64,000 nucleotides of DNA, taken from IMG/VR virus record IMGVR_UViG_3300021963_005267, positions 42,584 through 106,583 of that record, one strand, 5' to 3'. The translations under genes were made by a program, and so were the position numbers. Shown here one piece after another: positions 1 to 64,000 of this stretch. A model generated the notes under the pieces. That model was not told the DNA's origin. It made no database searches and was given only the letters and a program-made list of their open reading frames with translations. Source of the stretch: a virus. Positions within the stretch are counted from its first letter, which is position 1. Each line of letters begins with the position of its first letter.

Positions 1-47
1 TGGATCTTGTCAGGTCCAAGAACGGCGGTCCTCAGGTTATCAAAAAA

Positions 48-809
48 TTGCATAGCCAGGGGCTATCACACGAACAAAGCTATCAGCCTATAGAAAAGAT
101 CAGTTGGAGTGAGCTCAAAGGCAACTACAATAACAACTGGGTTATCATTGTCGGTGATCGTGGAGTTGGTGCAATCAAAGCCAGCGAACGAGATTATGAA
201 GCATTAGCTAGTTCAGGTGGCGATGTTCTATCTAAGAGAGACGATCGTGGCGGTAACATATTAGATTTCTTAAAAGGTAACATAGGAGGTCTACGTAAAT
301 TTTATGTAGGTAGAGGATCTAGTGATGTTAAAGACAAAAAGAAACAACGTGCTGATCTTAAGAAACAAGCAGATGCTACTACAGTTACTAGAAAAGATAT
401 CGTAAAGAAATTTAAACCTTTGTGGGATAAAGCATTAGAGCAGGCCTATGCCGATGTTAAAGGCATGGCTGTTACAATGATCAAGAACGATGCTTTTGAA
501 AAGGCTAAAAAGAAACTATCCCAATTAGATTATATCACAAACGCTAGAGAACACATTGAATCTGGAAATACAGACTTCCCAGAATATGTAGAAAGTGCTG
601 TACAGACAGCTATCTCTATGGCAGCAGTATATCACTATCCAGAATTATCCGGAGAAATACAAACCTCTCGATACGGTTACAGATCCTCGGGATATACAAC
701 AACAAATGACGAAGGCCCTCGCAAGTTACTTCAGGACATAGCTAACGGAGATACTGCAAAGTTAGGATCTATATTGGCATACTTCAAGAGGAGCTTAGTA
801 TCAGGATGA
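48..809 (+). CDS. Hypothetical phage protein (probably 5'-truncated by the window edge)
   Basis: Long ORF whose stop overlaps the next ATG (ATGA); no recognised motif. Confidence 0.6.
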   Translation: MHSQGLSHEQSYQPIEKISWSELKGNYNNNWVIIVGDRGVGAIKASERDYEALASSGGDVLSKRDDRGGNILDFLKGNIGGLRKFYVGRGSSDVKDKKKQRADLKKQADATTVTRKDIVKKFKPLWDKALEQAYADVKGMAVTMIKNDAFEKAKKKLSQLDYITNAREHIESGNTDFPEYVESAVQTAISMAAVYHYPELSGEIQTSRYGYRSSGYTTTNDEGPRKLLQDIANGDTAKLGSILAYFKRSLVSG

Positions 810-2014
810 GATTAATTACAGATTTAGAACCAACATTTGAGCAAGCTCTAACAGAAGCAAACATAGCTTCTAAGATCAAAGATCCTCAAAAGATTAAATT
901 ACTAAGATTAGCAGTGCTTCACGATTCAACATTTCCTAAGCATAAGATAGCGGCTTTAGGACCAACGGCATTTCGTCAAGACCAGGATCCCAAGAAGCAA
1001 GCAGAGAACGATCAACAAATTCTACAGCTCTGGAGCGACACCATTGATAGATTATTATCAAACACTGAGTTTGGAGACCTTAGCGCAGACGGCAAGTTTG
1101 ACGATTGGTTGTTTAATCTTTATATTAAAGGTGCAGCAGACTACGAAGATATCTCGGGTGAAGCTGTTAATGCGTTAGGCATCTGGAAAGTATTGAGCAG
1201 GCGTGGTAAACTCAAGCCAATCGATCAGGACTTTAATAAATTTAAATCTATCAAGACTCTACAAAGAATTCGCAATGACAGAGATTATAGAAGAGAACTA
1301 GATCGTATTAAGGACTCAGAACGTATTGAAGCTCTTAAGCGTGATGCCAAACAGACTGTGTTAATTGACGATAATCGTTTCTATGTTATTGTTCCATTGA
1401 ACTTCGGTAGTTGCTATGTAACAGATAGAGGACAAGGATATACTCCTAACTTCTGTACAAGTTCTAGCAATGGTCACGAATGGTTCCAGCGTTATGCTCC
1501 AGACGGCATTATCGTAAATGTAACAGATAAACAAAACATAGATGCTGAAGATGGCAAGTGGCAGATGCATGCTGCTACTAATCAAATCGTCAGAGGAGAT
1601 CAGGAACGCAGACACGATGTATCTTATAACGATCAACGATTTGCAGATCTGTTTCCAGGTCTAATGAAACGAATACTAGCAGCCTTAGCCAGCAAAGCAG
1701 ATGAAATTAAACAAGGATCTGTTAATCTAACCCGAAGCGGCGAAGGTTACGATGTACAGGCCAACATTGACATGATGAAACGCAAGTTCCCAGCATCATT
1801 TGCATCAGAAGCTCCGGCAGAAGAAGAAGAGGATACTGGTCCAGGAACTTATTTGATCACGCATACAACATCTGGCAGAACAGCACGAATCACAGCAGAA
1901 AGCAAACAAGATGCTATTGACAAATTGTTAGCTAGACATCCAGACGTAAACCTAGAAGAGTTTACTATCAAGAAGCAAAAAGAAGAACCTACTGACGAGG
2001 ATCTAATTCAGTAA
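806..2014 (+). CDS. Hypothetical phage protein
   Basis: 402-aa ORF, coupled to the upstream gene. Confidence 0.7.
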   Translation: MRLITDLEPTFEQALTEANIASKIKDPQKIKLLRLAVLHDSTFPKHKIAALGPTAFRQDQDPKKQAENDQQILQLWSDTIDRLLSNTEFGDLSADGKFDDWLFNLYIKGAADYEDISGEAVNALGIWKVLSRRGKLKPIDQDFNKFKSIKTLQRIRNDRDYRRELDRIKDSERIEALKRDAKQTVLIDDNRFYVIVPLNFGSCYVTDRGQGYTPNFCTSSSNGHEWFQRYAPDGIIVNVTDKQNIDAEDGKWQMHAATNQIVRGDQERRHDVSYNDQRFADLFPGLMKRILAALASKADEIKQGSVNLTRSGEGYDVQANIDMMKRKFPASFASEAPAEEEEDTGPGTYLITHTTSGRTARITAESKQDAIDKLLARHPDVNLEEFTIKKQKEEPTDEDLIQ

Positions 2015-2108
2015 CACCTACCTTAGGACGTTATCGTTACATAGGTGTGCCCGGCTGCTGGGCAGAGCGTTATGGGAGTCGTGCCCCGGAATGGCGCTCT
2101 AAGTGAGC
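2014..2108 (+). ncRNA. Candidate structured RNA (three hairpins, possible pseudoknot)
   Basis: ACACCTA/TAGGTGT, GCCCGG/CTGGGC, AGAGCGTTAT/ATGGCGCTCT stems; GC-rich island between convergent genes; strand uncertain. Confidence 0.5.
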
Positions 2109-2109
2109 A

Positions 2110-2316
2110 TTACCAATGTCTAATAGTATTTGCTATAATAAAACAGCAAGTCACTACGTGTATAACTACCCAGAATGTTTTTAAGAATAATGCTATCCTA
2201 GCTTCTCGGATAGTTAATACAGGTACTGTGGGCCGATCCTCGTCGGTGTGACCCATTAGATGACCAGTGGCTCTGGCCCATATCCGTTCAAGACTTCTGA
2301 CCGGTGATGATTTCAT
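2110..2316 (-). CDS. Small membrane protein
   Basis: Hydrophobic C-terminal helix; last gene of a minus-strand run. Confidence 0.55.
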   Translation of the reverse strand: MKSSPVRSLERIWARATGHLMGHTDEDRPTVPVLTIREARIALFLKTFWVVIHVVTCCFIIANTIRHW

Positions 2317-2878
2317 ATACTTCTCGCCAATTTTTAACTACAGGATAGGTACATTCGTGATGCATATTGTGCCCGTGTTCAATAAGAATCGAGCTCAATC
2401 CCAATTCGTGCCCAACATCAGCATTAGCCGGCTTATCTTCGATCCACCACATACCGCTTTGCTTATAAGGAGATAACGCACCGTCTTTATCTGCTCCGGT
2501 ATCTAGACAAATCACATCTTCGATAGCATTACCAAACAACTTACGCAGATTCATTTCTCGAAGTCTTTGTGCGTTTTTGTCTAGGCTCAAGCTAGTAATG
2601 ACCCGGAACTGATATCCGTGCTCTTCGTGGAGCCGTTTAACATAGAACGTGCTGTCTCTTAATGCAGGAAGAAATCCAATGGCTGCTGATTCGTTAAAAG
2701 TCTTTACAACCTTCTTAGCGTCTTTCTCGTCTAATTCATTGTAGTGATGATGCAGGTAATAACTTTTCTTGTTGTCTGCGGTAAGTGTGTAACCACGTTC
2801 TTGCATCCAAACTGAGAATGCCCATTCCCAATCAAGTAATACGCCGTCTGCGTCTGTGAGTATGATTTTGTTTTTCAT
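2288..2878 (-). CDS. HAD-family phosphatase / 5'(3')-nucleotidase-like (T4 gp30.2-like)
   Basis: N-terminal ILTDADGVLLDW (DxD) motif and WIEDK motif. Confidence 0.75.
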   Translation of the reverse strand: MKNKIILTDADGVLLDWEWAFSVWMQERGYTLTADNKKSYYLHHHYNELDEKDAKKVVKTFNESAAIGFLPALRDSTFYVKRLHEEHGYQFRVITSLSLDKNAQRLREMNLRKLFGNAIEDVICLDTGADKDGALSPYKQSGMWWIEDKPANADVGHELGLSSILIEHGHNMHHECTYPVVKNWREVYEIITGQKS

Positions 2879-3087
2879 TTATAAAAAAGTCCAAAAATGT
2901 AAATTGCCAATAGTCCACCGTTAATAACCACAAGGTTCCATTCTTTGATCCTTAAACTCCAAATCAAATAAAGAAATGCTCCTGCGTTTAATAACCAAAT
3001 ATTGGTTGGGTCTATTCGTAAACTAGTGCAGACTGCACCAGCTAGCGTTACAAAACACGCAGCCCATTTTAAGATAGAGTCTAACAT
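2875..3087 (-). CDS. Small membrane protein
   Basis: Hydrophobic ORF MLDSILKWAAC...; start reassigned to the ATG just downstream of a consensus promoter. Confidence 0.6.
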   Translation of the reverse strand: MLDSILKWAACFVTLAGAVCTSLRIDPTNIWLLNAGAFLYLIWSLRIKEWNLVVINGGLLAIYIFGLFYK

Positions 3088-3093
3088 AATCCT

Positions 3094-3122
3094 ATTATAT
3101 ACACAGTTATAGATCTTGTCAA
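3094..3122 (-). promoter_or_regulatory. Sigma70-type promoter
   Basis: TTGACA-N17-TATAAT on the minus strand. Confidence 0.8.
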
Positions 3123-3180
3123 GTAGTTTGTTCCAGTTGCTGCCCTGCCATAAATACTGGGTCATATTAAAGGAGACCCC

Positions 3181-4389
3181 GTGAAACAAAGAAATTACAC
3201 ACAAGACACAGTCCGCAAGTTACAAGGCTCATTACAAATTGAGCATACTTTAGCAAAACGTGGCGCATACAAACTACGCGAGCTATTAGCAAACGAACCA
3301 TACGTTAATACGCTAGGCGCATACAGCGGTCAACAAGCCGTTCAACATGCCAAAGCAGGACTCAAAGCAATTTACCTATCAGGCTGGCAAGTAGCCGCAG
3401 CCGCAAACACAGCAAACCAAACATATCCAGATCAAAGTTTATATCCAGTAAACTCTGTCCCAACAATCGTACGACAAATTAACAATGCTTTCCGTCGTGC
3501 TGATCAAATTGAATACTCAGAAGGTAATGCGACTACAGATTACTTCTTACCAATTGTAGCAGATGCTGAAGCAGGCTTTGGTGGTGCGTTAAACGCATAT
3601 GAACTAATGATGGCAATGATTGAAGCAGGAGCCGCAGGCGTACACTTTGAAGATCAATTAAGTTCAGAAAAGAAATGTGGACACTTAGGTGGTAAGGTTT
3701 TAATTCCTACTAGCCAAGCAATTCGCAACCTACAGGCCGCACGTCTAGCAAGTGACGTAGCAGGTGTTGACACAGTTATCATGGCACGTACAGATGCCGA
3801 ATCTGCTACACTGATCACTAGCGATCATGACCCATTAGACAAGGATTTTATTATTAATGAACGTACTGACGAAGGTTTTTACAAATTTAAAAACGGGCTT
3901 GATGCTTGTATTAGGAGAGGTCTTGCTTATGCCCCTTACGCTGATCTCCTTTGGTTCGAAACTAGCACACCTGATATCAAACAGGCTAGAGTCTTTGCTG
4001 AAGCGATCCGTGCCCGTTATCCTGATCAAATGCTTGCTTATAATTGCAGTCCTAGTTTTAATTGGCAAAAGTTTTTAAGCATTGAAGAATGTGAAACATT
4101 CCAACGTGAACTAGGCGAACTAGGTTATAAGTTTCAGTTCATAACACTAGCAGGCTTCCACTCGGTTAATCTTGCTACATTTGAACTTGCTGAAGCATAT
4201 CGTTTACGTGGTATGGCTGGTTATAGCGAAATGCAACAACGTGAGTTTGAAGCACAGGCTCGTGGCTTTACTACTGTTAAACATCAACGTGAAGTTGGCG
4301 TTGGTTACTTTGATTTAATTAGTGAAGCAGTTGGTGCTACATCTACAGTTGCTAACAAGAGCTCTACAGAAGCAGATCAGTTCCACTAA
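3181..4389 (+). CDS. aceA: Isocitrate lyase
   Basis: KKCGH catalytic motif, [27 protein letters not shown]; GGAG SD before the GTG start. Confidence 0.97.
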
Positions 4390-4396
4390 ATATTAA

Positions 4397-5104
4397 ATGG
4401 AAACTATTATAGCAACGTTAGTGATGACGCACATCACAATAGTGTGCGTCACACTATACCTGCATCGTGGACAGGCTCATAGAGGCATAACCTTTAATTT
4501 TATATTTGAACATCTAATACGTTTTTGGTTATGGCTTACTACTGGTATGGTCACAAAACAATGGGTGGCGATACATCGTAAGCATCACAGATTTAGTGAT
4601 GAACAAGGCGACCCGCATAGTCCGCACGTATACGGTATTTGGCGTGTGTTGTTTAAAGGTGCTGTATTATATCATACTGCAAGTAAAGATTCTGAAATGA
4701 TTCAACAATACGGAGTTGGTACTCCAGACGATTGGATCGAACGTAATTTGTATACCCCACACAGTCGCTGGGGGATTCTCTTAATGTTGGTCATAGACCT
4801 TGTTCTTTTTGGACCTGTAGGACTAGTAGTTTGGGGTATACAAATGCTTTGGATTCCTTTCTGGGCCGCAGGAGTAATTAACGGCCTTGCTCATTGGTGG
4901 GGGTACCGCAATGGTGAAACAAAAGATAGATCTAGAAATATATTTCCTATTGGCATTATCATTGGTGGTGAATGCCTTCACAATAATCATCATCTTGAGC
5001 CTGCTAATCCCAAACTAAGTCGTCGCTGGTTTGAGTTTGACATAGGATGGATGTGGTTTAAAATCTTTAATTTATTAGGATTGGCTAAACTTAGAAATGT
5101 TTGA
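4397..5104 (+). CDS. Acyl-CoA (delta-9) fatty acid desaturase
   Basis: Three His boxes HRGQAH, HRKHH, HNNHH plus TM segments. Confidence 0.92.
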   Translation: METIIATLVMTHITIVCVTLYLHRGQAHRGITFNFIFEHLIRFWLWLTTGMVTKQWVAIHRKHHRFSDEQGDPHSPHVYGIWRVLFKGAVLYHTASKDSEMIQQYGVGTPDDWIERNLYTPHSRWGILLMLVIDLVLFGPVGLVVWGIQMLWIPFWAAGVINGLAHWWGYRNGETKDRSRNIFPIGIIIGGECLHNNHHLEPANPKLSRRWFEFDIGWMWFKIFNLLGLAKLRNV

Positions 5105-5720
5105 ACGTGTGCCTGAGCCAGAGCTGATGCTGGACAAAGAACAGTGTGAGACATACAATCAAGAGTTCATAGACGATCAATCAATAGTAGAAGATTTCGT
5201 TAACTCCTACAAACAATGCATAGGACTTGATCAAGGGTCTGTTGTTGATCTAGGGTCCGGATCTTGTAACTTTATTATTGCACTGGCTAACGCCTACCCA
5301 GGTTTAACTTTTACCTGTTATGAAGCCAGCGATGAAATGATAAAGATAGCAACAAACAACATAAGGTCTGCAGGGCTGGCCGACAGAATACAACTAGTAC
5401 AACAAGACTTCTTTAACGCCACTGGACAATTTGATGTAGCAATTGCTAACAGAGTATTACATCACGTAAACGATACAGAAAGTTTTTGGAATCTAATTTC
5501 TAAACTAGGAAGCAAAGTCTTAGTATGTGATTTGGAAAGACCTTATACTTCGGAATTCTTAAACTATACCCTTCCTGCAGATTTTATTAATTCTTTAAAA
5601 TCTGCATACACTGTGCCGGAAGTATCGGATCAAATAGTTAATTACGATTACACCATAGAGAAGAAATCGTTACCAGCTGATCTGTCCAGATTCACAGTGT
5701 TTACCAAAAAAGATAAGTAA
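5097..5720 (+). CDS. Class I SAM-dependent methyltransferase
   Basis: VVDLGSGS motif I; FDVAIANRVLHH. Confidence 0.85.
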   Translation: MFERVPEPELMLDKEQCETYNQEFIDDQSIVEDFVNSYKQCIGLDQGSVVDLGSGSCNFIIALANAYPGLTFTCYEASDEMIKIATNNIRSAGLADRIQLVQQDFFNATGQFDVAIANRVLHHVNDTESFWNLISKLGSKVLVCDLERPYTSEFLNYTLPADFINSLKSAYTVPEVSDQIVNYDYTIEKKSLPADLSRFTVFTKKDK

Positions 5721-6417
5721 CATCGCCTTTGACTACTGCGTAGGCCTGCAGGGTCATTCGTTGATCTTTAGTCCCATTAATATCTGCGTGTCCTACTCTG
5801 TGCAGTATCTTTTTTGTTTGTATCAACAAAGATCCTTGTGTGTAATGCACAGTTTGAAATTCTTTTAATTTACAATCAGGATTACCGCAATCGTCTCCGA
5901 GCAAATCGTGATGATTCTCACACAGCGGAGTTTCTGGTGCGTTTCGATCTGAAGTAAATTCCGCTTCTGTTTCTGGAAAATAATCGAAGCTAGACTCTGA
6001 TCCAGAGATCATTAGTCCTAGTACATAGTATCGATCAAAGTATGTATCAAACTTATCGTAATCCGGAAACTCTACATTGTAAGGGTATCTAATTAAGATC
6101 TTGTCATAGTGCCATACACAGGGTCTATTGGAAAAATCTCTTTCTATTATCTGAAATCCTGGACGAGCAAGGTATTGGCAGAATCTAACTTCTTTTTGAA
6201 AAAGTGATGATACTTTTTTACAGAATAAATCAACGGTAGCAAAACTGTATGTGTTATTGTTTAGATAGCTGTCGTTTTGATTTCTTAAATAGCTGTTGCC
6301 CAACACAAACATATCTGTGTCCGGACATCGGATCCACTTATCTTTATGTTCTGTTATTTCTTTTGCAGCATCTGTGCATTCTTGTGCAGTAAAGAAATTT
6401 TCTATTAGGTTGATCAT
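5701..6417 (-). CDS. Putative 2OG-Fe(II) oxygenase-like protein
   Basis: HYD ... LHRV ... R arrangement (HxD...H...R). Confidence 0.5.
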   Translation of the reverse strand: MINLIENFFTAQECTDAAKEITEHKDKWIRCPDTDMFVLGNSYLRNQNDSYLNNNTYSFATVDLFCKKVSSLFQKEVRFCQYLARPGFQIIERDFSNRPCVWHYDKILIRYPYNVEFPDYDKFDTYFDRYYVLGLMISGSESSFDYFPETEAEFTSDRNAPETPLCENHHDLLGDDCGNPDCKLKEFQTVHYTQGSLLIQTKKILHRVGHADINGTKDQRMTLQAYAVVKGDVTYLFW

Positions 6418-6432
6418 ACCCTATTTAACAGA

Positions 6433-6452
6433 AAGCCCCCTTGCGGGGGCTT
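6433..6452. terminator. Hairpin / probable intrinsic terminator
   Basis: AAGCCCCC-TTGC-GGGGCTT inverted repeat. Confidence 0.6.
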
Positions 6453-6483
6453 ATTCTTATCATATACGCTCTATGAGCTTATA

Positions 6484-6753
6484 TTATTTCTTCACGCCGG
6501 CATTAACAAATGAGTACATTTTTTCGGCGGCTTCTAATACTTTATCGACACCTGGATATTCAGGCATACTAACTGTTGTTACGATCTGACCAGTCTTCTC
6601 ATCACGAGAAGCAGTCATTTCCCAACCGTGTAACTTAGCGTGGAATTCACCCTGGATGTGATCCTTAGCCAATGCTAAGATGTCGGCACGGATTTCGTAA
6701 CCGTTTTTATTAAATTTAACTTCTGGTAGTTTAGGTGTTTCAAATTGTGACAT
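6484..6753 (-). CDS. Hypothetical phage protein
   Basis: 89-aa ORF with AAAGGAGA SD. Confidence 0.75.
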   Translation of the reverse strand: MSQFETPKLPEVKFNKNGYEIRADILALAKDHIQGEFHAKLHGWEMTASRDEKTGQIVTTVSMPEYPGVDKVLEAAEKMYSFVNAGVKK

Positions 6754-6782
6754 AATGTTTTCTCCTTTGTGTGTATGTCTGT

Positions 6783-7013
6783 TTAAGCCTTAGAGCTGGC
6801 TTCTGCTTTCTTTGGAAACAGTACCTTGGATACTGATTCTACGGAATACTTAGTCATGTCGATAGTGTTGTTAACAGCCATCTTGGCAAATTGTGTTTGC
6901 GCATCAATGTATGCGTGGGCTGCTTTGTTTAAAGAGGGATCTTTAAAAATCTGATCAGTGATGATCTTTTTAGTAGTTTGAAAACTATCGATGTAAAAGT
7001 GTGGTGTAAACAT
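6783..7013 (-). CDS. Small helical protein, phasin-like (tentative)
   Basis: CAGGAGA SD before MFTPHFYIDSFQ; amphipathic Ala/Gln-rich helix. Confidence 0.45.
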   Translation of the reverse strand: MFTPHFYIDSFQTTKKIITDQIFKDPSLNKAAHAYIDAQTQFAKMAVNNTIDMTKYSVESVSKVLFPKKAEASSKA

Positions 7014-7089
7014 AAAATTCTCCTGTGTGTTTAGTATGTGTAACATTATATATCTCTATCCTATGTAAATGCAACTATATATGGCTAAA

Positions 7090-7209
7090 TCAGTCTCTTA
7101 ACATCAACTGTTTAGCTAGGTCTGGATGACCTCTTCTTGCTAATTCCGCCGCTGCTCTGGCTCTGCCCATCGATTCAAAGAACGCCTTGATGTAAGACAA
7201 CAAGTTCAT
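7090..7209 (-). CDS. Small hypothetical protein (39 aa, MNLLSYIKAFFESMGRARAAAELARRGHPDLAKQLMLRD)
   Basis: ATG overlaps the stop of the upstream minus-strand gene; not in ORF track. Confidence 0.55.
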   Translation of the reverse strand: MNLLSYIKAFFESMGRARAAAELARRGHPDLAKQLMLRD

Positions 7210-7388
7210 AGCATAAATCCTCTCTGTTTGTCGTAGCCGTATTGAACACTCCAGTGTTCTACATCTGCGGCACTCTGTGGGTACTTCGATAGGATGTAGC
7301 GTTCTAGTTCGCTTTGATAGTGTTGCTTTGGGAACATCTCTGCTAGCCGCTCTAAAAGCAATAGCATTTTTTCTGATAATTGTTTCAT
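7206..7388 (-). CDS. Small protein, DUF3563-like (tentative)
   Basis: LERYILSKYPQSAADVEHW pattern; AGAGGA SD. Confidence 0.5.
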   Translation of the reverse strand: MKQLSEKMLLLLERLAEMFPKQHYQSELERYILSKYPQSAADVEHWSVQYGYDKQRGFML

Positions 7389-7519
7389 TGTGTTATCCTC
7401 TGTATGTGTGTAGACTCAGTGTTTCTACTGATTTATTTATGCTGCGATCGCACGAACTCTAAATAATTTTGGACATCAGAAATGATTTAAGGTAAATACT
7501 ACATTAGATAATTACATTT

Positions 7520-7789
7520 ATGAAACTAAGCACTCGATCAATACTTCAAGAACTTAACTCGATTGCCGAGGTAAGGCACACTGATTCTGTGTTTGAAAGC
7601 AGGGCAGTTAATATCATTAACTCTGCGATCAACCTTATAGAATCTATGAAGAAGCACTATACAGCTGAAGAAGCAGATGAGCTAGAGCGCAGACTGTTGA
7701 ATTCTATCAAAGGGCAGGATGCTGCCAAATTTACCCGAGGCATACGTAAAGTTGCCGAAGATCGCAAATCCCGCAAAAAAATGGTCTAA
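7520..7789 (+). CDS. Hypothetical phage protein
   Basis: 89-aa ORF after TAAATA motif. Confidence 0.7.
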   Translation: MKLSTRSILQELNSIAEVRHTDSVFESRAVNIINSAINLIESMKKHYTAEEADELERRLLNSIKGQDAAKFTRGIRKVAEDRKSRKKMV

Positions 7790-7865
7790 GACCCTGGTTC
7801 TCCAATAATCGGATAAATAACTATGGCGACCTCTGAGCGAGGTTATTTAAAAGGAGAACTTTATC

Positions 7866-8240
7866 ATGCCAAATACATATTCAGATCTAACAAGCGAAAC
7901 AGTTGCAGCCAATTATGGCAAGCACGTTATCAACCAAGCTGACGTAGGCCGCGAGCTTATCGTTAAAGTTGCACTAACAAACATGACCAATGCAAACGTT
8001 ACATCAATCCGTAACGCAATCACTCTACCAGGTGGTTCTGGTGGTACTTTACCAGCTAACACTGGTGATGCATTCACTGTAGCAGCTATCGGTACAGCAG
8101 ATGGTTCAGCTTTTGTAAGCGGTACCACTGACGTTATCTATATGCGTGTACAAGGTACTGGTACATTTGACACAACAGACGCAGCAGCAGGCACAGGTGC
8201 TACTGTTACCGTTGAGGCAGTGTTTACACCAGCAATGTAA
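7866..8240 (+). CDS. Putative virion structural protein
   Basis: Thr/Ala/Gly-rich beta-type protein with strong SD, late-promoter motif and own terminator. Confidence 0.55.
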   Translation: MPNTYSDLTSETVAANYGKHVINQADVGRELIVKVALTNMTNANVTSIRNAITLPGGSGGTLPANTGDAFTVAAIGTADGSAFVSGTTDVIYMRVQGTGTFDTTDAAAGTGATVTVEAVFTPAM

Positions 8241-8262
8241 TTTTCCTAGGGATGGGAAGATG

Positions 8263-8289
8263 AGGGCGGATTTATTCCGCCCTTTTTTG
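8263..8289 (+). terminator. Rho-independent terminator
   Basis: AGGGCGGA-TTTAT-TCCGCCCT followed by a T run. Confidence 0.8.
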
Positions 8290-8312
8290 TTGGCCATAAA
8301 TAGTAGCACATT

Positions 8313-8720
8313 ATGGCACGATACACTGTAATCACTTTTGTAGATATCACACGGACCAATCCCACAAGGTCCGAGACTGATAAACTTAAACTAGCACAAC
8401 AATCAAACTTCAATAGTTTGTTGCAGGCCATTGGTCTTAGATCCAATGTCAATTGGGAAGAAGATCCTAAAAAATTATCTGGGTGCTATCACAGTGTGTT
8501 TGAAGGCAAAGCCAATCATTGGGTTTGGACATTCGATACTGAACGTGATGATGTATTCTTGCAAGACGATGATCCTGTAGCACTATTAGTAGAAGACCTA
8601 CACGGAGTACCCATAATAGATCAATTAGAAAATACAGTAGATATCTACCCTGCGGTGTTTAAAACTCGAGGTGACGACATCAACACCTGGATCAAAATAC
8701 CATTCGATATAAATAGTTGA
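8313..8720 (+). CDS. Hypothetical phage protein
   Basis: 135-aa ORF after TAAATA. Confidence 0.7.
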   Translation: MARYTVITFVDITRTNPTRSETDKLKLAQQSNFNSLLQAIGLRSNVNWEEDPKKLSGCYHSVFEGKANHWVWTFDTERDDVFLQDDDPVALLVEDLHGVPIIDQLENTVDIYPAVFKTRGDDINTWIKIPFDINS

Positions 8721-8803
8721 TACAGGCAAACATTTTAGGCATTCTTAACTTAGGCACATGTCCATAACGGACCTTGACTTAACATACAGGAGAACGGCCT
8801 AGA

Positions 8804-9193
8804 ATGGCTAGAGTAACAGCACTGCAACCAGTCGCGGAGCGAGTAAGCGTACTGGAGACTAAAGTTGAAAACATAGACGAAAAACTCGACGATCTCAAAG
8901 CAGACGTTAAAGATATGCACGATTGTTTAGATCGTACTAGAGATTTGATTGATACTAAGCTCGATAATATGTTAGATGAGTATCGCATCAATAGGGACAA
9001 GTTTTACGAGCATGCCGACAAGCTCAACTCAGAGCAGACTGCACAGCACAACGAACTTGCAGCTAAATTATCGGAGTTAGAAAAGGTCAAGCACAAATTT
9101 ATGTTGTACGCTATGGCTGGATTAGCATTTGCAGCCGGCGCTGGATGGATCAATCATTTGGATCTAGATAAGCTAGTCAAATTCTTTTTATAA
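8804..9193 (+). CDS. Coiled-coil protein with C-terminal TM helix
   Basis: Heptad pattern; FMLYAMAGLAFAAGAGWI helix. Confidence 0.65.
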   Translation: MARVTALQPVAERVSVLETKVENIDEKLDDLKADVKDMHDCLDRTRDLIDTKLDNMLDEYRINRDKFYEHADKLNSEQTAQHNELAAKLSELEKVKHKFMLYAMAGLAFAAGAGWINHLDLDKLVKFFL

Positions 9194-9212
9194 TATAATA
9201 ACAACATTTAAA

Positions 9213-9237
9213 TAAAGGAACCCCGGTTCCTTTTTTA
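9213..9237 (+). terminator. Probable intrinsic terminator
   Basis: AAAGGAACC-CC-GGTTCCTTT then T run. Confidence 0.55.
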
Positions 9238-9677
9238 TGTCCAATATAAACCGTAATCTTAAAACGGTAATTGAAAACACCCATAAGAGGCTGTACGAAA
9301 ATTACCAAATAATGCCTGTGAAAACAGAACAGGGCATTCTGGTAGGTACGGTTTTGATAGTCAGCAACGAATCGGTAAAAGATCTTTACCTTAAAGAACA
9401 ACTGGTTTACAAAGATGTAAGTCTAAATCAGGTAGTCATAAGATTAGCTAACATATTAGCCAAGGACGGGAAAACTGCTAGGGCTGATGTGATATATAGG
9501 GCAGATCAGGAGTATGGCAAGTTCCTAACAGAAAGCCAACTATTACGTAGACAGTATCAAAAATCTCGAGAATCACAAGATCACGATAGGGCTGATATGC
9601 TATTAGCCCGGTACTGCACAGCCCGCGACAAAGCCCTATCAGCTAAAAAACAAGTTTTGTCTTTGGTCGCGTTCTGA
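9237..9677 (+). CDS. Hypothetical phage protein
   Basis: 146-aa ORF. Confidence 0.65.
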   Translation: MSNINRNLKTVIENTHKRLYENYQIMPVKTEQGILVGTVLIVSNESVKDLYLKEQLVYKDVSLNQVVIRLANILAKDGKTARADVIYRADQEYGKFLTESQLLRRQYQKSRESQDHDRADMLLARYCTARDKALSAKKQVLSLVAF

Positions 9678-9708
9678 ATAAATATACAATAATTCTGGAT
9701 TTATAAAC

Positions 9709-10770
9709 ATGAAAACATTTCAAATATTAACTAGAACTTCCAGCAAGCAGATGAACGAATCGTTTGAAAAAACGTTCGGATCCAAGCTAAATCTAGAAGG
9801 TTTCAGCTTGACTCAGCTAGAAGATGCTAGAAATAGGCTACGCACAAAGATCAGCCAGGTACGTGCAGAAGCAAACTTTAACGAAACAATCGAAAACGAA
9901 GATGTAACTAAAACACAGTGGATGTTAGACATCATCAACAAAGAGATTTCAGAAAGAACTGAACAACAGGTTGATGAGTCCGATCCTGCAGAAATGTTCA
10001 AAGGCATCGACATCGGAGAAGCTTCGCCAGGCGATGACGACGATATGGCAAAAGATACCGATTACGATGATAAGGATTCAGAGTATGACGACGAGGACGG
10101 AGAACCTCGAGGATCATATGACAGCAGCGATGATGCAGAAGCCCTAGCATCTGCAGGTTTTGGATCGGATGAAGACTATGGGCATTACGGCGATGACGAA
10201 TCGTTTGGAATATATGACAGTTACGATTTTAATACTGGACAACCAATTGGAGAAAGCATGAAAAAAATCAACGAAAGTGAATTAAACAAAGCATCCGCTG
10301 TTGTTTCTGCAAAGAGCATGGTGGACAAAGTAAGCCGCTGGATCGAAGAACTAGCAGGCATGGAGAATGACACCCTACTAACACTAGGTGATAGTATCCG
10401 TGATGAAATGGGACAGGAACAGGCCAAACAGTTTTTAAGCACTGTTGCTCCTTCTATCCAAGCAGCATTAGATACACTAAAGACTGCTCGTGAAACGATG
10501 GCTTCTGGTGTAAGAGGACTGACAGGTGAAGAACAATCTGCAGAAATGATTGGCGCAGAACCAGAAGGCGGAATGGGTGCAGAGCCAGCAGCTGATTCAA
10601 TGGCTGATGCTGGTGCCGATTCAATGAATGATGCTGATGCTGCGAACAATGCAGAACTAGACAACTTTGCGGCAGCAGAACCAGCAGCAGGTGGACTAGA
10701 GGCAGCTGGACGTGAGAAGCGTGAAAGCATCAATCGTCAAACTCGTTTAATGAACATTCTGGCAGGCTAA
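9709..10770 (+). CDS. Acidic putative head/scaffold-associated protein
   Basis: Very acidic, low-complexity linkers, repeated xNES sites; late-promoter motif upstream. Confidence 0.5.
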   Translation: MKTFQILTRTSSKQMNESFEKTFGSKLNLEGFSLTQLEDARNRLRTKISQVRAEANFNETIENEDVTKTQWMLDIINKEISERTEQQVDESDPAEMFKGIDIGEASPGDDDDMAKDTDYDDKDSEYDDEDGEPRGSYDSSDDAEALASAGFGSDEDYGHYGDDESFGIYDSYDFNTGQPIGESMKKINESELNKASAVVSAKSMVDKVSRWIEELAGMENDTLLTLGDSIRDEMGQEQAKQFLSTVAPSIQAALDTLKTARETMASGVRGLTGEEQSAEMIGAEPEGGMGAEPAADSMADAGADSMNDADAANNAELDNFAAAEPAAGGLEAAGREKRESINRQTRLMNILAG

Positions 10771-11261
10771 TGAGACTAGACGAAATTGTTTCCGAAAAGG
10801 AACGCCAACAGTTAGATGAGATATTACCTGCGTTAGCAGCTGGTGCTGCCATTGCAGGTAGAGTAGCGTTAGGCGGTGCTCAACTAGTTGGTAGAGGTGC
10901 TATGGCAGCTGGTCGAGCAGTAGGTAGCCTAGCAGCTCGAGGCGCTAATGCCTTGGGGCAGGCAGTTAAATCTGGTGCCCAAGCAGCAGGCCAAGCAGTT
11001 AAGACTGGAGCACAAAACGCTGCTACCAATGTAGCCAAAGGTGCAAGCCAGCTAGGTCAACAAGTAGGTAAAGCCGCAGCAACGTCAAACATGGCACAGG
11101 CTGTAGCAGGTGGCAGTGCATCGTCTGAACTGGATAAAAAACAAAAAGAGTTAGACGATAGAGAACAGGCAATACAACAAACAACACAGCAACAACAGAT
11201 TCAGATGCAGCAATTACAAAAAGCTTTAGATGACTTCAAAAAACAAACAGGCCTAAAATGA
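10770..11261 (+). CDS. Ala/Gly/Gln-rich putative internal virion protein
   Basis: MRLDEIVSE N-terminus; AGQAVK-type repeats. Confidence 0.5.
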   Translation: MRLDEIVSEKERQQLDEILPALAAGAAIAGRVALGGAQLVGRGAMAAGRAVGSLAARGANALGQAVKSGAQAAGQAVKTGAQNAATNVAKGASQLGQQVGKAAATSNMAQAVAGGSASSELDKKQKELDDREQAIQQTTQQQQIQMQQLQKALDDFKKQTGLK

Positions 11262-11653
11262 GATTTAAAGAATTTGCACCAATCTTTGAAGCTGATGCAG
11301 TTGCTGGTGATCAGTTCGTTCTAGCATTGAATAACTACATTAACACAGCAGCTTTAAAAGACAAAGAACAGGGACTTCCTATGAAGTTCAACTGGAAAGG
11401 TTTTGCTAACCTAATGAAGCATTATGGTTACGAAATGGCAGCAGATTACGAAACATTCAAAGTCATCTATGACGGCTCTCCAGAAGCTGTTAAGGCTAAG
11501 ATCAAAGACTTCAATCGTGATTATATCGAATTAGAAGTACCCGGCATAACTAATGATAACCCAGAGTTAGCTCCAGGTCAGGATTCGCAAAACGCGGTTA
11601 ACCAAATGGCCGCAAAAGCAGCCGATAAACAGTTGAAACAAGCAGCCGCTTGA
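11258..11653 (+). CDS. Hypothetical phage protein
   Basis: MRFKEF N-terminus; coupled ORF. Confidence 0.65.
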   Translation: MRFKEFAPIFEADAVAGDQFVLALNNYINTAALKDKEQGLPMKFNWKGFANLMKHYGYEMAADYETFKVIYDGSPEAVKAKIKDFNRDYIELEVPGITNDNPELAPGQDSQNAVNQMAAKAADKQLKQAAA

Positions 11654-11686
11654 TGCTAAACTGTTTGATATAATCAAACAATAATT

Positions 11687-12361
11687 ATGACACTACTCGT
11701 AGACAAATACAAATACCCCGCCACCACACGCGAAACAATCGATGGTAAGAGACATTATGTTTCAGAAGGCTTAGATCCTGTACCTAGCGTTACAACTATC
11801 TTAGATTCCACAAAAGATAAAACTTTTCTTATAGCCTGGAGAAAACGGGTAGGAGAAGAAAAAGCTAGACAAATTACTACTGAAGCAGCAGGTGTGGGCA
11901 CTTCAATGCATACTTACTTAGAAAAGTATGTCAAGGGTGAAACTATTAAAGCAGGCTCTAATCACGTACATCAGCAGGGCTTTAAAATGGCTGAAATAGT
12001 TATAGCCAAAGGACTAAGTCAAGTCAATGAACTTTGGGGCAGTGAAGTTAGCCTTTACTACCCGGGTTTATACGCAGGAACTACTGACGGAGTTGGTGTC
12101 TTTAACGGTAACCCTGCTATCATTGACTTCAAGCAAACTAACAAACCTAAGAAAGAAGAATGGGTTGAAGATTACTACCTACAGTTGGTAGCATACGCAA
12201 TGGCCCATAACGAGATGCACGGAACAGATATCCGTGAAGGGCACGTTTTAATGTGTTCTAGAGATCTAGAATATCAACAGTTCGATTTAACCCCAAATCG
12301 CTGGAATGAGTACCAGGACAAGTGGTTAGCAAGGGTTGAACAATACTATGCTAGCAGATAA
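11687..12361 (+). CDS. PD-(D/E)XK exonuclease
   Basis: PSVTTIL, GTSMH, YAGTTD, IIDFKQ, QLVAYA motifs. Confidence 0.85.
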   Translation: MTLLVDKYKYPATTRETIDGKRHYVSEGLDPVPSVTTILDSTKDKTFLIAWRKRVGEEKARQITTEAAGVGTSMHTYLEKYVKGETIKAGSNHVHQQGFKMAEIVIAKGLSQVNELWGSEVSLYYPGLYAGTTDGVGVFNGNPAIIDFKQTNKPKKEEWVEDYYLQLVAYAMAHNEMHGTDIREGHVLMCSRDLEYQQFDLTPNRWNEYQDKWLARVEQYYASR

Positions 12362-12385
12362 ATACCCAATAACGGGAAATTATCT

Positions 12386-14137
12386 ATGGCAGTAGTGCAA
12401 ATATCCAAAATACAAGTTCGCAAAGGCGAAAAATTAAAGACAGGAATTCCACAGTTATCAGGGGGCGAGTTTGCGTGGGCTGTAGATACGCAAGAATTAT
12501 ACATCGGTAATGGAAGTGTTGCCGACGGAGCACCTGCTGTAGGAAATACCAAGATCCTCACAGAGTTCGATAACATATTAGATCTTTCTAGATCTTATAA
12601 ATTTGAAGAGGCTAATCCTTCTATCACAAACAGTATAGGTAGGAGTCTCCAATCCAAGTTAGACGACTTTGTAAACGTAGCAGATTATGGTGCAGTCCCA
12701 GATGTCAGCACAGATTCTACCGCTGCATTCCAAGCAGCGTTGAATGATCTATACATAGGGGCTAGCAATAACACAAAGAAAAAATTATATGTTCCACCGG
12801 GGCAATATAATTTTCTTACTAACCTAACGATTCCCACAGGTGCGGTAATACAGGGAGAATCTGTAGATTCAGTAGTATTAAACATCGAAGCAAACAGTAT
12901 TGTTACTTGCACAGCGGTAGGTACTATTTTAGGTTTGTTCACCTCCACTGATAGACCAGAAAACATAACAGTTTCAAATTTAACTGTTAAACGCTCAACT
13001 GGTCAACTAGTTCTAACTGGTGTTAGAAATGCCTACATACAAAATGTAAAATTCCAGGGCGAATATATTATCGGAAGTTCTAGCGGTAGTTCTGCGGTTA
13101 CTTGGCAGAACTCTACAGAAGGAACAAAGGTAGATGACATATTCTTTGACAGATGTCAATTTGAATCTGTACCTATTGGTGTGTATGCTATCTCCTCAAC
13201 ATCTCTTGAGACCGGTGTGAAATTTAAAGATTGTAAGTTCTATGTAAACTACAACGGAATTTATGTATCTGGAATAACTGATCAAGTGTATCGTTGGAAG
13301 ATCGAAAACTGTATATTTGATACCATCACTGCTGCTGGTGTATATTCTACAAATGGTGTAGGAACAAAGATATTAAATTCTACTTTTAGATTAGTAGGCA
13401 ACGGCGGTAGTGGCGGTCCGACTAGTCCTCAAACTCCAATGGTATACTTTAATCAATCAATTAATAATCAAGTAATTGATTGTTGGTTTGATAGATCACA
13501 AGCATATAATATTGTTAATTCTAATCTAAGAGCATCAGTACCAGAAGTACTAGGAGCAGGACACGTTAAGGTCGGAAATCAAATCAAATCAGATATTGTT
13601 AAGACTGATGCATTCAGACCTCTAGCAGTATTCAGTTGCCTTAATAGAAAAGTAAATCTTGATTATGTTTTAAAATTAGGCGACTATGTAAGACAAGGAC
13701 AACTGACCATTGCCATCCAACCAGATCTTGCTGCCGCTGCGTTATCAGATCATTATCAATATACAACTACCCAAGCTAACTTCACAGGTTCGATAACTGG
13801 TAGCATATTGACTGTAACAAATATCACCAACGGGCAGATTAATGTCAACGACGTTATTGTTGGCACCGAAGTACAGGGTGGTACTAGAATAACTGCTATT
13901 TTAACGGGATCGGGAGGTGTTGGTACATTCTCTGTAGATCTTTCACAAACATCGGTATCATCAGCTATGAGAACAGCAGGTTCAGGAGCATCAGTTATGT
14001 TTAATTTTGATTTTGGTTATGAGATTAGAGACAATGATGCAGACTCGGGTGCTGAGACTCTTGTTCTCACATATAAAAATCCGTTAGCAACAGGACAAAC
14101 AGGCGCAATAAACTTCTTCGTATCATACGGTGTTTAA
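12386..14137 (+). CDS. Tail fibre/tailspike-like protein with pectate-lyase-type beta-helix
   Basis: N-terminal IQVRKG...GEFAWAVDTQELYIGNG head domain; VNVADYGA...DSTAAFQAA beta-helix start. Confidence 0.75.
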   Translation: MAVVQISKIQVRKGEKLKTGIPQLSGGEFAWAVDTQELYIGNGSVADGAPAVGNTKILTEFDNILDLSRSYKFEEANPSITNSIGRSLQSKLDDFVNVADYGAVPDVSTDSTAAFQAALNDLYIGASNNTKKKLYVPPGQYNFLTNLTIPTGAVIQGESVDSVVLNIEANSIVTCTAVGTILGLFTSTDRPENITVSNLTVKRSTGQLVLTGVRNAYIQNVKFQGEYIIGSSSGSSAVTWQNSTEGTKVDDIFFDRCQFESVPIGVYAISSTSLETGVKFKDCKFYVNYNGIYVSGITDQVYRWKIENCIFDTITAAGVYSTNGVGTKILNSTFRLVGNGGSGGPTSPQTPMVYFNQSINNQVIDCWFDRSQAYNIVNSNLRASVPEVLGAGHVKVGNQIKSDIVKTDAFRPLAVFSCLNRKVNLDYVLKLGDYVRQGQLTIAIQPDLAAAALSDHYQYTTTQANFTGSITGSILTVTNITNGQINVNDVIVGTEVQGGTRITAILTGSGGVGTFSVDLSQTSVSSAMRTAGSGASVMFNFDFGYEIRDNDADSGAETLVLTYKNPLATGQTGAINFFVSYGV

Positions 14138-14555
14138 TCTTCATAAAGAAGATAGGATCAAAGCGTGGAAAGACTTCAGAGAAACCCTAGAGACAAGTGC
14201 CACTCCGCTGGAGGATGTGGCACTGTTCTGGAGCCACTGCCCGTTTGTTAATCACTATCTGAATCCACAAGATCCAGCAAGCTGGCCAGATCCCTGGAAG
14301 CTAATCATTGACGGAAAGTTTGATAATTTAGCTATTGCTCTTGGTATGCTTTATACGTTAAAATTAACTCAGCGGTTTATTGAGAGCGAATGCGAGATAC
14401 ATATGTCTATGTCCCCCAACGAAAAAGAACACGATTATTTTTTAGTTGTTGACAAGAGTCACGTTCTTAATTTTGATTATGGAAAGTGCTCACCGTTATC
14501 TGCCGTCGCAAGCGGCTCTTCCAGCATCATTTGGTCCGGTCGAGAATTACCATAA
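14130..14555 (+). CDS. Hypothetical phage protein
   Basis: 141-aa ORF overlapping the upstream stop. Confidence 0.65.
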   Translation: MFNLHKEDRIKAWKDFRETLETSATPLEDVALFWSHCPFVNHYLNPQDPASWPDPWKLIIDGKFDNLAIALGMLYTLKLTQRFIESECEIHMSMSPNEKEHDYFLVVDKSHVLNFDYGKCSPLSAVASGSSSIIWSGRELP

Positions 14556-14586
14556 ATATTCCATTATAATAAAAAATAGAGGCGAT

Positions 14587-16932
14587 ATGACAACGATTAC
14601 TGTTATTAAAAGAAACGGAAAGAAAGAGCCACTGACATTAGAAAAGTGGCAGACACAGGTAGCAAAAGTATGTAAAGGTATCGCTGACGTCAGTCAGTCG
14701 ATGATAGAAATCAAAGCTCAACCTCATTTTTACGATGGCATTACCACAAATGAAATTGATGAAATAACTCTACGTGCTATCGTAGATTTAATTGATGTTG
14801 AACACAATCCCGATGTGGGTCATACCAATTATCAATATGTAGCAGGCAAGCAACGTTTGTCTATGCTACGTAAGGATGTATATGGTGAATACGATCCTCC
14901 CCACCTTTACGAAATCGTAAAGAAAAATATCTCAGTTGGTCTTTACACTCCAGAACTTCTTAAGTGGTATTCAGAAGATGATTGGAACAAGATGGACGAC
15001 ATGCTAGATCACGAAAAAGATGAAGATTACTCGTATGCTGCGATTGAACAGTTAATAGAGAAGTATTTGGTACGCAATCGTGCGACAAAAGAAATTTATG
15101 AAACCCCACAAGTTAGATACATGGTAGCGGCTGCTACTGTGTTCCATAAAGAAGAGCCTAATAGTGCTCGCATGAAGTTCATTAAGGAGTATTACAATGC
15201 GGCTTCAGACGGTTTATTTACTCTCGCTACTCCTGTTCTTGCTGGGCTTGGGACTCCCACTAAGCAGTTCAGTAGTTGTGTTCTCATTCGCAGTGATGAT
15301 GATCTTGACTCCATTTTTGCTTCTGGCGAAATGATGGCTAAGTATGCTAGTAAACGTGCTGGCATTGGTTTAGAGATTGGCAGACTTCGTCCACTAGGTG
15401 CACCTATTAGAGGTGGCGAAATTATGCACACTGGCATGATTCCTTTTTTGAAGAAGTGGTTCGGTGACTTACGTTCTTGCTCACAAGGCGGCATTCGAAA
15501 TGCGAGTGCTACAGTTTTTTATCCTATTTGGCATCATCAGTTTGACGACCTTATTGTGCTTAAAAACAATCAAGGAACTGAGGAAACTCGTGTACGACAC
15601 ATGGACTACGGAGTTGTACTATCAGCGTTCTTTTGGCGTCGTTTTAAAAACAAAGAAGATATTACTTTCTTTGATCCTAACGAAGTACCTGATCTGTACG
15701 AGGCCTTCTATCAAAATACAGAATTATTTGAACAGTTATATGTAAAATACGAAAGACAAAAAGGTCTACGTAAAAAGACAATGAATGCCGAGGAAGTGTT
15801 TAAATCCGGCATCTTAAAAGAGCGCACTGATACTGGTCGTATCTATCTAGTGTTTATTGACAACGTGATGAACCAAGGACCTTTTGATCCTGAGTATCAT
15901 ACAATTTATCAGAGTAACCTTTGCTGTGAAATTCTATTACCTACTAAGCCCTTTAAACGTTTGGATGACCCTGATGGTCGTATCGCTCTATGCACGTTGG
16001 GATCGATCAACTGGGGTGCTTTCCGTAATCCGGAAGATATGCGTCGCGCTTGTCGTATTCTTCAGCGTAGCCTTTGCAATATATTGGACTACCAAGACTT
16101 TCTATCAATACAATCTAGACTCAGCAATGATGAGATACAACCACTAGGCATTGGTGTAACTAACCTAGCTTATTGGCACGCCAAACGTGGACACAAGTAC
16201 GGCGAGAAAGATGCTCTGGCTGAAGTTAAGAGTTGGATGGAGCATCAGGCTTACTACCTAACAGAAGCTACAGTTGAATTGGCTAAAGAGCGTGGCAAGT
16301 GCCTACATTCAGATCTTACTAGATATGGTAAGGGAGAATTTCCTTGGGAGCATCGTGCCAAAGGAGTTAACGAACTCACAGACTTTAAACCAGAATTAGA
16401 TTGGGAACCTCTACGCAAGGATATGAAACAATATGGTGTACGCAATGCTACACTTATGGCTATTGCTCCAGTCGAGTCTAGTAGTGTTGTTATTAATAGC
16501 ACAAATGGAATAGAAATGCCAATGAGCCTTATCTCTACTAAAGAGTCAAAGGCCGGATCGTTTACTCAAGTAGTACCAGACTTCCAAAGATTGAAAAACA
16601 AATATCAATTGATGTGGGAACAAAAAGACTGTTTAGGATATCTTAAAACAGCAGCAGTGTTAGCAGCATATGTTGATCAAAGTATCAGTACTAACACATT
16701 CTACAATCCAGCGCACTTCCCAGAGCGCAAAGTTCCAACTACAATGATCGCTAAGAATCTAATGTTAGCACATCATTGGGGTATCAAGACTTTCTACTAC
16801 AGTTTGATTAACAAAGCAGGTAGTAAACAGCAAGACCCCGAGCCGAAATTAAACGGACATCATATAGCAGAGTTAGAAGCTAATGGATTTAGTGTCGACA
16901 TAGAAGATGACTGCGAGGCATGTAAGTTATGA
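14587..16932 (+). CDS. nrdA: Ribonucleotide reductase class Ia alpha subunit
   Basis: ATP-cone start VIKRNG, SSCVL, QSNLCCEI, C-terminal CEAC; start set at the ATG after GAGG SD. Confidence 0.96.
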   Translation: MTTITVIKRNGKKEPLTLEKWQTQVAKVCKGIADVSQSMIEIKAQPHFYDGITTNEIDEITLRAIVDLIDVEHNPDVGHTNYQYVAGKQRLSMLRKDVYGEYDPPHLYEIVKKNISVGLYTPELLKWYSEDDWNKMDDMLDHEKDEDYSYAAIEQLIEKYLVRNRATKEIYETPQVRYMVAAATVFHKEEPNSARMKFIKEYYNAASDGLFTLATPVLAGLGTPTKQFSSCVLIRSDDDLDSIFASGEMMAKYASKRAGIGLEIGRLRPLGAPIRGGEIMHTGMIPFLKKWFGDLRSCSQGGIRNASATVFYPIWHHQFDDLIVLKNNQGTEETRVRHMDYGVVLSAFFWRRFKNKEDITFFDPNEVPDLYEAFYQNTELFEQLYVKYERQKGLRKKTMNAEEVFKSGILKERTDTGRIYLVFIDNVMNQGPFDPEYHTIYQSNLCCEILLPTKPFKRLDDPDGRIALCTLGSINWGAFRNPEDMRRACRILQRSLCNILDYQDFLSIQSRLSNDEIQPLGIGVTNLAYWHAKRGHKYGEKDALAEVKSWMEHQAYYLTEATVELAKERGKCLHSDLTRYGKGEFPWEHRAKGVNELTDFKPELDWEPLRKDMKQYGVRNATLMAIAPVESSSVVINSTNGIEMPMSLISTKESKAGSFTQVVPDFQRLKNKYQLMWEQKDCLGYLKTAAVLAAYVDQSISTNTFYNPAHFPERKVPTTMIAKNLMLAHHWGIKTFYYSLINKAGSKQQDPEPKLNGHHIAELEANGFSVDIEDDCEACKL

Positions 16933-17159
16933 TAAATTGGAAAAAAGAAGGCGAAGTGGTTCGTCAAGGATTTAGCTTTTATCATCCTAAAGACGAATAC
17001 AGTGCAGGTGGATGTTTACGCATCGGAAATCGGTTATGGAGAGTGCGTTACTCAAAGTTTGCAAAAAAATGGTTTGTTGGATACGATAAAATAGATTCAA
17101 ATGCCCTACGAAAGTGGGAAGAACAAAACGGATATAAAAATGAGCAAGGCACAGTATAA
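16929..17159 (+). CDS. Small hypothetical protein between nrdA and nrdB
   Basis: Overlaps nrdA stop and nrdB start. Confidence 0.6.
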   Translation: MINWKKEGEVVRQGFSFYHPKDEYSAGGCLRIGNRLWRVRYSKFAKKWFVGYDKIDSNALRKWEEQNGYKNEQGTV

Positions 17160-18240
17160 TTTAAACACAAAGACAGACTATCTAAGTCGTAAGATGTTCT
17201 TGGATCCAGCAGGTCCAGTTACTATACAACGATTCGAAGAAGTCAAATACAACAAGATTGCAGACTTTGAAAAAACTGCACGTGGTTTCTTTTGGGTACC
17301 AGAAGAGATCAGCTTAACCAAAGATGCACAAGACTTTAAGGAGGCCAGTGATGCAGTTAAACATATCTTCACTAGCAACCTGCTTAGGCAAACTGCTCTT
17401 GACAGTCTGCAAGGTCGCGGCCCAAGTCAAATCTTTACTCCGGTCGTAAGTCTACCAGAACTAGAAGCACTAGTCTACAACTGGACATTCTTTGAAACTA
17501 ACATTCATAGTCGTTCATATAGTCACATCATTCGTAATATCTATAACGTGCCTAAGGAAGTTTTTAACACTATCCACGACACACAAGAGATCGTAGACAT
17601 GGCAAGTAGTGTTGGAAAATACTATGATAGATTACATACAGCCAATTGTAATATAGAAGCTGGATTACACGTAGATGAAGACTATCATATTAAATCAATT
17701 TATCTAGCTCTACATGCTTCGTATGCGTTAGAAGCATTCCGCTTTATGGTATCATTTGCTACAAGCCTAGCAATGGTTGAGAACAAGATCTTTATTGGTA
17801 ATGGTAATATCATTAGCCTAATCTTACAGGATGAACTGCTACACAAAGGGTGGACTGCTTTCTTGATTAATCAAGTAGTCAAAGAAGATCCTCGTTTTGC
17901 AAAAGCAGCGCAGGAATGTCAAGAAGAAGTTCTACAGATTTACAGAGATGTTATCGCTGAAGAAAAGTCCTGGGCCGATTATCTATTCAAGAAAGGCCCT
18001 GTTATTGGCCTTAATGCTAATATCCTAAAAGATTTTGTTGATTACACAGCAGTTGGCGCATTGAAAGATATCGGAATCAAATATTGGAATCCTGCTCCAA
18101 AGAGCACACCTATTCCTTGGTTTAACAAACATAGCGATACTAGCAAGAAGCAAACAGCATTACAAGAAAACGAAAGTACAAACTACGTAATCGGCGTAAT
18201 GAGTGATGCAATAGATTATGATGAGTTGCCTGCCCTATAA
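17140..18240 (+). CDS. nrdB: Ribonucleotide reductase class Ia beta subunit
   Basis: FFWVPEE, ETNIHSRSY, DELLH diiron motifs; C-terminal QENE..NY. Confidence 0.96.
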   Translation: MSKAQYNLNTKTDYLSRKMFLDPAGPVTIQRFEEVKYNKIADFEKTARGFFWVPEEISLTKDAQDFKEASDAVKHIFTSNLLRQTALDSLQGRGPSQIFTPVVSLPELEALVYNWTFFETNIHSRSYSHIIRNIYNVPKEVFNTIHDTQEIVDMASSVGKYYDRLHTANCNIEAGLHVDEDYHIKSIYLALHASYALEAFRFMVSFATSLAMVENKIFIGNGNIISLILQDELLHKGWTAFLINQVVKEDPRFAKAAQECQEEVLQIYRDVIAEEKSWADYLFKKGPVIGLNANILKDFVDYTAVGALKDIGIKYWNPAPKSTPIPWFNKHSDTSKKQTALQENESTNYVIGVMSDAIDYDELPAL

Positions 18241-18243
18241 ATA
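18236..18243 (+). promoter_or_regulatory. T4-type late promoter motif TATAAATA
   Basis: Exact T4 late consensus; also at 8708, 29627 and 61950, with TAAATA cores before many other genes. Confidence 0.6.
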
Positions 18244-18251
18244 GTTTTACT

Positions 18252-18437
18252 ATGAAATGGCAAGAACTCACAAATCAACAGAAACTATACCTAATAACAA
18301 TCAGAGTTAAGGAACCCGGATACAGTCGTTTGATAAAAACAACTGTATTCGCGGCTAATGTCGACATGGCTAAGAAATTAGCCAAAGCACAATATCCAAA
18401 TTGTAATTTAATCGGAATCCCAAAGGAGATAAAATGA
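18252..18437 (+). CDS. Small hypothetical protein
   Basis: 61-aa ORF directly after TATAAATA. Confidence 0.6.
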   Translation: MKWQELTNQQKLYLITIRVKEPGYSRLIKTTVFAANVDMAKKLAKAQYPNCNLIGIPKEIK

Positions 18438-19945
18438 CACCCGTTGTAAGGAGCAAGCATAAGGCTCTCCTCTTCCTCATCGCGAGAGAAGGCGAAGCAG
18501 GAAGATCCGGTGGTGGTCATCGTATCGCAACTGAAATCAGAAAACACGGTTGGGATGTTGAAGTAGTTGATTTTTTTCGATTTTGGACATTTGAGGAAAT
18601 AAAGCAACTGTTAATCTCCAGGATCGACGAAGATATGAAATTTATTGGTTTTGGATCATTGTTCTTGCAATGGCCAGAAATCGCCGAACAAACAGCAACC
18701 TGGATAAAAGAAAATCATCCAAACTTATTGATCATCTATGGTTCGCAAACATATGCAGAAATTAATACCAAACATATAGATTATCAGATATGTGGTTATG
18801 CTGAAACAATTTTTATAAAATTATTAAAGTATTTGTTTGCTTCAGGTGATCCAGTACAGTACATAACCATTAAAGGAACTAAAGTCATACAAGGCGGATG
18901 GGATGCTGCTCCCTGGAGAGATCCCGATATCATCTATGAAGATAGAGATTTCATACAGCCCTATGAATGGCTTTCTATAGAATTCAGTAGAGGGTGTAAG
19001 TTTGTATGTGACTACTGCAATCATCCTATGATCGGTGTTAAAGGAGATTGGACCAGAGATGCTGACAGCTTTGAAAGACAGATAAAAGATACCTATGATC
19101 GATTCGGATCTACAAGGTACATGATTAGCGATGAAACTTTTAACGATCGCACTGAGAAAATTACAAAGTTTGCCGATGTCGTAGAGAAGCTAGACTTCCA
19201 GCCTTTCTTCTGGGCATTCATACGCCCGGACCTGTTAGTAAAGAGAGGACAGAAGGAATGGGACGAACTGATACGAATGCAGGTAGTTTCTCATCTGTAC
19301 GGTATAGAAACATTTGGTCACGAATCGGGAAAAGCCATTGGAAAAGGCATGCATCCAGATATTCTAAAGCAAGGATTGATCGATGCCAAGAATTATTTCC
19401 ACGAAAAGAATGACGGACTCTACAGAGCAACTATCACACTCATAGCAGGTCTTCCTCACGATACAGAAGAACAAGTAGAAGCAAACTTCCAGTGGATGAT
19501 AGACAACTGGCAAGGTGAAAATGTAGTTTCGAATGTGCTAGACATTCCTCGTAAGAATGAATTCCATTTCTTAAATCAGAATTCAAAGATGACAATGGAT
19601 TATGCAAAGTACGGATATGAACAAGTATCTGAAGAAGAAGAAAAGCAGATCTGGGAAATGTTAAAAAAATATGAAAATTATAACTATGTTACTGGTTTCC
19701 GACCAGATAACATGATATGGAAAAATAAACATACCAACTGGGGAAGAATGGCAGAGTGGGTAGAGCTAATGTATTATAGATTTCACGAACACGATATTAG
19801 ATATCCGATACAACGTTTCTTTTATACTGCACCCGATTTGCCAATAAAAGAATTATTGTCTTATAATTATAAAAAAGGTTCACCGAAGCTTAATCTTAAT
19901 TATGAAATGATCAATAATTATAAGAATAAAAAATTAAGTGTGTAA
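18434..19945 (+). CDS. B12-binding-type radical SAM protein
   Basis: SRGCKFVCDYC (CxxxCxxC), DETF, GIETF, IAGLP; N-terminal Rossmann-like region. Confidence 0.85.
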   Translation: MTPVVRSKHKALLFLIAREGEAGRSGGGHRIATEIRKHGWDVEVVDFFRFWTFEEIKQLLISRIDEDMKFIGFGSLFLQWPEIAEQTATWIKENHPNLLIIYGSQTYAEINTKHIDYQICGYAETIFIKLLKYLFASGDPVQYITIKGTKVIQGGWDAAPWRDPDIIYEDRDFIQPYEWLSIEFSRGCKFVCDYCNHPMIGVKGDWTRDADSFERQIKDTYDRFGSTRYMISDETFNDRTEKITKFADVVEKLDFQPFFWAFIRPDLLVKRGQKEWDELIRMQVVSHLYGIETFGHESGKAIGKGMHPDILKQGLIDAKNYFHEKNDGLYRATITLIAGLPHDTEEQVEANFQWMIDNWQGENVVSNVLDIPRKNEFHFLNQNSKMTMDYAKYGYEQVSEEEEKQIWEMLKKYENYNYVTGFRPDNMIWKNKHTNWGRMAEWVELMYYRFHEHDIRYPIQRFFYTAPDLPIKELLSYNYKKGSPKLNLNYEMINNYKNKKLSV

Positions 19946-19947
19946 CT

Positions 19948-21090
19948 ATGCTTTTTATCCACGACACTGTAAGTCTTTGTAATACCTGCTACAGGCACGT
20001 TCCTGCTTTTGTGTTTGAACGTGACGGACAAATATTCCTAAAAAAGAAATGTCCATTCCACGGAGAAAGCGAAATATTAGTTGAGCCTGATGCTGCATTA
20101 TTCCATAGTTTAGAATATGTGTCTAGAGATGATCAGTCTATACTATTTGAAATCACTGATAAGTGCCAGCTAGAGTGTCCGCACTGTTATCACTTACCAG
20201 ACAACAAAACACAAGATAGAACGATAGATGATATACTTGAACAATTAAGGTCATTTCCAAAAGAGTCTTTTATAGTAATGGCTGGTGCCGAACCATCACT
20301 AAGACCCGACTTCATTGAAGTAGTAAAATCAATAAGCAGCATGAATCACTTTAATGATAATGCTGTTAACATTCTAACAAACGGTATTAAATTTAGCAGT
20401 GTGTCTTTTTGCGAACGAGCAGTAGATGCTGGGCTGAATAGTGCATTTATAGGATTGAATCATTATTCATATAACGGACCTAATGTGCATCAGCAGCAAC
20501 TTACCGGAATACACAACTTTATTAAAAGCGGCGGTAGAGTTGATATTGTTTCGTATACATTAGAAACATTAGATCATATACCTGATATATTAGACGAAGT
20601 TGCTAGTTTAAAAAATTCAGGTGTTGGACAGTTTAGAATACGATGCGGCAGTTTTATCGGACGCAGTTCTGATAGTCAACGTAGTTACATTAGCAACACG
20701 ATAAAAGCTATCGAAAACTATGTAGGTAAAGAAAATCTCAAGATGATACCGGGAACTGATCACAATCTGTATCACATTAATTTAATGTGGAATGGAGCGA
20801 TGTTACGGATCATACAATGGCCCGATGTTCAATCTATAGACATGGAAGAACTTAACATGGGTCCATACTGTCAGTTCTATGGAAAGCCGATAACAAATTT
20901 CGTTCATCAGGTTATAGTAAGAGATATCTACAAAAATATGAAATTTCCTTTGTATGACGGAGTTCCGAATAAGTTTACGATTTACGGAGATAAAACTTAC
21001 TGGAGAGATACCTTTACTGGTATGAAAGAGATTAGCGATTACGATTACAAATCTAATACATTGTTAGCAGATCGTGTACCCCAATTTTAA
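19948..21090 (+). CDS. Radical SAM protein
   Basis: ITDKCQLECPHCY, GAEP, TNG; N-terminal CNTC...CPFHG. Confidence 0.85.
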   Translation: MLFIHDTVSLCNTCYRHVPAFVFERDGQIFLKKKCPFHGESEILVEPDAALFHSLEYVSRDDQSILFEITDKCQLECPHCYHLPDNKTQDRTIDDILEQLRSFPKESFIVMAGAEPSLRPDFIEVVKSISSMNHFNDNAVNILTNGIKFSSVSFCERAVDAGLNSAFIGLNHYSYNGPNVHQQQLTGIHNFIKSGGRVDIVSYTLETLDHIPDILDEVASLKNSGVGQFRIRCGSFIGRSSDSQRSYISNTIKAIENYVGKENLKMIPGTDHNLYHINLMWNGAMLRIIQWPDVQSIDMEELNMGPYCQFYGKPITNFVHQVIVRDIYKNMKFPLYDGVPNKFTIYGDKTYWRDTFTGMKEISDYDYKSNTLLADRVPQF

Positions 21091-21092
21091 AA

Positions 21093-21689
21093 ATGAAGAT
21101 AGCGATAACCGGACATACAAACGGAATAGGTAAAGAACTAGATCTTTATTATCATAATAAAGGAATAGAAACTAAAACCTATAGCAGATCAACAGGGCAC
21201 GATATATCAGATATCAGTGTTAGAAATAAAATTATCAGTGAAACACTAGACTGTGATGTGTTTATTAATAATGCATACGATACAGTTGGACAAACTGACA
21301 TAGCCTCTAGATGGTTTGAAGAGCATAAAAATTCTCCTCACTTGTTAGTAAACATCAGCAGCATTGCACCCATAGCTGACAGATATATTAGTCCCAGGAT
21401 AAAGCCTGTAGAGTATACAGACTATGTTACACAAAAAAATGAGCTTGATAAAATCAGTTGGGATATTAATTTTGCAGGATTAGCTGCCAAGTGTATAAAT
21501 GTGTCACCGGCTCTAGTCGACACAGACATGGCACATCCAGTCTATATCAAAAGATTTAAAGAGAATAACACTGTTATTAGTCCTAATGAATTGGCCACGA
21601 TGATTGGCGAGTTAGTAGATCAATACTTTAACAAAAAGTGGTTTGTGCCGCACGTTTATCTAATAAACAACGATGCGTTCATTCAATGA
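21093..21689 (+). CDS. Short-chain dehydrogenase/reductase
   Basis: ITGHTNGIG, FINNA, NISS, YxxxK. Confidence 0.85.
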   Translation: MKIAITGHTNGIGKELDLYYHNKGIETKTYSRSTGHDISDISVRNKIISETLDCDVFINNAYDTVGQTDIASRWFEEHKNSPHLLVNISSIAPIADRYISPRIKPVEYTDYVTQKNELDKISWDINFAGLAAKCINVSPALVDTDMAHPVYIKRFKENNTVISPNELATMIGELVDQYFNKKWFVPHVYLINNDAFIQ

Positions 21690-22318
21690 TCTGTTGAAAA
21701 TAAACTAAGCGATAAATTCAAACGCCTCTTGGTGTTATCCATATTTTCTACACTGTGTATTTTTGTTACGTCTAATCTATACCATTCGTCTTTCTGACAA
21801 ATAACAGAATCAACTTTTTGTATGCGATCATATGGTATACAGGTCCTAGGAGTAATTTCTAAATGAGCAAATTCTGGCTTAGGATCATAAAAAACTGTTT
21901 CTACGTTATCACCGCCAGTATCTATGATGTAATTGTATGCAGTGCTCCTCATCAAATCCACGTGTGGAAAAAATATGTTTCCTCCGCGGAATTCGTGGAC
22001 ACTGGCAAAGATTTTACCTAACGGTAAGTTTTCGCTCAGCCATTGATGCACACGGTCTGACACTGTCATAACACTAAAATAACAAACAGCATCACCAAAC
22101 ATCCATTCTGCTTCACCGCTGGGCACACCGAGATTGTTGTCTAAGTTTACATCTAATGGATGCTCGTTGTCTACATCATCTTGCAGTCCCGGAAGCATTA
22201 GAAATCTTTTGTATTCTGTTATAGGAATAAAAGATTGACGGCAACGTTCGAAATCGTTTATAATATCATCGATAATATATTGCGGTAACTTTGGAAAGTT
22301 TGTTTTTTCATATCGCAT
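21683..22318 (-). CDS. Putative cupin / 2OG-Fe(II)-like protein
   Basis: PHVD ... IHSV ... R; start set after a minus-strand TAAATA. Confidence 0.5.
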   Translation of the reverse strand: MRYEKTNFPKLPQYIIDDIINDFERCRQSFIPITEYKRFLMLPGLQDDVDNEHPLDVNLDNNLGVPSGEAEWMFGDAVCYFSVMTVSDRVHQWLSENLPLGKIFASVHEFRGGNIFFPHVDLMRSTAYNYIIDTGGDNVETVFYDPKPEFAHLEITPRTCIPYDRIQKVDSVICQKDEWYRLDVTKIHSVENMDNTKRRLNLSLSLFSTDH

Positions 22319-22374
22319 AGTGAAATATTTATGCACAAAAAAACGATCATAAATATACCAATAAAGGAACTATA

Positions 22375-22614
22375 ATGAAAGCTATTGTATGGAGTAAGTA
22401 TAACTGTCCCTACTGCGATCAAGCAAAAGCACTGCTGACTGCAAAGGGCATTCAATTTGAAGAGCGTAAAATTGGTGACGGATTTACTAAAGAAGATTTA
22501 TTAGAGGCTGTGCCAAATGCTAGAACAGTACCTCAGGTATTTCTAGACGAAAAATTAATAGGTGGCTTCAACGAATTAAGAGCCCACTTGCAAAAGGAAC
22601 AACATGCTAATTGA
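22375..22614 (+). CDS. Glutaredoxin
   Basis: CPYC, TVPQVF, IGGF. Confidence 0.95.
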   Translation: MKAIVWSKYNCPYCDQAKALLTAKGIQFEERKIGDGFTKEDLLEAVPNARTVPQVFLDEKLIGGFNELRAHLQKEQHAN

Positions 22615-22894
22615 TAAAGGCGTTGCAGCCGGAGAAGTAGTAACATTGAAACTTTCTTCCGGAGAAGAAGTTATAGCCAAATTGATTGAGGAAACGGCGA
22701 ATGGTTATAAAATTACCAAACCGTTAGTCCTTAGTATGAGTCAAAAGGGTGTAGGAATGATTCCTTATTTGTTTACCGTTAATCCTTCTAAAGAAATCGT
22801 TATCAACAAAACCCAAGTGACTGTTGTTGCACCAACAGACAAAGACTTTGCCACTCAGTATATAGAAGGTACTACTGGGATAGCGTTAGCATAA
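22604..22894 (+). CDS. Small phage protein (Sm-like fold, tentative)
   Basis: VTLKLSSGEEVIAK pattern. Confidence 0.55.
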   Translation: MLIDKGVAAGEVVTLKLSSGEEVIAKLIEETANGYKITKPLVLSMSQKGVGMIPYLFTVNPSKEIVINKTQVTVVAPTDKDFATQYIEGTTGIALA

Positions 22895-22895
22895 G

Positions 22896-23954
22896 ATGTC
22901 AGGCCGTCCTGCTCAACGTCTAACTGACAAAAACAGCGCCGGTGGTGTTATAGTTAACACCGACGGTAATACCAATGTTTATACAAACAATCTGTTATCG
23001 TCAGTTGACACTAGCGTCGTAGACTATCAGCCAGGAAATACAGCCACAGCCAGCGGTAGTGGCGTTGTGTTTATTGCCAATCAACCGTTTAACTATACTG
23101 ATAATGCAGACGAAGATGGTGCTGTGAGAATCGGTGGTAGTGACAGTGTATATGTGGGCGATGATATAGATCAGGACACAATAGAAACAAGAGCAGTTAA
23201 TGAAGGTGACGAAGAAGATCTATACGAACCAGATCCAGTGGCGCCAGGACAGCCACAACCTACTAGTCGTGGCCAGGTTTACATGGAGAAGCAGGTTGCA
23301 CAAGGTAAAGTTAGCCAGAAAGAATTAAACAAAGCTAACACACCCGTAGAAGGTAATACTGACTCTAAGCCGCCAAACAATCCTACAACATTTGATAGCA
23401 ACTGCGCTGATATACATTTAATATTCAATCCTATTCCTCCTGCTGTTGCACCGACAGGAGATGCAATTGATGCCGTGCCGTTAACTACAGGATGGACTGT
23501 AGGTAGACTTACGCGAAGACCTAATGTAACTTTCAATCATCCATTGAGGGCACCTAGTGTAGGTTTAAGTGTTGAAGAGATTGTATGCAATCTTAAATTG
23601 CTCACAGTAAATTGCATCGTCCCTATAAAGGCTAGGTTTCCAAATGTGTTCATAACTAACACGTTTAGACCATCGGGCATTGGTTCTCCTACTAGTCAAC
23701 ATCCTAGGGGACAAGCTGCTGATATGCAGTTCAGGGGCGTGACTAAAAAAGACTATTTTGAAATAGCACAGGTCATTAAGGATCTAGTACCGTATGACCA
23801 ATTGTTGTTAGAATATAAAACTACAGGTTCAGGGTTACCCTGGATACATATAAGTTTTAACAAAGCAGGTAACCGAAGGCAGGTTTTAACGTTCTTGAAC
23901 GATAGAACTTATGCACAAGGTTTAAAAGATTTATCAGGGACAGCATTACAATGA
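22896..23954 (+). CDS. PAAR-like spike domain fused to peptidase M15 (Zn D-Ala-D-Ala peptidase)
   Basis: N-term RPAQRLTD...GSGVVFIANQP...GSDSVYVG; C-term R...SQH..GQAAD...WIHIS. Confidence 0.7.
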   Translation: MSGRPAQRLTDKNSAGGVIVNTDGNTNVYTNNLLSSVDTSVVDYQPGNTATASGSGVVFIANQPFNYTDNADEDGAVRIGGSDSVYVGDDIDQDTIETRAVNEGDEEDLYEPDPVAPGQPQPTSRGQVYMEKQVAQGKVSQKELNKANTPVEGNTDSKPPNNPTTFDSNCADIHLIFNPIPPAVAPTGDAIDAVPLTTGWTVGRLTRRPNVTFNHPLRAPSVGLSVEEIVCNLKLLTVNCIVPIKARFPNVFITNTFRPSGIGSPTSQHPRGQAADMQFRGVTKKDYFEIAQVIKDLVPYDQLLLEYKTTGSGLPWIHISFNKAGNRRQVLTFLNDRTYAQGLKDLSGTALQ

Positions 23955-24361
23955 AAAAATTATTTTGGAACGTATTAGGATTTTTAAGTTTAGGAATGGC
24001 CTATATTGGTGTTATTACTCCGGGCATTCCCTACAGTCCGTTCGTAGTATTTGCCGCATATTGTTTTAGCAAAGGCAGCGAACGCATGCACCGTTGGATT
24101 TATAATCATAAGTTATTTGGACCATTCCTAACTAATTGGAATACCAAACGTGTATTTCCACAAAAGATGAAATACTTTATGATCGGTATGATGTCATTAA
24201 GTTTAATACTAATGTATACTGGAGGTGTTAAGCCAATTGGTATCGTTAGCACAGCTATATTCATGGCATTAGTAGCAATTTGGGCTTGGAGATTTCCAAG
24301 CAGTGTTGAAGAACACGATCGTAGAAAAGAAGCAGGGGAGAAAATAGGTTGGCTAAAATAA
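23951..24361 (+). CDS. ybaN: YbaN/DUF454 inner-membrane protein
   Basis: LGMAYIGVITPGIPYSPFVVFAAYCFSKGSERMHRW...FGPFL signature. Confidence 0.85.
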   Translation: MKKLFWNVLGFLSLGMAYIGVITPGIPYSPFVVFAAYCFSKGSERMHRWIYNHKLFGPFLTNWNTKRVFPQKMKYFMIGMMSLSLILMYTGGVKPIGIVSTAIFMALVAIWAWRFPSSVEEHDRRKEAGEKIGWLK

Positions 24362-24606
24362 CTATAGAAGAACTTTGCGATATCGCATTCGCTGCTGAAG
24401 AGGGCGACCCAATTGATTGGGGAGTGTTTGCAGATGGCAAAGAACAGGCAATGAGAATGATTGGTACTAGCATTTTGGACCAATTTGACAAAGATATTGT
24501 AACGGACGAAGATCGTTTGATTATGCTGTCTACTATTACTAAGTTAGTAACAGAAAATTTCGTTTTGAACGCAAAGCTCTTGCAATTAACCAAGAAAGAT
24601 AGTTAA
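24349..24606 (+). CDS. Hypothetical phage protein
   Basis: 85-aa ORF. Confidence 0.6.
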   Translation: MAKITIEELCDIAFAAEEGDPIDWGVFADGKEQAMRMIGTSILDQFDKDIVTDEDRLIMLSTITKLVTENFVLNAKLLQLTKKDS

Positions 24607-24609
24607 ATA

Positions 24610-24693
24610 ATGTTGTTAGATCTTTTATTTTTAGCAATCATTGGTGCCGCTTTCTATTGGTGGATTGATTGGCGCAACAAACATAAGGAATGA
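24610..24693 (+). CDS. Very small membrane peptide (27 aa)
   Basis: MLLDLLFLAIIGAAFYWWIDWRNKHKE; fills an intergenic gap. Confidence 0.4.
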   Translation: MLLDLLFLAIIGAAFYWWIDWRNKHKE

Positions 24694-24695
24694 TT

Positions 24696-24779
24696 ATGGG
24701 ACGATTAGTTCAAAAAAGAGCAGCAAAGACGAAAAAAGCTCAACGTCAAAAAGATACACGCAGAGCTCGTAGTAAGTAA
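24696..24779 (+). CDS. Very small basic peptide (27 aa)
   Basis: MGRLVQKRAAKTKKAQRQKDTRRARSK with AAGGA SD. Confidence 0.5.
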   Translation: MGRLVQKRAAKTKKAQRQKDTRRARSK

Positions 24780-24860
24780 TCATGGCTAGAAAATGGCGAG
24801 CACATCATAAGAGCTCTGTTCGTGCAACAGCACGTAGAGTTCTTAAGAAACGTAAGTAAA

Positions 24861-25215
24861 GAATTGTTGTAACTCCTTCAAAGCGAAGGACTCTTGGACG
24901 CGGGTTCGACTCCCGCCAGGTCCACCATAAAATGTTTTTGTTGAGCTTGATGCTTTGACTGATCAACATAGCTACATAGGGTAGATAAGAACATTTTATA
25001 ATGGGCCTGCACTGGTTTCGACAGGGGTAGATAGTAGAGACGGCAACACGGTAGGCGATGACCGTAAATCAAGCAAAACAAGTAAACGCAAACGCATTTA
25101 CATCACAAGAGTTATTCGTAGTTAAAAGCGTTAAATTCGCTGCTAACGACGAAATGCTACAAGCAGCCTAATAAGCAACTCCGGGGCAGTTATGCCTTGT
25201 TACCCAAAATAACAG
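24861..25215 (+). ncRNA. ssrA: Circularly permuted (two-piece) tmRNA; outer ends approximate
   Basis: T-arm plus CAGGTCC-ACCA (ends 24927) precedes GGGCCTG (25003), giving an acceptor stem with G3.U70; tag frame 25088-25171 ends LQAA. Confidence 0.92.
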
Positions 25216-25243
25216 AAATGGCTACTTCGGTAGCCATTTTTTT
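25216..25243 (+). terminator. Rho-independent terminator
   Basis: AAATGGCTAC-TTCG-GTAGCCATTT plus T run. Confidence 0.85.
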
Positions 25244-25244
25244 A

Positions 25245-25273
25245 TTGACAACATCCTAAAAGTATCATACACT
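25245..25273 (+). promoter_or_regulatory. Sigma70-type promoter
   Basis: TTGACA-N17-TACACT. Confidence 0.6.
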
Positions 25274-25314
25274 TAACCCGTAAACACATTTATCAACTCT
25301 TTTTGAAAGCTTTT

Positions 25315-26391
25315 ATGTCTTACTTTCTTAAATCAGGAAACACGTTCAAAGTCAGCACCAAAGAAGCAATGGATCTACACGATCACTTGCCCGTTGGTAC
25401 TTACACAGTTGGCTTTGACAAAATGAACGGTAATTTCTTCCTAGAGGAAATTGATTCATTTGAAATCAAAGGCAAGCTCTACGGAGATACCACACGTCAT
25501 GCAGATCGAATCATTAGGACCTTTAATGATCGAGGTGCCAGCACCGGTGTAATGCTTACTGGTGAAAAGGGCAGCGGTAAAACACTACTGACCAAGCAGA
25601 TCGCTATTAATGCTGCCAAAGAAGGTGTACCAACTATCGTTATCAATCAACCATGGTGCGGTGAAGGATTTAATGCTTTTATGCAAATGATCGAGCAGCC
25701 TACTATTGTGTTGTTTGATGAGTTTGAAAAAGTGTATGATCGTGATGATCAGGAAAAGATGCTGACCTTGCTTGACGGTGTATATCCTAGCAAGAAACTG
25801 TTCTTGTTGACCTGTAACGACAAGTGGCGTGTAGATAGCCATATGCGTAATCGTCCAGGCCGTATCTTTTACATGATTGACTTCAAAGGCCTTGACATGG
25901 ATTTCATCAAAGAATACTGCGAGGATAATCTAGAAGCCAAAGAACACATTATGACTATCTGCCGTATCGCTAGCTTGTTCGGCCAGTTTAACTTTGATAT
26001 GCTCAAAGCAATGGTTGAAGAAATGAATCGCTACGGCGAAACTCCTCAAGATGTTCTTAAGCTGTTGAATGCTAAACCAGAGTTCAGCGATGAATCTCGT
26101 TACAAAGTTGAACTGCAAGTTGATGGTATTGATATCAAAGACGAAGTTGTTGAGACTCGCGAATGGCATGGTAATCCTCTCATCAAAGGTGTTAGCATTG
26201 ATTACAAAAAGATCGATGGCAAAGATGATGACGGTGATGATGTTTGGGATTGGGAACACTTGGCATTTACTACTAACGATCTTAAGCAGGTCGATCCTAA
26301 TACTAACAAGTTCATTTTTATGGATGACGATGGTAACCGTTTGGTGCTGACTAAGATCAAAGAAAAGAGCTGGCACTATGATGCTTTCTAA
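25315..26391 (+). CDS. AAA+ ATPase
   Basis: Walker A GEKGSGKT, Walker B VLFDEFEK, NRPGR. Confidence 0.9.
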   Translation: MSYFLKSGNTFKVSTKEAMDLHDHLPVGTYTVGFDKMNGNFFLEEIDSFEIKGKLYGDTTRHADRIIRTFNDRGASTGVMLTGEKGSGKTLLTKQIAINAAKEGVPTIVINQPWCGEGFNAFMQMIEQPTIVLFDEFEKVYDRDDQEKMLTLLDGVYPSKKLFLLTCNDKWRVDSHMRNRPGRIFYMIDFKGLDMDFIKEYCEDNLEAKEHIMTICRIASLFGQFNFDMLKAMVEEMNRYGETPQDVLKLLNAKPEFSDESRYKVELQVDGIDIKDEVVETREWHGNPLIKGVSIDYKKIDGKDDDGDDVWDWEHLAFTTNDLKQVDPNTNKFIFMDDDGNRLVLTKIKEKSWHYDAF

Positions 26392-27049
26392 AAGTATTTG
26401 GGATCTAGAGGTTGCAGTTGAGGAAGTATTTGAAACTTCCTCGACTGAGCCAATAGAGGAAAAAAGCATACAAAAGTTTGCTACAGTCCACCCTGATGAT
26501 TTTGAGCCTGTAACTATTGTTTCTCCCGATCTTAAGAATGGACCTTGGATCGCCGGAGGAGCAGTGTTACAGTGGTATCAAGGTCAGCCTGTTAATCACA
26601 GCGACATAGATATATTCTGCAAGGACGAGAATCAGATTGCAGATCTGTTGAATACATTTTATTCTAGAGACCATAGTAAAAAATGGTCTAGTGATAATGC
26701 AGAAACGTTTGATTACTATCGAAGAAAAGATAATAAAACCTGGAGGATCCAGGTAATCAAAAGACGTACCTTTAAATCTATACAAGATGTTATTGACAGC
26801 TTTGATATCAGTGTATGTCAGATTGCCACTGCTGGCAATGAGTATATCACCGGATCAAAAACTATCGAGGATATAAAAAATAAGAAGTTACGATTCAAAT
26901 ATCCTCTACAGCCCGATGCTGTAAAAAGATATACCAAATATGTTTGTTATGGTTATCTTCCCGATCCAGATCTTTGTAAAGCCATAGCAGAAAATGAAGA
27001 TTCCAAATGGAATTTTAATATGCAGGAAGATTACAACAATGCGTTCTGA
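26378..27049 (+). CDS. Nucleotidyltransferase (CCA/poly(A) polymerase head-like)
   Basis: IAGGAV...SDIDIF and FDISVCQIA. Confidence 0.65.
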   Translation: MMLSKSIWDLEVAVEEVFETSSTEPIEEKSIQKFATVHPDDFEPVTIVSPDLKNGPWIAGGAVLQWYQGQPVNHSDIDIFCKDENQIADLLNTFYSRDHSKKWSSDNAETFDYYRRKDNKTWRIQVIKRRTFKSIQDVIDSFDISVCQIATAGNEYITGSKTIEDIKNKKLRFKYPLQPDAVKRYTKYVCYGYLPDPDLCKAIAENEDSKWNFNMQEDYNNAF

Positions 27050-27410
27050 ACACAGTTGGAGTTTGTTGACTCCTAAACCAATACACTTGTTTTTAAAATC
27101 ACACGGCGAATACATTACTTTCTGGAATGGAATAGTAATGCCATATAGTGCAGCTCTGTGCGTAGGACTAGAACTGATAGGCATATGGCCTAGTCCTGAA
27201 ATGAAAGAAAAGATACATCAAACCTTTGAAAAACTCTACTATACAGGAGCATTTCAAAATAGGAACTGGGATAGAATTGCAGAAAGCAAAGATATCCTTA
27301 ATTACTACAAGCGAAAAATGCAACCTCACGTAGTAAATCATTTTAAAAATTACACAGGGCCCGAGTTATTTGAAATGTTTGATTTGACAAAAGCGAGAGT
27401 TGAAGAATGA
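27039..27410 (+). CDS. Hypothetical protein
   Basis: ORF overlapping the upstream stop; start at MRSEH is tentative. Confidence 0.55.
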   Translation: MRSEHSWSLLTPKPIHLFLKSHGEYITFWNGIVMPYSAALCVGLELIGIWPSPEMKEKIHQTFEKLYYTGAFQNRNWDRIAESKDILNYYKRKMQPHVVNHFKNYTGPELFEMFDLTKARVEE

Positions 27411-27520
27411 ACGAAATTTTGCAATATATTTTAGTCAGTTTGGCAGTGTTGGTCATCGTTGTTAATATAGCCACTACCCTAAGTCCGAGGTTCCGTCGAT
27501 GGGTATATTCTAAAGATTAG
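27407..27520 (+). CDS. Small membrane peptide (37 aa)
   Basis: MNEILQYILVSLAVLVIVVNIATTLSPRFRRWVYSKD; ATGA overlap with the upstream stop; ends in TAG. Confidence 0.45.
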   Translation: MNEILQYILVSLAVLVIVVNIATTLSPRFRRWVYSKD

Positions 27521-27640
27521 AAATTAAATTCGGTAAGAAATTTTACACACACATAGACTAATAGATATATAAACTCATACTTTGCCGCGAAGTCAGAGAC
27601 ACACAAACAGTGGCAGGTATTCATTAAAAAGGAATTGAAA

Positions 27641-28198
27641 ATGAAAAAATTAGTAATCTTAGCCTCATTTTTGGCTGCAAGTACAGCATTTGCCGGTGGA
27701 TTCGGCAGTGTTGAGTATAGTGATCGCGACGGAGTGAACGGTAATGCAGATGCTCGTGCAACGAAAGTGACCATGGGTACAGATATTAATAGCATGCTCA
27801 AAGCTGATATTAGTTTACGTCAAAAGACCAACACCAGCAACGATCTCAGCGACACACGTCTAGAAGCTGGTCTAACTGCTACACAACCAATTGGTGGTAC
27901 AGGCCTTAGCGTTTACGGCCGCGGTGCTATTGGTGAAAAGTTTAAGACTTCAACAGACTATACCTACTACAGCGTAGAACCAGGCTTGAAGTATGCAGTA
28001 ACACCAGCACTTTCAGTTAAAGCAGGATATCGTTATCGTGCAGCTACTGACAGCGTGAATGCAGATACAACACGTACCTGGAGAGCAGGAGTTGAGTATG
28101 CTGTAACTAAAAACTACTTTGTTGGTCTAGGATATGACCGTGTTCGTGGCGACAGCGAATACAATGCAACAAACTTTGTAGTTGGTTTCAAGTTCTAA
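27641..28198 (+). CDS. Outer-membrane beta-barrel protein (porin-like)
   Basis: Signal peptide, alternating beta-strands, C-terminal VGFKF. Confidence 0.85.
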   Translation: MKKLVILASFLAASTAFAGGFGSVEYSDRDGVNGNADARATKVTMGTDINSMLKADISLRQKTNTSNDLSDTRLEAGLTATQPIGGTGLSVYGRGAIGEKFKTSTDYTYYSVEPGLKYAVTPALSVKAGYRYRAATDSVNADTTRTWRAGVEYAVTKNYFVGLGYDRVRGDSEYNATNFVVGFKF

Positions 28199-28215
28199 TT
28201 GAAACTACTTCACAC

Positions 28216-28237
28216 AAGGCCCTTAGGGGCCTTTTTA
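28216..28237 (+). terminator. Rho-independent terminator
   Basis: AAGGCCC-TTAG-GGGCCTT plus T run. Confidence 0.8.
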
Positions 28238-28251
28238 TTTCTAAATTTGAT

Positions 28252-28288
28252 ATTGATTTTTTCAATTACGGTAATAGAAATAATTATT
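28252..28288 (+). promoter_or_regulatory. Putative OxyR-type operator upstream of ahpC
   Basis: ATTG-N7-CAAT-N7-ATAG-N7-TATT resembles ATAG-N7-CTAT-N7-ATAG-N7-CTAT. Confidence 0.45.
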
Positions 28289-28384
28289 AAAAAAACCTAT
28301 TGAAATTGCATTTTAATAGGATATATAATGTACATACACAACAAAATGTTGTAGAAGTTTTCAAACACAGACTAAGGAGATACT

Positions 28385-28924
28385 ATGAAAACAGTTGGTG
28401 ATAAATTAGATGCATTTGCATTAGTAGGCGTTAAGCCAGGACAACCAGAAGATGCTTTCTTTGACATTACAGAAAAGTCATATGAAGGCAAGTGGAAAGT
28501 AATCGTTTACTATCCAAAAGATTTTACATTTGTATGCCCAACCGAGATCGTTGCCTATGACAAGCTGGCAAAAGATTTTGAAGACCGTGATGCTGTATTG
28601 CTTACTGGTAGTACAGACAACGAGTTCTGTAAAGTTTCATGGCAAAATGCTCATAGCGATCTTAAGAAAATCAAGCACGTTCAGTTTGCTGACACACAGC
28701 GCGGAGAACTAAGCCTAATCAATCAGTTAGGTGTGTTCTATGCTCCTGCTGGTGCCGCACTTCGTGCAACATTCATTGTTGATCCTAACAACGAAATCCA
28801 GCACGTTACTGTCAACAACTTGAACGTTGGTCGTAGTCCAGAAGAAACACTTCGTGTATTAGATGCGCTACAAACTGGCGAACTATGTGCATGTAATCGT
28901 GCTGTAGGCGGAGAGACACTATAA
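28385..28924 (+). CDS. ahpC: Peroxiredoxin AhpC
   Basis: YPKDFTFVCPTE; ELCACN. Confidence 0.95.
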   Translation: MKTVGDKLDAFALVGVKPGQPEDAFFDITEKSYEGKWKVIVYYPKDFTFVCPTEIVAYDKLAKDFEDRDAVLLTGSTDNEFCKVSWQNAHSDLKKIKHVQFADTQRGELSLINQLGVFYAPAGAALRATFIVDPNNEIQHVTVNNLNVGRSPEETLRVLDALQTGELCACNRAVGGETL

Positions 28925-29442
28925 TGACTGCTTGGGTAGATGCACTTAAAGAACAAAGTATCCCAGAATATGCCAAGGATACTAAATTAAATCTTGATGC
29001 TGTTATCAAGCGTAGTAGTCTACCTGTAGAAGAAGCAGAAGCTGTTGCTCTAGCAGCGGCTTTTGCCACAGGCAATAGCAAACTATGGACCTGGGTACAC
29101 TCACAGATTGCAGACAGAAAAGAAGCAGACGCAGCATTGACCGCAGCCAGTATCATGGCACAAAACAATATCTGGTATCCCTATGTTGAAATGGCAGACG
29201 ATGAACAACTCAAAGGACTCCCAGCTCAATTGAGGATGAATGCCATCGCCAGCCACGGTGGCACTACCAAAGCTAGATTCGAAGCATATAGTCTAGCAGC
29301 CAGCATTGTTGGTAAATGTCATTTCTGTGTCAAGGCACACTATGATACTTTGAAGCAAGAAGGATACACAACAGAACAACTCCGTGATATCGGACGCATA
29401 GCGGCAGTAATAACAAGTGTATCTAGAGTATTGAGTAGCTAA
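28924..29442 (+). CDS. ahpD: Alkyl hydroperoxidase AhpD
   Basis: SIVGKCHFCVKAH (CxxC), MAQNNIWY; coupled to ahpC. Confidence 0.92.
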   Translation: MTAWVDALKEQSIPEYAKDTKLNLDAVIKRSSLPVEEAEAVALAAAFATGNSKLWTWVHSQIADRKEADAALTAASIMAQNNIWYPYVEMADDEQLKGLPAQLRMNAIASHGGTTKARFEAYSLAASIVGKCHFCVKAHYDTLKQEGYTTEQLRDIGRIAAVITSVSRVLSS

Positions 29443-29549
29443 ATTATTGAGATCATTTTAATGATTTTAACTATGTTTCGATTGGTGTTTTCCTTGTAAA
29501 ATTGTGATACATACTGACACACAGGTATGTTTTTACAAAGGAGAACACT

Positions 29550-29621
29550 ATGTGGTCTAAACCAGAAGCAATTGAAATGCGCTACGGTTTCGAAATCACG
29601 ATGTATATCGCGAATCGATAA
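29550..29621 (+). CDS. pqqA: PQQ precursor peptide PqqA (MWSKPEAIEMRYGFEITMYIANR)
   Basis: 23 aa, MWxKP...R.GFE.TMY.ANR with the E-x3-Y core; AAGGAGA SD; not in ORF track. Confidence 0.92.
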   Translation: MWSKPEAIEMRYGFEITMYIANR

Positions 29622-29670
29622 GGTGCTATAAATATAGGGGACTTAGATCCCCTATTTTTTTGAAAGCACT

Positions 29671-30249
29671 ATGGAAAAATATCTTGTAGTTAGTCCCGGT
29701 AGGTCAGGTAGCACTACCTTCAGGAACCACATTAAAAATTCATTAGAAAAAAAAGGTGTTCCTTATTATGTGGAACAACTAGAAATGCCTATGCTTTGGC
29801 CTGAGGCCGAAGAAAATCCCCAGGATTGGAACATTGTTATATGTTATAGAAGAGACATGTTAGCACAAGTGCTAAGTTTCTATACAATAGTTCTATCTAA
29901 ACAAACTCAGAAATGGAAAGACATTGAACTAGAACCTTTTGTGGTTCCTAGAATACCTTTCTGGATGTTTGCACACGGAATATTATTTTTTCATTACCGA
30001 GTTTTTGGCATAAAAGAATGGCCCAAGTTTAAGAGCATACATTGGTTTGTATATGAAGATATGTTTGATGATTGGAATGCCGTCGGTAAACAATTAGGAT
30101 TTGATGATTGGTCTAACAAATCAGAAGGCCATGCCATAGGTTATGGTTCAGTGTGGGACAAGGTCATTAATAAAGAAGAAGTGTTAGGCTGGGTTGAAGA
30201 ATTGCAAAAGCATTATCAATTTACCGTTGATCTAACCCGATACAAATAA
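29671..30249 (+). CDS. Sulfotransferase-like P-loop protein
   Basis: SPGRSGSTT, YRRDMLAQVLS, YED motifs typical of Stf0-like sulfotransferases. Confidence 0.6.
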   Translation: MEKYLVVSPGRSGSTTFRNHIKNSLEKKGVPYYVEQLEMPMLWPEAEENPQDWNIVICYRRDMLAQVLSFYTIVLSKQTQKWKDIELEPFVVPRIPFWMFAHGILFFHYRVFGIKEWPKFKSIHWFVYEDMFDDWNAVGKQLGFDDWSNKSEGHAIGYGSVWDKVINKEEVLGWVEELQKHYQFTVDLTRYK

Positions 30250-30259
30250 AGGAACATAA

Positions 30260-31051
30260 ATGACAAAACGTATTCTTATTATGGGATTGCCAGGTGCAGG
30301 TAAAACGTATCTAGCAGAACAGCTAAAGAAATCTCTCGAAGCAGAAGGCAAAACTGTAGGTTGGCTCAATGCTGACGAAGTCCGTCGTCACTTTGACGAT
30401 TGGGATTTTAGTAAAGAAGGACGCATTAGACAAAGTCATCGTATGCGTGAGCTGGCTGATACTAGTAACACAGACTATTGCATTGTAGATTTTGTTGCTC
30501 CATTAGTTGAGATGCGTAATAACTTTAGAGCCGATTGGACTATTTGGGTAGATACTATCGATGCCGGGCGGTTTGAAGATACCAACAAGATGTTTGTTGA
30601 ACCCGAAGTCTATGACTTCCGCATTACAGAACAATGGGCAGAAAAATGGGCTCCGTTTATTGCAGAACATATCGTAGACGATCGCAGACGTCCGCAATGG
30701 GACAATCGTAAAGAAACTGTACAGATGCTAGGACGCTGGCAACCCTGGCACACCGGACATAGAGCACTATTTGATCGTGCGATCGCCAAAACTGGACAAG
30801 TGTGCATTATGGTGCGCGATTGCCAGGGATGGCAAGGATCAAATCCGTTTGATTTTTATCAGGTCACACGAGCGATCAAGCGAGATCTAGAACCCGTATA
30901 TCAAGGGCAGTTTCAAATAGTGTTAGTCCCTAATATAGTGAACATTACCTACGGTCGTGATGTAGGTTATAAAATTGAGCAAGAGAGCTTTGACGAAACA
31001 ATAACCAGCATTAGTGCTACGAAAATTCGCAAAGAAATGGGTCTTGAGTGA
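30260..31051 (+). CDS. Adenylyl-sulfate kinase-like domain fused to a HIGH-family nucleotidyltransferase
   Basis: MGLPGAGKT, LNADEVR, DFSKEGR; then GRWQPWHTGH and ISATKIR. Confidence 0.8.
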   Translation: MTKRILIMGLPGAGKTYLAEQLKKSLEAEGKTVGWLNADEVRRHFDDWDFSKEGRIRQSHRMRELADTSNTDYCIVDFVAPLVEMRNNFRADWTIWVDTIDAGRFEDTNKMFVEPEVYDFRITEQWAEKWAPFIAEHIVDDRRRPQWDNRKETVQMLGRWQPWHTGHRALFDRAIAKTGQVCIMVRDCQGWQGSNPFDFYQVTRAIKRDLEPVYQGQFQIVLVPNIVNITYGRDVGYKIEQESFDETITSISATKIRKEMGLE

Positions 31052-31247
31052 TACTAATCTAAGAAGTCTAGTTAAAACTATCAGTTGGCGATTTACTGGT
31101 AGTTTTAGCACATTCCTTATATCTTTTTTAGTTACCGGAAGTTTTGCTCTAGCTGGATCTATTGCTGTAGTCCAAATTGTTGCTAATACTGTACTTTATT
31201 TTATTCACGAAAGAATTTGGAATAAAGTCAAATGGGGCAAACACTAG
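31044..31247 (+). CDS. DUF2061 membrane protein
   Basis: RSLVKTISWR...YFIHERIW. Confidence 0.85.
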   Translation: MSDTNLRSLVKTISWRFTGSFSTFLISFLVTGSFALAGSIAVVQIVANTVLYFIHERIWNKVKWGKH

Positions 31248-31248
31248 A

Positions 31249-31277
31249 TTGACATACCAAACTTCTTAATGTAAAAT
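31249..31277 (+). promoter_or_regulatory. Sigma70-type promoter
   Basis: TTGACA-N17-TAAAAT. Confidence 0.7.
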
Positions 31278-31296
31278 AACATCATAAGGAGATTTT

Positions 31297-31671
31297 ATGA
31301 GTATGCATCTTGAAGGTCCTTGGCTGTCAACCACAGGCAAGAAAAAAGGCAAACAGAAATTTCGTAACGCTGAACAGGCACGTAAGTCACGAGAGCTCGA
31401 TGAAGCTTGGAAAGAATTGTTGAGCCGTTATGATGTTAAACCTAGCAAATCAAAATCTAAGTTTGAAACTTATGTCCCTTCTAAGGATACCTTGCGTCGA
31501 GAAACTGAAAAATATCCTAGCCTACCTTTTACTGGCGGACCTTGTACTAAGCCTGAGCAAAAAGTTTATACTGGCAACAAGATTAAAGGAATTGGTACCA
31601 TGCATAAGAGCAATGCCGTTCCAATCTTTTCAGACGAAGAGGCCGTTGATATTGCCAAAATGCGTCGATAA
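31297..31671 (+). CDS. Basic hypothetical phage protein
   Basis: YTG...GIGTMHKSNAVP motif; strong SD. Confidence 0.75.
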   Translation: MSMHLEGPWLSTTGKKKGKQKFRNAEQARKSRELDEAWKELLSRYDVKPSKSKSKFETYVPSKDTLRRETEKYPSLPFTGGPCTKPEQKVYTGNKIKGIGTMHKSNAVPIFSDEEAVDIAKMRR

Positions 31672-31719
31672 TTACCTATTTTCGTGCTATAATAACTAAC
31701 TTATGCTATATATTACTAC

Positions 31720-31975
31720 GTTTCGCAAAGAAACTAAGATAGTTGGTTGGTAAGAATGGAAAATATTTTTATCAATCCGCGAGTCTTGGCCTATGAGAAA
31801 CCCGTGAGATTCGGGAAGCCATGCTCGCCAAAGGTACTGAGTGTTATGAGCATTCGGTGGCTGATGGAGACGACTACACGAACCCAGGGTTCTTTCAAGA
31901 GCCTCGTGAAGTTTACTCCCTTAATGTAATGTTGATGATGAACAGTCTATCGTTTTGATTCGACACCAAATGAAA
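31720..31975 (+). ncRNA. Candidate structured leader RNA upstream of the cell-wall hydrolase
   Basis: Multiple nested GC-rich stems in a ~300-nt gene-free interval. Confidence 0.45.
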
Positions 31976-31986
31976 GGAGAACTAAT

Positions 31987-32526
31987 ATGGAAATACTTTT
32001 AAGACCAATCATCTTGGTCATCGGTTTGATTTTAACTGCAATGGCGATACAATCCGTTACTACAAATAAAATCAATCAATTGAAATTAACAGCAGGAGTC
32101 TACAGTAGTGACATCATCACTATCAAGGATCGTGAACGTCAGTTAGATTGCCTGGCAAAAAATATCTATCACGAAGCTGCTTCAGAACCATTTGAAGGAA
32201 AAGTTGCAGTAGCACAGGTAACAATGAATCGTGCTGCTAGCGGTAAGTTCCCAAATGATGTATGCGCAGTTGTTTATCAGAAAAATGTAATCTACGAAAA
32301 GGTCGTGTGCCAGTTCTCATGGTATTGCGAAAATGGTGGAAAGCCTCCAATTCGTAGCAAAGAAATGTACGACGAATCATATAAAGTAGCTAAGAAAGTC
32401 TTGCTGGAAAACTTTAGACTTGACGTTATGAAAGATGCGTTGTATTATCATGCTGATTATGTCAACCCTCGTTGGGGTAAAGAGAAAATTGGTAAAATTG
32501 GTCGTCATATTTTTTATAGGGATTAA
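31987..32526 (+). CDS. Cell wall hydrolase, SleB/Hydrolase_2 family
   Basis: CLAKNIYHEA, VAQVTMNR, CQFSW, YYHADYVNPRW, IGRHIFY. Confidence 0.92.
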   Translation: MEILLRPIILVIGLILTAMAIQSVTTNKINQLKLTAGVYSSDIITIKDRERQLDCLAKNIYHEAASEPFEGKVAVAQVTMNRAASGKFPNDVCAVVYQKNVIYEKVVCQFSWYCENGGKPPIRSKEMYDESYKVAKKVLLENFRLDVMKDALYYHADYVNPRWGKEKIGKIGRHIFYRD

Positions 32527-32528
32527 GA

Positions 32529-32840
32529 ATGGAAAAGTTTGAGCTGTTGTTTAATAAATGTAGAGATTTTTTGGCAACTAAATTAAATCATATTAGTAGC
32601 GAAGCTTTGGGTTGGTTGGCTACTATCGTGATTCATGCAAGTACTCTTCCGACATTCCTAGCAGTAATGATGGGATTGAGTGATAAGCTTCCGGGCGTAG
32701 ATATCATCCTAATGGTTTGGGGAGGACTAACACTATTGTTCTTCCGTGCAGTTTTGATTAAAGATATGCTTAATGTGGCTACTATTGGATTTGGATTTAT
32801 CCTACAGGCTACGATGATGGCATTGATATTTTTCAAATAA
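32529..32840 (+). CDS. Membrane protein
   Basis: Three hydrophobic segments. Confidence 0.7.
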   Translation: MEKFELLFNKCRDFLATKLNHISSEALGWLATIVIHASTLPTFLAVMMGLSDKLPGVDIILMVWGGLTLLFFRAVLIKDMLNVATIGFGFILQATMMALIFFK

Positions 32841-32857
32841 CGGTTTACCAAAATAGG

Positions 32858-32904
32858 TTGACAGCCTAAAGCCTCTACAGTATATTAATGCTGTAGAGGT
32901 TTTT
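32858..32904 (+). promoter_or_regulatory. Sigma70-type promoter embedded in an inverted repeat
   Basis: TTGACA-N17-TATATT; AAAGCCTCTACAG / CTGTAGAGGTTTT arms flank the -10. Confidence 0.6.
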
Positions 32905-32931
32905 GTTTTAACACACACAGAAAGGCAACTT

Positions 32932-33054
32932 ATGAAGGCAATTGTAGTTTTAATCTTGGCACTGAATATCACCGCCTGCTCAACAGTAGCAGGTGCTGGT
33001 AAAGATCTAACCAGTGCTGCCGAATGGACCAAAGACAAAATGGGTGGCAAATAA
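32932..33054 (+). CDS. Entericidin EcnA/B-like lipoprotein (40 aa)
   Basis: MKAIVVLILALNITA-CSTVAGAGKDL lipobox and entericidin signature; not in ORF track. Confidence 0.8.
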   Translation: MKAIVVLILALNITACSTVAGAGKDLTSAAEWTKDKMGGK

Positions 33055-33629
33055 TGAAGAAACTTATTACACTAATTCCTGTAGTTGCTATCCTAGCAGC
33101 CTGCGGAACAACTGATCCCTATCAAAAACGTGCTGATGCAGAACGTGAGCGTCAAGAGAAATATGCTGAACGATCGCTAGACAAGGCTCCTAAGTGGATG
33201 ACTGATCTTCCTAAGTCTACCGCTGCCGTCTATGCCAACGGCACTTCAGTTAGTGCAGACATGGCTATGGCAGATGAAAAAGCCAAAGTCATCGCTTTTG
33301 GCAAACTGTGTATGAGCGCAGGTGGTGAAGTTGACAAACAGAGCCGAGTGTTCCGTAATGACATCGGTGAAAGCTCAAACGAAAACAGTGAAATGGCTAT
33401 TCGTAGCATGTGCCGTAAGGTAGACATGACGGGTGCCGAAATCACTGAGATCAAACGTATCACTGAAGGTACACGCTATCGGACTTATGTATTGGTAGCT
33501 ATGCCCTTTGGAGATGCTAATCCTCTAAAGAAACAAAAGATCGAAACAGAAATGCGTCGCGAATCCGCTCGCCGTTCTACAGAAGCATTCCGCGAACTTG
33601 ATAACGTAACTGTACAACCCGTACGATGA
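33054..33629 (+). CDS. Lipoprotein (LPP20-like)
   Basis: MKKLITLIPVVAILAAC lipobox; APKW motif. Confidence 0.75.
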   Translation: MKKLITLIPVVAILAACGTTDPYQKRADAERERQEKYAERSLDKAPKWMTDLPKSTAAVYANGTSVSADMAMADEKAKVIAFGKLCMSAGGEVDKQSRVFRNDIGESSNENSEMAIRSMCRKVDMTGAEITEIKRITEGTRYRTYVLVAMPFGDANPLKKQKIETEMRRESARRSTEAFRELDNVTVQPVR

Positions 33630-34282
33630 AACGTTACCTATTAGGACTGTGCCTACTGCCCTGTGCAGTTTTGGCACAGTCAAATATCTGCACCAACAAA
33701 GAAAAGACTATAGTTAGTCAGGATGAGCAGGGTAGGCAGGTAGTAACAAAATTGCAAGAAACTACCTGCATTGATACTGACGGACGAACTAAAGGTCTTG
33801 GCTTAGCACCTAATTGTGCGTTGCCTGCTAAAGGATACGGTGTCGCTAACATGAACAGTGTTTCTTGCATTCTTCCTGATCGTGTTTGGGAACAGTTTGA
33901 TGCAAGTCCGCAAATAGATCAATTTGTTGATGACAAATATCGTGCAGAAGATATATTCCTTTTAGACTATTCTAGTCCAGCAGATAATTCTATTTGGTCT
34001 AGACTAGCAGGTTCTTTTAGGAAGTTAGATCCCTATCAACAAGAAGCACATAATGTAGCTATAATCAAAGCTATTAAAGAGTCAAAAACAGGACAAAAAG
34101 TAACCTGGAAACACGGTGATGCTAGTGGGTATGCGGTTCCTGTAGCAGTAATCCCTAGTAGTCAGGGGTATTGCAAGCGTATACACGTCAGTGTATGGGC
34201 TTTTGACCAACAAAATATAGGTTCTAAAACTATTTGTTATAACAATTCCGATGGCCGTTGGCGCTGGCTCCGCGATAAATAA
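33626..34282 (+). CDS. Secreted protein with surface-antigen (RT0821/Lpp0805-like) C-terminal domain
   Basis: Signal peptide; GQKVTW...SG...GYCK...C...DGRW. Confidence 0.6.
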   Translation: MKRYLLGLCLLPCAVLAQSNICTNKEKTIVSQDEQGRQVVTKLQETTCIDTDGRTKGLGLAPNCALPAKGYGVANMNSVSCILPDRVWEQFDASPQIDQFVDDKYRAEDIFLLDYSSPADNSIWSRLAGSFRKLDPYQQEAHNVAIIKAIKESKTGQKVTWKHGDASGYAVPVAVIPSSQGYCKRIHVSVWAFDQQNIGSKTICYNNSDGRWRWLRDK

Positions 34283-34302
34283 GATATCAAGGAGATAATT
34301 TT

Positions 34303-35001
34303 ATGGCTTCAGGATTTCAGCAAGATACCAATCAGCTAAACCCAAATTTTTACAGAATTTCTATTGACCTAAGTGGTTACGATTCAACAGCGGCCAATAC
34401 TACAGCAGGTGGTGTCGAGCCATCCAGCGGAGATTCATTTACAACATTGAATACTACACTGGCAAATTCTCAACGCCGTGCTAGAGGCAATTTACGTTGG
34501 GATGCTGTTCTACAGCAACTACAGCGTTTTGGCGATTGCAAGATTTTAGACGTGACCGCAACAGAAGGATCTAGCGATCCGTTAGACGTTGCAGATGACG
34601 TAACAACAGGTCTAGCATTCACAGTTATGTATGAAAGAGATGCTTTCATTCTTCCAGCTGTGCAAGCTATGTTAATCGCAGAAGGTAGAGTAAGTGGTGG
34701 CAATGCAAAATTGTCAGATAACGCTACATTAGCTAGCGCCACAACTTGTTCTTCTACAGCGTTAGCAGTGCAAGAGCTAGTGGTCAGAGGAATCACAAAA
34801 GGTTACAGAGACTACACCGCACCAGGTACCGCAGTAAGTTCAACTCTAGATGTTTTCACAAAATCAGCAAGAGTTTACGACGGTTTGGCAGGCGGTCAAG
34901 AAAAGCTCACAGTAGCTTCTCCAGTAACTCCTGTAGTGGCACACACTGATGTGACTGTATCATTAATCACAACCACTACTTTGGTAACAGCGGACTATTG
35001 A
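34303..35001 (+). CDS. Putative virion structural protein
   Basis: Thr/Ala/Ser-rich; TAAATA and strong SD upstream. Confidence 0.55.
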   Translation: MASGFQQDTNQLNPNFYRISIDLSGYDSTAANTTAGGVEPSSGDSFTTLNTTLANSQRRARGNLRWDAVLQQLQRFGDCKILDVTATEGSSDPLDVADDVTTGLAFTVMYERDAFILPAVQAMLIAEGRVSGGNAKLSDNATLASATTCSSTALAVQELVVRGITKGYRDYTAPGTAVSSTLDVFTKSARVYDGLAGGQEKLTVASPVTPVVAHTDVTVSLITTTTLVTADY

Positions 35002-35032
35002 CCTTTGTCTAATTAGACATTAAACTAACTTA

Positions 35033-36283
35033 ATGCTAGTAGGATTACTTACACTTCTAAGTGCGCTTTCCATTTCGGTCGTCGCAATCTATTATTCCGT
35101 AGTAGGTTTGACGGCCATTTTCTCCGCGGCGGCATTGGCTATTATGATTATGGGCGTGTCGCTAGAGGTTGGAAAATTAGTAACAGTTGTTTGGTTACAT
35201 CAGAATTGGAAGACAGCCCCTAGACTAATCAAAATATATTTGAGCACTGCATTGGTAGTGCTGATGCTGGTTACCTCTATGGGTATCTTTGGATTCTTAT
35301 CTAAAGCACACATGGATCAAAGTGTACCTACTGGCGATGTAGCAGATAAAGTTGCGTTGTATGATGAAAAGATTAAAACGCAAAAGGAGAACATCGATGC
35401 ATATCGCAAAGCTCTTCGTCAAATGGATGAATCTGTTGATCAAGTTATGGCAAGATCCTCAGATGAAAAAGGAGCCGATAAAGCAGCGGCCCTTCGTAGA
35501 AGTCAGCAAAAAGAGCGTAACCAATTACAGGCTGACATTGGCAAGGCACAGGCAGAAATTGCAAAGCTCAATAATGAACGTGCCCCGATCGCCAAAGAGT
35601 TACGCAAAGTTGAAGCTGAAGTAGGCCCAATCAAATACATAGCTAACTTCTTCTATGGTGATACTGATCAATCAATTTTAGAAAAAGCTGTAACCTGGGT
35701 AATACTTACTCTTATATTTGTATTTGATCCATTGGCAATTGTATTGTTAATTGCCGCACAGGTAAGTATCAAACAAGCATTGGATAAAAAGAAATCACAA
35801 CCTAAGGAAGAACCTCCAGTCTATGAAGACGATGGATTTAGATTCTTAGCAGATGAGAAAGATCTTTATCCCGAGGATGCTCCTGTAGAGCGTAAATCTT
35901 TTTGGCCTACTGCTACAAGTCTTTGGCCTTTCCCTAAGAAAGAAAAAGTAGAAGAGCCAATAGTAGAAACTGTTCTTCCCGACACTGACTTAGAGCCTGA
36001 TCTTTTAAAGCAGGCTGAAGAACGTGTTAAAGAAAATGTAGAAAAAGCGGAAGAAGAACACGCCCTCGAGCAATGGAACAAAATGATTGAAGAGGCTGAA
36101 AAAGAAGCCGAAGAGGAATCTAAGCGTCTGCAAGAAAAACGCCTTAAAGATGATGCAGCCGAAGAAGCTAAGAAATGGGCTGAAGAACAAGAAGCCATTG
36201 CAGAAGAAGAAGCCAAAAAAAAAGAAGTGACATATCTCGAGAAGGACGGGAAGAATCAAATCCTGAAGATCAGCGAGAAGTAA
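35033..36283 (+). CDS. Membrane-anchored coiled-coil protein (short form; probable -1 extension to 36564)
   Basis: N-terminal TM helices, coiled coil, Glu/Lys-rich tail ending near an A9 run. Confidence 0.75.
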   Translation: MLVGLLTLLSALSISVVAIYYSVVGLTAIFSAAALAIMIMGVSLEVGKLVTVVWLHQNWKTAPRLIKIYLSTALVVLMLVTSMGIFGFLSKAHMDQSVPTGDVADKVALYDEKIKTQKENIDAYRKALRQMDESVDQVMARSSDEKGADKAAALRRSQQKERNQLQADIGKAQAEIAKLNNERAPIAKELRKVEAEVGPIKYIANFFYGDTDQSILEKAVTWVILTLIFVFDPLAIVLLIAAQVSIKQALDKKKSQPKEEPPVYEDDGFRFLADEKDLYPEDAPVERKSFWPTATSLWPFPKKEKVEEPIVETVLPDTDLEPDLLKQAEERVKENVEKAEEEHALEQWNKMIEEAEKEAEEESKRLQEKRLKDDAAEEAKKWAEEQEAIAEEEAKKKEVTYLEKDGKNQILKISEK

Positions 36284-36564
36284 CATATCAACAAAACAGC
36301 GAGCAATCTCAAAGCACTATTTGGAAACGTGTACAAGAGAAAAAAACTTCTAAACCTGATAACTTTCTACCATTAGATAGAATATACAGGAATCTCAGCA
36401 AAGACAATCTTAGCGCATTGGACCTTGAAATATACGATCAGGACGATCCTGAGTTTACAAGAATACTAGAACTAATCAAACGATTAAGAGATAGAACACT
36501 TCGACCAGAGGAATTATCAGAAGTAGATGCTGAGATCATAGCTGAAGTGCTAACTAAGATATGA
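36223..36564 (+). other. ATG-less -1 reading frame (113 codons) entered at the A9 run: putative frameshift extension
   Basis: Open frame RSDISREG...YQQNSEQ...EVLTKI; its TGA overlaps the next ATG. Confidence 0.65.
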
Positions 36565-36956
36565 TGAATAAAATTACCTTAGTAACTCCCCCAGACGATA
36601 TATCTCAAGATGGTTTGAGGATTTTATGCGTATCTTTAACTCCTGATCAGGATCAGGTAGTATCACAAGCCATTACTAAACAGTCAGATCTTCCCAATAC
36701 TATAATATATGTTTGGAAAAATGGAGAACCATTAGAATGGCTGTTTGACAAAAAATTAAAAAGTAATATAATAATTTTTAATGGCTGTTCTGATAGCGGA
36801 GAAATAAATGGCTATTTGGCAGCACAACCAAATTCTTATTATTTCGGTCCAGTAAAAAATTTAATACTGGTCAATGATAGGGATATATATGATGTTGAAA
36901 CTTGTTTTGAGATTATTAAGAACTACATAGACATTTATGGCAAAAAATTTATCTAA
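36561..36956 (+). CDS. Hypothetical phage protein
   Basis: 131-aa ORF. Confidence 0.65.
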   Translation: MMNKITLVTPPDDISQDGLRILCVSLTPDQDQVVSQAITKQSDLPNTIIYVWKNGEPLEWLFDKKLKSNIIIFNGCSDSGEINGYLAAQPNSYYFGPVKNLILVNDRDIYDVETCFEIIKNYIDIYGKKFI

Positions 36957-37176
36957 ACCGTCCGGATCTTCTGTATTAGTAAAAGAAGGCGAAGATATCA
37001 ACAGAGCCCTTAAACGTTTTAAGAAGAAAGTAGAAGATAGTGGCACACTAGAAACTCTTAGAAAAAAAGAATTCTACGAAAAGCCAACTACTGAACGTAA
37101 ACGTAAGAAGGGTGCTGCTCGCGCACGTTGGCAAAAGAAACTCAAAGACCAACAACTACCACAGAAACTATTTTAA
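36937..37176 (+). CDS. rpsU: 30S ribosomal protein bS21
   Basis: ALKRFKKK, EFYEKPTTERKRKK. Confidence 0.93.
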   Translation: MAKNLSKPSGSSVLVKEGEDINRALKRFKKKVEDSGTLETLRKKEFYEKPTTERKRKKGAARARWQKKLKDQQLPQKLF

Positions 37177-37188
37177 GAAAGGTATCCG

Positions 37189-38208
37189 ATGCGTATCGAA
37201 GACGAAGTCAAATTAGACTTCCGTGATGTGCTGATTCGTCCTAAGCGTTCTACGCTTTCAAGCCGCAAGGAAGTAGATCTCACCCGTACATATAAATTTA
37301 AGCACAGTAGATTCCAATGGACCGGTGTTCCTGTAATGGCCGCTAACATGGACGGTGTGGGCACTATAGAAATGGCTAGGAAACTTTATAAGCATCAGAT
37401 GTTTACCTGCCTAGTTAAAAACTATGCCGAAGACGATCTTTTTGATCTAACTGGTAAGTTCGGTGGAAATTATTTTGCCGTTAGTACCGGAATCAGTGAT
37501 AAAGATTTTCTAAAACTAAGACAGATATTAAATGCCTATCCAGAAATTCATTTCATCTGTATTGATGTGGCCAATGGATATAGTGAACACTTTGGTGAAT
37601 ATGTTTCTAAAGTTAGGCAAACATATCCTGAACACACTATTATCGCAGGTAACGTTGTTACCGCAGACATGACACAGGAGTTAATTTTACGTGGAGCAGA
37701 TATTGTTAAAGTTGGGATTGGCCCTGGCAGTGTCTGTACGACTCGTATACAGACTGGTGTTGGGTACCCTCAACTTTCTGCTATCATCGAGTGCGCTGAT
37801 GCTGCTCACGGTCTTGGTGGCCATATCGTGGCTGATGGCGGGTGTACTTGCCCCGGTGATGTGGCTAAAGCGTTTGGTGCTGGGGCAGACTTCGTAATGC
37901 TTGGAGGTTTGTTAGCCGGACACGACGAAGGCGGCGGTGACATTAAAGATGGTAAAGTTACATTCTATGGTATGAGTTCAGACACTGCAATGAACAAACA
38001 CAATGGCGGGGTTGCCGAATATAGAAGTTCAGAAGGCCGCACAGTTGAGATTCCTTATAAAGGAGCAGTCCAAGATACAGTTCTAGATCTACTAGGAGGC
38101 TTACGCAGTACCTGCACTTATGTTGGTGCTCCTAGTCTTAAACAACTATCCAAATGCACAACATTCATCCGAGTTAATAAACAAATTAATGATGTATTTG
38201 TAAAATGA
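37189..38208 (+). CDS. guaC: GMP reductase
   Basis: [42 protein letters not shown]. Confidence 0.95.
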
Positions 38209-38237
38209 TTGACGGGTATAATAAAAGAAAGTACAAT
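38209..38237 (+). promoter_or_regulatory. Sigma70-type promoter
   Basis: TTGACG-N17-TACAAT, 6 nt before the ATG. Confidence 0.6.
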
Positions 38238-38243
38238 AATAGT

Positions 38244-38819
38244 ATGAATACTGATATAATGATTGATTTAGAAACTCTGGCCACATCACCAGACAGTGCC
38301 ATTTTAACAATTGGTGCTGTAAAATTTGATCCATTTGGACAAGAATTAAAAGAACCAGCAATGGATAGCTTTTATCTTAAAGTGGATTTAGACAGTTGCC
38401 ACGCACTAGGTTTAGTCGTAGCCGACGATACGATTAAATGGTGGTCTCAACAAGATCCCGAAGCACAGGAAGAAGCATTTGGCACCGAAGGGCGTGTTAG
38501 CATAACTGACGCACTCAACCGATTGTATAAATTCTGTTGGGGTGCTAACCGTGTTTGGAGCCACGGTGCTGGATTTGATATTGTAATTTTAGAAACTGCT
38601 TTCCGTAAAATTGGTAAAGGTTATCCTTGGCAATTTTGGCAAGTTAGGGACACTAGGACTATTTACGATATTGGTATAAATCCAGATCGTCCCGAAGTAC
38701 TAAAACATCACGCACTGCACGATGCTTATAATCAAGCTATAGGTGTCCAAAATGTGCTAAGAAAATTAAGATGCGCTACATTAGGTAGTGAATATATTAC
38801 GCCACTCTCTCAAAGATGA
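38244..38819 (+). CDS. DEDDh 3'-5' exonuclease (DexA/Rv2179c-like)
   Basis: MIDLETL, GAGFD, RDTRT, HHALHDA. Confidence 0.88.
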   Translation: MNTDIMIDLETLATSPDSAILTIGAVKFDPFGQELKEPAMDSFYLKVDLDSCHALGLVVADDTIKWWSQQDPEAQEEAFGTEGRVSITDALNRLYKFCWGANRVWSHGAGFDIVILETAFRKIGKGYPWQFWQVRDTRTIYDIGINPDRPEVLKHHALHDAYNQAIGVQNVLRKLRCATLGSEYITPLSQR

Positions 38820-38833
38820 GAGATAAATAAATT

Positions 38834-38906
38834 TGCAGTAAGCACCTAATGGGCTTGCTGTAGAGCATAAGCTCAAACGATTCTTACTTTATAAGGAGAT
38901 AAAATT
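38834..38906 (+). promoter_or_regulatory. Structured 5' leader, putative RNA thermometer (copy 1, dnaK)
   Basis: Three hairpins; the last (TTCTTA-CTTTA-TAAGGAG) sequesters the SD; shared with the hsp20 leader. Confidence 0.65.
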
Positions 38907-40814
38907 ATGTCTAGAATCATCGGTATTGACCTCGGCACTACCAACTCATGCGTTAGTGTTATCGAGAACGGAATCCCCAAAATTATTGAAAATGCAGAAG
39001 GTGCAAGAACTACACCTAGCGTCGTTGCCTATACTGAAAACGATATCTTAGTAGGTGCCCCTGCTAAACGTCAATCAGTCACAAATCCAAAAAATACTCT
39101 TTATGCTGTAAAACGTCTAATCGGACGTAAGTTCAAAGAGGAAGCAGTGCAAAAAGATATTGACCTTATGCCATACCAAATCGTCGAAGCTAAGAACGGC
39201 GATGCTTGGGTTAAGGCCAATGACAAAGAACTAGCACCACCACAGGTCAGTGCAGAAGTTCTAAGAAAAATGAAAGAAGCAGCCGAAGCACATCTCGGCG
39301 AAAAAGTAGATAAAGCAGTTATCACAGTTCCAGCTTACTTCAATGACAGTCAACGTCAAGCAACTAAAGATGCAGGTAAGATTGCAGGCTTAGAAGTAAT
39401 GCGTATTATCAATGAACCAACAGCGGCTGCATTGGCATATGGTGTTGATAAGAAAGATGGCAAGGATCGTAAAGTTGCTGTCTACGACTTAGGTGGTGGT
39501 ACATTTGATATTTCAATTATTGAAATCGCAGAAGTTGACGGCGACAAGCAGATTGAAGTGTTGTCCACGAACGGTGACACATTCTTAGGTGGTGAAGACT
39601 TCGACCAACGTATCATGGACTACATCATCGATGAGTTTAGAAAAGAACAAGGCGTTGATCTAAGCAAAGACGTGTTGGCCTTACAGCGTCTAAAAGATGC
39701 TGCTGAGAAAGCTAAGATTGAACTTTCTAGCAGTTCACAGACAGAAGTGAACTTACCTTATGTTACTGCTGACGCAAGTGGTCCTAAGCATTTGGTAGTT
39801 AAAATCACTCGTGCTAAATTAGAAAGCATTGTTGATGAACTAATCCAACGCAGTATCGAGCCTTGCAAGATTGCTATGACAGATGCTAAAGTCACAGCCG
39901 CAGACATTGATGAAGTTATTCTTGTTGGTGGTATGACACGTATGCCTAAGGTGCAGGAAGCAGTTGAAAAGCTGTTTGGTAAGTCACCACGTAAGGATGT
40001 TAATCCAGACGAAGCAGTTGCCGCAGGCGCTGCCATCCAAGGTGCTGTTCTAGCAGGAGATCGTAAAGACGTTCTGTTGTTAGACGTTACTCCATTAAGC
40101 CTAGGCATCGAAACACTAGGCGGCATCATGGCCAAGGTTGTGAACAAGAACACAACTATTCCTACCAAGGCTAGCCAAACATTTAGTACTGCCGAAGACA
40201 ATCAGCCAGCAGTTACTATCCGTGTGTTCCAAGGCGAACGTGAACGTGCCAATGCAAATAAGATGCTAGGTGAATTCCATTTAGAAGGAATTGATCCAGC
40301 ACCGCGTGGTATGCCACAGATTGAAGTTACATTTGATATCGATGCAAACGGTATCCTAAATGTAAGTGCCAAAGACAAGAACACCGGTAAAGAAAACAAA
40401 ATCACTATCAAAGCCAACTCTGGTATCAGCGACGATGAGATCAAGAAAATGATCAAAGAAGCTGAGGAGTTTGCTGAAGAAGATAAGAAGTATAGAGAAA
40501 CTGTAGAAGCACGTAACAAGTGGGAAGCAGAAGTCTATACAATGATGAAAGAGTTAGAAGCTGAAAAGGATCTAGCTACTGAGGAAGAATGGAAAGCTAT
40601 CGAAGATGCTAAACAGGCAGCTTTAGATTTTGTTAAAGCAAATGAAGACGGCGAAGCAATGAAGGCAGAAGTGTTTAAGATTGCCGATGTTGCTAAACCT
40701 TTGTTTGATAAGATCAAAGCTAAACGTGATGCAGAAACGGCAGCTAACCAGCCTGCACAAGAACCAGCACAAGGCGAAGTTATTGATGCAGAGTTTAAAG
40801 AGACCAACAAGTAA
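38907..40814 (+). CDS. dnaK: Chaperone DnaK (Hsp70)
   Basis: [34 protein letters not shown]. Confidence 0.98.
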
Positions 40815-40828
40815 CAGTTGGTAAATAT

Positions 40829-40901
40829 GATTGTGATTGCACCTAATGGGCAATCACAATCGGGCAATGCCCATTGATTCTTACTTTATAAGGAGATTAT
40901 C
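40829..40901 (+). promoter_or_regulatory. Structured 5' leader, putative RNA thermometer (copy 2, hsp20)
   Basis: Same GCACCTAATGGGC apex and GATTCTTACTTTATAAGGAGAT block, with different stem sequences. Confidence 0.65.
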
Positions 40902-41342
40902 ATGAATCAACATTTAGTACGTTTAGACACAAATGCTCTTAACAGAGCTCTTATTGGCTTTGACACGATGTTCGATCACTTAGAGCGTCGTTTTGCAAAT
41001 GCATCAACCAATAACTATCCACCACACAATATCCTGCGCCTAGGCGACAACGATTACGCCATCCAAATCGCAGTGACTGGTTTCGATAAAACAGAAATTT
41101 CTGTTACTGTCGAAAATAATGTATTAGTAGTCAAAGGCGAAAGTATGACTACTGATCATCCTCCAGAATCATATCTATATCGTGGCCTAGCAACTCGTGA
41201 TTTCACCAAAGAGTTTCCTCTTGCAGAACACATTGAAGTTGTGGGAGCAGAAACAAAGAATGGTATGTTGACTATTAAATTGGTCCGTAACGTTCCTGAA
41301 TCTGCCAAGCCCAAAGTCATTGACATTGTGGATGTGAAGTAA
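40902..41342 (+). CDS. ibpA: Small heat-shock protein Hsp20 (IbpA-like)
   Basis: NYPPHNI, IAVTGF, YLYRGLA, NGMLTI. Confidence 0.92.
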   Translation: MNQHLVRLDTNALNRALIGFDTMFDHLERRFANASTNNYPPHNILRLGDNDYAIQIAVTGFDKTEISVTVENNVLVVKGESMTTDHPPESYLYRGLATRDFTKEFPLAEHIEVVGAETKNGMLTIKLVRNVPESAKPKVIDIVDVK

Positions 41343-41388
41343 TATAATAAGGGGGAAGGTAATTCCCCCTTATGACACTGGAGATATA

Positions 41389-41691
41389 ATGACTACTGAA
41401 GTTCAAATTGAGAAAACAACAAAGGTTGCACTTAACCCACCTCGCAAATGGAAAGTGCTTTTTCTCAATGACGATCAAACCCCTATGCAATTTGTGATCG
41501 AATTGTTGACTACTATCTTTCGACACGATCTACAAACAGCAGAAGAATTAACAATGGAGATCCACAATACTGGCAGTGCCGTAGTTGGACTCTATACACA
41601 CGAAGTAGCAGAACAAAAAGGTATTGATGCTACATCACTGGCCCGAGAAAACGGTTTTCCATTGCAGGTAACAATCGAAGAAGACAAATAA
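41389..41691 (+). CDS. clpS: Clp protease adaptor ClpS
   Basis: KVLFLNDDQTPMQFV, IHNTG, GFPL. Confidence 0.93.
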   Translation: MTTEVQIEKTTKVALNPPRKWKVLFLNDDQTPMQFVIELLTTIFRHDLQTAEELTMEIHNTGSAVVGLYTHEVAEQKGIDATSLARENGFPLQVTIEEDK

Positions 41692-41693
41692 AA

Positions 41694-41951
41694 ATGACAG
41701 CCGATGAGTTTAAGTTCATAAGATACATGAACGCAAAAACTAATCGGTTTTCTTTTTGGGTAATTTTTCAAGACAAGAGAAATTATCATTTGGGTCAAAA
41801 AGGAAGGAAAGAATTTATTAAATTCTTTTCCGAACAATTAGGTCCGTTAGGAGATCGCTGGGAATATGAAAAGACAACTTCAACTTTTTGTATTAAACTG
41901 AATAATGAATCAGATGCCACAATGATGACCTTGCGTTATGCCAACAAGTAA
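41694..41951 (+). CDS. Small hypothetical protein (ExDA..xLR[WY] family)
   Basis: C-terminal NESDATMMTLRY resembles the 56-57 kb paralogues. Confidence 0.55.
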   Translation: MTADEFKFIRYMNAKTNRFSFWVIFQDKRNYHLGQKGRKEFIKFFSEQLGPLGDRWEYEKTTSTFCIKLNNESDATMMTLRYANK

Positions 41952-41961
41952 ATAATCAACT

Positions 41962-42504
41962 ATGAGCTTAAGAGAACTTACCGCACAAAAACACAAAGAA
42001 GCCGAGGAAACTGCGTTTTCTCAGAAACTAGTATCAGGGCAACTTTCACAAGAAGCCTATGCAGACTACCTTTATCAAATGTTTCTAATCTACACAGGAC
42101 TAGAAGCTGCTTGCTCTCAAAATGGTTTTTTGAGAGACATGGAAGGAATCCAACGTAGTCCACATATCTATGCAGATTGGCTAGAATTAAAAAGTGATAA
42201 AGAATATGAGTGGTTACCAGAAACACATGCTTACTGGAATCACATAATGAATCTAAACGGACCAGAAAGATATCATCTATTAAGAGCACACCAATATACT
42301 AGATATCTTGGAGATCTTTACGGCGGTCAAATGATTGCTAGAGTAGTTCCCGGAGAAGGTCGTTGGTACCATTTCGATAATGCTAAACAACTAAAAGAAA
42401 CTTTAAGATCACATCTCACAGATGATTTAGCAGAAGAAGCTAATCTTAGTTTCGACATGACTATTGCTATCTTTAACGCATTGGATAAGAAACACAGTGA
42501 GTAA
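41962..42504 (+). CDS. Heme oxygenase (biliverdin-producing)
   Basis: LRELT..KH..AE proximal His; HQYTRYLGDLYGGQMI. Confidence 0.92.
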   Translation: MSLRELTAQKHKEAEETAFSQKLVSGQLSQEAYADYLYQMFLIYTGLEAACSQNGFLRDMEGIQRSPHIYADWLELKSDKEYEWLPETHAYWNHIMNLNGPERYHLLRAHQYTRYLGDLYGGQMIARVVPGEGRWYHFDNAKQLKETLRSHLTDDLAEEANLSFDMTIAIFNALDKKHSE

Positions 42505-43177
42505 AGTTTGGGATACATTGATCAGTGTACAACACCTATTAGAAAAAAGATTTAGTGAAACAGGTGTTGAAACATTTGAACCTGGAATGGATCGTTTTAA
42601 TCAACCAGGTTGGGTAAATAGAGTTTGGTGCAGTGATCATTATCGTAGAGCTCATGTCGATGTAGTGGACGCCCGAGAAACTAAGGGCCTCTGGATGATG
42701 CATTGCTGCATCTTTCCTCATATTCATAATACAGCACCTATATTCGGTTTTGATGTAATTGCAGGTAAAAATAAAATCACAGGTTGTTTTATTGATTATA
42801 GTCCGACAGCAGATAAACAACATCCTATGATTGATTATTTTGCAGAGGAAGTTAGCAGATACGAATGGATTAAAAAACGAGAACTACCAGAATGGGCACA
42901 GCGTATTTTTAGTCCCTACATGATAGCCGCAGGTAATGTACAAAATGAAGATGAATTAAGCCAGATCAGCAGCCTAGCACACATACTGGTAAATCATTAC
43001 TTAGAAACAGTAGGTGAAACTAACAATCGAACTTCAGATACTACATTTGAGCAAAACTACTATGCTCAAAATCAAAAACAAAATCCTCATACTCCTAGAG
43101 TTATGACTAGTTTAGGATTAGATGAAGAAGATGTTCGTGTTTTTATCCAGAATTGTCTGTTCCCAGAAATAAGATAA
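42497..43177 (+). CDS. Ferredoxin-dependent bilin reductase (PcyA/PcyX-like)
   Basis: RRAHV, MMHCCIFP, PIFGFDVIAG, RELPEWA..IFS, QKQNPHT; coupled to the heme oxygenase. Confidence 0.88.
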   Translation: MSKVWDTLISVQHLLEKRFSETGVETFEPGMDRFNQPGWVNRVWCSDHYRRAHVDVVDARETKGLWMMHCCIFPHIHNTAPIFGFDVIAGKNKITGCFIDYSPTADKQHPMIDYFAEEVSRYEWIKKRELPEWAQRIFSPYMIAAGNVQNEDELSQISSLAHILVNHYLETVGETNNRTSDTTFEQNYYAQNQKQNPHTPRVMTSLGLDEEDVRVFIQNCLFPEIR

Positions 43178-43184
43178 ATACTTG

Positions 43185-43403
43185 ATGCGTTTAAGTGAAA
43201 TCGAATCAAGACCTAAACTAGTCAAATTACATTACTTCAGTGTTACAGATATTATCGCTGCCGAAGAATTAGGTATGCGTAAAGACCGTAACGGTAATTG
43301 GTTCCTCCCCCAATACGATCGTAGTGGTTCTGGTTTTGATAGAAAAGCTGTTTCTGCCATGCGAATGTTTGGTCGTCCATATAAAACAGTTAATCTAGAT
43401 TAA
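43185..43403 (+). CDS. Small hypothetical protein
   Basis: MRLSEI N-terminus after TAAATA. Confidence 0.6.
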   Translation: MRLSEIESRPKLVKLHYFSVTDIIAAEELGMRKDRNGNWFLPQYDRSGSGFDRKAVSAMRMFGRPYKTVNLD

Positions 43404-43467
43404 ACTCATCTTATAATTTCTTTCCAATTTGCTCTAAATACTATTACGGTATTCCGGGAGCGAATTG

Positions 43468-44007
43468 ATGTTAAAAAAAATAATAATAACACTAGCATTG
43501 CCTTCATTGGCAATAGCTGCACCTATTGGCGATTTCCAGTTTAAAAGTCCTTCTTTTAATGGTGCCGGTTATAGTTCTCACGTTTTAACTATTGATAATC
43601 TAGAACGTACTAGAGAAAAAGAACGTGCGGATAAACTACAGGCAGCAATAGATAAAGAAATTGCTGATAAAAAAAATACAAATCTTGCTAAGTTTGTTAA
43701 CAATTTAGAATCACGCATATATGCACAAATCTCGCAAAACGTAGCGACTGCTATGTTTGCCAATAATAATTGCACAGCCAGTTCAAATACAAATTGTACA
43801 GGTGCTATAGACTTCCAAGGCAATTATATCAGTTGGTCAAGAGTAAGTAGTGCCAATGATGCAAACTGTTCAACAGCATATGGTTATTGCATTATGCTGA
43901 AAGTGGCAGATCCAACAGCAACTAATCCTAGTACAGCAGCCTGTACCGACACAGGAATGAGTTGTGTCTATGTTCCATTACAATCATTTCAAATGCCGGG
44001 GAACTAA
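43468..44007 (+). CDS. csgF: Curli assembly protein CsgF-like
   Basis: Signal peptide then FQFKSPSFNG; FVNNLESRIYAQIS; precedes csgG. Confidence 0.8.
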   Translation: MLKKIIITLALPSLAIAAPIGDFQFKSPSFNGAGYSSHVLTIDNLERTREKERADKLQAAIDKEIADKKNTNLAKFVNNLESRIYAQISQNVATAMFANNNCTASSNTNCTGAIDFQGNYISWSRVSSANDANCSTAYGYCIMLKVADPTATNPSTAACTDTGMSCVYVPLQSFQMPGN

Positions 44008-44010
44008 GAT

Positions 44011-45219
44011 ATGAAAAAGACTATTTTATCCCTAGCAATTGTAAGTTTATTATCTGGCTGCGCTGTGATGCAGGCTACTGGACATCTAGAAAAAGATCCA
44101 GAACTTGCACGTTCTAATAAATCTGTTCAGAAAGAGTTTGATACTATACCTGGTCCACAAGCAGGTAAGCCATTAAGTGTAGCGGTATACAGTTTTACTG
44201 ATAAGACTGGACAAAGACGTCCACAGGCAAATATTGCCAGCTTATCAACAGCAGTTACACAAGGTGCAGAAACATTTCTAATACAGGCCTTACAAAATGT
44301 AGGGCGCGGAGAATGGTTCGATGTTGTTGAACGTGTTGGTATTGATAATTTAACTAAAGAACGTTTAATAATCCGTCAGATGCGAGAAGCATATGAAGGC
44401 AAGGATGCAAAACCATTGTTACCTATGCAATTTGCAGGTATTATCTTAGAAGGTGGTATTATTGGTTACGATCAAAGTACTACTAGTGGAGGATTAGGAC
44501 AGCGTATATTTGGAATTGGTAAACAGACACAATGGAGTACAGACACAGTAACAGTGAGTTTAAGAGCAGTCAGCGTAAACACAGGAAAGGTATTAGCGAC
44601 AGTAACAGTGCAGAAAACTATCTTGAGTTCAGCAGACAGTGTAACTGCATTGAAGTTCTTTGATGCCGGAACGAAAGCGTTTGAAGCAGAAGCAGGCTTA
44701 ACAATCAACGAGCCCGGAACTTATGCTACAAAAGCAACTATTGAAATGGCCGTAGTAGAACTTATTAAAGAAGGGCAACGCAAAGGTATTTGGGAATATA
44801 AACAACCTCAACCACCTGTTCCTCTAGCGCCAGTACCTCAAAAGGAAGAAGTTAAAGCACCAGTAATTTCTTCCGAAATAAAACAAACAGAGGAGAAGAA
44901 AGATGAGTTGGTTCAATCACAAACCCTCCAGACACCCGAAAGAGCCGTCAGCACACCAGCCCCACAGGCTGAGTCCAGCGACGGACAAGATACTAAAGCA
45001 GACCAAGGAGAACGTAAGGCCTCTGAAAGTAAGCAAGAAAAAACAGTAATCTCTAAAGGCCTAACAAATGTTAGAGAAAGCGAAAAAGCTGGTTCGACAA
45101 TAATTGCCTTATTGCAGCCAGGACAAGAAGTAAAAGTAATAGAAGAAAAAGATTTACTCTTTTGCATCGAATTACCAAATGGCAAGAAAGGTTGGATAGG
45201 AAAAACAACAGTAAAATAA
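44011..45219 (+). CDS. csgG: Curli secretion channel CsgG-like lipoprotein with C-terminal SH3b-like extension
   Basis: LSGC lipobox, VAVYSFTDKTGQ, STAVTQG, LTKERLIIR, EGGIIGYD; tail NVRE...GWI. Confidence 0.9.
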   Translation: MKKTILSLAIVSLLSGCAVMQATGHLEKDPELARSNKSVQKEFDTIPGPQAGKPLSVAVYSFTDKTGQRRPQANIASLSTAVTQGAETFLIQALQNVGRGEWFDVVERVGIDNLTKERLIIRQMREAYEGKDAKPLLPMQFAGIILEGGIIGYDQSTTSGGLGQRIFGIGKQTQWSTDTVTVSLRAVSVNTGKVLATVTVQKTILSSADSVTALKFFDAGTKAFEAEAGLTINEPGTYATKATIEMAVVELIKEGQRKGIWEYKQPQPPVPLAPVPQKEEVKAPVISSEIKQTEEKKDELVQSQTLQTPERAVSTPAPQAESSDGQDTKADQGERKASESKQEKTVISKGLTNVRESEKAGSTIIALLQPGQEVKVIEEKDLLFCIELPNGKKGWIGKTTVK

Positions 45220-45261
45220 CGGTACACCAAAAAAAATTATAAAGTACCAAGGAGCGAAAAA

Positions 45262-46305
45262 ATGCATAAAACAGATATTAGATTAATGGCCTTTGTAGCA
45301 AGCGCCATGTTTTGGGGTTCTGGGTATGCTGCGGACAACAGCATCTATATTGATCAGTCAGGAGACAATAGTACTATAACTATGACTCAGGATGGATCTG
45401 GAAACAAAGTAAAAGGAATACTGGCAAACGGCACAGCAGGAGGCACAACAGATCCTGCCAAATTGACAGGTAATGCACAGACAATAAATGTTGAACAAAT
45501 AGGACAAGGCAATTCATTAGCTCTAGGAGCAAACACTACGCAAGGCGGAAGTGTATCGGGATATGCCAACGTAGGAGTTCACTTGAATTATCAAGCAACT
45601 GGCAATCTCAACACAGCATTAATAAACATCAACAATAATGGCACTGGGACTGCCGCAGGTAATGTAGTAGATATACAACAAAGCGGAAATACCAACACAA
45701 CCACATTGAGGATGACTGGAACTTCAAATCAATTTACAGTTAATACCACTGGCGGCAACAGCAATACAATAACAGCAGATGTTAATGCCAGCAATACAGT
45801 AACAACAATCAATCATTCCGGCGGTGGCGGAAATAATACCACAGTTGATATGACAGGCAACAGCGGTCAAGTTAGTGTGACTACCGTGGGAGCTAGTAAT
45901 ACAACCAGTGTGACACAGAGTGCATACAGTTCATTGGGATCACAGACACTAATTGATATAACAGGCTCAGGTAATACAACTAATGTAACACAGAGCGGCG
46001 TAGCCGATCATTACACTAACATTAAATTATATTCAGGCAGCAATGATAATAATATTACAGTTTCCCAATCTGGAACTTATAATCATTCTGCCGATATAAC
46101 TTTAAGAGCAGGTAGCAGCACTAACACTATAGGTATTACACAAAGCGGTGGCGGAGCCTCTGGTGGTCAAACTGCCGTGTTAGAACTATTGGCTGGCAGT
46201 AGCAACAACAACGTTAGTATTACCCAACAAGGATCTGTTTCTAACTTGTCTAATATCAGGTTAAGTGGAAATAGCAACAACTATACTATTTTACAGAAAA
46301 ATTAA
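45262..46305 (+). CDS. Secreted curlin-repeat-like beta-solenoid protein
   Basis: Signal peptide; NSIYIDQSGDNSTITMTQDGSGN and recurring Q-x-G-x-x-N repeats. Confidence 0.8.
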   Translation: MHKTDIRLMAFVASAMFWGSGYAADNSIYIDQSGDNSTITMTQDGSGNKVKGILANGTAGGTTDPAKLTGNAQTINVEQIGQGNSLALGANTTQGGSVSGYANVGVHLNYQATGNLNTALININNNGTGTAAGNVVDIQQSGNTNTTTLRMTGTSNQFTVNTTGGNSNTITADVNASNTVTTINHSGGGGNNTTVDMTGNSGQVSVTTVGASNTTSVTQSAYSSLGSQTLIDITGSGNTTNVTQSGVADHYTNIKLYSGSNDNNITVSQSGTYNHSADITLRAGSSTNTIGITQSGGGASGGQTAVLELLAGSSNNNVSITQQGSVSNLSNIRLSGNSNNYTILQKN

Positions 46306-46314
46306 GAGGGTTAC

Positions 46315-47424
46315 ATGAAATTATGGATGGTAATACTATGCGTTCCGTTGCTCAGTATATCGTCAAAAGTAAACGCAGCAATAGGGAAAGTAACAGAACA
46401 GGTAAATGCCCCGCCGACCATTACCAGGCAGAATTCGACACTAACGGGATCGAAAGGGACTGGAGTGGAGATGAACGACGCCATAAAAACCCAACAGGGA
46501 AAGGTAGGAATAACTTTTGAGGATGATACTAAAGTACAGGTAAACGAAAATTCAAAATTAGTTATAGATGATTTTGTTTACGATCCTAAAAGTAAAAGTG
46601 GCAAACTAGGAGCTAAAATAGCACTAGGCACCGTTCGTTACGCCAGTGGACAGATTGCTAAAAACAGTCCACAGAACGTAGCACTTAATACCCCAAGTGC
46701 AACAGTAGCCGTTCGAGGCACTGACTTTACAGCAACAGTAGAGGAACTAGGAGAAAGTACTATAATACTTTTACCTAGTTGCCCTAACGACCGTCCCACA
46801 AGATCTGTTAGAGATATCGAAACCAATTGTAAAACAGGAACAATCGAAGTTAGCACAGACGTAGGTACTGTTATTTTAAATCAACCTTTCCAGGTTACTA
46901 AAGTTTTAAGTAGAACACATCCTCCCACAGCACCTAAAGTTTTAAACTTATCTGAAATGGCTATCAGCAATCTGTTAATCATTAGTCCACCCGCAGAGGT
47001 TAAACGTGCTGTACAAGAACAGCATAAAATGTTTAATCCATTAGAATTTGATTTCTTAAAAGAAAAAGGATTAGAGAACTGGCTTGATATGCAGGCTAAT
47101 TCATTTTATGATGATAAGTTTGCTAAAAACTTTTTAGATAATGGATTCTTAGCCAGCCTATTTGATATAATTGGTAATGCACTTGATGAAAAGTTTTTAG
47201 AACCAGTGGACCCAGTACTCCCAGACTATAGAAAATCTAGTGGCATAGTAGCTTTTAAAGATGAAATGAGTGTTGAATTATGTAGAGACAATGGGGCGGA
47301 TATTCAATGTGTCAAAACACCATTAGCGCAAAACAGTACAATTTATCAAACACAAGGCACACTAGAATTTAAAAATCGTGTTAACCAAGGCGGTAATACT
47401 ATTATTACCTTGATACAGAAATGA
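46315..47424 (+). CDS. FecR-domain protein
   Basis: D.IKT..G...ITFEDDT, G.VRYASG, TPSATVAVRGTDF. Confidence 0.85.
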   Translation: MKLWMVILCVPLLSISSKVNAAIGKVTEQVNAPPTITRQNSTLTGSKGTGVEMNDAIKTQQGKVGITFEDDTKVQVNENSKLVIDDFVYDPKSKSGKLGAKIALGTVRYASGQIAKNSPQNVALNTPSATVAVRGTDFTATVEELGESTIILLPSCPNDRPTRSVRDIETNCKTGTIEVSTDVGTVILNQPFQVTKVLSRTHPPTAPKVLNLSEMAISNLLIISPPAEVKRAVQEQHKMFNPLEFDFLKEKGLENWLDMQANSFYDDKFAKNFLDNGFLASLFDIIGNALDEKFLEPVDPVLPDYRKSSGIVAFKDEMSVELCRDNGADIQCVKTPLAQNSTIYQTQGTLEFKNRVNQGGNTIITLIQK

Positions 47425-49184
47425 CAAAAAGAATACTGCAATTTTTATTTGGATTGATGTTTTGCATCAGCGCATATAGCCAAGCTGTAACATACAATGC
47501 TATCGCTACCGCCTATGTAACTACAACTATCAGTCAGTATGTAGTATTTGACAGTAATATGCAACAGGGTGGAACTTTCACTATGAGTGTATTAGCACAC
47601 AACGGTGGAGGTCGTGCTGGACAAAGCGACACGGCTAACGTAAAGATTGAATTCTACAACGCAAGCGGCGGACTGATAACTAGTGCAAATTCAACTTACA
47701 ATGCTAACCTTCCAAACCCCAATGCAGTTTGTGGCAACCCTTGTATTGACACTAGTGTTCCTTGGTCGACATTAACCATTAGCAAAAGTTTAACATCTGC
47801 TGAAGCCGCAAACGTTGCGTATGCTCGAGTTAGTATGTATGGTATTGACGGAAGTTATTGGGCAGGTGACTACGGTCCTTGGTATCGTGCTCCTACCTTT
47901 CAACAAAATGGTGGCGGTAACTTATTGTATAACCCAGAGTTTGGACCATACAATGGTATAACAGCACAAGGTTGGACAAGTAATCCAGGCTTTGGTGCTT
48001 GCCAAGGTGCGTGGGGTGGTAGCAATGCCTGTATTGTAAACAGCGATGGTGTTCCAGGATCTAGCACAGTAGGCCTAGTTGCTAACGCTAACGGCGGCGG
48101 CCCAAGTGCTACTGGTGGTACAACAAGTGGACAGCCAGGCGGGTACAATAATACAATGAGTGTAACCAATGCTGGTACAGGCGCAACAGCGGGCACAGCA
48201 CCAAGTGCTCCTACAGTTACATCAACTACTACATCGTACACTTATAGAACAGTAGTCACTGGTAATACTACACGAGTATATAGAACTCTAGTAACTACAA
48301 CAAATTACAGTGATGGAACTAGTACATCTAGCAATGGAACAGAAGAATTGTATTACACAGCCGTAGTGACAACTAGCGAAACAAACGGTATTGTTGGCGG
48401 AAACCTCGCAACTACTACAACCACTACAACTACTACAACATATAACAACGGAACACAGACAGTATCATCAAGCAACTCATATGTTTATTATGGCACAATT
48501 AATCAAACTAATGCTCCTGGAGATCAAATAGTTACAAGCGGCCCTGGTAGTACAGCAGGATACACAGGAACACAACAACAAAACCGTGTAGATAACTGGA
48601 ACAATGGATCTGGACAAAATAAAAACAATTATTTGTATATTGATCAGGTTAGCGGAGATTCAAATACTGTGAGTGTGACACAGTCTACAACATCAGGAAA
48701 GAATCATACTGAAGCAACTTTCTCTGGAGCCGGTAGTAATAATATCAACATTACACAAACAGGAACTAACTATCTTAGTCTTGAAGTCAATGGAGCATAT
48801 AATACCGTAACTAGCCAACAGTCAAATAACAGTACCTCTAGTAACTTTAAAGAAACTACAGTTATAGGTAGCAACAACATAATCAATACGAATCAAAAAG
48901 ATAACGCTAATAAAATAATGTTCACTACTGTTACAGGCAGCAACAATTCTGTCACAGCAGTCCAAGAAGGATCGGGAAATCACTATCTAGAAAATGTATT
49001 AACAGGTAACGGGCACACAGTCACAGTAAATCAGAGCGGAAGTACAGCGAATAATGCCAGCTTGAATTTGACCAACTCCGGAGGTGCTGCTAGTGTAGAT
49101 CTGCAACAGTCAGGCGGGAAGTCGTTCAATCTAATACAGAGCTGCACTAACCCTGCGGGCTGCACAACAGTGGTCCGCCAATAA
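47421..49184 (+). CDS. Large secreted protein: Cys-containing N-terminal domain, Thr-rich stalk, C-terminal curlin-like repeats
   Basis: Signal peptide; NYLYIDQVSGDSN, QEGSGNH, QSGSTAN repeats. Confidence 0.7.
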   Translation: MTKRILQFLFGLMFCISAYSQAVTYNAIATAYVTTTISQYVVFDSNMQQGGTFTMSVLAHNGGGRAGQSDTANVKIEFYNASGGLITSANSTYNANLPNPNAVCGNPCIDTSVPWSTLTISKSLTSAEAANVAYARVSMYGIDGSYWAGDYGPWYRAPTFQQNGGGNLLYNPEFGPYNGITAQGWTSNPGFGACQGAWGGSNACIVNSDGVPGSSTVGLVANANGGGPSATGGTTSGQPGGYNNTMSVTNAGTGATAGTAPSAPTVTSTTTSYTYRTVVTGNTTRVYRTLVTTTNYSDGTSTSSNGTEELYYTAVVTTSETNGIVGGNLATTTTTTTTTTYNNGTQTVSSSNSYVYYGTINQTNAPGDQIVTSGPGSTAGYTGTQQQNRVDNWNNGSGQNKNNYLYIDQVSGDSNTVSVTQSTTSGKNHTEATFSGAGSNNINITQTGTNYLSLEVNGAYNTVTSQQSNNSTSSNFKETTVIGSNNIINTNQKDNANKIMFTTVTGSNNSVTAVQEGSGNHYLENVLTGNGHTVTVNQSGSTANNASLNLTNSGGAASVDLQQSGGKSFNLIQSCTNPAGCTTVVRQ

Positions 49185-49206
49185 ATACTTTTTTAAGGAG
49201 TATGCC

Positions 49207-49500
49207 ATGCGTACAGTTGCCGTGGCGTTCCTATTCTGCCTAGCAAGCTCTATAGCCAACGCACAATCATTCCAGAGCAATAAACCCGTAGTTTGTGATA
49301 ACGTACAAAAAGTAATAAAAGCACTTGGTGAAAATTACGAAGAAAAACCCATTTGGATGGCTTCGGGCGAAAATACTAAATTTTCTCTATTTGTTAATCA
49401 AAGTACAGGAAGTTGGACGATCATACAGTTTACTTCAGAAGTAGCCTGTATTTTGGGTGTTGGAAACGATAGCAAACTAGTACTAGGCAACCCGGTTTAA
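49207..49500 (+). CDS. Small secreted protein
   Basis: Signal peptide, two Cys in the mature part, strong SD. Confidence 0.7.
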   Translation: MRTVAVAFLFCLASSIANAQSFQSNKPVVCDNVQKVIKALGENYEEKPIWMASGENTKFSLFVNQSTGSWTIIQFTSEVACILGVGNDSKLVLGNPV

Positions 49501-49517
49501 CATCAAATAAATAGTTG

Positions 49518-49661
49518 ATGTTAAGAAAAATCTTAATCATCAGCATAATTTTAACCATCACTGGATGTGCGGGAATCCGTTTCTGTAGCAAAGAAGAAAG
49601 CACTAAAACTGGATGTAAATCCTGGGACCCTGCCACTACGACCGGAGCCGCAAGTAGATGA
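49518..49661 (+). CDS. Small lipoprotein (47 aa)
   Basis: MLRKILIISIILTITGC lipobox; stop overlaps the cyclase ATG; not in ORF track. Confidence 0.6.
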   Translation: MLRKILIISIILTITGCAGIRFCSKEESTKTGCKSWDPATTTGAASR

Positions 49662-51709
49662 AAATCAATCTCAAAAAAATCTTAGTTAACCCTTGGACAG
49701 CACTACTCACTTTAGTACTGATACTGGGGGTGAGATCTACAGATCCTACATTTGTTGAAAGTGTAAGATTACGTTACTTTGATACCCTAATTACTGCTAA
49801 AGAACCTACATATAATAATATTGTCACGGTTAACATAGACGAAACAGCACTAGACAAGCACGGACAATGGCCGTTACCTAGAGCCGAGTACGCACATATT
49901 ATAGAAGATCTATATTCTAGAAATGCAGGACTAGTAGTATTAAACATTCTTATGCCGGAAAAAGATAGAACAGGTGGAGATGCTGAACTAGCAAAATTAC
50001 TCAAACAATACCCTGTAGTGTTAGGCTCTGCGCCCGCACAGCAGACAAAGAATCAACCACGTGTTCCCGGCTCAGCTGTTCTTAATCCGGAATGGTTGGA
50101 TCAAATAGTACAGTATCCAGGATTAATTGCTAACATTCCTCAACTAGAAAATGCTGCGGCAGGTGTTGGTATAACAAATACACTACCAGAAGTTGACGGT
50201 GTTAATCGTCGTATGCCATTGATCGTAACAGTAGATGACAAATTATATCCCGCACTAAGTTTAGAAACTCTTCGTGTTGCCGCAGGTGATTCAACATTCC
50301 AGGTTAAGCTGTTTGAGGGTGGAGTTGAGAAAATGCGCATTCCTAAGTTTGGTCCTGTAACTACAGACAATCTAGGACGCATATGGATTGACTGGAGTCA
50401 ACAGTCACGCAGCTTTAGTTTAACTAAATTACCCAAAGACTTAGAAGGTGCTATTGTTATAGTAGGACCTACAGCGGCAGGGATAGGTAATCCATTGCCA
50501 ACTAGCAAAGGAGCAGTATGGCCGCACGAAGCACAGGCAGCTGTGATTGGAACAATGGTAAATGGTGTTGTTATAGAACGTCCTGATTATGCTGACGGTG
50601 TTGAATTACTTGCAATTGGATTAGCAGGTATACTTTTATTATTTTTAACAAGGTGGGTATATGTTGGATTGGCAACGACTATTATGTTGGGTGCTGGCGG
50701 TTATTTTATCAGCCAGTATCTTTTCACTAATTTTCTATTCTTATTCGACGCTACTGCGTTTACCGTTGGAACAATATTGGTCGCTTTGCATGCCTACGGT
50801 GTCAAGTTCGTCTCAGAGTTCTTACAGAAGCAAGCCATAAAGAAACAGTTTGCTGGATACTGTTCTAAGGAAGTAGTAGAGATGTTACAAAAAGATCCAG
50901 ACCTGATCAAGCGTGGTGTGCGTAAAGACGTTAGTGTTATGTTCAGTGACCTACGTGGCTTTACTCCTATTGGTGAACACTATGGTGATGATGTTGCCGG
51001 CCTAGGCAAATACATGAACGGATACATGGATGCTATCAGTCGTCCTATTATGGACAACAAAGGAATGGTCATTAAGTATGTAGGCGATGCGAGTATGCAC
51101 ATACACGGTGCACCTATCGAAGACCCTAACCACGCTCGTACAATTGTTGCTGTTGGTTTACAAATGTTAGACGCAGTTGATGCCTACACTAAAGAAATGG
51201 AGGCACAAGGTTTACCTCCTGCTGCAATGGGTTGGGGCTGTAACACTGGTATTGGCTTTATTGGCGAAATGGGCTCAACAGACAGACATAGTTACGACAT
51301 TCTAGGCGACATGGTTTCAACAGCCGCACGTTTAGAAGCACGTTGTAAAGCATATGGTGTGCTATGTATTATTGGTGCTGAAACATACAACCGTACTAAA
51401 GATGATTTCTTCTATTTGTGCATTGACAACTTACAACCAAAAGGCAAGTCAGTGGCAGACTTGATCTATACAGCACTACGTCCTAACGGCGAGGATTGGA
51501 CTAAGGATTTAGAACGTTACAATGAAATGCAAACACTGTATAAGTCTAAGAAATTTGACGAAGCGGCTGCTATGTGTAAGAAATTAAAAGGCACATTCGG
51601 AGGACAGATGGACAAGTACTATAAGATATGGATCGAACGCTGCGATTTTATGAAACAGCAAGATCTACCAGATAATTGGAACGGCGAATTTATCGCTCAC
51701 GAAAAATGA
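49658..51709 (+). CDS. CHASE2-domain class III adenylate/guanylate cyclase
   Basis: GQWPLPR and DGVNRR (CHASE2), TM helices, FSDLRGFT, IKYVGDA, YDILGDMVSTAARLE. Confidence 0.93.
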   Translation: MKINLKKILVNPWTALLTLVLILGVRSTDPTFVESVRLRYFDTLITAKEPTYNNIVTVNIDETALDKHGQWPLPRAEYAHIIEDLYSRNAGLVVLNILMPEKDRTGGDAELAKLLKQYPVVLGSAPAQQTKNQPRVPGSAVLNPEWLDQIVQYPGLIANIPQLENAAAGVGITNTLPEVDGVNRRMPLIVTVDDKLYPALSLETLRVAAGDSTFQVKLFEGGVEKMRIPKFGPVTTDNLGRIWIDWSQQSRSFSLTKLPKDLEGAIVIVGPTAAGIGNPLPTSKGAVWPHEAQAAVIGTMVNGVVIERPDYADGVELLAIGLAGILLLFLTRWVYVGLATTIMLGAGGYFISQYLFTNFLFLFDATAFTVGTILVALHAYGVKFVSEFLQKQAIKKQFAGYCSKEVVEMLQKDPDLIKRGVRKDVSVMFSDLRGFTPIGEHYGDDVAGLGKYMNGYMDAISRPIMDNKGMVIKYVGDASMHIHGAPIEDPNHARTIVAVGLQMLDAVDAYTKEMEAQGLPPAAMGWGCNTGIGFIGEMGSTDRHSYDILGDMVSTAARLEARCKAYGVLCIIGAETYNRTKDDFFYLCIDNLQPKGKSVADLIYTALRPNGEDWTKDLERYNEMQTLYKSKKFDEAAAMCKKLKGTFGGQMDKYYKIWIERCDFMKQQDLPDNWNGEFIAHEK

Positions 51710-51873
51710 TATATACTCCACTTGATTGGTGGATTGATTATTCAGTCTGGCTTATGCTACAATACAAGTTCATGATGCCTGCTAAAATAATTGGCATCAA
51801 TGACGATATGCAAGAATACCTAAAATGTTTTAGTCTAAATGGAATAAAGCAACATAATATCTGTAGAGGATAA
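51706..51873 (+). CDS. Small hypothetical protein
   Basis: ATGA overlap with the cyclase stop. Confidence 0.45.
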   Translation: MIYTPLDWWIDYSVWLMLQYKFMMPAKIIGINDDMQEYLKCFSLNGIKQHNICRG

Positions 51874-51876
51874 AAA

Positions 51877-52524
51877 ATGAAAGGCAGAATAGCCTTATTT
51901 GTGCATCAACCTAAATGTTCTGTTCAAAGCGGCAACGGAATAATAAAAGCTTTAAGCCCGCACTATAATTTTAAAATCTTTACAAAACATGAATTAGAAA
52001 AAGATTTCTTCGACGATGTAGATATCGTATGCATTCCCGGTGGTATCGGTGATAGTGAAAGTTACAGATATCTAATGAAAGAACACAAAGACAAGATAAG
52101 ACAGTTTGTCAGACGAGGTGGAAAGTACCTTGGAATATGCATGGGAGCATACTGGGCTGACAAACACTACTTTGATCTACTGTGCGATATACGTGCGGAT
52201 CAATACATAACTAGGCCGGGTGCCGACACACGCAGGCCACATGCTAAAAATCAACGAGTATTATGGAAAGGTGAAGAATATAAAATGTTCTTCTACGACG
52301 GTTGTGCATTTTACGGAATGGGTTTAGATACAGCTAAGATATGGTCATTATATCCCAACGGTGACCCTATGGCCATAATACAAGGACGTCTAGGATTGAT
52401 AGGTTGTCATCCGGAAAGTGAACCACACTGGTATAACAGTTGGAGTTGGATGAACGGGAAATACCACAACGGTGAACATCACAAACTTCTGTTAGAGTTT
52501 GTAGATGAGCTTATGAAAAGTTAA
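51877..52524 (+). CDS. BPL_N / class I glutamine amidotransferase-like protein
   Basis: IPGG, YLGICMGAY, HPE. Confidence 0.8.
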   Translation: MKGRIALFVHQPKCSVQSGNGIIKALSPHYNFKIFTKHELEKDFFDDVDIVCIPGGIGDSESYRYLMKEHKDKIRQFVRRGGKYLGICMGAYWADKHYFDLLCDIRADQYITRPGADTRRPHAKNQRVLWKGEEYKMFFYDGCAFYGMGLDTAKIWSLYPNGDPMAIIQGRLGLIGCHPESEPHWYNSWSWMNGKYHNGEHHKLLLEFVDELMKS

Positions 52525-52880
52525 TTCTTCTTTTCTTCTTTTTCTTTATTCTTTGCGCCGATGTTATCAGCTTCTTCCATTGCATCGTGAAACTTAGCGT
52601 TAGCCTTAGCCTCTACGATAGCAGTCTCCATAACGCGGTCTGATTCAATCATTTTACCGCGTATGGTCAACACCGTATTAACTTTCTGATTTAGACGAAT
52701 CAGATCGTTGTCTAGCATACGGATACGATCAATTAGTGCTATAAGCACAGTATTGGCGTCACTGATAACGGGCTTAACTTCTTTTGTTGCCCATTCCCAA
52801 ACATATTTGATAATGAAGCCCATTCCAACTGCCATCACAATCGGAAATCCATACTTATTGACTAACTCTACTACATCCAT
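52521..52880 (-). CDS. Single-TM coiled-coil membrane protein (paralogue A)
   Basis: YGFPIV...LIDRIRMLDNDLIRL. Confidence 0.7.
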   Translation of the reverse strand: MDVVELVNKYGFPIVMAVGMGFIIKYVWEWATKEVKPVISDANTVLIALIDRIRMLDNDLIRLNQKVNTVLTIRGKMIESDRVMETAIVEAKANAKFHDAMEEADNIGAKNKEKEEKKN

Positions 52881-52884
52881 GTTC

Positions 52885-53085
52885 TTATCCTATTAATGGT
52901 TTGAAACAATTTACTATAGGTTTAAATGCCCATTCATAGCCTACAACTACACCTATAACAAATCCTATGCCTACTCCGAACATTAATGATTTAAACATGT
53001 CACGGTCGTGCCATATGGGTTGACGTTTTAAATATTCTTGCATCTGGGGATTAAGGCTATCCCACCATTGCTTATACTTGCTCAT
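52885..53085 (-). CDS. Small membrane protein
   Basis: One TM helix; in minus-strand operon. Confidence 0.6.
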   Translation of the reverse strand: MSKYKQWWDSLNPQMQEYLKRQPIWHDRDMFKSLMFGVGIGFVIGVVVGYEWAFKPIVNCFKPLIG

Positions 53086-53269
53086 TGTCTATCGATCCTT
53101 TTACGATAAATTTTTCTAGGTCTCCGACTTTGCGCAGCATCTGGCGACCGTTGATATTAACCAACTTGAAATAATCTCCGCCCTTCCATCCGAGCTTGTC
53201 ACTGTCGAATTCCTCATCTAAAATGATTCCTTCTTTGTCACAATTCCAGGAGTAGTCTACATACAACAT
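53072..53269 (-). CDS. Small hypothetical protein
   Basis: LGWKGGD (AbrB-like pattern); coupled ORF. Confidence 0.55.
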   Translation of the reverse strand: MLYVDYSWNCDKEGIILDEEFDSDKLGWKGGDYFKLVNINGRQMLRKVGDLEKFIVKGSIDNEQV

Positions 53270-53412
53270 TATCTACCCTGTCCTCTATAGGCTTTGTGCG
53301 TTTTTCTTTCAGTCTTGTTCATAGAACTAGTTTTAACTCTGCCGCCCTGTTTTGTTCTTTTTACAACAGAGTTATGTGTCTTTCCAGATGTGCTACCTTT
53401 TGCTTTAGCCAT
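53269..53412 (-). CDS. Small basic protein (47 aa, ends YRGQGR)
   Basis: MAKAKGSTSGKTH...SSMNK...YRGQGR; coupled on both sides; not in ORF track. Confidence 0.7.
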   Translation of the reverse strand: MAKAKGSTSGKTHNSVVKRTKQGGRVKTSSMNKTERKTHKAYRGQGR

Positions 53413-53693
53413 TAGTCTCTCCTTGCGTCATTTTTACCGTCTGCACGAGCAATACGGTCTACGTCTGGTCTTAAACCCAGTGCGTTACTAACTATCGTAT
53501 CGATACGAACAACATCGTGATTCATTGTTTTGACACGATTATCGAGAGCAGTGATGATCCCGGCCATTCCTTTGATGCTGCCTAAAACGCCCTGTAGCAA
53601 AAGTTTGATGGTCAAGTAAACGAAGTAACCGCCGGCTAATGCAGCAGCTACAGGAAATCCTAGATCTCCGATTATTTTGAAAACTTCATTCAT
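53412..53693 (-). CDS. Single-TM coiled-coil membrane protein (paralogue B)
   Basis: LGFPVA...LDNRVKTMNHDVVRI. Confidence 0.7.
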   Translation of the reverse strand: MNEVFKIIGDLGFPVAAALAGGYFVYLTIKLLLQGVLGSIKGMAGIITALDNRVKTMNHDVVRIDTIVSNALGLRPDVDRIARADGKNDARRD

Positions 53694-53730
53694 TCGCTCC
53701 CGCTCCTAACTTATATGTGTATTTAACTAC

Positions 53731-53759
53731 TTGACACTCAAATTATCAGGCTATATAAT
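53731..53759 (+). promoter_or_regulatory. Consensus sigma70 promoter
   Basis: TTGACA-N17-TATAAT. Confidence 0.85.
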
Positions 53760-53784
53760 ATACGTATATTTCTATAAATTCATT

Positions 53785-54588
53785 ATGCGAATCAAACTAG
53801 TATCAGACCTACATTTGGAGTTTTCGGATATCAATATCCAAAATGACCAAAACTACGATGTGCTTATTCTGAGCGGTGATATCCTTGTGGCTAGTAAAGT
53901 ACTGAAACCTGAAAGCGAATACGGTATTCGTTTCCGTGACTTCTTGAAGCGTGTGAGCTTTCAATTCCCGCATGTGATCTATATTGCTGGCAATCACGAG
54001 TTCTACGACAGCGGTCGATTCTTTGACAGCATCGATTGGTTACGTGCTGCCTGCGGGGTTCACGACAATATCTATTTCTTAGAAAGGGATGTTAAGGTAA
54101 TAGACGATGTTACATTCATCGGTGCTACTCTATGGACTGATCTTAACCGAGGTGATCCATTGACCATGCATTTTATACGAGATCGCATGAATGACTATCG
54201 TGCCATTAGGAATGACAAAAAAGGTTTTGTTAACTTAAAGCCCGCCGACACATACGAACGTCATATTAACACTAAGCAATACATCGAAACTGTATTGAAA
54301 GAAAACAAAGATAAGAAGTGTGTGGTAGTTACACATCACGCTCCTACCTATCAGAGTGTAAGCGAATACTACAGGCCAGATCATTTAATGAATGGTGCAT
54401 ACTACAGTGAGCTCACGGATCTCATATTAGATCATCCACAGATAGTGCTGTGGACACACGGGCATATGCATCAGCCGTTTGATTACCTAGTCGGTACTAC
54501 TCGAGTTGTCTGCAATCCTAGAGGTTACGAAAGCGCAACCTACAGCGAACAAACAGGCTGGGATCCAAATATCTTAATCGAAGTGTAA
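53785..54588 (+). CDS. Calcineurin-like metallophosphoesterase
   Basis: SDLH, GD, GNHE, THH, HGHMH, NPRGY. Confidence 0.9.
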   Translation: MRIKLVSDLHLEFSDINIQNDQNYDVLILSGDILVASKVLKPESEYGIRFRDFLKRVSFQFPHVIYIAGNHEFYDSGRFFDSIDWLRAACGVHDNIYFLERDVKVIDDVTFIGATLWTDLNRGDPLTMHFIRDRMNDYRAIRNDKKGFVNLKPADTYERHINTKQYIETVLKENKDKKCVVVTHHAPTYQSVSEYYRPDHLMNGAYYSELTDLILDHPQIVLWTHGHMHQPFDYLVGTTRVVCNPRGYESATYSEQTGWDPNILIEV

Positions 54589-54619
54589 ATACATCTACAC
54601 TTTGATTAAGGATTGGCCG

Positions 54620-55438
54620 ATGATTAGAATTTTATTATCTATGCTGTTATTCTTTTGCATAAACTCCTATGCGAAATCACAACCACATACTGTTTATCTT
54701 TATAACATCACTAAGCAAGAATCGGTGATCGCAAATCATATAGACGATGTAAGGCCAATCGCTAGCATTACTAAATTGATGACTGCTGTAGTGTCTTTAG
54801 ATTATACCCGAGACATGAACGAGAGACTTATGCTCAGTCGTAAAGCAGGCAGCAGTCTACCCAGGCAAAAATATCCCAGAGGAGATATTCTAAATGCTAT
54901 GTTAGTTAGATCTGACAATGGCAGCGCAGAAACTATAGCAGAGCACTATCCCGGAGGCAGAGAAGAATTCTTATCGGCTATGAATAGCAAAGCTCGTGAG
55001 ATAGGAATGACGGAAACACACTTCGATGATCCAACGGGATTACTAGCCACTAACATCAGTACAGCTAAAGATCTTTCGATACTGCTAAAGTATGCATTAA
55101 GATACGAACATATTAAAAAAATCAGTATTAAAAAACACACTATAGTTGAAGTTCAATATAAAAAGAAAATACGTAAGATTAATCTTAACAATACTAATAG
55201 TCCAATACTTTTTGAGTTTGATAATGTCCTAGTAACAAAGACTGGTTACACATCTAAAGCCGGTAAGTGTATTGCAATGGTGGTTGAAAAGGGAAATCAA
55301 AAATACACTATTGTTATATTAGGAGCCAAAACAGTAGCACAACGTATTGACTTAATTAAAGACTTAATGTATAATCACCTTAATGATGATGAGATAATAA
55401 TCGAAGCCGAACCACCACCATTAGGTAATCCAATATGA
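54620..55438 (+). CDS. D-Ala-D-Ala carboxy/endopeptidase (peptidase S11, PBP-like)
   Basis: SITK (SxxK), SDN, KTG; signal peptide. Confidence 0.92.
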   Translation: MIRILLSMLLFFCINSYAKSQPHTVYLYNITKQESVIANHIDDVRPIASITKLMTAVVSLDYTRDMNERLMLSRKAGSSLPRQKYPRGDILNAMLVRSDNGSAETIAEHYPGGREEFLSAMNSKAREIGMTETHFDDPTGLLATNISTAKDLSILLKYALRYEHIKKISIKKHTIVEVQYKKKIRKINLNNTNSPILFEFDNVLVTKTGYTSKAGKCIAMVVEKGNQKYTIVILGAKTVAQRIDLIKDLMYNHLNDDEIIIEAEPPPLGNPI

Positions 55439-55902
55439 CCAATGATAAACTGATAGAAGAAATCAAAGGAATCCGCCGAATAGTCATTAACAAATGCCAC
55501 GGCGGATTTGGTTTGAGTAACGAAGCTGTTCTTAGATACCTAGAACTTTCAGGTACAAGAGTTTGGCCCGAAGCTAATGAGAAGTTTGGGGGTATAATTC
55601 CTTTTACATACTTTTTGGTTCCTCCGGAAGAACGTATACCTGGAGATCCGGACAACTGGCACGACATGACATTAGCTGAACGTGCTGCCCACAATGCTGC
55701 ATACAGCAAGACAGTTTTTTACGATCGAGAAGTAGCTCGCGACGATCCTTATCTTGTTAAGGTAGTTCAAGAATTGGGAGAACAAGCCAATGGAGATCAT
55801 GCAAATCTAAGAGTTGTAGAAGTTCCTGCAGATGTTGATTGGATCGTAGAAGAATATGACGGACTCGAATGGATCGCTGAGAGACATAGGACATGGGATT
55901 AG
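55435..55902 (+). CDS. Hypothetical phage protein
   Basis: VINKCHGGFGLS...RDDP.L...EYDGLEW. Confidence 0.75.
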   Translation: MTNDKLIEEIKGIRRIVINKCHGGFGLSNEAVLRYLELSGTRVWPEANEKFGGIIPFTYFLVPPEERIPGDPDNWHDMTLAERAAHNAAYSKTVFYDREVARDDPYLVKVVQELGEQANGDHANLRVVEVPADVDWIVEEYDGLEWIAERHRTWD

Positions 55903-56156
55903 GCAAAGGTTTGAAGGTTGGTAGTGTGAGCGAGATCTTGGCAACAAGAGCTCGCGCCACCTTCTCTCATCGTATTAACTTTGATAATGTAGCATATCTC
56001 AATCTTGATGAGATGAAGTGGTGGTGCGAAGAAAACTGTCAAGATCTTTGGCGAGCAGAAACTACCCACGCACTGTATTGGCAGTTTGCCAATGAGAAAG
56101 ATGCTATGATGTTTATGCTACGTTGGGGTAGCGCAGAAGGGAACAAATTAAAATGA
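55893..56156 (+). CDS. Small protein, WC...F.xExDA..F.LRW family
   Basis: FANEKDAMMFMLRWG. Confidence 0.7.
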   Translation: MGLGKGLKVGSVSEILATRARATFSHRINFDNVAYLNLDEMKWWCEENCQDLWRAETTHALYWQFANEKDAMMFMLRWGSAEGNKLK

Positions 56157-56359
56157 TTGCCGTTGAATTTGGAAAAGACCGTTATCATCTACAAGAAGAA
56201 ATGATCAAATGGTGTCGTACTACCCTTGGCAAGGGCGGCTGGGCTGCTAACTTAGAATTAAGTGACAATAACTGGTCAGTGGATAGTATGTTCGGTAATA
56301 CCTTCTTTAAATTTAAAGAAAGCAAAGATGCCGTGTTATTTCAATTGAGGTGGGCATGA
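56153..56359 (+). CDS. Small protein, same family
   Basis: FKESKDAVLFQLRWA. Confidence 0.7.
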   Translation: MIAVEFGKDRYHLQEEMIKWCRTTLGKGGWAANLELSDNNWSVDSMFGNTFFKFKESKDAVLFQLRWA

Positions 56360-56360
56360 T

Positions 56361-56660
56361 ATGAAAAAGAAAAAACTATTAACAGATCGCTCCGGAGACC
56401 TGCAGGAAAAAATGCTAGAAGAATCAGCTAAGGCGATGGCTAATGATATTGATAGAGAAGTACTGTGGGGTATGCTCGAGGGTATAGGATGGACTAGAGC
56501 AGGATGTTATCCTCGAGCACATTTCGTTACTGCTGACAGGATCAAAGAAATACACGATTGGGTTAAAAATAACGCCAAGGGTCATTACGAAAATCATCAT
56601 ACAGATTTTATATTTGAAAATTCACAAGACGCAGTAAATTTTATATTGAGATGGAAGTAA
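56361..56660 (+). CDS. Small protein, same family
   Basis: FENSQDAVNFILRWK. Confidence 0.7.
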   Translation: MKKKKLLTDRSGDLQEKMLEESAKAMANDIDREVLWGMLEGIGWTRAGCYPRAHFVTADRIKEIHDWVKNNAKGHYENHHTDFIFENSQDAVNFILRWK

Positions 56661-56691
56661 GAATACGCTGAATTATTTGATATATTAACTT

Positions 56692-57090
56692 ATGGCGATC
56701 AAGAAAAAAATACAGTGGCCTGATGCTAGAGATTTTACTGCTCAAATAAATCAGCAGTTGGCGGATAGTTACTTCCAATACCACTCTCCCTTCACTCACA
56801 AGCCCCCACGCCATAAGTACAACATCGTAGGAGATCGTGTGGAAGAATGTAAAGAATTTGTAGTTCACTCATTCCAAATGGGTGATGTTGAAGATCCTGA
56901 TCTTTATGCAGCTGAACCTTTATGGAAATGGCAAAACAGTGACATAGGCCAATGGGTAATGAAGAATGCCGCAGATACTCCTACCTGGCATAGAATGGCC
57001 GATGCAGTTACCTATGGATATCGATATCAGATACGTGCTAAGTTTATGGGTCCAGCACTAACTGAATACCTTCTTAGAAGCAGTAAATGA
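56692..57090 (+). CDS. Hypothetical phage protein
   Basis: GDVEDPDLYAAEPLWKW; 132 aa. Confidence 0.7.
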   Translation: MAIKKKIQWPDARDFTAQINQQLADSYFQYHSPFTHKPPRHKYNIVGDRVEECKEFVVHSFQMGDVEDPDLYAAEPLWKWQNSDIGQWVMKNAADTPTWHRMADAVTYGYRYQIRAKFMGPALTEYLLRSSK

Positions 57091-57350
57091 CAGACGGTAA
57101 ACAAGTAATGGAAAAAATAGCACACAAAAAAATTGGTGCTATGATGATGGAAAATGATAAGTTGATGCAGATACTGCAAGACTATCATATAGTGAGGTTA
57201 GAACAGGACGACGACTTCAATGATAAATTATCCTGGTGCATGGAACACTGTCAACAGAAATTCCGTGACATAAGAGAAGATGATTGCCGTGCTTGGTATT
57301 TTCAAAACGAACAAGATGCTACAATGTTTGCATTGAAATGGAGTAAATGA
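57087..57350 (+). CDS. Small protein, same family
   Basis: FQNEQDATMFALKWS. Confidence 0.7.
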   Translation: MTDGKQVMEKIAHKKIGAMMMENDKLMQILQDYHIVRLEQDDDFNDKLSWCMEHCQQKFRDIREDDCRAWYFQNEQDATMFALKWSK

Positions 57351-57619
57351 TGTATGTATATTCGGATGATTGGAAGAAATTCAAACCTCCTGATGAAGTG
57401 TTACAGCAATGTTATCAAATATTGATAACGGACGACGAATCAAAACGTGCAGGAATGCCATTCTGGAAAATAAAGAAATGGTGTTTAGAACATACAGAAA
57501 GCTTTGTTTGGATGGATGTTACTGATGTTAGCGACGCTAGCTATCATTGGGATGAAATCGCTGCCTATTATTTTCTTAAAGAATCAGATAAGATGTTGGT
57601 TGCATTAAAATTTAAATGA
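57347..57619 (+). CDS. Small protein, same family (divergent)
   Basis: WCLEH...FLKESDKMLVALKF. Confidence 0.65.
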   Translation: MMYVYSDDWKKFKPPDEVLQQCYQILITDDESKRAGMPFWKIKKWCLEHTESFVWMDVTDVSDASYHWDEIAAYYFLKESDKMLVALKFK

Positions 57620-57646
57620 TGTTATAGTTATTGAAGTTAACAACAT

Positions 57647-58105
57647 TTGGATTCAATGATGTACGACGAAGATCAATACGAAGCATTTGCTAAAGAAATG
57701 GAAACACGACATCCTGAGATGTTTAAAAATGCCTACGGTGGATTTGCTGTAGGTGCAGGATGGTGGCCTATCCTACAAGAACTCTGTAGGCAAATAGATT
57801 CTTATACACAATGGCGCAATAAAACACGCGAGTCATTGCTCAAAGACAACCCTCACGATCATCCCATCCCTGATGCAGTTCCTCAGGTAACTGTTGCACA
57901 GATCAAAGAGAAGTTCGGCGGTTTGCGTTTTTACTACGACGGTGGGGACGAACATATTAGCGGAATGGTGCGTATGGCAGAAATATGGGCCGGTCACTCT
58001 TGTGAAGAATGTGGTAAGCCGGGCAAACAACGCAGTGGCGGATGGATTAAAACTTTGTGTGATGAACACGAAATCGCACGTCAACAGAAGTATAGGAATC
58101 AATAA
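57647..58105 (+). CDS. Hypothetical phage protein with C-terminal Zn-finger
   Basis: QIKEKFGGLRFY; CEECG...TLCDEH. Confidence 0.75.
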   Translation: MDSMMYDEDQYEAFAKEMETRHPEMFKNAYGGFAVGAGWWPILQELCRQIDSYTQWRNKTRESLLKDNPHDHPIPDAVPQVTVAQIKEKFGGLRFYYDGGDEHISGMVRMAEIWAGHSCEECGKPGKQRSGGWIKTLCDEHEIARQQKYRNQ

Positions 58106-58506
58106 TGAAGATCGGTTTTAGTCTTGGTCGTTGCATCCGTGACATTGTCAACGAAGAAGTTTCTGTTGACGATGTTGCATTCCTTATCACTGCTACAAAC
58201 ATTAAAACTGAAGAACAAATAGACAATGTGATCAGTGTCTACATGGGAGAACCAGGATATCTCTTAGGATTAGATTTTGAAAAGTGTAAAGAAGTAGCAC
58301 ATATACTGTGGGATAGTAATAGAATTATTCAACCTCGAGCCCAAGGTATGCATCGTCATATGCAACCCGAAAGCTCAATTTGGGTCGACATGTTTCCCAC
58401 GACACTGAGTGAAAATGAATCTGTTAAGAAATCCTGGGATGCTTATAGATTTATGTTGCACATGGTAGAGAATGTCGACACCGAATCAATGGAGGCATTT
58501 AAGTGA
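58105..58506 (+). CDS. Hypothetical phage protein
   Basis: 133-aa coupled ORF. Confidence 0.7.
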   Translation: MKIGFSLGRCIRDIVNEEVSVDDVAFLITATNIKTEEQIDNVISVYMGEPGYLLGLDFEKCKEVAHILWDSNRIIQPRAQGMHRHMQPESSIWVDMFPTTLSENESVKKSWDAYRFMLHMVENVDTESMEAFK

Positions 58507-58796
58507 TCAGTTTTAGTTTTAACATACGCAATCCCTGGAGTGATCGTTGGGAATGTATTAAGACCTGGGCAGGTGACACTCCCTTCAAGAATAAGTTTTG
58601 GGAAGCACAAGTCGACCGTACCAGCGATGTGATAGGTTTGGAATTCCGATACACCATCCGACAAGACCATGCAGGACTGTATGTGTCTTTAGCATTATTT
58701 GGTTATGACGTAATTTTTAACATCTATGATAGTCGCCACTGGAATGATGAAGCTGGTCGCTATTATATCTACAACGAAGAAAAGGAAATGCATTAA
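58503..58796 (+). CDS. Hypothetical phage protein
   Basis: 97-aa coupled ORF. Confidence 0.65.
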   Translation: MISFSFNIRNPWSDRWECIKTWAGDTPFKNKFWEAQVDRTSDVIGLEFRYTIRQDHAGLYVSLALFGYDVIFNIYDSRHWNDEAGRYYIYNEEKEMH

Positions 58797-59030
58797 ATGA
58801 GTATCGAACAATCATCAGTGTTTTTAGCAGGCAGCATCTTAACTATGTTAGGATTTATTGTTCTTGTTATCGGTATCGTAGTAATTAATAACATACTATC
58901 TAAATACTGGAAACCTGTAAAATTGTTTACTCCTGATAGTTGGAAGGCATTTAACCCTCCGCCTCACGAGTATGCAGATAAGATTTCTCCATCGTTTGAA
59001 GAATCTACAAAGGAAGTTAACAAGAAATGA
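58797..59030 (+). CDS. Small membrane protein
   Basis: N-terminal TM helix. Confidence 0.65.
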   Translation: MSIEQSSVFLAGSILTMLGFIVLVIGIVVINNILSKYWKPVKLFTPDSWKAFNPPPHEYADKISPSFEESTKEVNKK

Positions 59031-59398
59031 CATCACTAGACATCATCCTTGTATTATCTCTTTTAGGAATCAAACACTTTTTTGCTGACTTTGTTTGGCA
59101 GTTTGATTACATGGTCCGTGAAAAAGGTTATTACGGACAACGGGGAGGCATCGATCATAGTCTAATCCACGCTGTACTTACATTGTTTGTTTTAGTTCCA
59201 TTTGCAGGAACCTTTGACGCCTTTATTCTAGCTATGCTAGATGGCATAGTTCACTATCACATTGATTGGGCCAAGATGACCATTAATCGAAACAAAGACC
59301 TATCTCCTGAAGATAGAGAATTTTGGATTTGGTTAGGCTTAGATCAAATGGCACACTTTTTAACTTACGTAGGCGTTGTTGCAATTCTAATCCTTTGA
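59027..59398 (+). CDS. DUF3307-like membrane protein
   Basis: KHFFADF..Q, HYHIDWAK, DQMAH. Confidence 0.8.
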   Translation: MTSLDIILVLSLLGIKHFFADFVWQFDYMVREKGYYGQRGGIDHSLIHAVLTLFVLVPFAGTFDAFILAMLDGIVHYHIDWAKMTINRNKDLSPEDREFWIWLGLDQMAHFLTYVGVVAILIL

Positions 59399-59413
59399 CA
59401 GTATAATAATGTC

Positions 59414-59875
59414 ATGAAAAAGATTTTCTACGAAAAGAAAGGTCGCAGATATGTTCCAGTAATGGAATATGACAATGATCTTTTGGACAGCTTCACTAAA
59501 GGTACTCATCTAGTGCAGGTGTACCCGGGTGGCAGTAGTAGAAGGTATAATATTGATCCTGCATATGCTCCAATGATAGCCGCAGGTCGTGTAGCCGAAG
59601 ATGCTATCAGCACTGCTGTAATGAAAGCTACAGAAGTGCGACCGAAGCGTAAGGCTATGACTCAGGAAGAAATTGATGCTTGGAACAACCTCATAGAAGT
59701 TTGGGGTGAAGAAGCTCGTAGTCTTATCCGGCCCTGTGCTCGGGATGTTGCCGAAGCAGGGGTCAAGGCAATGATGGAAGAAGCAGAAAAGCTTTTAGAA
59801 CACGAAGGTGTTCGCAAGGCATACGATCATTTTATTTTGATGTGTGAACTTACTAAGGAGCAAGAACGTGTTTAA
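59414..59875 (+). CDS. Hypothetical phage protein
   Basis: 153-aa ORF. Confidence 0.7.
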   Translation: MKKIFYEKKGRRYVPVMEYDNDLLDSFTKGTHLVQVYPGGSSRRYNIDPAYAPMIAAGRVAEDAISTAVMKATEVRPKRKAMTQEEIDAWNNLIEVWGEEARSLIRPCARDVAEAGVKAMMEEAEKLLEHEGVRKAYDHFILMCELTKEQERV

Positions 59876-60134
59876 GGAAATCGTTAATTTCGTACAGTGG
59901 CAGTGGAACAAGTACGAATTCTGGCAAAAATGTTTTGTTGCCAGTTCTGCCTTTTTCGGTGCTGCTCTTGTTGCGCCTGCACCCTACGGACAGTATCTTT
60001 CTTTTGTGCCAATGTGCGTAATATTTTCATTTATGACCAAGTGGCTAGTTTGGGACGGAGCCAAGGCTCAGTGGAAGAAATACAAAGAAGAGAAAGAAAA
60101 CCTTTTTACAACTATCAAAGAAAGTGACAAATGA
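59844..60134 (+). CDS. Small membrane protein
   Basis: Two hydrophobic segments; the start may be GTG at 59868. Confidence 0.55.
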   Translation: MNLLRSKNVFKEIVNFVQWQWNKYEFWQKCFVASSAFFGAALVAPAPYGQYLSFVPMCVIFSFMTKWLVWDGAKAQWKKYKEEKENLFTTIKESDK

Positions 60135-60730
60135 TTAGTATCAAACAATGGATGGAAATCTGCAACTATCGCATAACTGAAGGTAGCGATTATCAGTGGC
60201 AGTGCTTTGGATATAATGCATACCGCCTAGACAGCTGGAACGGTGATCAGGAAGGTCACACTATCAGTATCCTCTTTGATACTAAGACGCAAGAGGTATA
60301 TCAGGTAGAAGCATTTGACTATGCTCGCGAACGTGCATATCGTATGACCAACCCCGATTACAAAAAAGAATTTGACAGTGAGTGTGAAGATCGCGAAATC
60401 TTAGATTGTGCCTGGGAACGAGATGATGGTACTCCTGTAAACTATGTCGATCTAGATGTGGATGAAGATTTTATAGAAAAAGCAACAGCTATTATTAACG
60501 ATGAAGATTACGATACTCGTGTTAGAGTACCAGTAGACTTCACAGACGACGAACTTTTGACTTACATGAAAATGGCACACGACCGTGACATGACATTTAA
60601 TCAATTTGTAGAAGAAGCGTTAAGAGCTACAATCGAACAGTATCGAGATGAACAAGAGTTAATCAACGAACTCGAGATTGAAGAGACAGTAGAAAAAAAC
60701 AAAAAACGTAAAAAAGGAAAAAACAAATGA
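60131..60730 (+). CDS. Hypothetical phage protein with C-terminal RHH-like segment
   Basis: MAHDRDMTFNQFVEEALR. Confidence 0.65.
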   Translation: MISIKQWMEICNYRITEGSDYQWQCFGYNAYRLDSWNGDQEGHTISILFDTKTQEVYQVEAFDYARERAYRMTNPDYKKEFDSECEDREILDCAWERDDGTPVNYVDLDVDEDFIEKATAIINDEDYDTRVRVPVDFTDDELLTYMKMAHDRDMTFNQFVEEALRATIEQYRDEQELINELEIEETVEKNKKRKKGKNK

Positions 60731-61014
60731 CCACAATGATTTGGAAGATGCCTGTTAGGCAAGAACCCGTAGTTCAAGTACACGTACCTAAAGGCGCTGT
60801 GTTTATCTCTGCTGATTTCCAGGGAGACGAGATCTATACCTATGCTATCGTAGAGGCAGAATCTCAGGATACTGAAAATCGTACTTTTAAAGTCGCTAAA
60901 ACAAATGAAGCTATCGACCTTAATGGACATTGGTTATTCGTAGCCACTTGCCAAAAAGGTGAAGAAGAATTCCATCTGTTCGTAGACGACACACGAATGA
61001 AAGACCCAGAATAA
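60727..61014 (+). CDS. Hypothetical phage protein
   Basis: 95-aa coupled ORF. Confidence 0.65.
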   Translation: MTTMIWKMPVRQEPVVQVHVPKGAVFISADFQGDEIYTYAIVEAESQDTENRTFKVAKTNEAIDLNGHWLFVATCQKGEEEFHLFVDDTRMKDPE

Positions 61015-61088
61015 TTAAACTTTGGTTATTGGCGGTAGTGCTAATGTTAACGTAGAAAAATAATAGACTATATTTCAAAGGTGGATAA

Positions 61089-61214
61089 ATGGTATTCGAA
61101 GTAGTGTTGTGGGGATTTTTATCAGCGTTCGGGTGGTGGGGTGCTCAACACTATGTTATTGAACCCTACTTTCCTCCTCCGATAGAAAAGAAAACAGATA
61201 AGAAGGCAGAATGA
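61089..61214 (+). CDS. Small membrane peptide (41 aa)
   Basis: MVFEVVLWGFLSAFGWWGAQHYV...; stop overlaps the next ATG. Confidence 0.5.
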   Translation: MVFEVVLWGFLSAFGWWGAQHYVIEPYFPPPIEKKTDKKAE

Positions 61215-61687
61215 AACTATTTGGACGCACAGGCGGTTACTGGTTGTTCTGGACAGGAGTCATTTACCTTGTATTTGGCTTACCTGTTGCCTTATACTTC
61301 AAAGACATACCAACACCACTGATACAACTAGTTTGGTTAGTGGCGCTGGCCCTGCCTTTTGCGATTCCACCATTTGGCCGTTGGCTTAACTTAGATGTAG
61401 AATGGGATAGAAAAATGTTAGATTGGCTTAAGAAAAAACCTAGCAATGTAATTCCGTTTCCTGAACAAAAGGAAACCACAGAGTACGGTGGTGGGAGTTA
61501 CGTGCCCCCAGAACCAAAGAAACCTCCTGTAACCTACTACACTCTAGGAATGACCAGTGAGAATCGTGTAGAATTCAAAATGGGTTACAGCGCCATTACA
61601 ATGAATCATGACGGGCTGGTTAACTTAATGGAACAACTCGAAGTCTTTCGCAAACAACTCGCTGAATATGAGGGTATTGAAGAATGA
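61211..61687 (+). CDS. Membrane protein
   Basis: Two N-terminal TM helices. Confidence 0.65.
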   Translation: MKLFGRTGGYWLFWTGVIYLVFGLPVALYFKDIPTPLIQLVWLVALALPFAIPPFGRWLNLDVEWDRKMLDWLKKKPSNVIPFPEQKETTEYGGGSYVPPEPKKPPVTYYTLGMTSENRVEFKMGYSAITMNHDGLVNLMEQLEVFRKQLAEYEGIEE

Positions 61688-61866
61688 GCGGACGTGGTGT
61701 TATAATGCAAGAGCCAGAACAGTTCTGTGAACTGTGTGGCAAGTTAGATGAATGTCGGCCATATGGTCCTAACGATGAACAAATCTGTTTTGATTGTGCC
61801 ATGAAGGATGACGAATCTAAAGCAATCGCAGAAAAGAAAATGGCAGCATATATTTTTGGAGAATAA
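61684..61866 (+). CDS. Small Zn-finger protein
   Basis: CELC...RPYG...ICFDC. Confidence 0.7.
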   Translation: MSGRGVIMQEPEQFCELCGKLDECRPYGPNDEQICFDCAMKDDESKAIAEKKMAAYIFGE

Positions 61867-61941
61867 GCGTCTATCGCCAAATGGAAAGGCAGGGGCCTCT
61901 AAAACCTCTATGCGTGGGTTCGATTCCCACTGGACGCACCA
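61867..61941 (+). tRNA. tRNA with CUA anticodon (amber suppressor)
   Basis: GCGTCTA/TGGACGC acceptor stem with ACCA, GCC/GGC D-stem, loop CT-CTA-AA, GTGGG-TTCGATT-CCCAC T-arm. Confidence 0.85.
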
Positions 61942-61960
61942 AATACAGTTATAAATAAAA

Positions 61961-62057
61961 TGCCGGACCTGTAACCATACTCCGGCTCCGCTGACGCGAA
62001 AACAGGATGGGCTGCGCTCACGGGGTTGATAGTTTCCCGACACAACAAAACTATCAC
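61961..62057 (+). ncRNA. Candidate pseudoknotted RNA after a TATAAATA promoter
   Basis: GCCGGA/TCCGGC, CCGcTGAcGCG/CGCTCACGG, TGATAGTTT/AAACTATCA; loop-loop CCTGT/ACAGG and CCAT/ATGG. Confidence 0.6.
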
Positions 62058-62077
62058 ATAACTTAAAGGAAAATAAA

Positions 62078-62653
62078 ATGAAATAGATTGAATATGCATG
62101 TAAGGACATAGTGTTCCATTTTAACAAAAAACACTTAGAAGATCAGACCATTCCCATGTGGGTCTTAAAATTCCATGGCGAAACTCTTTATGTGAATCAC
62201 GTCGATTGTTCTGTTCCTTGGAGTACCAAAGAAACACCAGATAACAATCATACTAAAGGTAGCATCAAAGTCAAAGATGTGCTGTTGCAGATCAGTGATA
62301 CTAACGAAGCTACAATTTCAAATCTCACTCTAATAGACAAATACAGACTTCGTAATCAAAAGTTGGGTATCACACGAGTGATGTTTAGACCGAGTACTAA
62401 GTTTCATAAGGCGCTACAGGCGAATGAATTTAAGCACAGTCCTTTTAAAACTATATACGGTCGTTGTAGTAGTCCGTTTATCATTTGTGATCTATTAAAC
62501 AAATCGGAAATTACTTTAGCTGCTCTCAAGTACACCAATGACTTTCGTATAGTACAACCTAACGAAACTTATTTCCAACAGTATGATGAGATCAAAGGTG
62601 ATAATATTCCAGTAGATTATGGACATCCTAGCACACCGTTTGAATATAGTTAA
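62078..62653 (+). CDS. Hypothetical protein with an in-frame TAG at codon 3 (amber read-through candidate)
   Basis: AAAGGA SD, ATG AAA TAG ATT GAA TAT GCA TGT AAG GAC ATA GTG, in frame with ORF 62111..62653. Confidence 0.7.
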
Positions 62654-62719
62654 GGATAAAAAATAATCTCCGTCCGATTCTCTTGTGTAAATACAATCAC
62701 TTGAAAAGAAAGGATAATA

Positions 62720-62953
62720 ATGTCAACAGCTAAAGAAATAACTGACCAGTTAATAGACAGAGCAAAAGCAGCTAAAAAATTCGATCTCAAATTACGAGTA
62801 CACGAAAATTGGATGCCTTGCGGAGTAGTTCCATTTGATATACACATCAAAGATGGAATAGCCACTGTTTCTGTCATAGCTCAAAGTTTAGAAGAAGCTC
62901 AATTTCAAGTGTCATTATTCATGGAATCGGACGATTGGATCTCTGATAAGTAA
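62720..62953 (+). CDS. Hypothetical protein
   Basis: AAGGA SD; 77 aa. Confidence 0.65.
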   Translation: MSTAKEITDQLIDRAKAAKKFDLKLRVHENWMPCGVVPFDIHIKDGIATVSVIAQSLEEAQFQVSLFMESDDWISDK

Positions 62954-62976
62954 TGTTAGCACATTAAGAGGATCCT

Positions 62977-63537
62977 GTGAAAAACTTCAATGAATTTAAT
63001 GCGGGCGATCGCGTTGAGGTTAAACTTCTAGAAAATTCGGTACATTTTCTTGTTGGCGAAATTTCAGAAGATAATATCAGCGAGTGTATAAAATGGATAG
63101 TCTATGAAAATCTAGACACCAGCAAACAAAAGATCCTAACACTGTATATCAACTCAACTGGCGGCAATCTTTACGATGCATTTGCCCTCATCGATGTGAT
63201 GAGATCTAGCACACATCAAATCCGAACGATTGGTATAGGAGCAGTAATGAGTGCAGCATTCCTTATATTTGCCGCTGGACATCAGGGTGAACGATATGCT
63301 GCTCGTAACACCAGCTATATGTGTCATCAATTTACAGAAAGTATGCACGACAAATATCACGACCTCAAGGCCACTATGCGAGAGAACGATCTCTGCAATC
63401 AAAAAATGATCAACATATTACGGGATTCAACAGGCTTGACAGCAAGTAAAATCAAAGTTAAACTACTACCAGCGAGCGATGTATACCTTAAGGCAGACGA
63501 ACTCATCGAGCTAGGCGTAGCGGATCACATCCTGTAA
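62977..63537 (+). CDS. clpP: ClpP-family protease subunit
   Basis: [25 protein letters not shown]. Confidence 0.85.
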
Positions 63538-63542
63538 TAAAT

Positions 63543-63758
63543 ATGGCTAAAGAATCAGTTTTAAAAATCTCAGGCACCATCACCGAAGTTTTACCTAACA
63601 CTACATACAGAGTGAAGTTAGAAACTGGAACAGAAATATTCGCTTATACCAGCGGAAAAATGCGCCAACATAATATTAAGATTTTGTTAGGCGATCAGGT
63701 ATCACTGGAGCTCAGCCCTTATGACCTTACTAAAGGAAGAATTGTTTACAGAAAATGA
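63543..63758 (+). CDS. infA: Translation initiation factor IF-1
   Basis: MAKE...EVLPN...SGKMR...[21 protein letters not shown]. Confidence 0.96.
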
Positions 63759-64000
63759 AATAATTGATCCTAACAAGGTCATAGAATTTCTTGACGGACG
63801 ATTGAAATCTGTTAAGTTTATGAGTTCAGAAGATCTTATACTCATACTAGCAGAAATGCTGCCCACCAAATCTGGAATTAAAGTTTCGTATAGACGATCA
63901 AAAGCATTAGTTGATTGTTTTGGAATCAATGGATATTTTGATTCAGAAGTTAAAAAAGATATCGAAATAGAAGTTTGCTGTTCTAGTTACAAAAAGAAAA
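63742..64000 (+). CDS. Hypothetical protein, 3'-truncated by the window edge
   Basis: AAAGGA SD, TTG start, frame open to the window end. Confidence 0.45.

What the first reader, a model, noticed from the sequence alone, without database searches (positions are those of the whole stretch)
61867..62653. Amber-suppressor tRNA + structured RNA + gene with a TAG at codon 3: candidate read-through switch
Seen: a CCA-ending tRNA with anticodon loop CT-CTA-AA (61867-61941), TATAAATA (61950-61957), a pseudoknotted RNA (61961-62057), then SD AAAGGA, ATG (62078), AAA, TAG (62084-62086), continuing in frame into the 180-aa ORF 62111-62653. The GTG at 62111 is a possible alternative start (AAGGA at 62102, only 4 nt upstream). 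Conserved genes here contain no internal TAG, and I found TAG ending only three small ORFs (27520, 31247, 55902), so the genome does not look globally recoded. Inference: the full-length protein is made only when the neighbouring tRNA(CUA) is present and charged. That would be a locally wired translational gate acting as a timer, a sensor of tRNA integrity/anticodon-nuclease attack, or a safety catch on a toxic product. The amino acid inserted cannot be determined from sequence.
Basis: partly seen in the sequence, partly recalled or inferred. Interest (0 to 1): 0.93.

Follow-up and report, generated by a model that had tools for sequence, protein, structure and literature searches.

The report
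Phage gene gated by its own amber-suppressor tRNA
A giant freshwater/estuarine phage that otherwise uses the normal genetic code keeps a UAG stop as the third codon of one conserved gene, next to its own UAG-reading tRNA, so the protein is very probably made only when that tRNA overrides the stop: a natural one-codon translational switch.

Summary
ARAGORN and Rfam confirm a canonical tRNA(CUA) at 61867-61941. It is followed by TATAAATA, a conserved pseudoknotted RNA, a Shine-Dalgarno site, then ATG-AAA-TAG running in frame into a 188-codon body.

The TAG is neither an error nor a one-off allele. All 102 matches in viral contigs and all 116 unique loci in metagenomes have TAG there, never CAA, CAG or TAA. 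The 23 codons behind it evolve like protein-coding sequence.

All 84 complete unique loci place a Shine-Dalgarno site and ATG 1-9 codons before the TAG. Nineteen of 82 have no other start before Met24.

Complete relatives (330-364 kb) use the standard code (~93% coding). Each of the three with both ends assembled carries one tRNA(CUA), and no other gene shows a conserved in-frame TAG.

The tRNA usually lies on the same strand within 3 kb, often behind its own sigma70-type promoter. The gene usually follows a T4-late-type TAAATA motif.

Best reading: a dedicated suppressor-tRNA gate acting as an AND gate or dose limiter. The inserted amino acid and the protein's function remain unknown. The RNA element is real but is an independent module of phage tRNA regions.

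This scan found the same kind of gate earlier on other phage DNA. I found no published description.

The parts
61867..61941 (+). Amber-suppressor tRNA, anticodon CUA, encoded CCA, acceptor G1-C72/C2-G71/G3-C70, discriminator A73
   Evidence: ARAGORN. Rfam tRNA 55.9 bits. 58 unique homologues show compensatory changes in all four stems and a conserved YU-CUA-AA loop.
61950..61957 (+). TATAAATA, a T4-late-type promoter motif upstream of the RNA element and the gated gene
   Evidence: TAAATA lies within 260 nt upstream of the TAG in 62/91 unique loci against 0/91 inside the gene. TAAATA is about 6-fold enriched in non-coding DNA of complete relatives, which encode a gp55-like late sigma. Promoter function is inferred.
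61962..62058 (+). Conserved pseudoknotted RNA: P1 hairpin, loop-to-downstream pseudoknot, invariant bulged helix, variable terminal hairpin with conserved loop. In this phage it forms the 5' leader of the gated gene
   Evidence: 36 unique loci. Covariation counts. No Rfam family at E<=10. Elsewhere it is followed by tRNAs, a lipoprotein-like ORF or promoters.
62066..62070 (+). Shine-Dalgarno AAGGA, 7 nt before ATG 62078
   Evidence: A Shine-Dalgarno site before the upstream ATG is present in 84/84 unique loci.
62078..62083 (+). Two-codon leader ATG-AAA (M-K)
   Evidence: Leader length is 1-9 codons in relatives, 2 codons in 57/84, with a variable second codon.
62084..62086 (+). In-frame TAG, the gate codon
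   Evidence: Invariant in 102/102 matches and 116/116 unique loci under a pattern that allowed TAA/CAA/CAG. No variant at this site among the differences shown when contigs of independent metagenomes were laid on it; 75 further differences were not shown.
62087..62653 (+). Body of the gated gene (188 codons plus TAA). Two-domain protein of unknown function: new beta-rich N-domain (weakly OB-like) and ACT/RRM-like C-domain
   Evidence: More than 1400 homologues, no Pfam or PHROG family. Codon-level conservation directly after the TAG. AlphaFold models with pLDDT 86.6 and 95.7. Fold searches.

Best explanation
The phage runs on the standard code but carries one amber-suppressor tRNA and one gene built to need it.

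Ribosomes start at the Shine-Dalgarno-served ATG (62078), read one codon and meet UAG (62084). If charged tRNA(CUA) wins against release factor 1, translation continues into the conserved 188-residue protein. If not, only a dipeptide is released and no protein is made.

Because the stop sits at codon 3, failure costs almost nothing and leaves no truncated product. Output is roughly mRNA level times the suppressor-to-RF1 ratio.

In relatives the tRNA usually has its own sigma70-type (host RNA polymerase, early) promoter, and the gene usually has a T4-late-type TAAATA promoter. The pair would then act as a two-input AND gate or dose limiter. Where tRNA and gene are co-transcribed it would act as a feed-forward leak filter.

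Shown here: the parts, their conservation, the translation of the post-TAG codons, the co-localisation and the absence of genome-wide recoding. Inferred: that the tRNA is charged and decodes this UAG, the promoter classes and the purpose of the gate. Unknown: the inserted amino acid and what the protein does.
For: (1) A real, selected tRNA(CUA).

(2) TAG is invariant in 218 DNA instances where CAA/CAG/TAA were allowed. A genuine Gln codon 20 codons later toggles CAG 29 / CAA 19. TAG itself is therefore selected, not merely synonymous.

(3) Codons 1-23 after the TAG show synonymous third-position variation with conserved residues. They form strand 1 of a confident model.

(4) 84/84 unique loci have a Shine-Dalgarno site and ATG 1-9 codons before the TAG, and the site tracks the ATG, not the ATT. 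19/82 loci have no ATG/GTG/TTG between the TAG and Met24.

(5) A tRNA(CUA) lies on the same strand in the fetched stretch in 65/99 unique viral loci and 33/52 metagenome loci. Neighbouring protein genes are not syntenic. Chance for a single tRNA in about 350 kb is about 2%.

(6) Complete relatives G1, G2 and G3 are about 93% coding under the standard code and each has exactly one tRNA(CUA). A comparative scan for in-frame TAGs bridged by conserved protein finds only this gene. Pattern scans find no excess of other gated-looking genes over TAA/TGA controls.

(7) Promoter motifs: a -10 element 4-14 nt before the tRNA in 52/106 cases against 19/437 for other phage tRNAs; TAAATA before the gene in 62/91; a gp55-like sigma in relatives.

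(8) Distant homologues and L059 start M-IELACK, with ATG exactly where the TAG sits. The leader plus TAG is thus an added regulatory prefix.
Against: There are no expression, charging or proteomic data.

The outgroup contig G006 has ATG instead of TAG in this gene yet still carries a tRNA(CUA) 6.6 kb upstream. The tRNA is therefore older than, or not exclusive to, this gate.

One 93%-complete relative (G005) has the TAG gene but no tRNA(CUA) was found in the assembled part.

TAG still ends 4-9% of called genes, and these would be read through by an efficient suppressor.

The ATT after the TAG is unusually fixed (81/82). That could instead mean re-initiation at AUU.

If the tRNA is made early and is stable, the gate would already be open when a late mRNA appears, so a pure 'timer' role is doubtful.
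Confidence: 0.7

Rival explanations
1. Mini-ORF with re-initiation. ATG-x-TAG is a real 2-codon upstream ORF ended by RF1. The protein is made by ribosomes that re-initiate at the adjacent ATT (or a downstream GTG/ATG). The suppressor tRNA is not required, or only modulates the ratio.
For: ATT follows the TAG in 81/82 loci, while another Ile codon in the same gene toggles ATT/ATA/ATC. In the outgroup the start codon sits exactly at the TAG position. Leader length is variable.
Against: A generic terminator would do for re-initiation, yet 218/218 instances are TAG and none is TAA, the commonest stop in these genomes. It does not explain the same-strand tRNA(CUA) next door in about two thirds of loci. 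AUU is a poor initiator, and no locus has replaced it by ATG. An A after UAG is also the known favourable context for amber suppression (established knowledge from E. coli context studies), which explains the ATT equally well.
Confidence: 0.12
2. RF1 / termination-capacity sensor. The UAG reports the activity of host release factor 1 (the only factor reading UAG), in the way prfB reports RF2. The phage tRNA merely sets the baseline.
For: The codon is strictly UAG, the RF1-only stop. It lies very early in the gene, as in prfB. The genomic surroundings are rich in translation and rescue genes: tmRNA, IF-1, ClpP, ArfB-like and PTH2 genes in relatives.
Against: No sign that the product acts on RF1. 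It has no similarity to release factors or known translation factors. This is compatible with, rather than exclusive of, the main explanation.
Confidence: 0.1
3. Genome-wide or late-gene TAG recoding (code 15), of which this gene is just one example.
For: A phage-encoded tRNA(CUA). TAG is rare as a terminator. Database proteins show Q at this position.
Against: The standard code gives about 93% coding in three complete or near-complete relatives. Reading TAG as sense gains no more than reading TGA or TAA as sense. No other conserved in-frame TAG was found. The database Q is almost certainly a code-15 gene-calling artefact, since no CAA/CAG exists at the site in 218 DNA instances.
Confidence: 0.03
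4. Insertion of a special (non-canonical) amino acid at the UAG by a dedicated charging system.
For: ARAGORN labels the tRNA 'Pyl'. The conserved acceptor end GCG...CGC-A-CCA matches no obvious host isoacceptor.
Against: The label follows from the anticodon alone. The tRNA is a canonical cloverleaf with a normal T-loop and a 4-5 nt variable loop. The residue is position 3 of a variable N-terminal prefix that distant homologues lack altogether, so it is unlikely to be functionally special. No dedicated synthetase was looked for.
Confidence: 0.03

Closest known systems
Stop-codon-recoded phages with their own suppressor tRNAs (TAG read as Gln, 'code 15': crAss-like, Lak and other gut phages; metaproteomic validation in PMC9523058; review of the context in PMC10879173)
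   Same: A phage-encoded tRNA(CUA). UAG decoding is proposed to control when certain phage proteins can be made. TAG is avoided as a terminator.
   Different: In those phages dozens of late genes contain many in-frame TAGs and coding density collapses under the standard code. Here the genome is standard-code. A single codon in a single gene is affected. The codon is invariant rather than interchangeable with CAA/CAG. It sits at codon 2-10 of an added prefix.
Orphan suppressor tRNAs of standard-code jumbo phages (Xanthomonas phage XacN1, PMC5852040; Ralstonia phage RsoM2USA, PMC8504454)
   Same: Jumbo phages (340-385 kb) using the standard code, with tRNA(CUA) genes.
   Different: The XacN1 authors read through TAG terminators and could not identify target genes for the suppressor tRNAs. 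Here a target is identified at the 5' end of a gene, not at a terminator. tblastn of the phage-genome collection returned only four matches, all to the N-terminal domain alone and all in rhizobial jumbo phages. That is no evidence either way about XacN1 or RsoM2USA.
prfB (RF2) autoregulation through an early in-frame UGA
   Same: A conserved in-frame stop very early in a gene makes output depend on the competition between termination and an alternative decoding event.
   Different: prfB needs a +1 frameshift and its product is the factor that reads the stop. Here the frame is unchanged, a dedicated tRNA is supplied, and the product shows no relation to release factors.
Synthetic amber-suppressor logic: the two-promoter AND gate (supD tRNA plus amber-containing T7 RNA polymerase mRNA; Anderson, Voigt and Arkin 2007, from my own knowledge) and the suppressor-tRNA feed-forward 'leak dampener' (PMC7969014)
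   Same: One promoter makes the suppressor tRNA and another makes an mRNA with early amber codon(s). Protein appears only when both are present.
   Different: Those are engineered circuits. This would be a natural counterpart, and its two inputs (sigma70-type and TAAATA-type promoters) are inferred from motifs only.
Theta (minimal HDV-like) ribozymes next to phage suppressor tRNAs (PMC10879173)
   Same: A compact pseudoknotted RNA directly downstream of phage tRNAs, including tRNA(CUA). The helix order P1-P2-(P3)-P1'-(P4)-P2' resembles the HDV nested double pseudoknot.
   Different: Theta ribozymes abut the tRNA 3' end (within 5 nt) of mostly CCA-less tRNAs in gut phages. This element starts 5-7 nt after an encoded CCA or after a TAAATA motif. 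Its first P1 pair is not a fixed G-U. It has an extra invariant helix. It matches no Rfam HDV model. Self-cleavage is untested.

Membership tests
Code-15 (TAG=Gln) recoded phages | Phage-encoded tRNA with anticodon CUA | tested here: met
Code-15 (TAG=Gln) recoded phages | Many in-frame TAGs in (late) genes; clear gain of coding density when TAG is read as sense | tested here: not met
   The standard code gives about 93% coding in G0, G2 and G3. Reading TAG as sense gains no more than the TGA or TAA controls. Only one conserved in-frame TAG was found.
Code-15 (TAG=Gln) recoded phages | UAG decoded as glutamine | tested here: inconclusive
   The D-arm of the window's tRNA looks Gln-like to my eye, but the family's acceptor end (G1-C72, A73) is not. 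No isoacceptor stands out in identity comparisons. The Q in database proteins is a calling artefact.
prfB-type autoregulatory in-frame stop | Conserved in-frame stop near the 5' end of the gene | tested here: met
prfB-type autoregulatory in-frame stop | Programmed frameshift needed to continue | tested here: not met
   The conserved protein continues in the same frame.
prfB-type autoregulatory in-frame stop | The product is the factor that recognises the stop | tested here: inconclusive
   No sequence or fold similarity to release factors was detected. The function is unknown.
Suppressor-tRNA AND gate (functional analogy) | tRNA and amber-containing mRNA driven by different promoters | tested here: inconclusive
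   The motif evidence fits: a sigma70-type -10 before the tRNA in 52/106 cases against 19/437 other tRNAs, and TAAATA before the gene in 62/91. In the window itself the tRNA lacks a clear promoter of its own, and promoter activity is untested.
HDV-like / theta ribozymes (for the RNA at 61962-62058) | Nested double pseudoknot with the cleavage-site G1 at the start of P1, within 5 nt of the tRNA 3' end | tested here: inconclusive
   The helix order is compatible. The element starts 5-7 nt after CCA, and its first P1 pair is G-C 29, U-A 4, A-U 2. There is no Rfam HDV hit at E<=10.
Pyrrolysine system | tRNAPyl architecture (short D-loop, 3-nt variable loop, 6-bp anticodon stem, atypical T-loop) | tested here: not met
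   Canonical cloverleaf with a GGTTCGA T-loop and a 4-5 nt variable loop.
Pyrrolysine system | pylS/pylBCD genes | not tested
   No search was made.

The most novel reading that the evidence does not exclude
The tRNA(CUA) and the TAG-prefixed gene form a natural two-input translational AND gate. One input is host-sigma70 early transcription of the tRNA. The other is gp55-type late transcription of the mRNA. The gate is read out against RF1, and it doses or licenses a new nucleic-acid-binding protein. This would also be the long-sought target of 'orphan' suppressor tRNAs in standard-code jumbo phages. In this subclade a new double-pseudoknot (possibly self-cleaving) RNA serves as the mRNA's 5' end.
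Probability: 0.3. Interest if true: 0.85.

Novelty: new variant of a known kind. Interest (0 to 1): 0.8.

Why it matters
Suppressor tRNAs in phages have so far been explained by wholesale stop-codon reassignment. In standard-code jumbo phages their targets were explicitly reported as unknown (XacN1).

Here a complete, testable answer is on the table. One tRNA and one invariant UAG at the very start of one gene are conserved across hundreds of environmental phage genomes.

If confirmed, it is a gene-specific translational switch that uses the genetic code itself as the control element. It would be the natural counterpart of circuits that synthetic biologists built by design.

It also matters for annotation. 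Gene callers either truncate this gene (180-aa and 165-aa forms) or silently write Q at the site by switching to code 15.

It also offers natural, apparently orthogonal-looking tRNA(CUA) scaffolds with a fixed UAG-AUU context for code-expansion work.

Tried and rejected
I could not read the DNA behind the database proteins that show Q, so I tested the point by IUPAC scans of two DNA collections instead.
- Folding energy of the intergenic RNA alone is not significant (z = -0.83). The Rfam E-value scan found no family for it.
- Pfam, PHROGs, PDB sequence search and the ESM Atlas gave nothing for the protein.
- Foldseek gave no match at E<=0.001 for either model.
- VIA-align gave only weak, common-fold matches: ACT/RRM-like for residues 92-171 (Z 5.5, rmsd 2.8, 72 aligned) and OB-like for residues 1-92 (Z 3.7, rmsd 3.8, 67 aligned). 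No function can be drawn from these.
- The first unfiltered comparative scan for in-frame TAGs was swamped by off-frame translations and was replaced by a frame-restricted one.
- tRNA identity by similarity to other phage tRNAs gave no clear isoacceptor. The top types (Trp, Thr, Gly) all sit at about 0.54 mean identity.
- No tRNA(CUA) was found in G005, which is 93% complete and has the gene 4 kb from a contig end. This is uninformative.
- Laid contigs: DNA contigs from independent metagenomes and riverine metatranscriptome contigs cover the RNA element and the 5' part of the gene including the TAG. Contigs cannot show transcript ends, and DNA carry-over is not excluded. 75 further differences were not displayed.
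- Tandem back-up stops after TAG-ended genes: no shortening relative to TAA/TGA-ended genes (median 10.5-14 against 6-10 codons). There is thus no sign of adaptation to read-through.
- Complex prediction was not used, because there is no defined partner.

Full report
**What the window is.** The window is the last 64 kb of a 106.6 kb IMG/VR viral contig that CheckV puts at about 30% complete. GC content is 40%, and almost all genes lie on the + strand. Relatives with the same gene are 330-364 kb, and two have terminal repeats, so this is a jumbo phage. The complete relatives encode a homologue of the T4 late sigma factor gp55 (E 2e-7 to 9e-6). The T4 late-promoter core TAAATA is about six-fold enriched in their non-coding DNA. 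Independent estuary, marine, freshwater and soil metagenomes hold the stretch.

**The observation.** ARAGORN finds a tRNA with anticodon CUA at 61867-61941. Rfam's tRNA model scores it 55.9 bits as a canonical cloverleaf with encoded CCA. The sequence then reads as follows:
- TATAAATA at 61950-57
- a GC-rich stretch
- AAGGA at 62066-70
- ATG at 62078, AAA, then TAG at 62084-86
- an open frame to TAA at 62651-53

**Is the TAG real and selected?** A protein search with the read-through body found more than 1400 relatives in two main length classes. One class is 191 aa and begins M-x-Q-IEYACKD. The other is 180 aa and is called from the Val/Met of VFHF.

In 61 viral loci fetched by similarity, 60 carry TAG at exactly this place. 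It is followed by ATT GAA TAY GCN TGY AAR GAY.

A degenerate DNA pattern allowing TAA, TAG, CAA or CAG at that codon gave TAG every time:
- 102 of 102 matches in IMG/VR
- 116 of 116 unique loci in JGI metagenomes

The Q in database proteins is therefore almost certainly written by gene callers that switched to code 15.

Within the same gene a true Gln codon toggles CAG/CAA (29/19). The TAG never changes.

**Is the stretch behind the TAG translated?** Codons 1-23 after the TAG show the signature of protein coding: TAT/TAC, GCT/GCA/GCG, TGT/TGC, AAG/AAA and GAT/GAC alternate while the residue stays fixed.
- In 19 of 82 loci there is no ATG, GTG or TTG between the TAG and Met24.
- The GTG at 62111 is GTC, GTT or GTA in 24 of 82 loci.
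- AlphaFold models (pLDDT 86.6 for the whole protein, 95.7 for the N-domain) place the residue after the TAG at the start of strand 1.
- All 84 complete unique loci have a Shine-Dalgarno site serving an ATG 1-9 codons upstream of the TAG, with 2 codons in 57 of them.

Ribosomes are thus delivered to a start codon from which the only way into the conserved protein is through UAG. The alternative is re-initiation right behind it.

**Is the genome recoded?** No. In the contig and in two complete or near-complete relatives (G2, 331.6 kb; G3, 364.2 kb) a greedy standard-code gene set covers about 93% of the DNA. Reading TAG as sense adds no more ORF length than reading TGA or TAA as sense.

A frame-restricted comparative scan looked for in-frame TAGs bridged by conserved protein. 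It returned this gene and nothing else credible. Scans for 'Shine-Dalgarno, ATG, few codons, stop, long ORF' found no excess for TAG over TAA/TGA apart from this gene. TAG still ends 4-9% of called genes.

**Link to the tRNA.** G1, G2 and G3 each carry exactly one tRNA(CUA). It lies 4.7 kb upstream, 8.5 kb downstream and 0.65 kb upstream of the gene respectively. The locus fetched from G4 (L052) has one 1 kb upstream.

Among 99 unique viral loci, 65 have the tRNA on the same strand inside the fetched stretch, mostly 30-3300 nt upstream. Among metagenome loci with at least 2 kb upstream, 33 of 52 do. The flanking protein genes are not conserved, so the tRNA is the only recurrent neighbour.

The 58 unique tRNA(CUA) sequences keep G1-C72, C2-G71, G3-C70, A73, CCA and a YU-CUA-AA loop, while all stems show compensatory changes. 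This is a working tRNA under selection. Its amino-acid identity cannot be read from these data.

**Two exceptions.**
- G005 is 93% complete and has the gene 4 kb from the contig end. It has the TAG gene, but no tRNA(CUA) was found in the assembled part.
- The outgroup contig G006 has a homologue at 48% identity that starts ATG-ATA-GAA, with ATG exactly at the TAG position. It nevertheless has a tRNA(CUA) 6.6 kb upstream.

More distant homologues also start M-(x)-[IV]E[IL]ACK without a TAG. The leader plus TAG is therefore a derived prefix of one large clade. The tRNA is not necessarily exclusive to this gene.

**Transcription logic (inferred from motifs).** A TATAAT-like -10 element ends 4-14 nt before the tRNA(CUA) 5' end in 52 of 106 unique cases, and a full -35/-10 in 29. 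For other phage tRNAs in the same loci the figures are 19 and 9 of 437. Random 60-mers give 2% and 0.35%.

The gated gene has TAAATA within 260 nt upstream in 62 of 91 loci, mostly 30-60 nt before the TAG. The control window inside the gene gives 0 of 91.

This suggests an early, host-polymerase-driven tRNA and a late, gp55-driven mRNA.

In the window itself the tRNA abuts the stop codon of a 60-aa zinc-ribbon ORF. Its nearest sigma70-like site is 160 nt upstream. No terminator is predicted between the tRNA and the gene, so co-transcription is also possible.

**Mechanism proposed.** Initiation occurs at ATG 62078. UAG is decoded by the phage tRNA(CUA) in competition with RF1. An A follows the UAG, which is a favourable context for amber suppression in E. 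coli (established knowledge). Failure releases a dipeptide.

The gate multiplies mRNA level by suppressor availability. That makes it an AND gate, dose limiter or leak filter. It is the natural counterpart of engineered suppressor-tRNA circuits (PMC7969014; Anderson et al. 2007, from memory).

A pure timer is less likely if the tRNA is early and stable. The near-fixed ATT (81/82) keeps a re-initiation model alive. That model does not explain why the stop is always TAG, nor why the tRNA is next door.

**The protein.** It matches no Pfam, PHROG, PDB-sequence or Atlas entry.
- The C-terminal domain (residues 92-171) has a common beta-alpha-beta-beta-alpha-beta ACT/RRM-like fold (Z 5.5, rmsd 2.8, 72 aligned).
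- The N-terminal domain has no clear structural relative. The best match is an OB-fold protein (Z 3.7, rmsd 3.8, 67 aligned).
- The N-domain recurs as the C-terminal domain of other proteins of about 180 aa, including ones in Agrobacterium phage Atu_ph07 and Sinorhizobium phage Phosso.

Its function is unknown. A nucleic-acid- or ligand-binding role is a guess.

**The structured RNA.** The stretch at 61962-62058 is conserved at about 90% identity in relatives. Its core occurs in 62 viral contigs, giving 36 unique sequences.

| Element | Support |
|---|---|
| P1 (6 bp) | 5 covarying pairs |
| Pseudoknot CCUGU:ACAGG | changes U-A to C-G together in 6 sequences |
| 10-bp bulged helix | invariant |
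| Terminal hairpin | covaries around a conserved loop |

The element follows tRNA 3' ends by 5-7 nt or follows a TAAATA motif. It is followed by tRNAs, a lipoprotein-like ORF, promoters or, in this subclade, the gated gene. One relative in the laid contigs lacks it altogether between the tRNA and the gene.

It is therefore an independent module of phage tRNA regions, not part of the switch proper. Its helix order resembles HDV-like ribozymes. Those ribozymes, as theta ribozymes, are known to sit behind phage suppressor tRNAs (PMC10879173). The element fails several of their hallmarks and matches no Rfam model.

**Literature and earlier notes.** The XacN1 paper reports tRNA(CUA) genes in a standard-code jumbo phage and states that no target genes could be found. 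The RsoM2USA paper only notes the tRNA. Searches for a gene-specific amber gate in phages found recoding papers only.

This scan has noted the same kind of gate before on other phage DNA. Those notes agree with my reading. I re-derived the evidence here independently.

Noticed in passing
window 24830-25242 (+): Phage-encoded permuted (two-piece) tmRNA: Rfam beta_tmRNA 121.8 bits, tmRNA_permuted 129.5 bits. Complete relatives each carry one as well, with beta-proteobacterium-like tags (ANDNVYALAA, ANDEVYALAA, ANDSVFALAA). This hints at the host lineage.
   Followed up: partly
window 61962-62058 (+); also L070, L081, L210-L250 and others: Conserved pseudoknotted RNA of about 97 nt, found in at least 36 unique phage loci inside or at the edge of tRNA arrays. 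It has strong covariation and matches no Rfam family. Its helix order is HDV-like, so it could be a new self-cleaving or processing element.
   Followed up: yes
window 62977-63537 and 63543-63758 (+): ClpP-family protease (Pfam E 4e-30) and an IF-1 homologue (E 9e-23) lie just downstream of the gated gene. Together with the tmRNA and tRNAs they form a translation and quality-control neighbourhood. They are not syntenic with the gated gene in relatives.
   Followed up: partly
G001:C1:231273-231590, G003:C1:221203-221526, G004:C1:250997-251338: Relatives encode RF-1/GGQ-domain (ArfB-like) ORFs of about 188 codons, or a PTH2 peptidyl-tRNA hydrolase, near their tRNA arrays. These are not universal in the clade.
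   Followed up: no
window 61684-61866 (+): A 60-aa ORF with two CxxC pairs (zinc-ribbon-like; PHROG 18256, unknown function). Its TAA stop directly abuts the first base of the tRNA(CUA).
   Followed up: no
L070, L071, L081, L093, L157, L213, L222, L241 (just 3' of the RNA element): In these relatives the RNA element is followed by a Shine-Dalgarno site and a small ORF. The ORF begins with a lipoprotein-like signal ending in a Cys (for example M-R-Y-L-M-V-L-F-L-I-V-G-C-S). It sits between the tRNA(CUA) and the gated gene.
   Followed up: no
Protein database entries P0002-P0120: The same gene is stored in three forms: 191 aa with Q at the TAG (code-15 calling), 180 aa from the internal Val/Met, and 165 aa from Met24. 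This is an annotation pitfall for standard-code phages that have a single gated gene.
   Followed up: yes
MF403008.1 197705-198226 (L297): The N-terminal domain of the gated protein recurs as the C-terminal domain of a hypothetical protein in Agrobacterium phage Atu_ph07. That protein lies a few genes from a T4-like RnlA RNA ligase and a Ser/Thr phosphatase.
   Followed up: no

What the first reader, a model, noticed from the sequence alone, without database searches (positions are those of the whole stretch)
61961..62057. Compact double-pseudoknot RNA downstream of the suppressor tRNA
Seen: a GC-rich island starting 4 nt after TATAAATA. Stems: P1 GCCGGA(61962-67)/TCCGGC(61981-86); P2 CCG-TGA-GCG/CGC-TCA-CGG; P3 TGATAGTTT(62027-35)/AAACTATCA(62048-56). 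The P1 loop carries CCTGT and CCAT, complementary to ACAGG(62002-06) and ATGG(62007-10) in the P2 loop; CGGG at the 3' end of P2 could also pair with CCCG in the P3 loop. Established: HDV-like theta ribozymes occur next to phage tRNAs, but I cannot map this RNA onto that consensus. Inference: a riboswitch-like leader, a ribozyme, or an RNA partner of the downstream protein.
Basis: partly seen in the sequence, partly recalled or inferred. Interest (0 to 1): 0.75.

Follow-up and report, generated by a model that had tools for sequence, protein, structure and literature searches.

The report
New pseudoknotted RNA gene in phage tRNA clusters
The GC-rich stretch after the suppressor tRNA belongs to a widespread, previously uncatalogued family of about 100-base folded RNAs that large uncultivated water phages carry once per genome, mostly inside their tRNA gene clusters; its function is still unknown.

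Summary
The three hairpins at 61962-62056 (+) exist, and the loop-loop pairing CCUGU (61968-72) x ACAGG (62002-06) is a true pseudoknot.

Three pattern scans of IMG/VR plus a covariance model gave 100 further copies, 83 distinct. On these, 98.6% of cells pair, 20 of 27 pairs show compensatory changes, and no shuffle in 500 reaches this. The pseudoknot occurs in 16 different complementary sequence versions.

The second proposed pairing (CCAU x AUGG) is not supported. The third (CGGG x CCCG) fits the variation but is not significant. So this is one proven pseudoknot, not two.

The RNA is tied neither to the suppressor tRNA nor to the downstream amber-codon gene:
- about half of the copies lie 3-20 nt after a tRNA (Gly most often) and/or 5-11 nt before another, on the same strand;
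- none of 99 other loci of the downstream gene has it;
- five large phage records (190-328 kb) hold exactly one copy, and two near-complete relatives hold none.

No Rfam 15 family matches, and it is not HDV-like/theta.

My reading is a self-contained accessory RNA gene acting as a free RNA. A new self-cleaving ribozyme remains open. First readers flagged look-alikes on other DNA earlier in this scan, without follow-up.

The parts
61950..61957 (+). TATAAATA, a T4-late-promoter-like motif 4 nt upstream of P1; the transcript would start at about 61963
   Evidence: Sequence. All 6 T[AG]TAAATA sites in the window are on the + strand and none on the - strand. The exact 8-mer is not enriched: 4 found against 5.9 expected. 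The same motif lies 4-7 nt before P1 in at least 7 other copies that have no upstream tRNA. Promoter function is inferred from what is known of T4 late promoters.
61962..61967 (+). P1, 5' strand (GCCGGA)
   Evidence: Pairs with 61981-86. In the family 5 of 6 pairs show compensatory changes.
61968..61972 (+). PK1, 5' strand (CCUGU), directly continuing P1 inside its loop
   Evidence: Pairs with 62002-06. All 5 pairs are compensatory, and there are 16 different helix versions among 83 distinct sequences.
61973..61980 (+). Rest of loop L1 (AACCAUAC); variable, and replaced by an extra hairpin in some relatives
   Evidence: Alignments. The proposed pairing of CCAU with AUGG is not supported.
61981..61986 (+). 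P1, 3' strand (UCCGGC)
61988..61998 (+). P2, 5' strand
   Evidence: Covariation fixes the register: 61992-94 pair with 62018-20, and 61995-98 pair with 62013-16.
61999..62001 (+). Invariant AAA junction between P2 and PK1
   Evidence: Invariant in the 25-sequence alignment and in all rows shown.
62002..62006 (+). PK1, 3' strand (ACAGG)
62007..62012 (+). Invariant AUGGGC junction (one ACGGGC variant, in L247)
   Evidence: This stretch was part of two of the three search patterns, so its invariance is partly imposed by the search. The scan did not impose it.
62013..62025 (+). P2, 3' strand, with C62017 bulged and G62023 unpaired (G or A in the family)
62027..62035 (+). P3, 5' strand
   Evidence: All 6 modelled pairs are compensatory. 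Stem length varies from 6 to 10 bp among relatives.
62036..62047 (+). Loop L3 (CCCGACACAACA); family consensus CCYGNCA followed by an A-rich tail
   Evidence: CCYGACA in 76 of 80 distinct sequences. It is kept in the scan that did not impose it: 35 of 39 distinct new sequences match CCYGAC and the other 4 still fit CCYGNC.
62048..62056 (+). P3, 3' strand
61867..61941 (+). Neighbour, not a part of the element: tRNA with anticodon CUA (amber suppressor), CCA encoded, ending 20 nt before P1
   Evidence: ARAGORN and Rfam tRNA at 55.9 bits.
62078..62653 (+). Neighbour, not a part of the element: gene with an in-frame TAG at codon 3 (62084-86) and SD AAGGA at 62066-70

Best explanation
The stretch 61962-62056 (+) is a self-contained gene for a small structured RNA of a family that is not in Rfam.

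Fold (shown by covariation):
- Hairpin P1 is continued without a break by a 5-bp pseudoknot helix (PK1), formed between the first five loop bases and the loop of hairpin P2.
- P1 and PK1 can therefore stack into one helix of about 11 bp, with P2 running alongside.
- They are joined by invariant junctions (AAA, AUGGGC, one U).
- A third hairpin, P3, has a variable stem length and presents a nearly invariant loop, CCYGNCA followed by A's.

Expression (inferred): the RNA is made on the + strand. In some phages it comes from a T4-late-like promoter just upstream, as in this window. In others it lies within a tRNA operon, where RNase P cutting at the next tRNA and ordinary tRNA 3'-end processing of the preceding one would release a stable species of about 100 nt.

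Function (inferred, not shown): it is single-copy, accessory and indifferent to what lies downstream. I therefore read it as acting as a free RNA, either the RNA part of, or a decoy for, a protein of the translation or RNA-metabolism machinery. The pseudoknot core would be the stable body and L3 the recognition loop.

It is not a device that controls the amber-codon gene next to it.
For: Structure:
- 83 distinct sequences, 27 pairs, 98.6% of cells paired, 20 pairs with compensatory change, 0 of 500 shuffles as good; slid controls give 33-50% paired.
- PK1 occurs in 16 sequence versions.
- A mutual-information scan finds no further covarying pairs.

Strand:
- The G61998-U62013 equivalent is G-U in 83 of 83 sequences, and further G-U/U-G pairs occur in P1, P2 and P3. 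On the other strand these would be A-C mismatches.
- All flanking tRNAs are co-oriented with the element.

Autonomy, among 58 distinct copies:
- 26 have a tRNA ending 3-20 nt upstream (Gly 14, CUA 7).
- 13 have a tRNA starting 5-11 nt downstream.
- 17 have an SD and ORF within 60 nt, belonging to at least 5 unrelated gene families.
- 12 have no tRNA within 1.5 kb.
- Several are followed by a terminator or by a new sigma-70-like promoter before the next gene.
- None of 99 other loci of the downstream gene has the element.

Copy number and distribution:
- Exactly one copy in each of five records of 190-328 kb, four of them at least 92% complete.
- No copy in two 93%-complete 330-kb relatives.

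P3 stem length varies from 6 to 10 bp while L3 stays fixed. That fits a displayed loop better than a loop docked at a fixed distance.
Against: - There is no expression or end-mapping data; no RNA run holds this DNA.
- No partner protein was found. The most frequent neighbours (metallophosphoesterase in 19 of 58 loci, RpoZ-like 14, AAA_33 kinase 14) may reflect shared ancestry of the phages.
- The Ro60-like neighbour is absent from 3 of 4 complete genomes that have the RNA.
- No antisense target for L3 stands out in the window.
- Invariant junction bases around a pseudoknot are equally typical of ribozymes and ligand aptamers.
- Part of the invariance of L1, L2 and L3 was imposed by my search patterns.
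Confidence: 0.5

Rival explanations
1. It is a new class of small self-cleaving ribozyme that cuts the polycistronic tRNA or late transcript. This would be functionally analogous to theta or hammerhead ribozymes next to phage tRNAs.
For: - Size of 95-125 nt, a covarying pseudoknot and about 20 invariant junction or loop bases.
- Promiscuous genomic context and a phage-only distribution.
- The topology partly resembles pistol: the P1 loop pairs with the strand following the left shoulder of P2 (PMC4604425).
- P1 often starts 3-10 nt after a tRNA CCA end.
- End-healing-type neighbours, a metallophosphoesterase and a P-loop kinase, occur in 14-19 of 58 loci.
Against: - No Rfam ribozyme model matches six diverse members, even at E up to 5-10.
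- There is one copy per genome, although these genomes hold many tRNA junctions.
- No conserved base lies at either edge of the element.
- In several phages a promoter-like motif sits right at its 5' edge, so a 5' cut would be pointless there.
- No biochemical data exist.
Confidence: 0.2
2. It is a cis-acting regulatory leader (a riboswitch or protein-binding operator) that controls the gene or tRNA immediately downstream. In this window that is the amber-codon gene.
For: - In the window, L021/L110 and L125 it lies 10-20 nt before the SD of the amber gene. In seven others it lies 3-5 nt before the SD of a 57-61-aa lipoprotein gene.
- P3 is followed by a U-run in 17 of 58 copies.
- The invariant junction bases would suit a ligand pocket.
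Against: - The downstream genes are unrelated to each other. 13 of 58 copies are followed by a tRNA, and others by a terminator or a fresh promoter.
- 99 homologues of the amber gene do without it and use other leaders.
- The window copy has no U-run, and its SD (62066-70) is not sequestered in the fold.
- An invariant L3 is not expected for a simple terminator.
Confidence: 0.1
3. It is a passive stability or processing element: a nuclease-resistant cap at the 5' end of late transcripts, or an insulator at the 3' end of tRNA operons.
For: - Other TATAAATA sites, and the other leaders of the amber gene, are also followed at once by GC-rich hairpins.
- The element often ends a tRNA operon.
- Stems P1 and P3 sit at the two ends of the element.
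Against: Simple hairpins do that job in the relatives. A passive cap would not need about 20 invariant unpaired bases, a pseudoknot kept in 16 versions and a fixed 12-14-nt loop. It is also absent from close relatives.
Confidence: 0.12
4. It is a chance GC-rich palindromic stretch or a DNA-level site (recombination, packaging) with no RNA function.
For: On the single sequence the fold is only z -2.0, and the minus strand folds equally well at z -2.5.
Against: Compensatory changes in 20 of 27 pairs, strand-specific G-U pairs, constant orientation with the tRNAs and hundreds of copies.
Confidence: 0.01

Closest known systems
T4 small stable RNAs C and D (species 1 and 2 RNA; AF158101 70908-71171)
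   Same: Small stable RNAs of 119-139 nt with no known function. They are encoded on the tRNA strand within or at the end of a phage tRNA cluster, 1-6 nt from their neighbours, and so are presumably released by the tRNA-processing enzymes. This matches the position of most family members and the T4-like character of these phages.
   Different: There is no homology: model R1 scores about 3 bits. T4 RNA C carries a tRNA-like T-arm, which this RNA lacks. The pseudoknot and the invariant loops have no counterpart.
HDV-like theta ribozymes of gut phages (Kienbeck et al. 2024, PMC10879173)
   Same: Pseudoknotted RNAs found next to phage tRNAs, often suppressor tRNA(CUA), on the same strand and downstream of the tRNA.
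   Different: Theta ribozymes have the HDV nested double pseudoknot with a catalytic C in J4/2. They cleave within 5 nt of a tRNA end that mostly lacks an encoded CCA, and occur mainly in gut phages. Here the covarying topology is different: the 3' strand of PK1 lies inside the P2 loop. The tRNAs encode CCA, the spacer is 3-21 nt, and no Rfam model of any family, HDV-like ones included, matches the element.
Pistol self-cleaving ribozyme (PMC4604425)
   Same: The loop of a short 5' hairpin P1 pairs with the strand that follows the left shoulder of P2, so P1 and the pseudoknot can stack. Pistol is also frequent in phage DNA.
   Different: Pistol has a P3 hairpin between the pseudoknot strand and a strictly 2-nt GU junction that holds the cleavage site. 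Here that place is taken by AUGGGC(U) with no hairpin, and P3 lies outside P2. The conserved bases differ, and no Rfam model, pistol included, matches the element.
Large ornate phage-associated RNAs near tRNAs (GOLLD, ROOL)
   Same: Structured RNAs of unknown function, often in phages and next to tRNA genes (my own knowledge, and bioRxiv 10.1101/2024.12.08.627333 as listed).
   Different: Those RNAs are 400-800 nt long and form multimeric cages. This one is about 100 nt, and none of the Rfam matches listed falls on the element.

Membership tests
HDV-like / theta ribozyme | Nested double pseudoknot in the order P1-P2-P3-P3'-P1'-(P4)-P2', with the 3' strand of P2 at the 3' end | tested here: not met
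   The covariation-supported order is P1, PK1, P1', P2, PK1', P2', then P3. The 3' strand of PK1 lies inside the P2 loop, and P1 is closed by a 13-nt loop that is too short to hold P2 and P3.
HDV-like / theta ribozyme | Catalytic C as the first base of J4/2, and a match to HDV-type models | tested here: not met
   No J4/2 exists, because ACAGG is followed directly by AUGGGC. No Rfam model of any family, HDV-like ones included, matches the element at E up to 10 or 5 in six diverse members.
HDV-like / theta ribozyme | Cleavage site within 5 nt of the tRNA 3' end; tRNAs mostly without encoded CCA (PMC10879173) | tested here: not met
   In the window P1 starts 20 nt after an encoded CCA. In the family the spacers are 3-21 nt, also after encoded CCA. 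Half of the copies have no upstream tRNA.
HDV-like / theta ribozyme | Self-scission in vitro | not testable with these tools
   This needs transcription and cleavage assays.
Pistol ribozyme | Pseudoknot between the P1 loop and the junction after the left shoulder of P2 | tested here: met
   PK1 has this topology (description).
Pistol ribozyme | P3 hairpin nested in P2, followed by a strictly 2-nt junction holding the cleavage site; 10 conserved bases; match to the Rfam model | tested here: not met
   There is no hairpin between PK1' and P2', only the 6-7 nt AUGGGC(U). P3 lies 3' of P2. No Rfam model, pistol included, matches the element.
Any Rfam 15 family (riboswitches, ribozymes, sRNAs; 4227 models) | Score against the family covariance model | tested here: not met
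   In the window nothing overlaps 61961-62057 at the gathering threshold or at E up to 10. Nothing overlaps the element in L143, L199, L250, L214 or L173 at E up to 5.
T4-type stable RNAs of tRNA clusters (rnaC/rnaD) | Encoded within a phage tRNA cluster on the tRNA strand, a few nt from neighbouring tRNAs | tested here: met
   26 of 58 distinct copies lie 3-20 nt after a tRNA and 13 lie 5-11 nt before one, all on the same strand. The window copy follows a lone tRNA at 20 nt.
T4-type stable RNAs of tRNA clusters (rnaC/rnaD) | Sequence or structure homology to T4 rnaC/rnaD | tested here: not met
   R1 run with filters off on the T4 tRNA region: the best score on rnaD is 3.0 bits, E 1.3.
Cis-regulatory leader / riboswitch | Consistent position in the 5' UTR of one gene family or pathway | tested here: not met
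   The downstream neighbours are tRNAs, at least 5 unrelated ORF families, terminators or promoters. The element is absent from 99 homologous loci of the window's downstream gene.
Y RNA (partner of a Ro60/TROVE protein) | Co-occurrence with a Ro60-like gene | tested here: not met
   A DUF2828/DUF7788 protein lies just upstream in 7 of 58 loci. Its nearest named Atlas clusters are TROVE/vWA_Ro60. But DUF7788 is present in only 1, and TROVE in 0, of 4 complete genomes that carry the RNA.

The most novel reading that the evidence does not exclude
The family is a new class of catalytic or ligand-binding RNA that large phages add to their tRNA sets. One version is a self-cleaving ribozyme with a pistol-like P1/pseudoknot stack but a different active-site junction (AAA / AUGGGC). 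Another is a trans-acting RNA that disarms a host factor acting on tRNAs or on translation, possibly helping the phage's own suppressor tRNA to work. The RNA follows that tRNA directly in 7 of 58 distinct copies.
Probability: 0.25. Interest if true: 0.85.

Novelty: categorically new. Interest (0 to 1): 0.7.

Why it matters
Large phages carry their own pieces of the translation apparatus; in this window these are a tmRNA, an IF-1 gene and a suppressor tRNA. What rides along in their tRNA clusters is poorly known: the T4 stable RNAs C and D still carry no assigned function in the T4 record.

This is a compact RNA with a firmly supported fold, including a pseudoknot kept through 16 different sequence versions. 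It has about 20 invariant unpaired bases, hundreds of copies in uncultivated phages and a one-per-genome, present-or-absent distribution. That is the profile of ribozymes, aptamers and RNP cores.

It is small enough for immediate biochemical testing (self-cleavage, in-line probing, pull-downs) and for structure determination.

The work also corrects a tempting but wrong reading: that this RNA is the switch of the neighbouring amber-gated gene.

Caveat: large unnamed catalogues of candidate viral RNAs exist (PMC10690425) and I could not search their sequences.

Tried and rejected
- **Rfam.** Gathering and permissive scans of the window and of five diverse members gave nothing on the element.
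- **HDV/theta mapping by hand.** The topology is incompatible.
- **Upstream open reading frame.** AUG 62007 to UAA 62064 is broken in L021 by a 1-nt insertion.
- **Second loop-loop pairing CCAU x AUGG.** No covariation.
- **Other tertiary pairs.** The mutual-information scan shows only the annotated pairs.
- **Alternative pairing of L3 CCUG with L2 CAGG.** L3 does not follow the PK1 changes.
- **Homology with other leaders of the amber gene** (two-hairpin and GGGGG-UGAAAG-CCCCC types). R1 finds nothing there.
- **T4 rnaC/rnaD homology.** None.
- **Cultured phages (INPHARED).** No blastn match at E up to 1.
- **Prokaryote genomes.** This is not proof of absence.
- **Antisense targets of L3 in the window.** The best duplex, -15.3 kcal/mol, lies within the shuffled range.
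- **Ro60-like partner.** Rejected as a general rule.
- **CsrA-type GGA motif and 16S 790-loop mimicry in L2.** These bases covary away in relatives.
- **RNA evidence.** No RNA holder was listed.
- **Literature.** Searches by motif sequence and by topic found no description.

Full report
**Setting.** The window is the last 64 kb of a 106.6-kb IMG/VR phage fragment. Genes run on the + strand. They include a tmRNA (24835-25262), a ClpP-like protease and IF-1. A tRNA with anticodon CUA and an encoded CCA lies at 61867-61941. The finding covers the next 97 bases.

**Checking the observation.** The minimum-energy fold contains all three hairpins. On this one sequence the fold is only modestly better than shuffles (z -2.0; 10 of 200 fold as well), and the minus strand folds as well. 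Short loop-loop complementarities of 4-5 nt are expected by chance fairly often; I estimate roughly 1 in 10 for a 5-mer between loops of this size. The single sequence therefore cannot decide the matter.

**Relatives.**
- The downstream gene has many homologues, but their upstream regions are different. Only one group (L021-25) carries the element. There it is identical over P1 and P2 and follows an ORF instead of a tRNA.
- A scan that fixed only the two loop motifs returned 42 loci, with visibly covarying stems.
- An alignment of 25 distinct copies gave 26 consensus pairs, 14 of them with compensatory changes.
- This brought the set to 100 copies, 83 distinct, at 46-134 bits.

**Structure.**
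- On the 83 distinct sequences, 98.6% of cells pair and 20 of 27 pairs show compensatory changes. None of 500 column shuffles reaches any of the five measures. Sliding the partners by 1-3 columns drops pairing to 33-50% (same result on 58 sequences).
- All pairs of the loop-loop helix PK1 (61968-72 with 62002-06) covary. It exists as CCUGU/ACAGG, CCCGU/ACGGG, CUUGU/ACAAG, CCUC/GAGG, CCCAC/GUGGG, UCCAG/CUGGA, CCGGU/ACCGG, CUAGU/ACUAG and eight more versions.
- Because PK1 continues P1 without a gap, the two can stack. P2 must then run back alongside them, linked by the invariant AAA and AUGGGC.
- Covariation corrects the P2 register: C61995-G62016, G61996-C62015 and C61997-G62014 pair, and C62017 is bulged.
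- It also shows that the base of P2 uses G62024/G62025, with G62023 (G or A in relatives) unpaired.
Its 5' side is altered or replaced by an inserted hairpin in many members while AUGGGC never changes.
- The third idea, L3 CCY with RGG at the foot of P2, fits every sequence (G-U 67, G-C 11, A-U 5, never A-C). It is statistically empty, because 227 of 500 shuffles do as well.
- A mutual-information scan found no other covarying pair.
- Invariant or frequent G-U pairs, and constant co-orientation with tRNAs, fix the + strand as the RNA strand.

**What it belongs to.** Among 58 distinct copies:
- 26 have a tRNA ending 3-20 nt upstream (Gly 14, CUA 7);
- 13 have a tRNA starting 5-11 nt downstream;
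- 12 have no tRNA within 1.5 kb;
- 17 are followed within 60 nt by an SD and ORF: the amber gene in 3-4, a 57-61-aa lipoprotein in 7, and others;
- 17 have a U-run after P3.

Some copies are followed by a terminator or by a new promoter before the next gene. None of 99 other loci of the amber gene has the element. Five large records (190-328 kb, four at least 92% complete) hold exactly one copy each. Two 93%-complete 330-kb relatives of this phage hold none.

The element is therefore a single-copy accessory RNA gene. It is neither a general tRNA-junction device nor the leader of one gene.

In this window, and in at least seven other copies, a T[AG]TAAATA motif lies 4-7 nt before P1. All six such motifs in the window are on the coding strand, though the exact 8-mer is not enriched. 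By analogy with T4 late promoters (my own knowledge), transcription would start at the first bases of P1.

**Comparison with known RNAs.**
- No Rfam 15 family matches the element in six diverse members, even at permissive thresholds.
- Theta ribozymes are HDV-like, cleave within 5 nt of tRNA ends that mostly lack CCA, and occur mostly in gut phages. The topology found here is incompatible with that fold.
- Pistol ribozymes share the pseudoknot between the P1 loop and the junction. They require a nested P3 and a 2-nt cleavage junction, both absent here.
- T4 RNAs C and D are the closest analogues by position but are not homologous.
- No cultured phage in INPHARED has the element. A limited scan of prokaryote genomes gave only chance matches.
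- Literature searches found no description.

**Function.** Nothing here shows function directly.
- No RNA data set holds this DNA.
- A search for a partner found frequent neighbours: a metallophosphoesterase, an RpoZ-like protein and an AAA_33 kinase. It also found a Ro60-like DUF2828/DUF7788 protein directly upstream in 7 loci. That protein, and TROVE proteins, are missing from most complete genomes that carry the RNA.
- L3 has no outstanding antisense target in the window.

I commit, at about 0.5, to a free small RNA. It would be released by promoter-proximal initiation or by tRNA processing and act in trans, with the pseudoknot core as body and L3 as recognition loop. The grounds are single copy, patchy presence, indifference to the downstream gene, and a variable P3 length beneath a fixed loop. 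A new self-cleaving ribozyme is the main rival (0.2). Then come a passive stability element (0.12) and a cis-regulator (0.1).

**Earlier notes of this scan.** First readers flagged look-alike three-hairpin RNAs after tRNAs on other genomes, without follow-up. Two follow-up reports described the amber-gated gene next door. I saw the same conservation: TAG is kept ten codons before VFHFNK in about 100 homologues, while L018 has ATG at that very position. I treat that as a separate finding.

Noticed in passing
window 62078-62653 (TAG at 62084-86); L002-L106: The downstream gene starts ATG-AAA-TAG and then continues in frame for 189 codons. About 100 homologues keep an in-frame TAG ten codons before the conserved VFHFNK, after 1-9 variable codons. 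L018 has ATG at exactly the TAG position and no tRNA in the fetched locus. The protein has no Pfam or PHROG match. Earlier reports of this scan describe it as an amber-gated gene.
   Followed up: partly
L240 against L162 (about 85 nt upstream of the element in each): Two nearly identical tRNAs differ in the anticodon: CUG (Gln) in L240 and CUA (amber suppressor) in L162. This suggests that the suppressor derives from tRNA-Gln and reads UAG as Gln. These tRNAs are preceded by an ATAATTACGT promoter-like box.
   Followed up: partly
window 24835-25262: A phage-encoded tmRNA (beta-proteobacterial or permuted type by Rfam; tag peptide ending in LQAA). Relatives carry tmRNAs with different tags, in some of them next to the suppressor tRNA (L011, L173).
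   Followed up: no
window 62977-63537 and 63543-63758: ClpP-like protease and translation initiation factor IF-1 genes lie directly downstream, adding to the translation and protein-quality-control set of this phage.
   Followed up: no
L003, L004, L027, L043, L085 and L028, L037, L050, L053, L089 (upstream of the amber gene): Other phages place different structured leaders between a TAAATA motif and the SD of the amber gene. One is a two-hairpin type (AAAGUCC...GGACUUU plus CAGG..CCUG). The other is a single GGGGG-UGAAAG-CCCCC hairpin, sometimes with a U-run. They are not detectably related to the element.
   Followed up: partly
window 29627-29665: TATAAATA is followed after one base by a perfect hairpin AGGGGA-CUUAGA-UCCCCU and a U7 run. 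This is a promoter-like box immediately followed by a terminator-like hairpin.
   Followed up: no
L155:3939-5390 (-) and 6 other loci: A 484-aa DUF2828/DUF7788 protein lies immediately upstream of tRNA-Gly(UCC) plus the element, followed by a terminator. Its nearest named Atlas clusters are viral TROVE/vWA_Ro60 proteins. The arrangement recalls rsr-Y RNA operons but is confined to one lineage.
   Followed up: partly
L212:4869-5513, L200:5192-5782, L116:886-1308: A calcineurin-type metallophosphoesterase (19 of 58 loci, about 0.5 kb downstream), an AAA_33 P-loop kinase (14) and an RpoZ/Rpb6-like protein (14) recur downstream of the element on the same strand. The first two could be an RNA end-healing pair.
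   Followed up: partly
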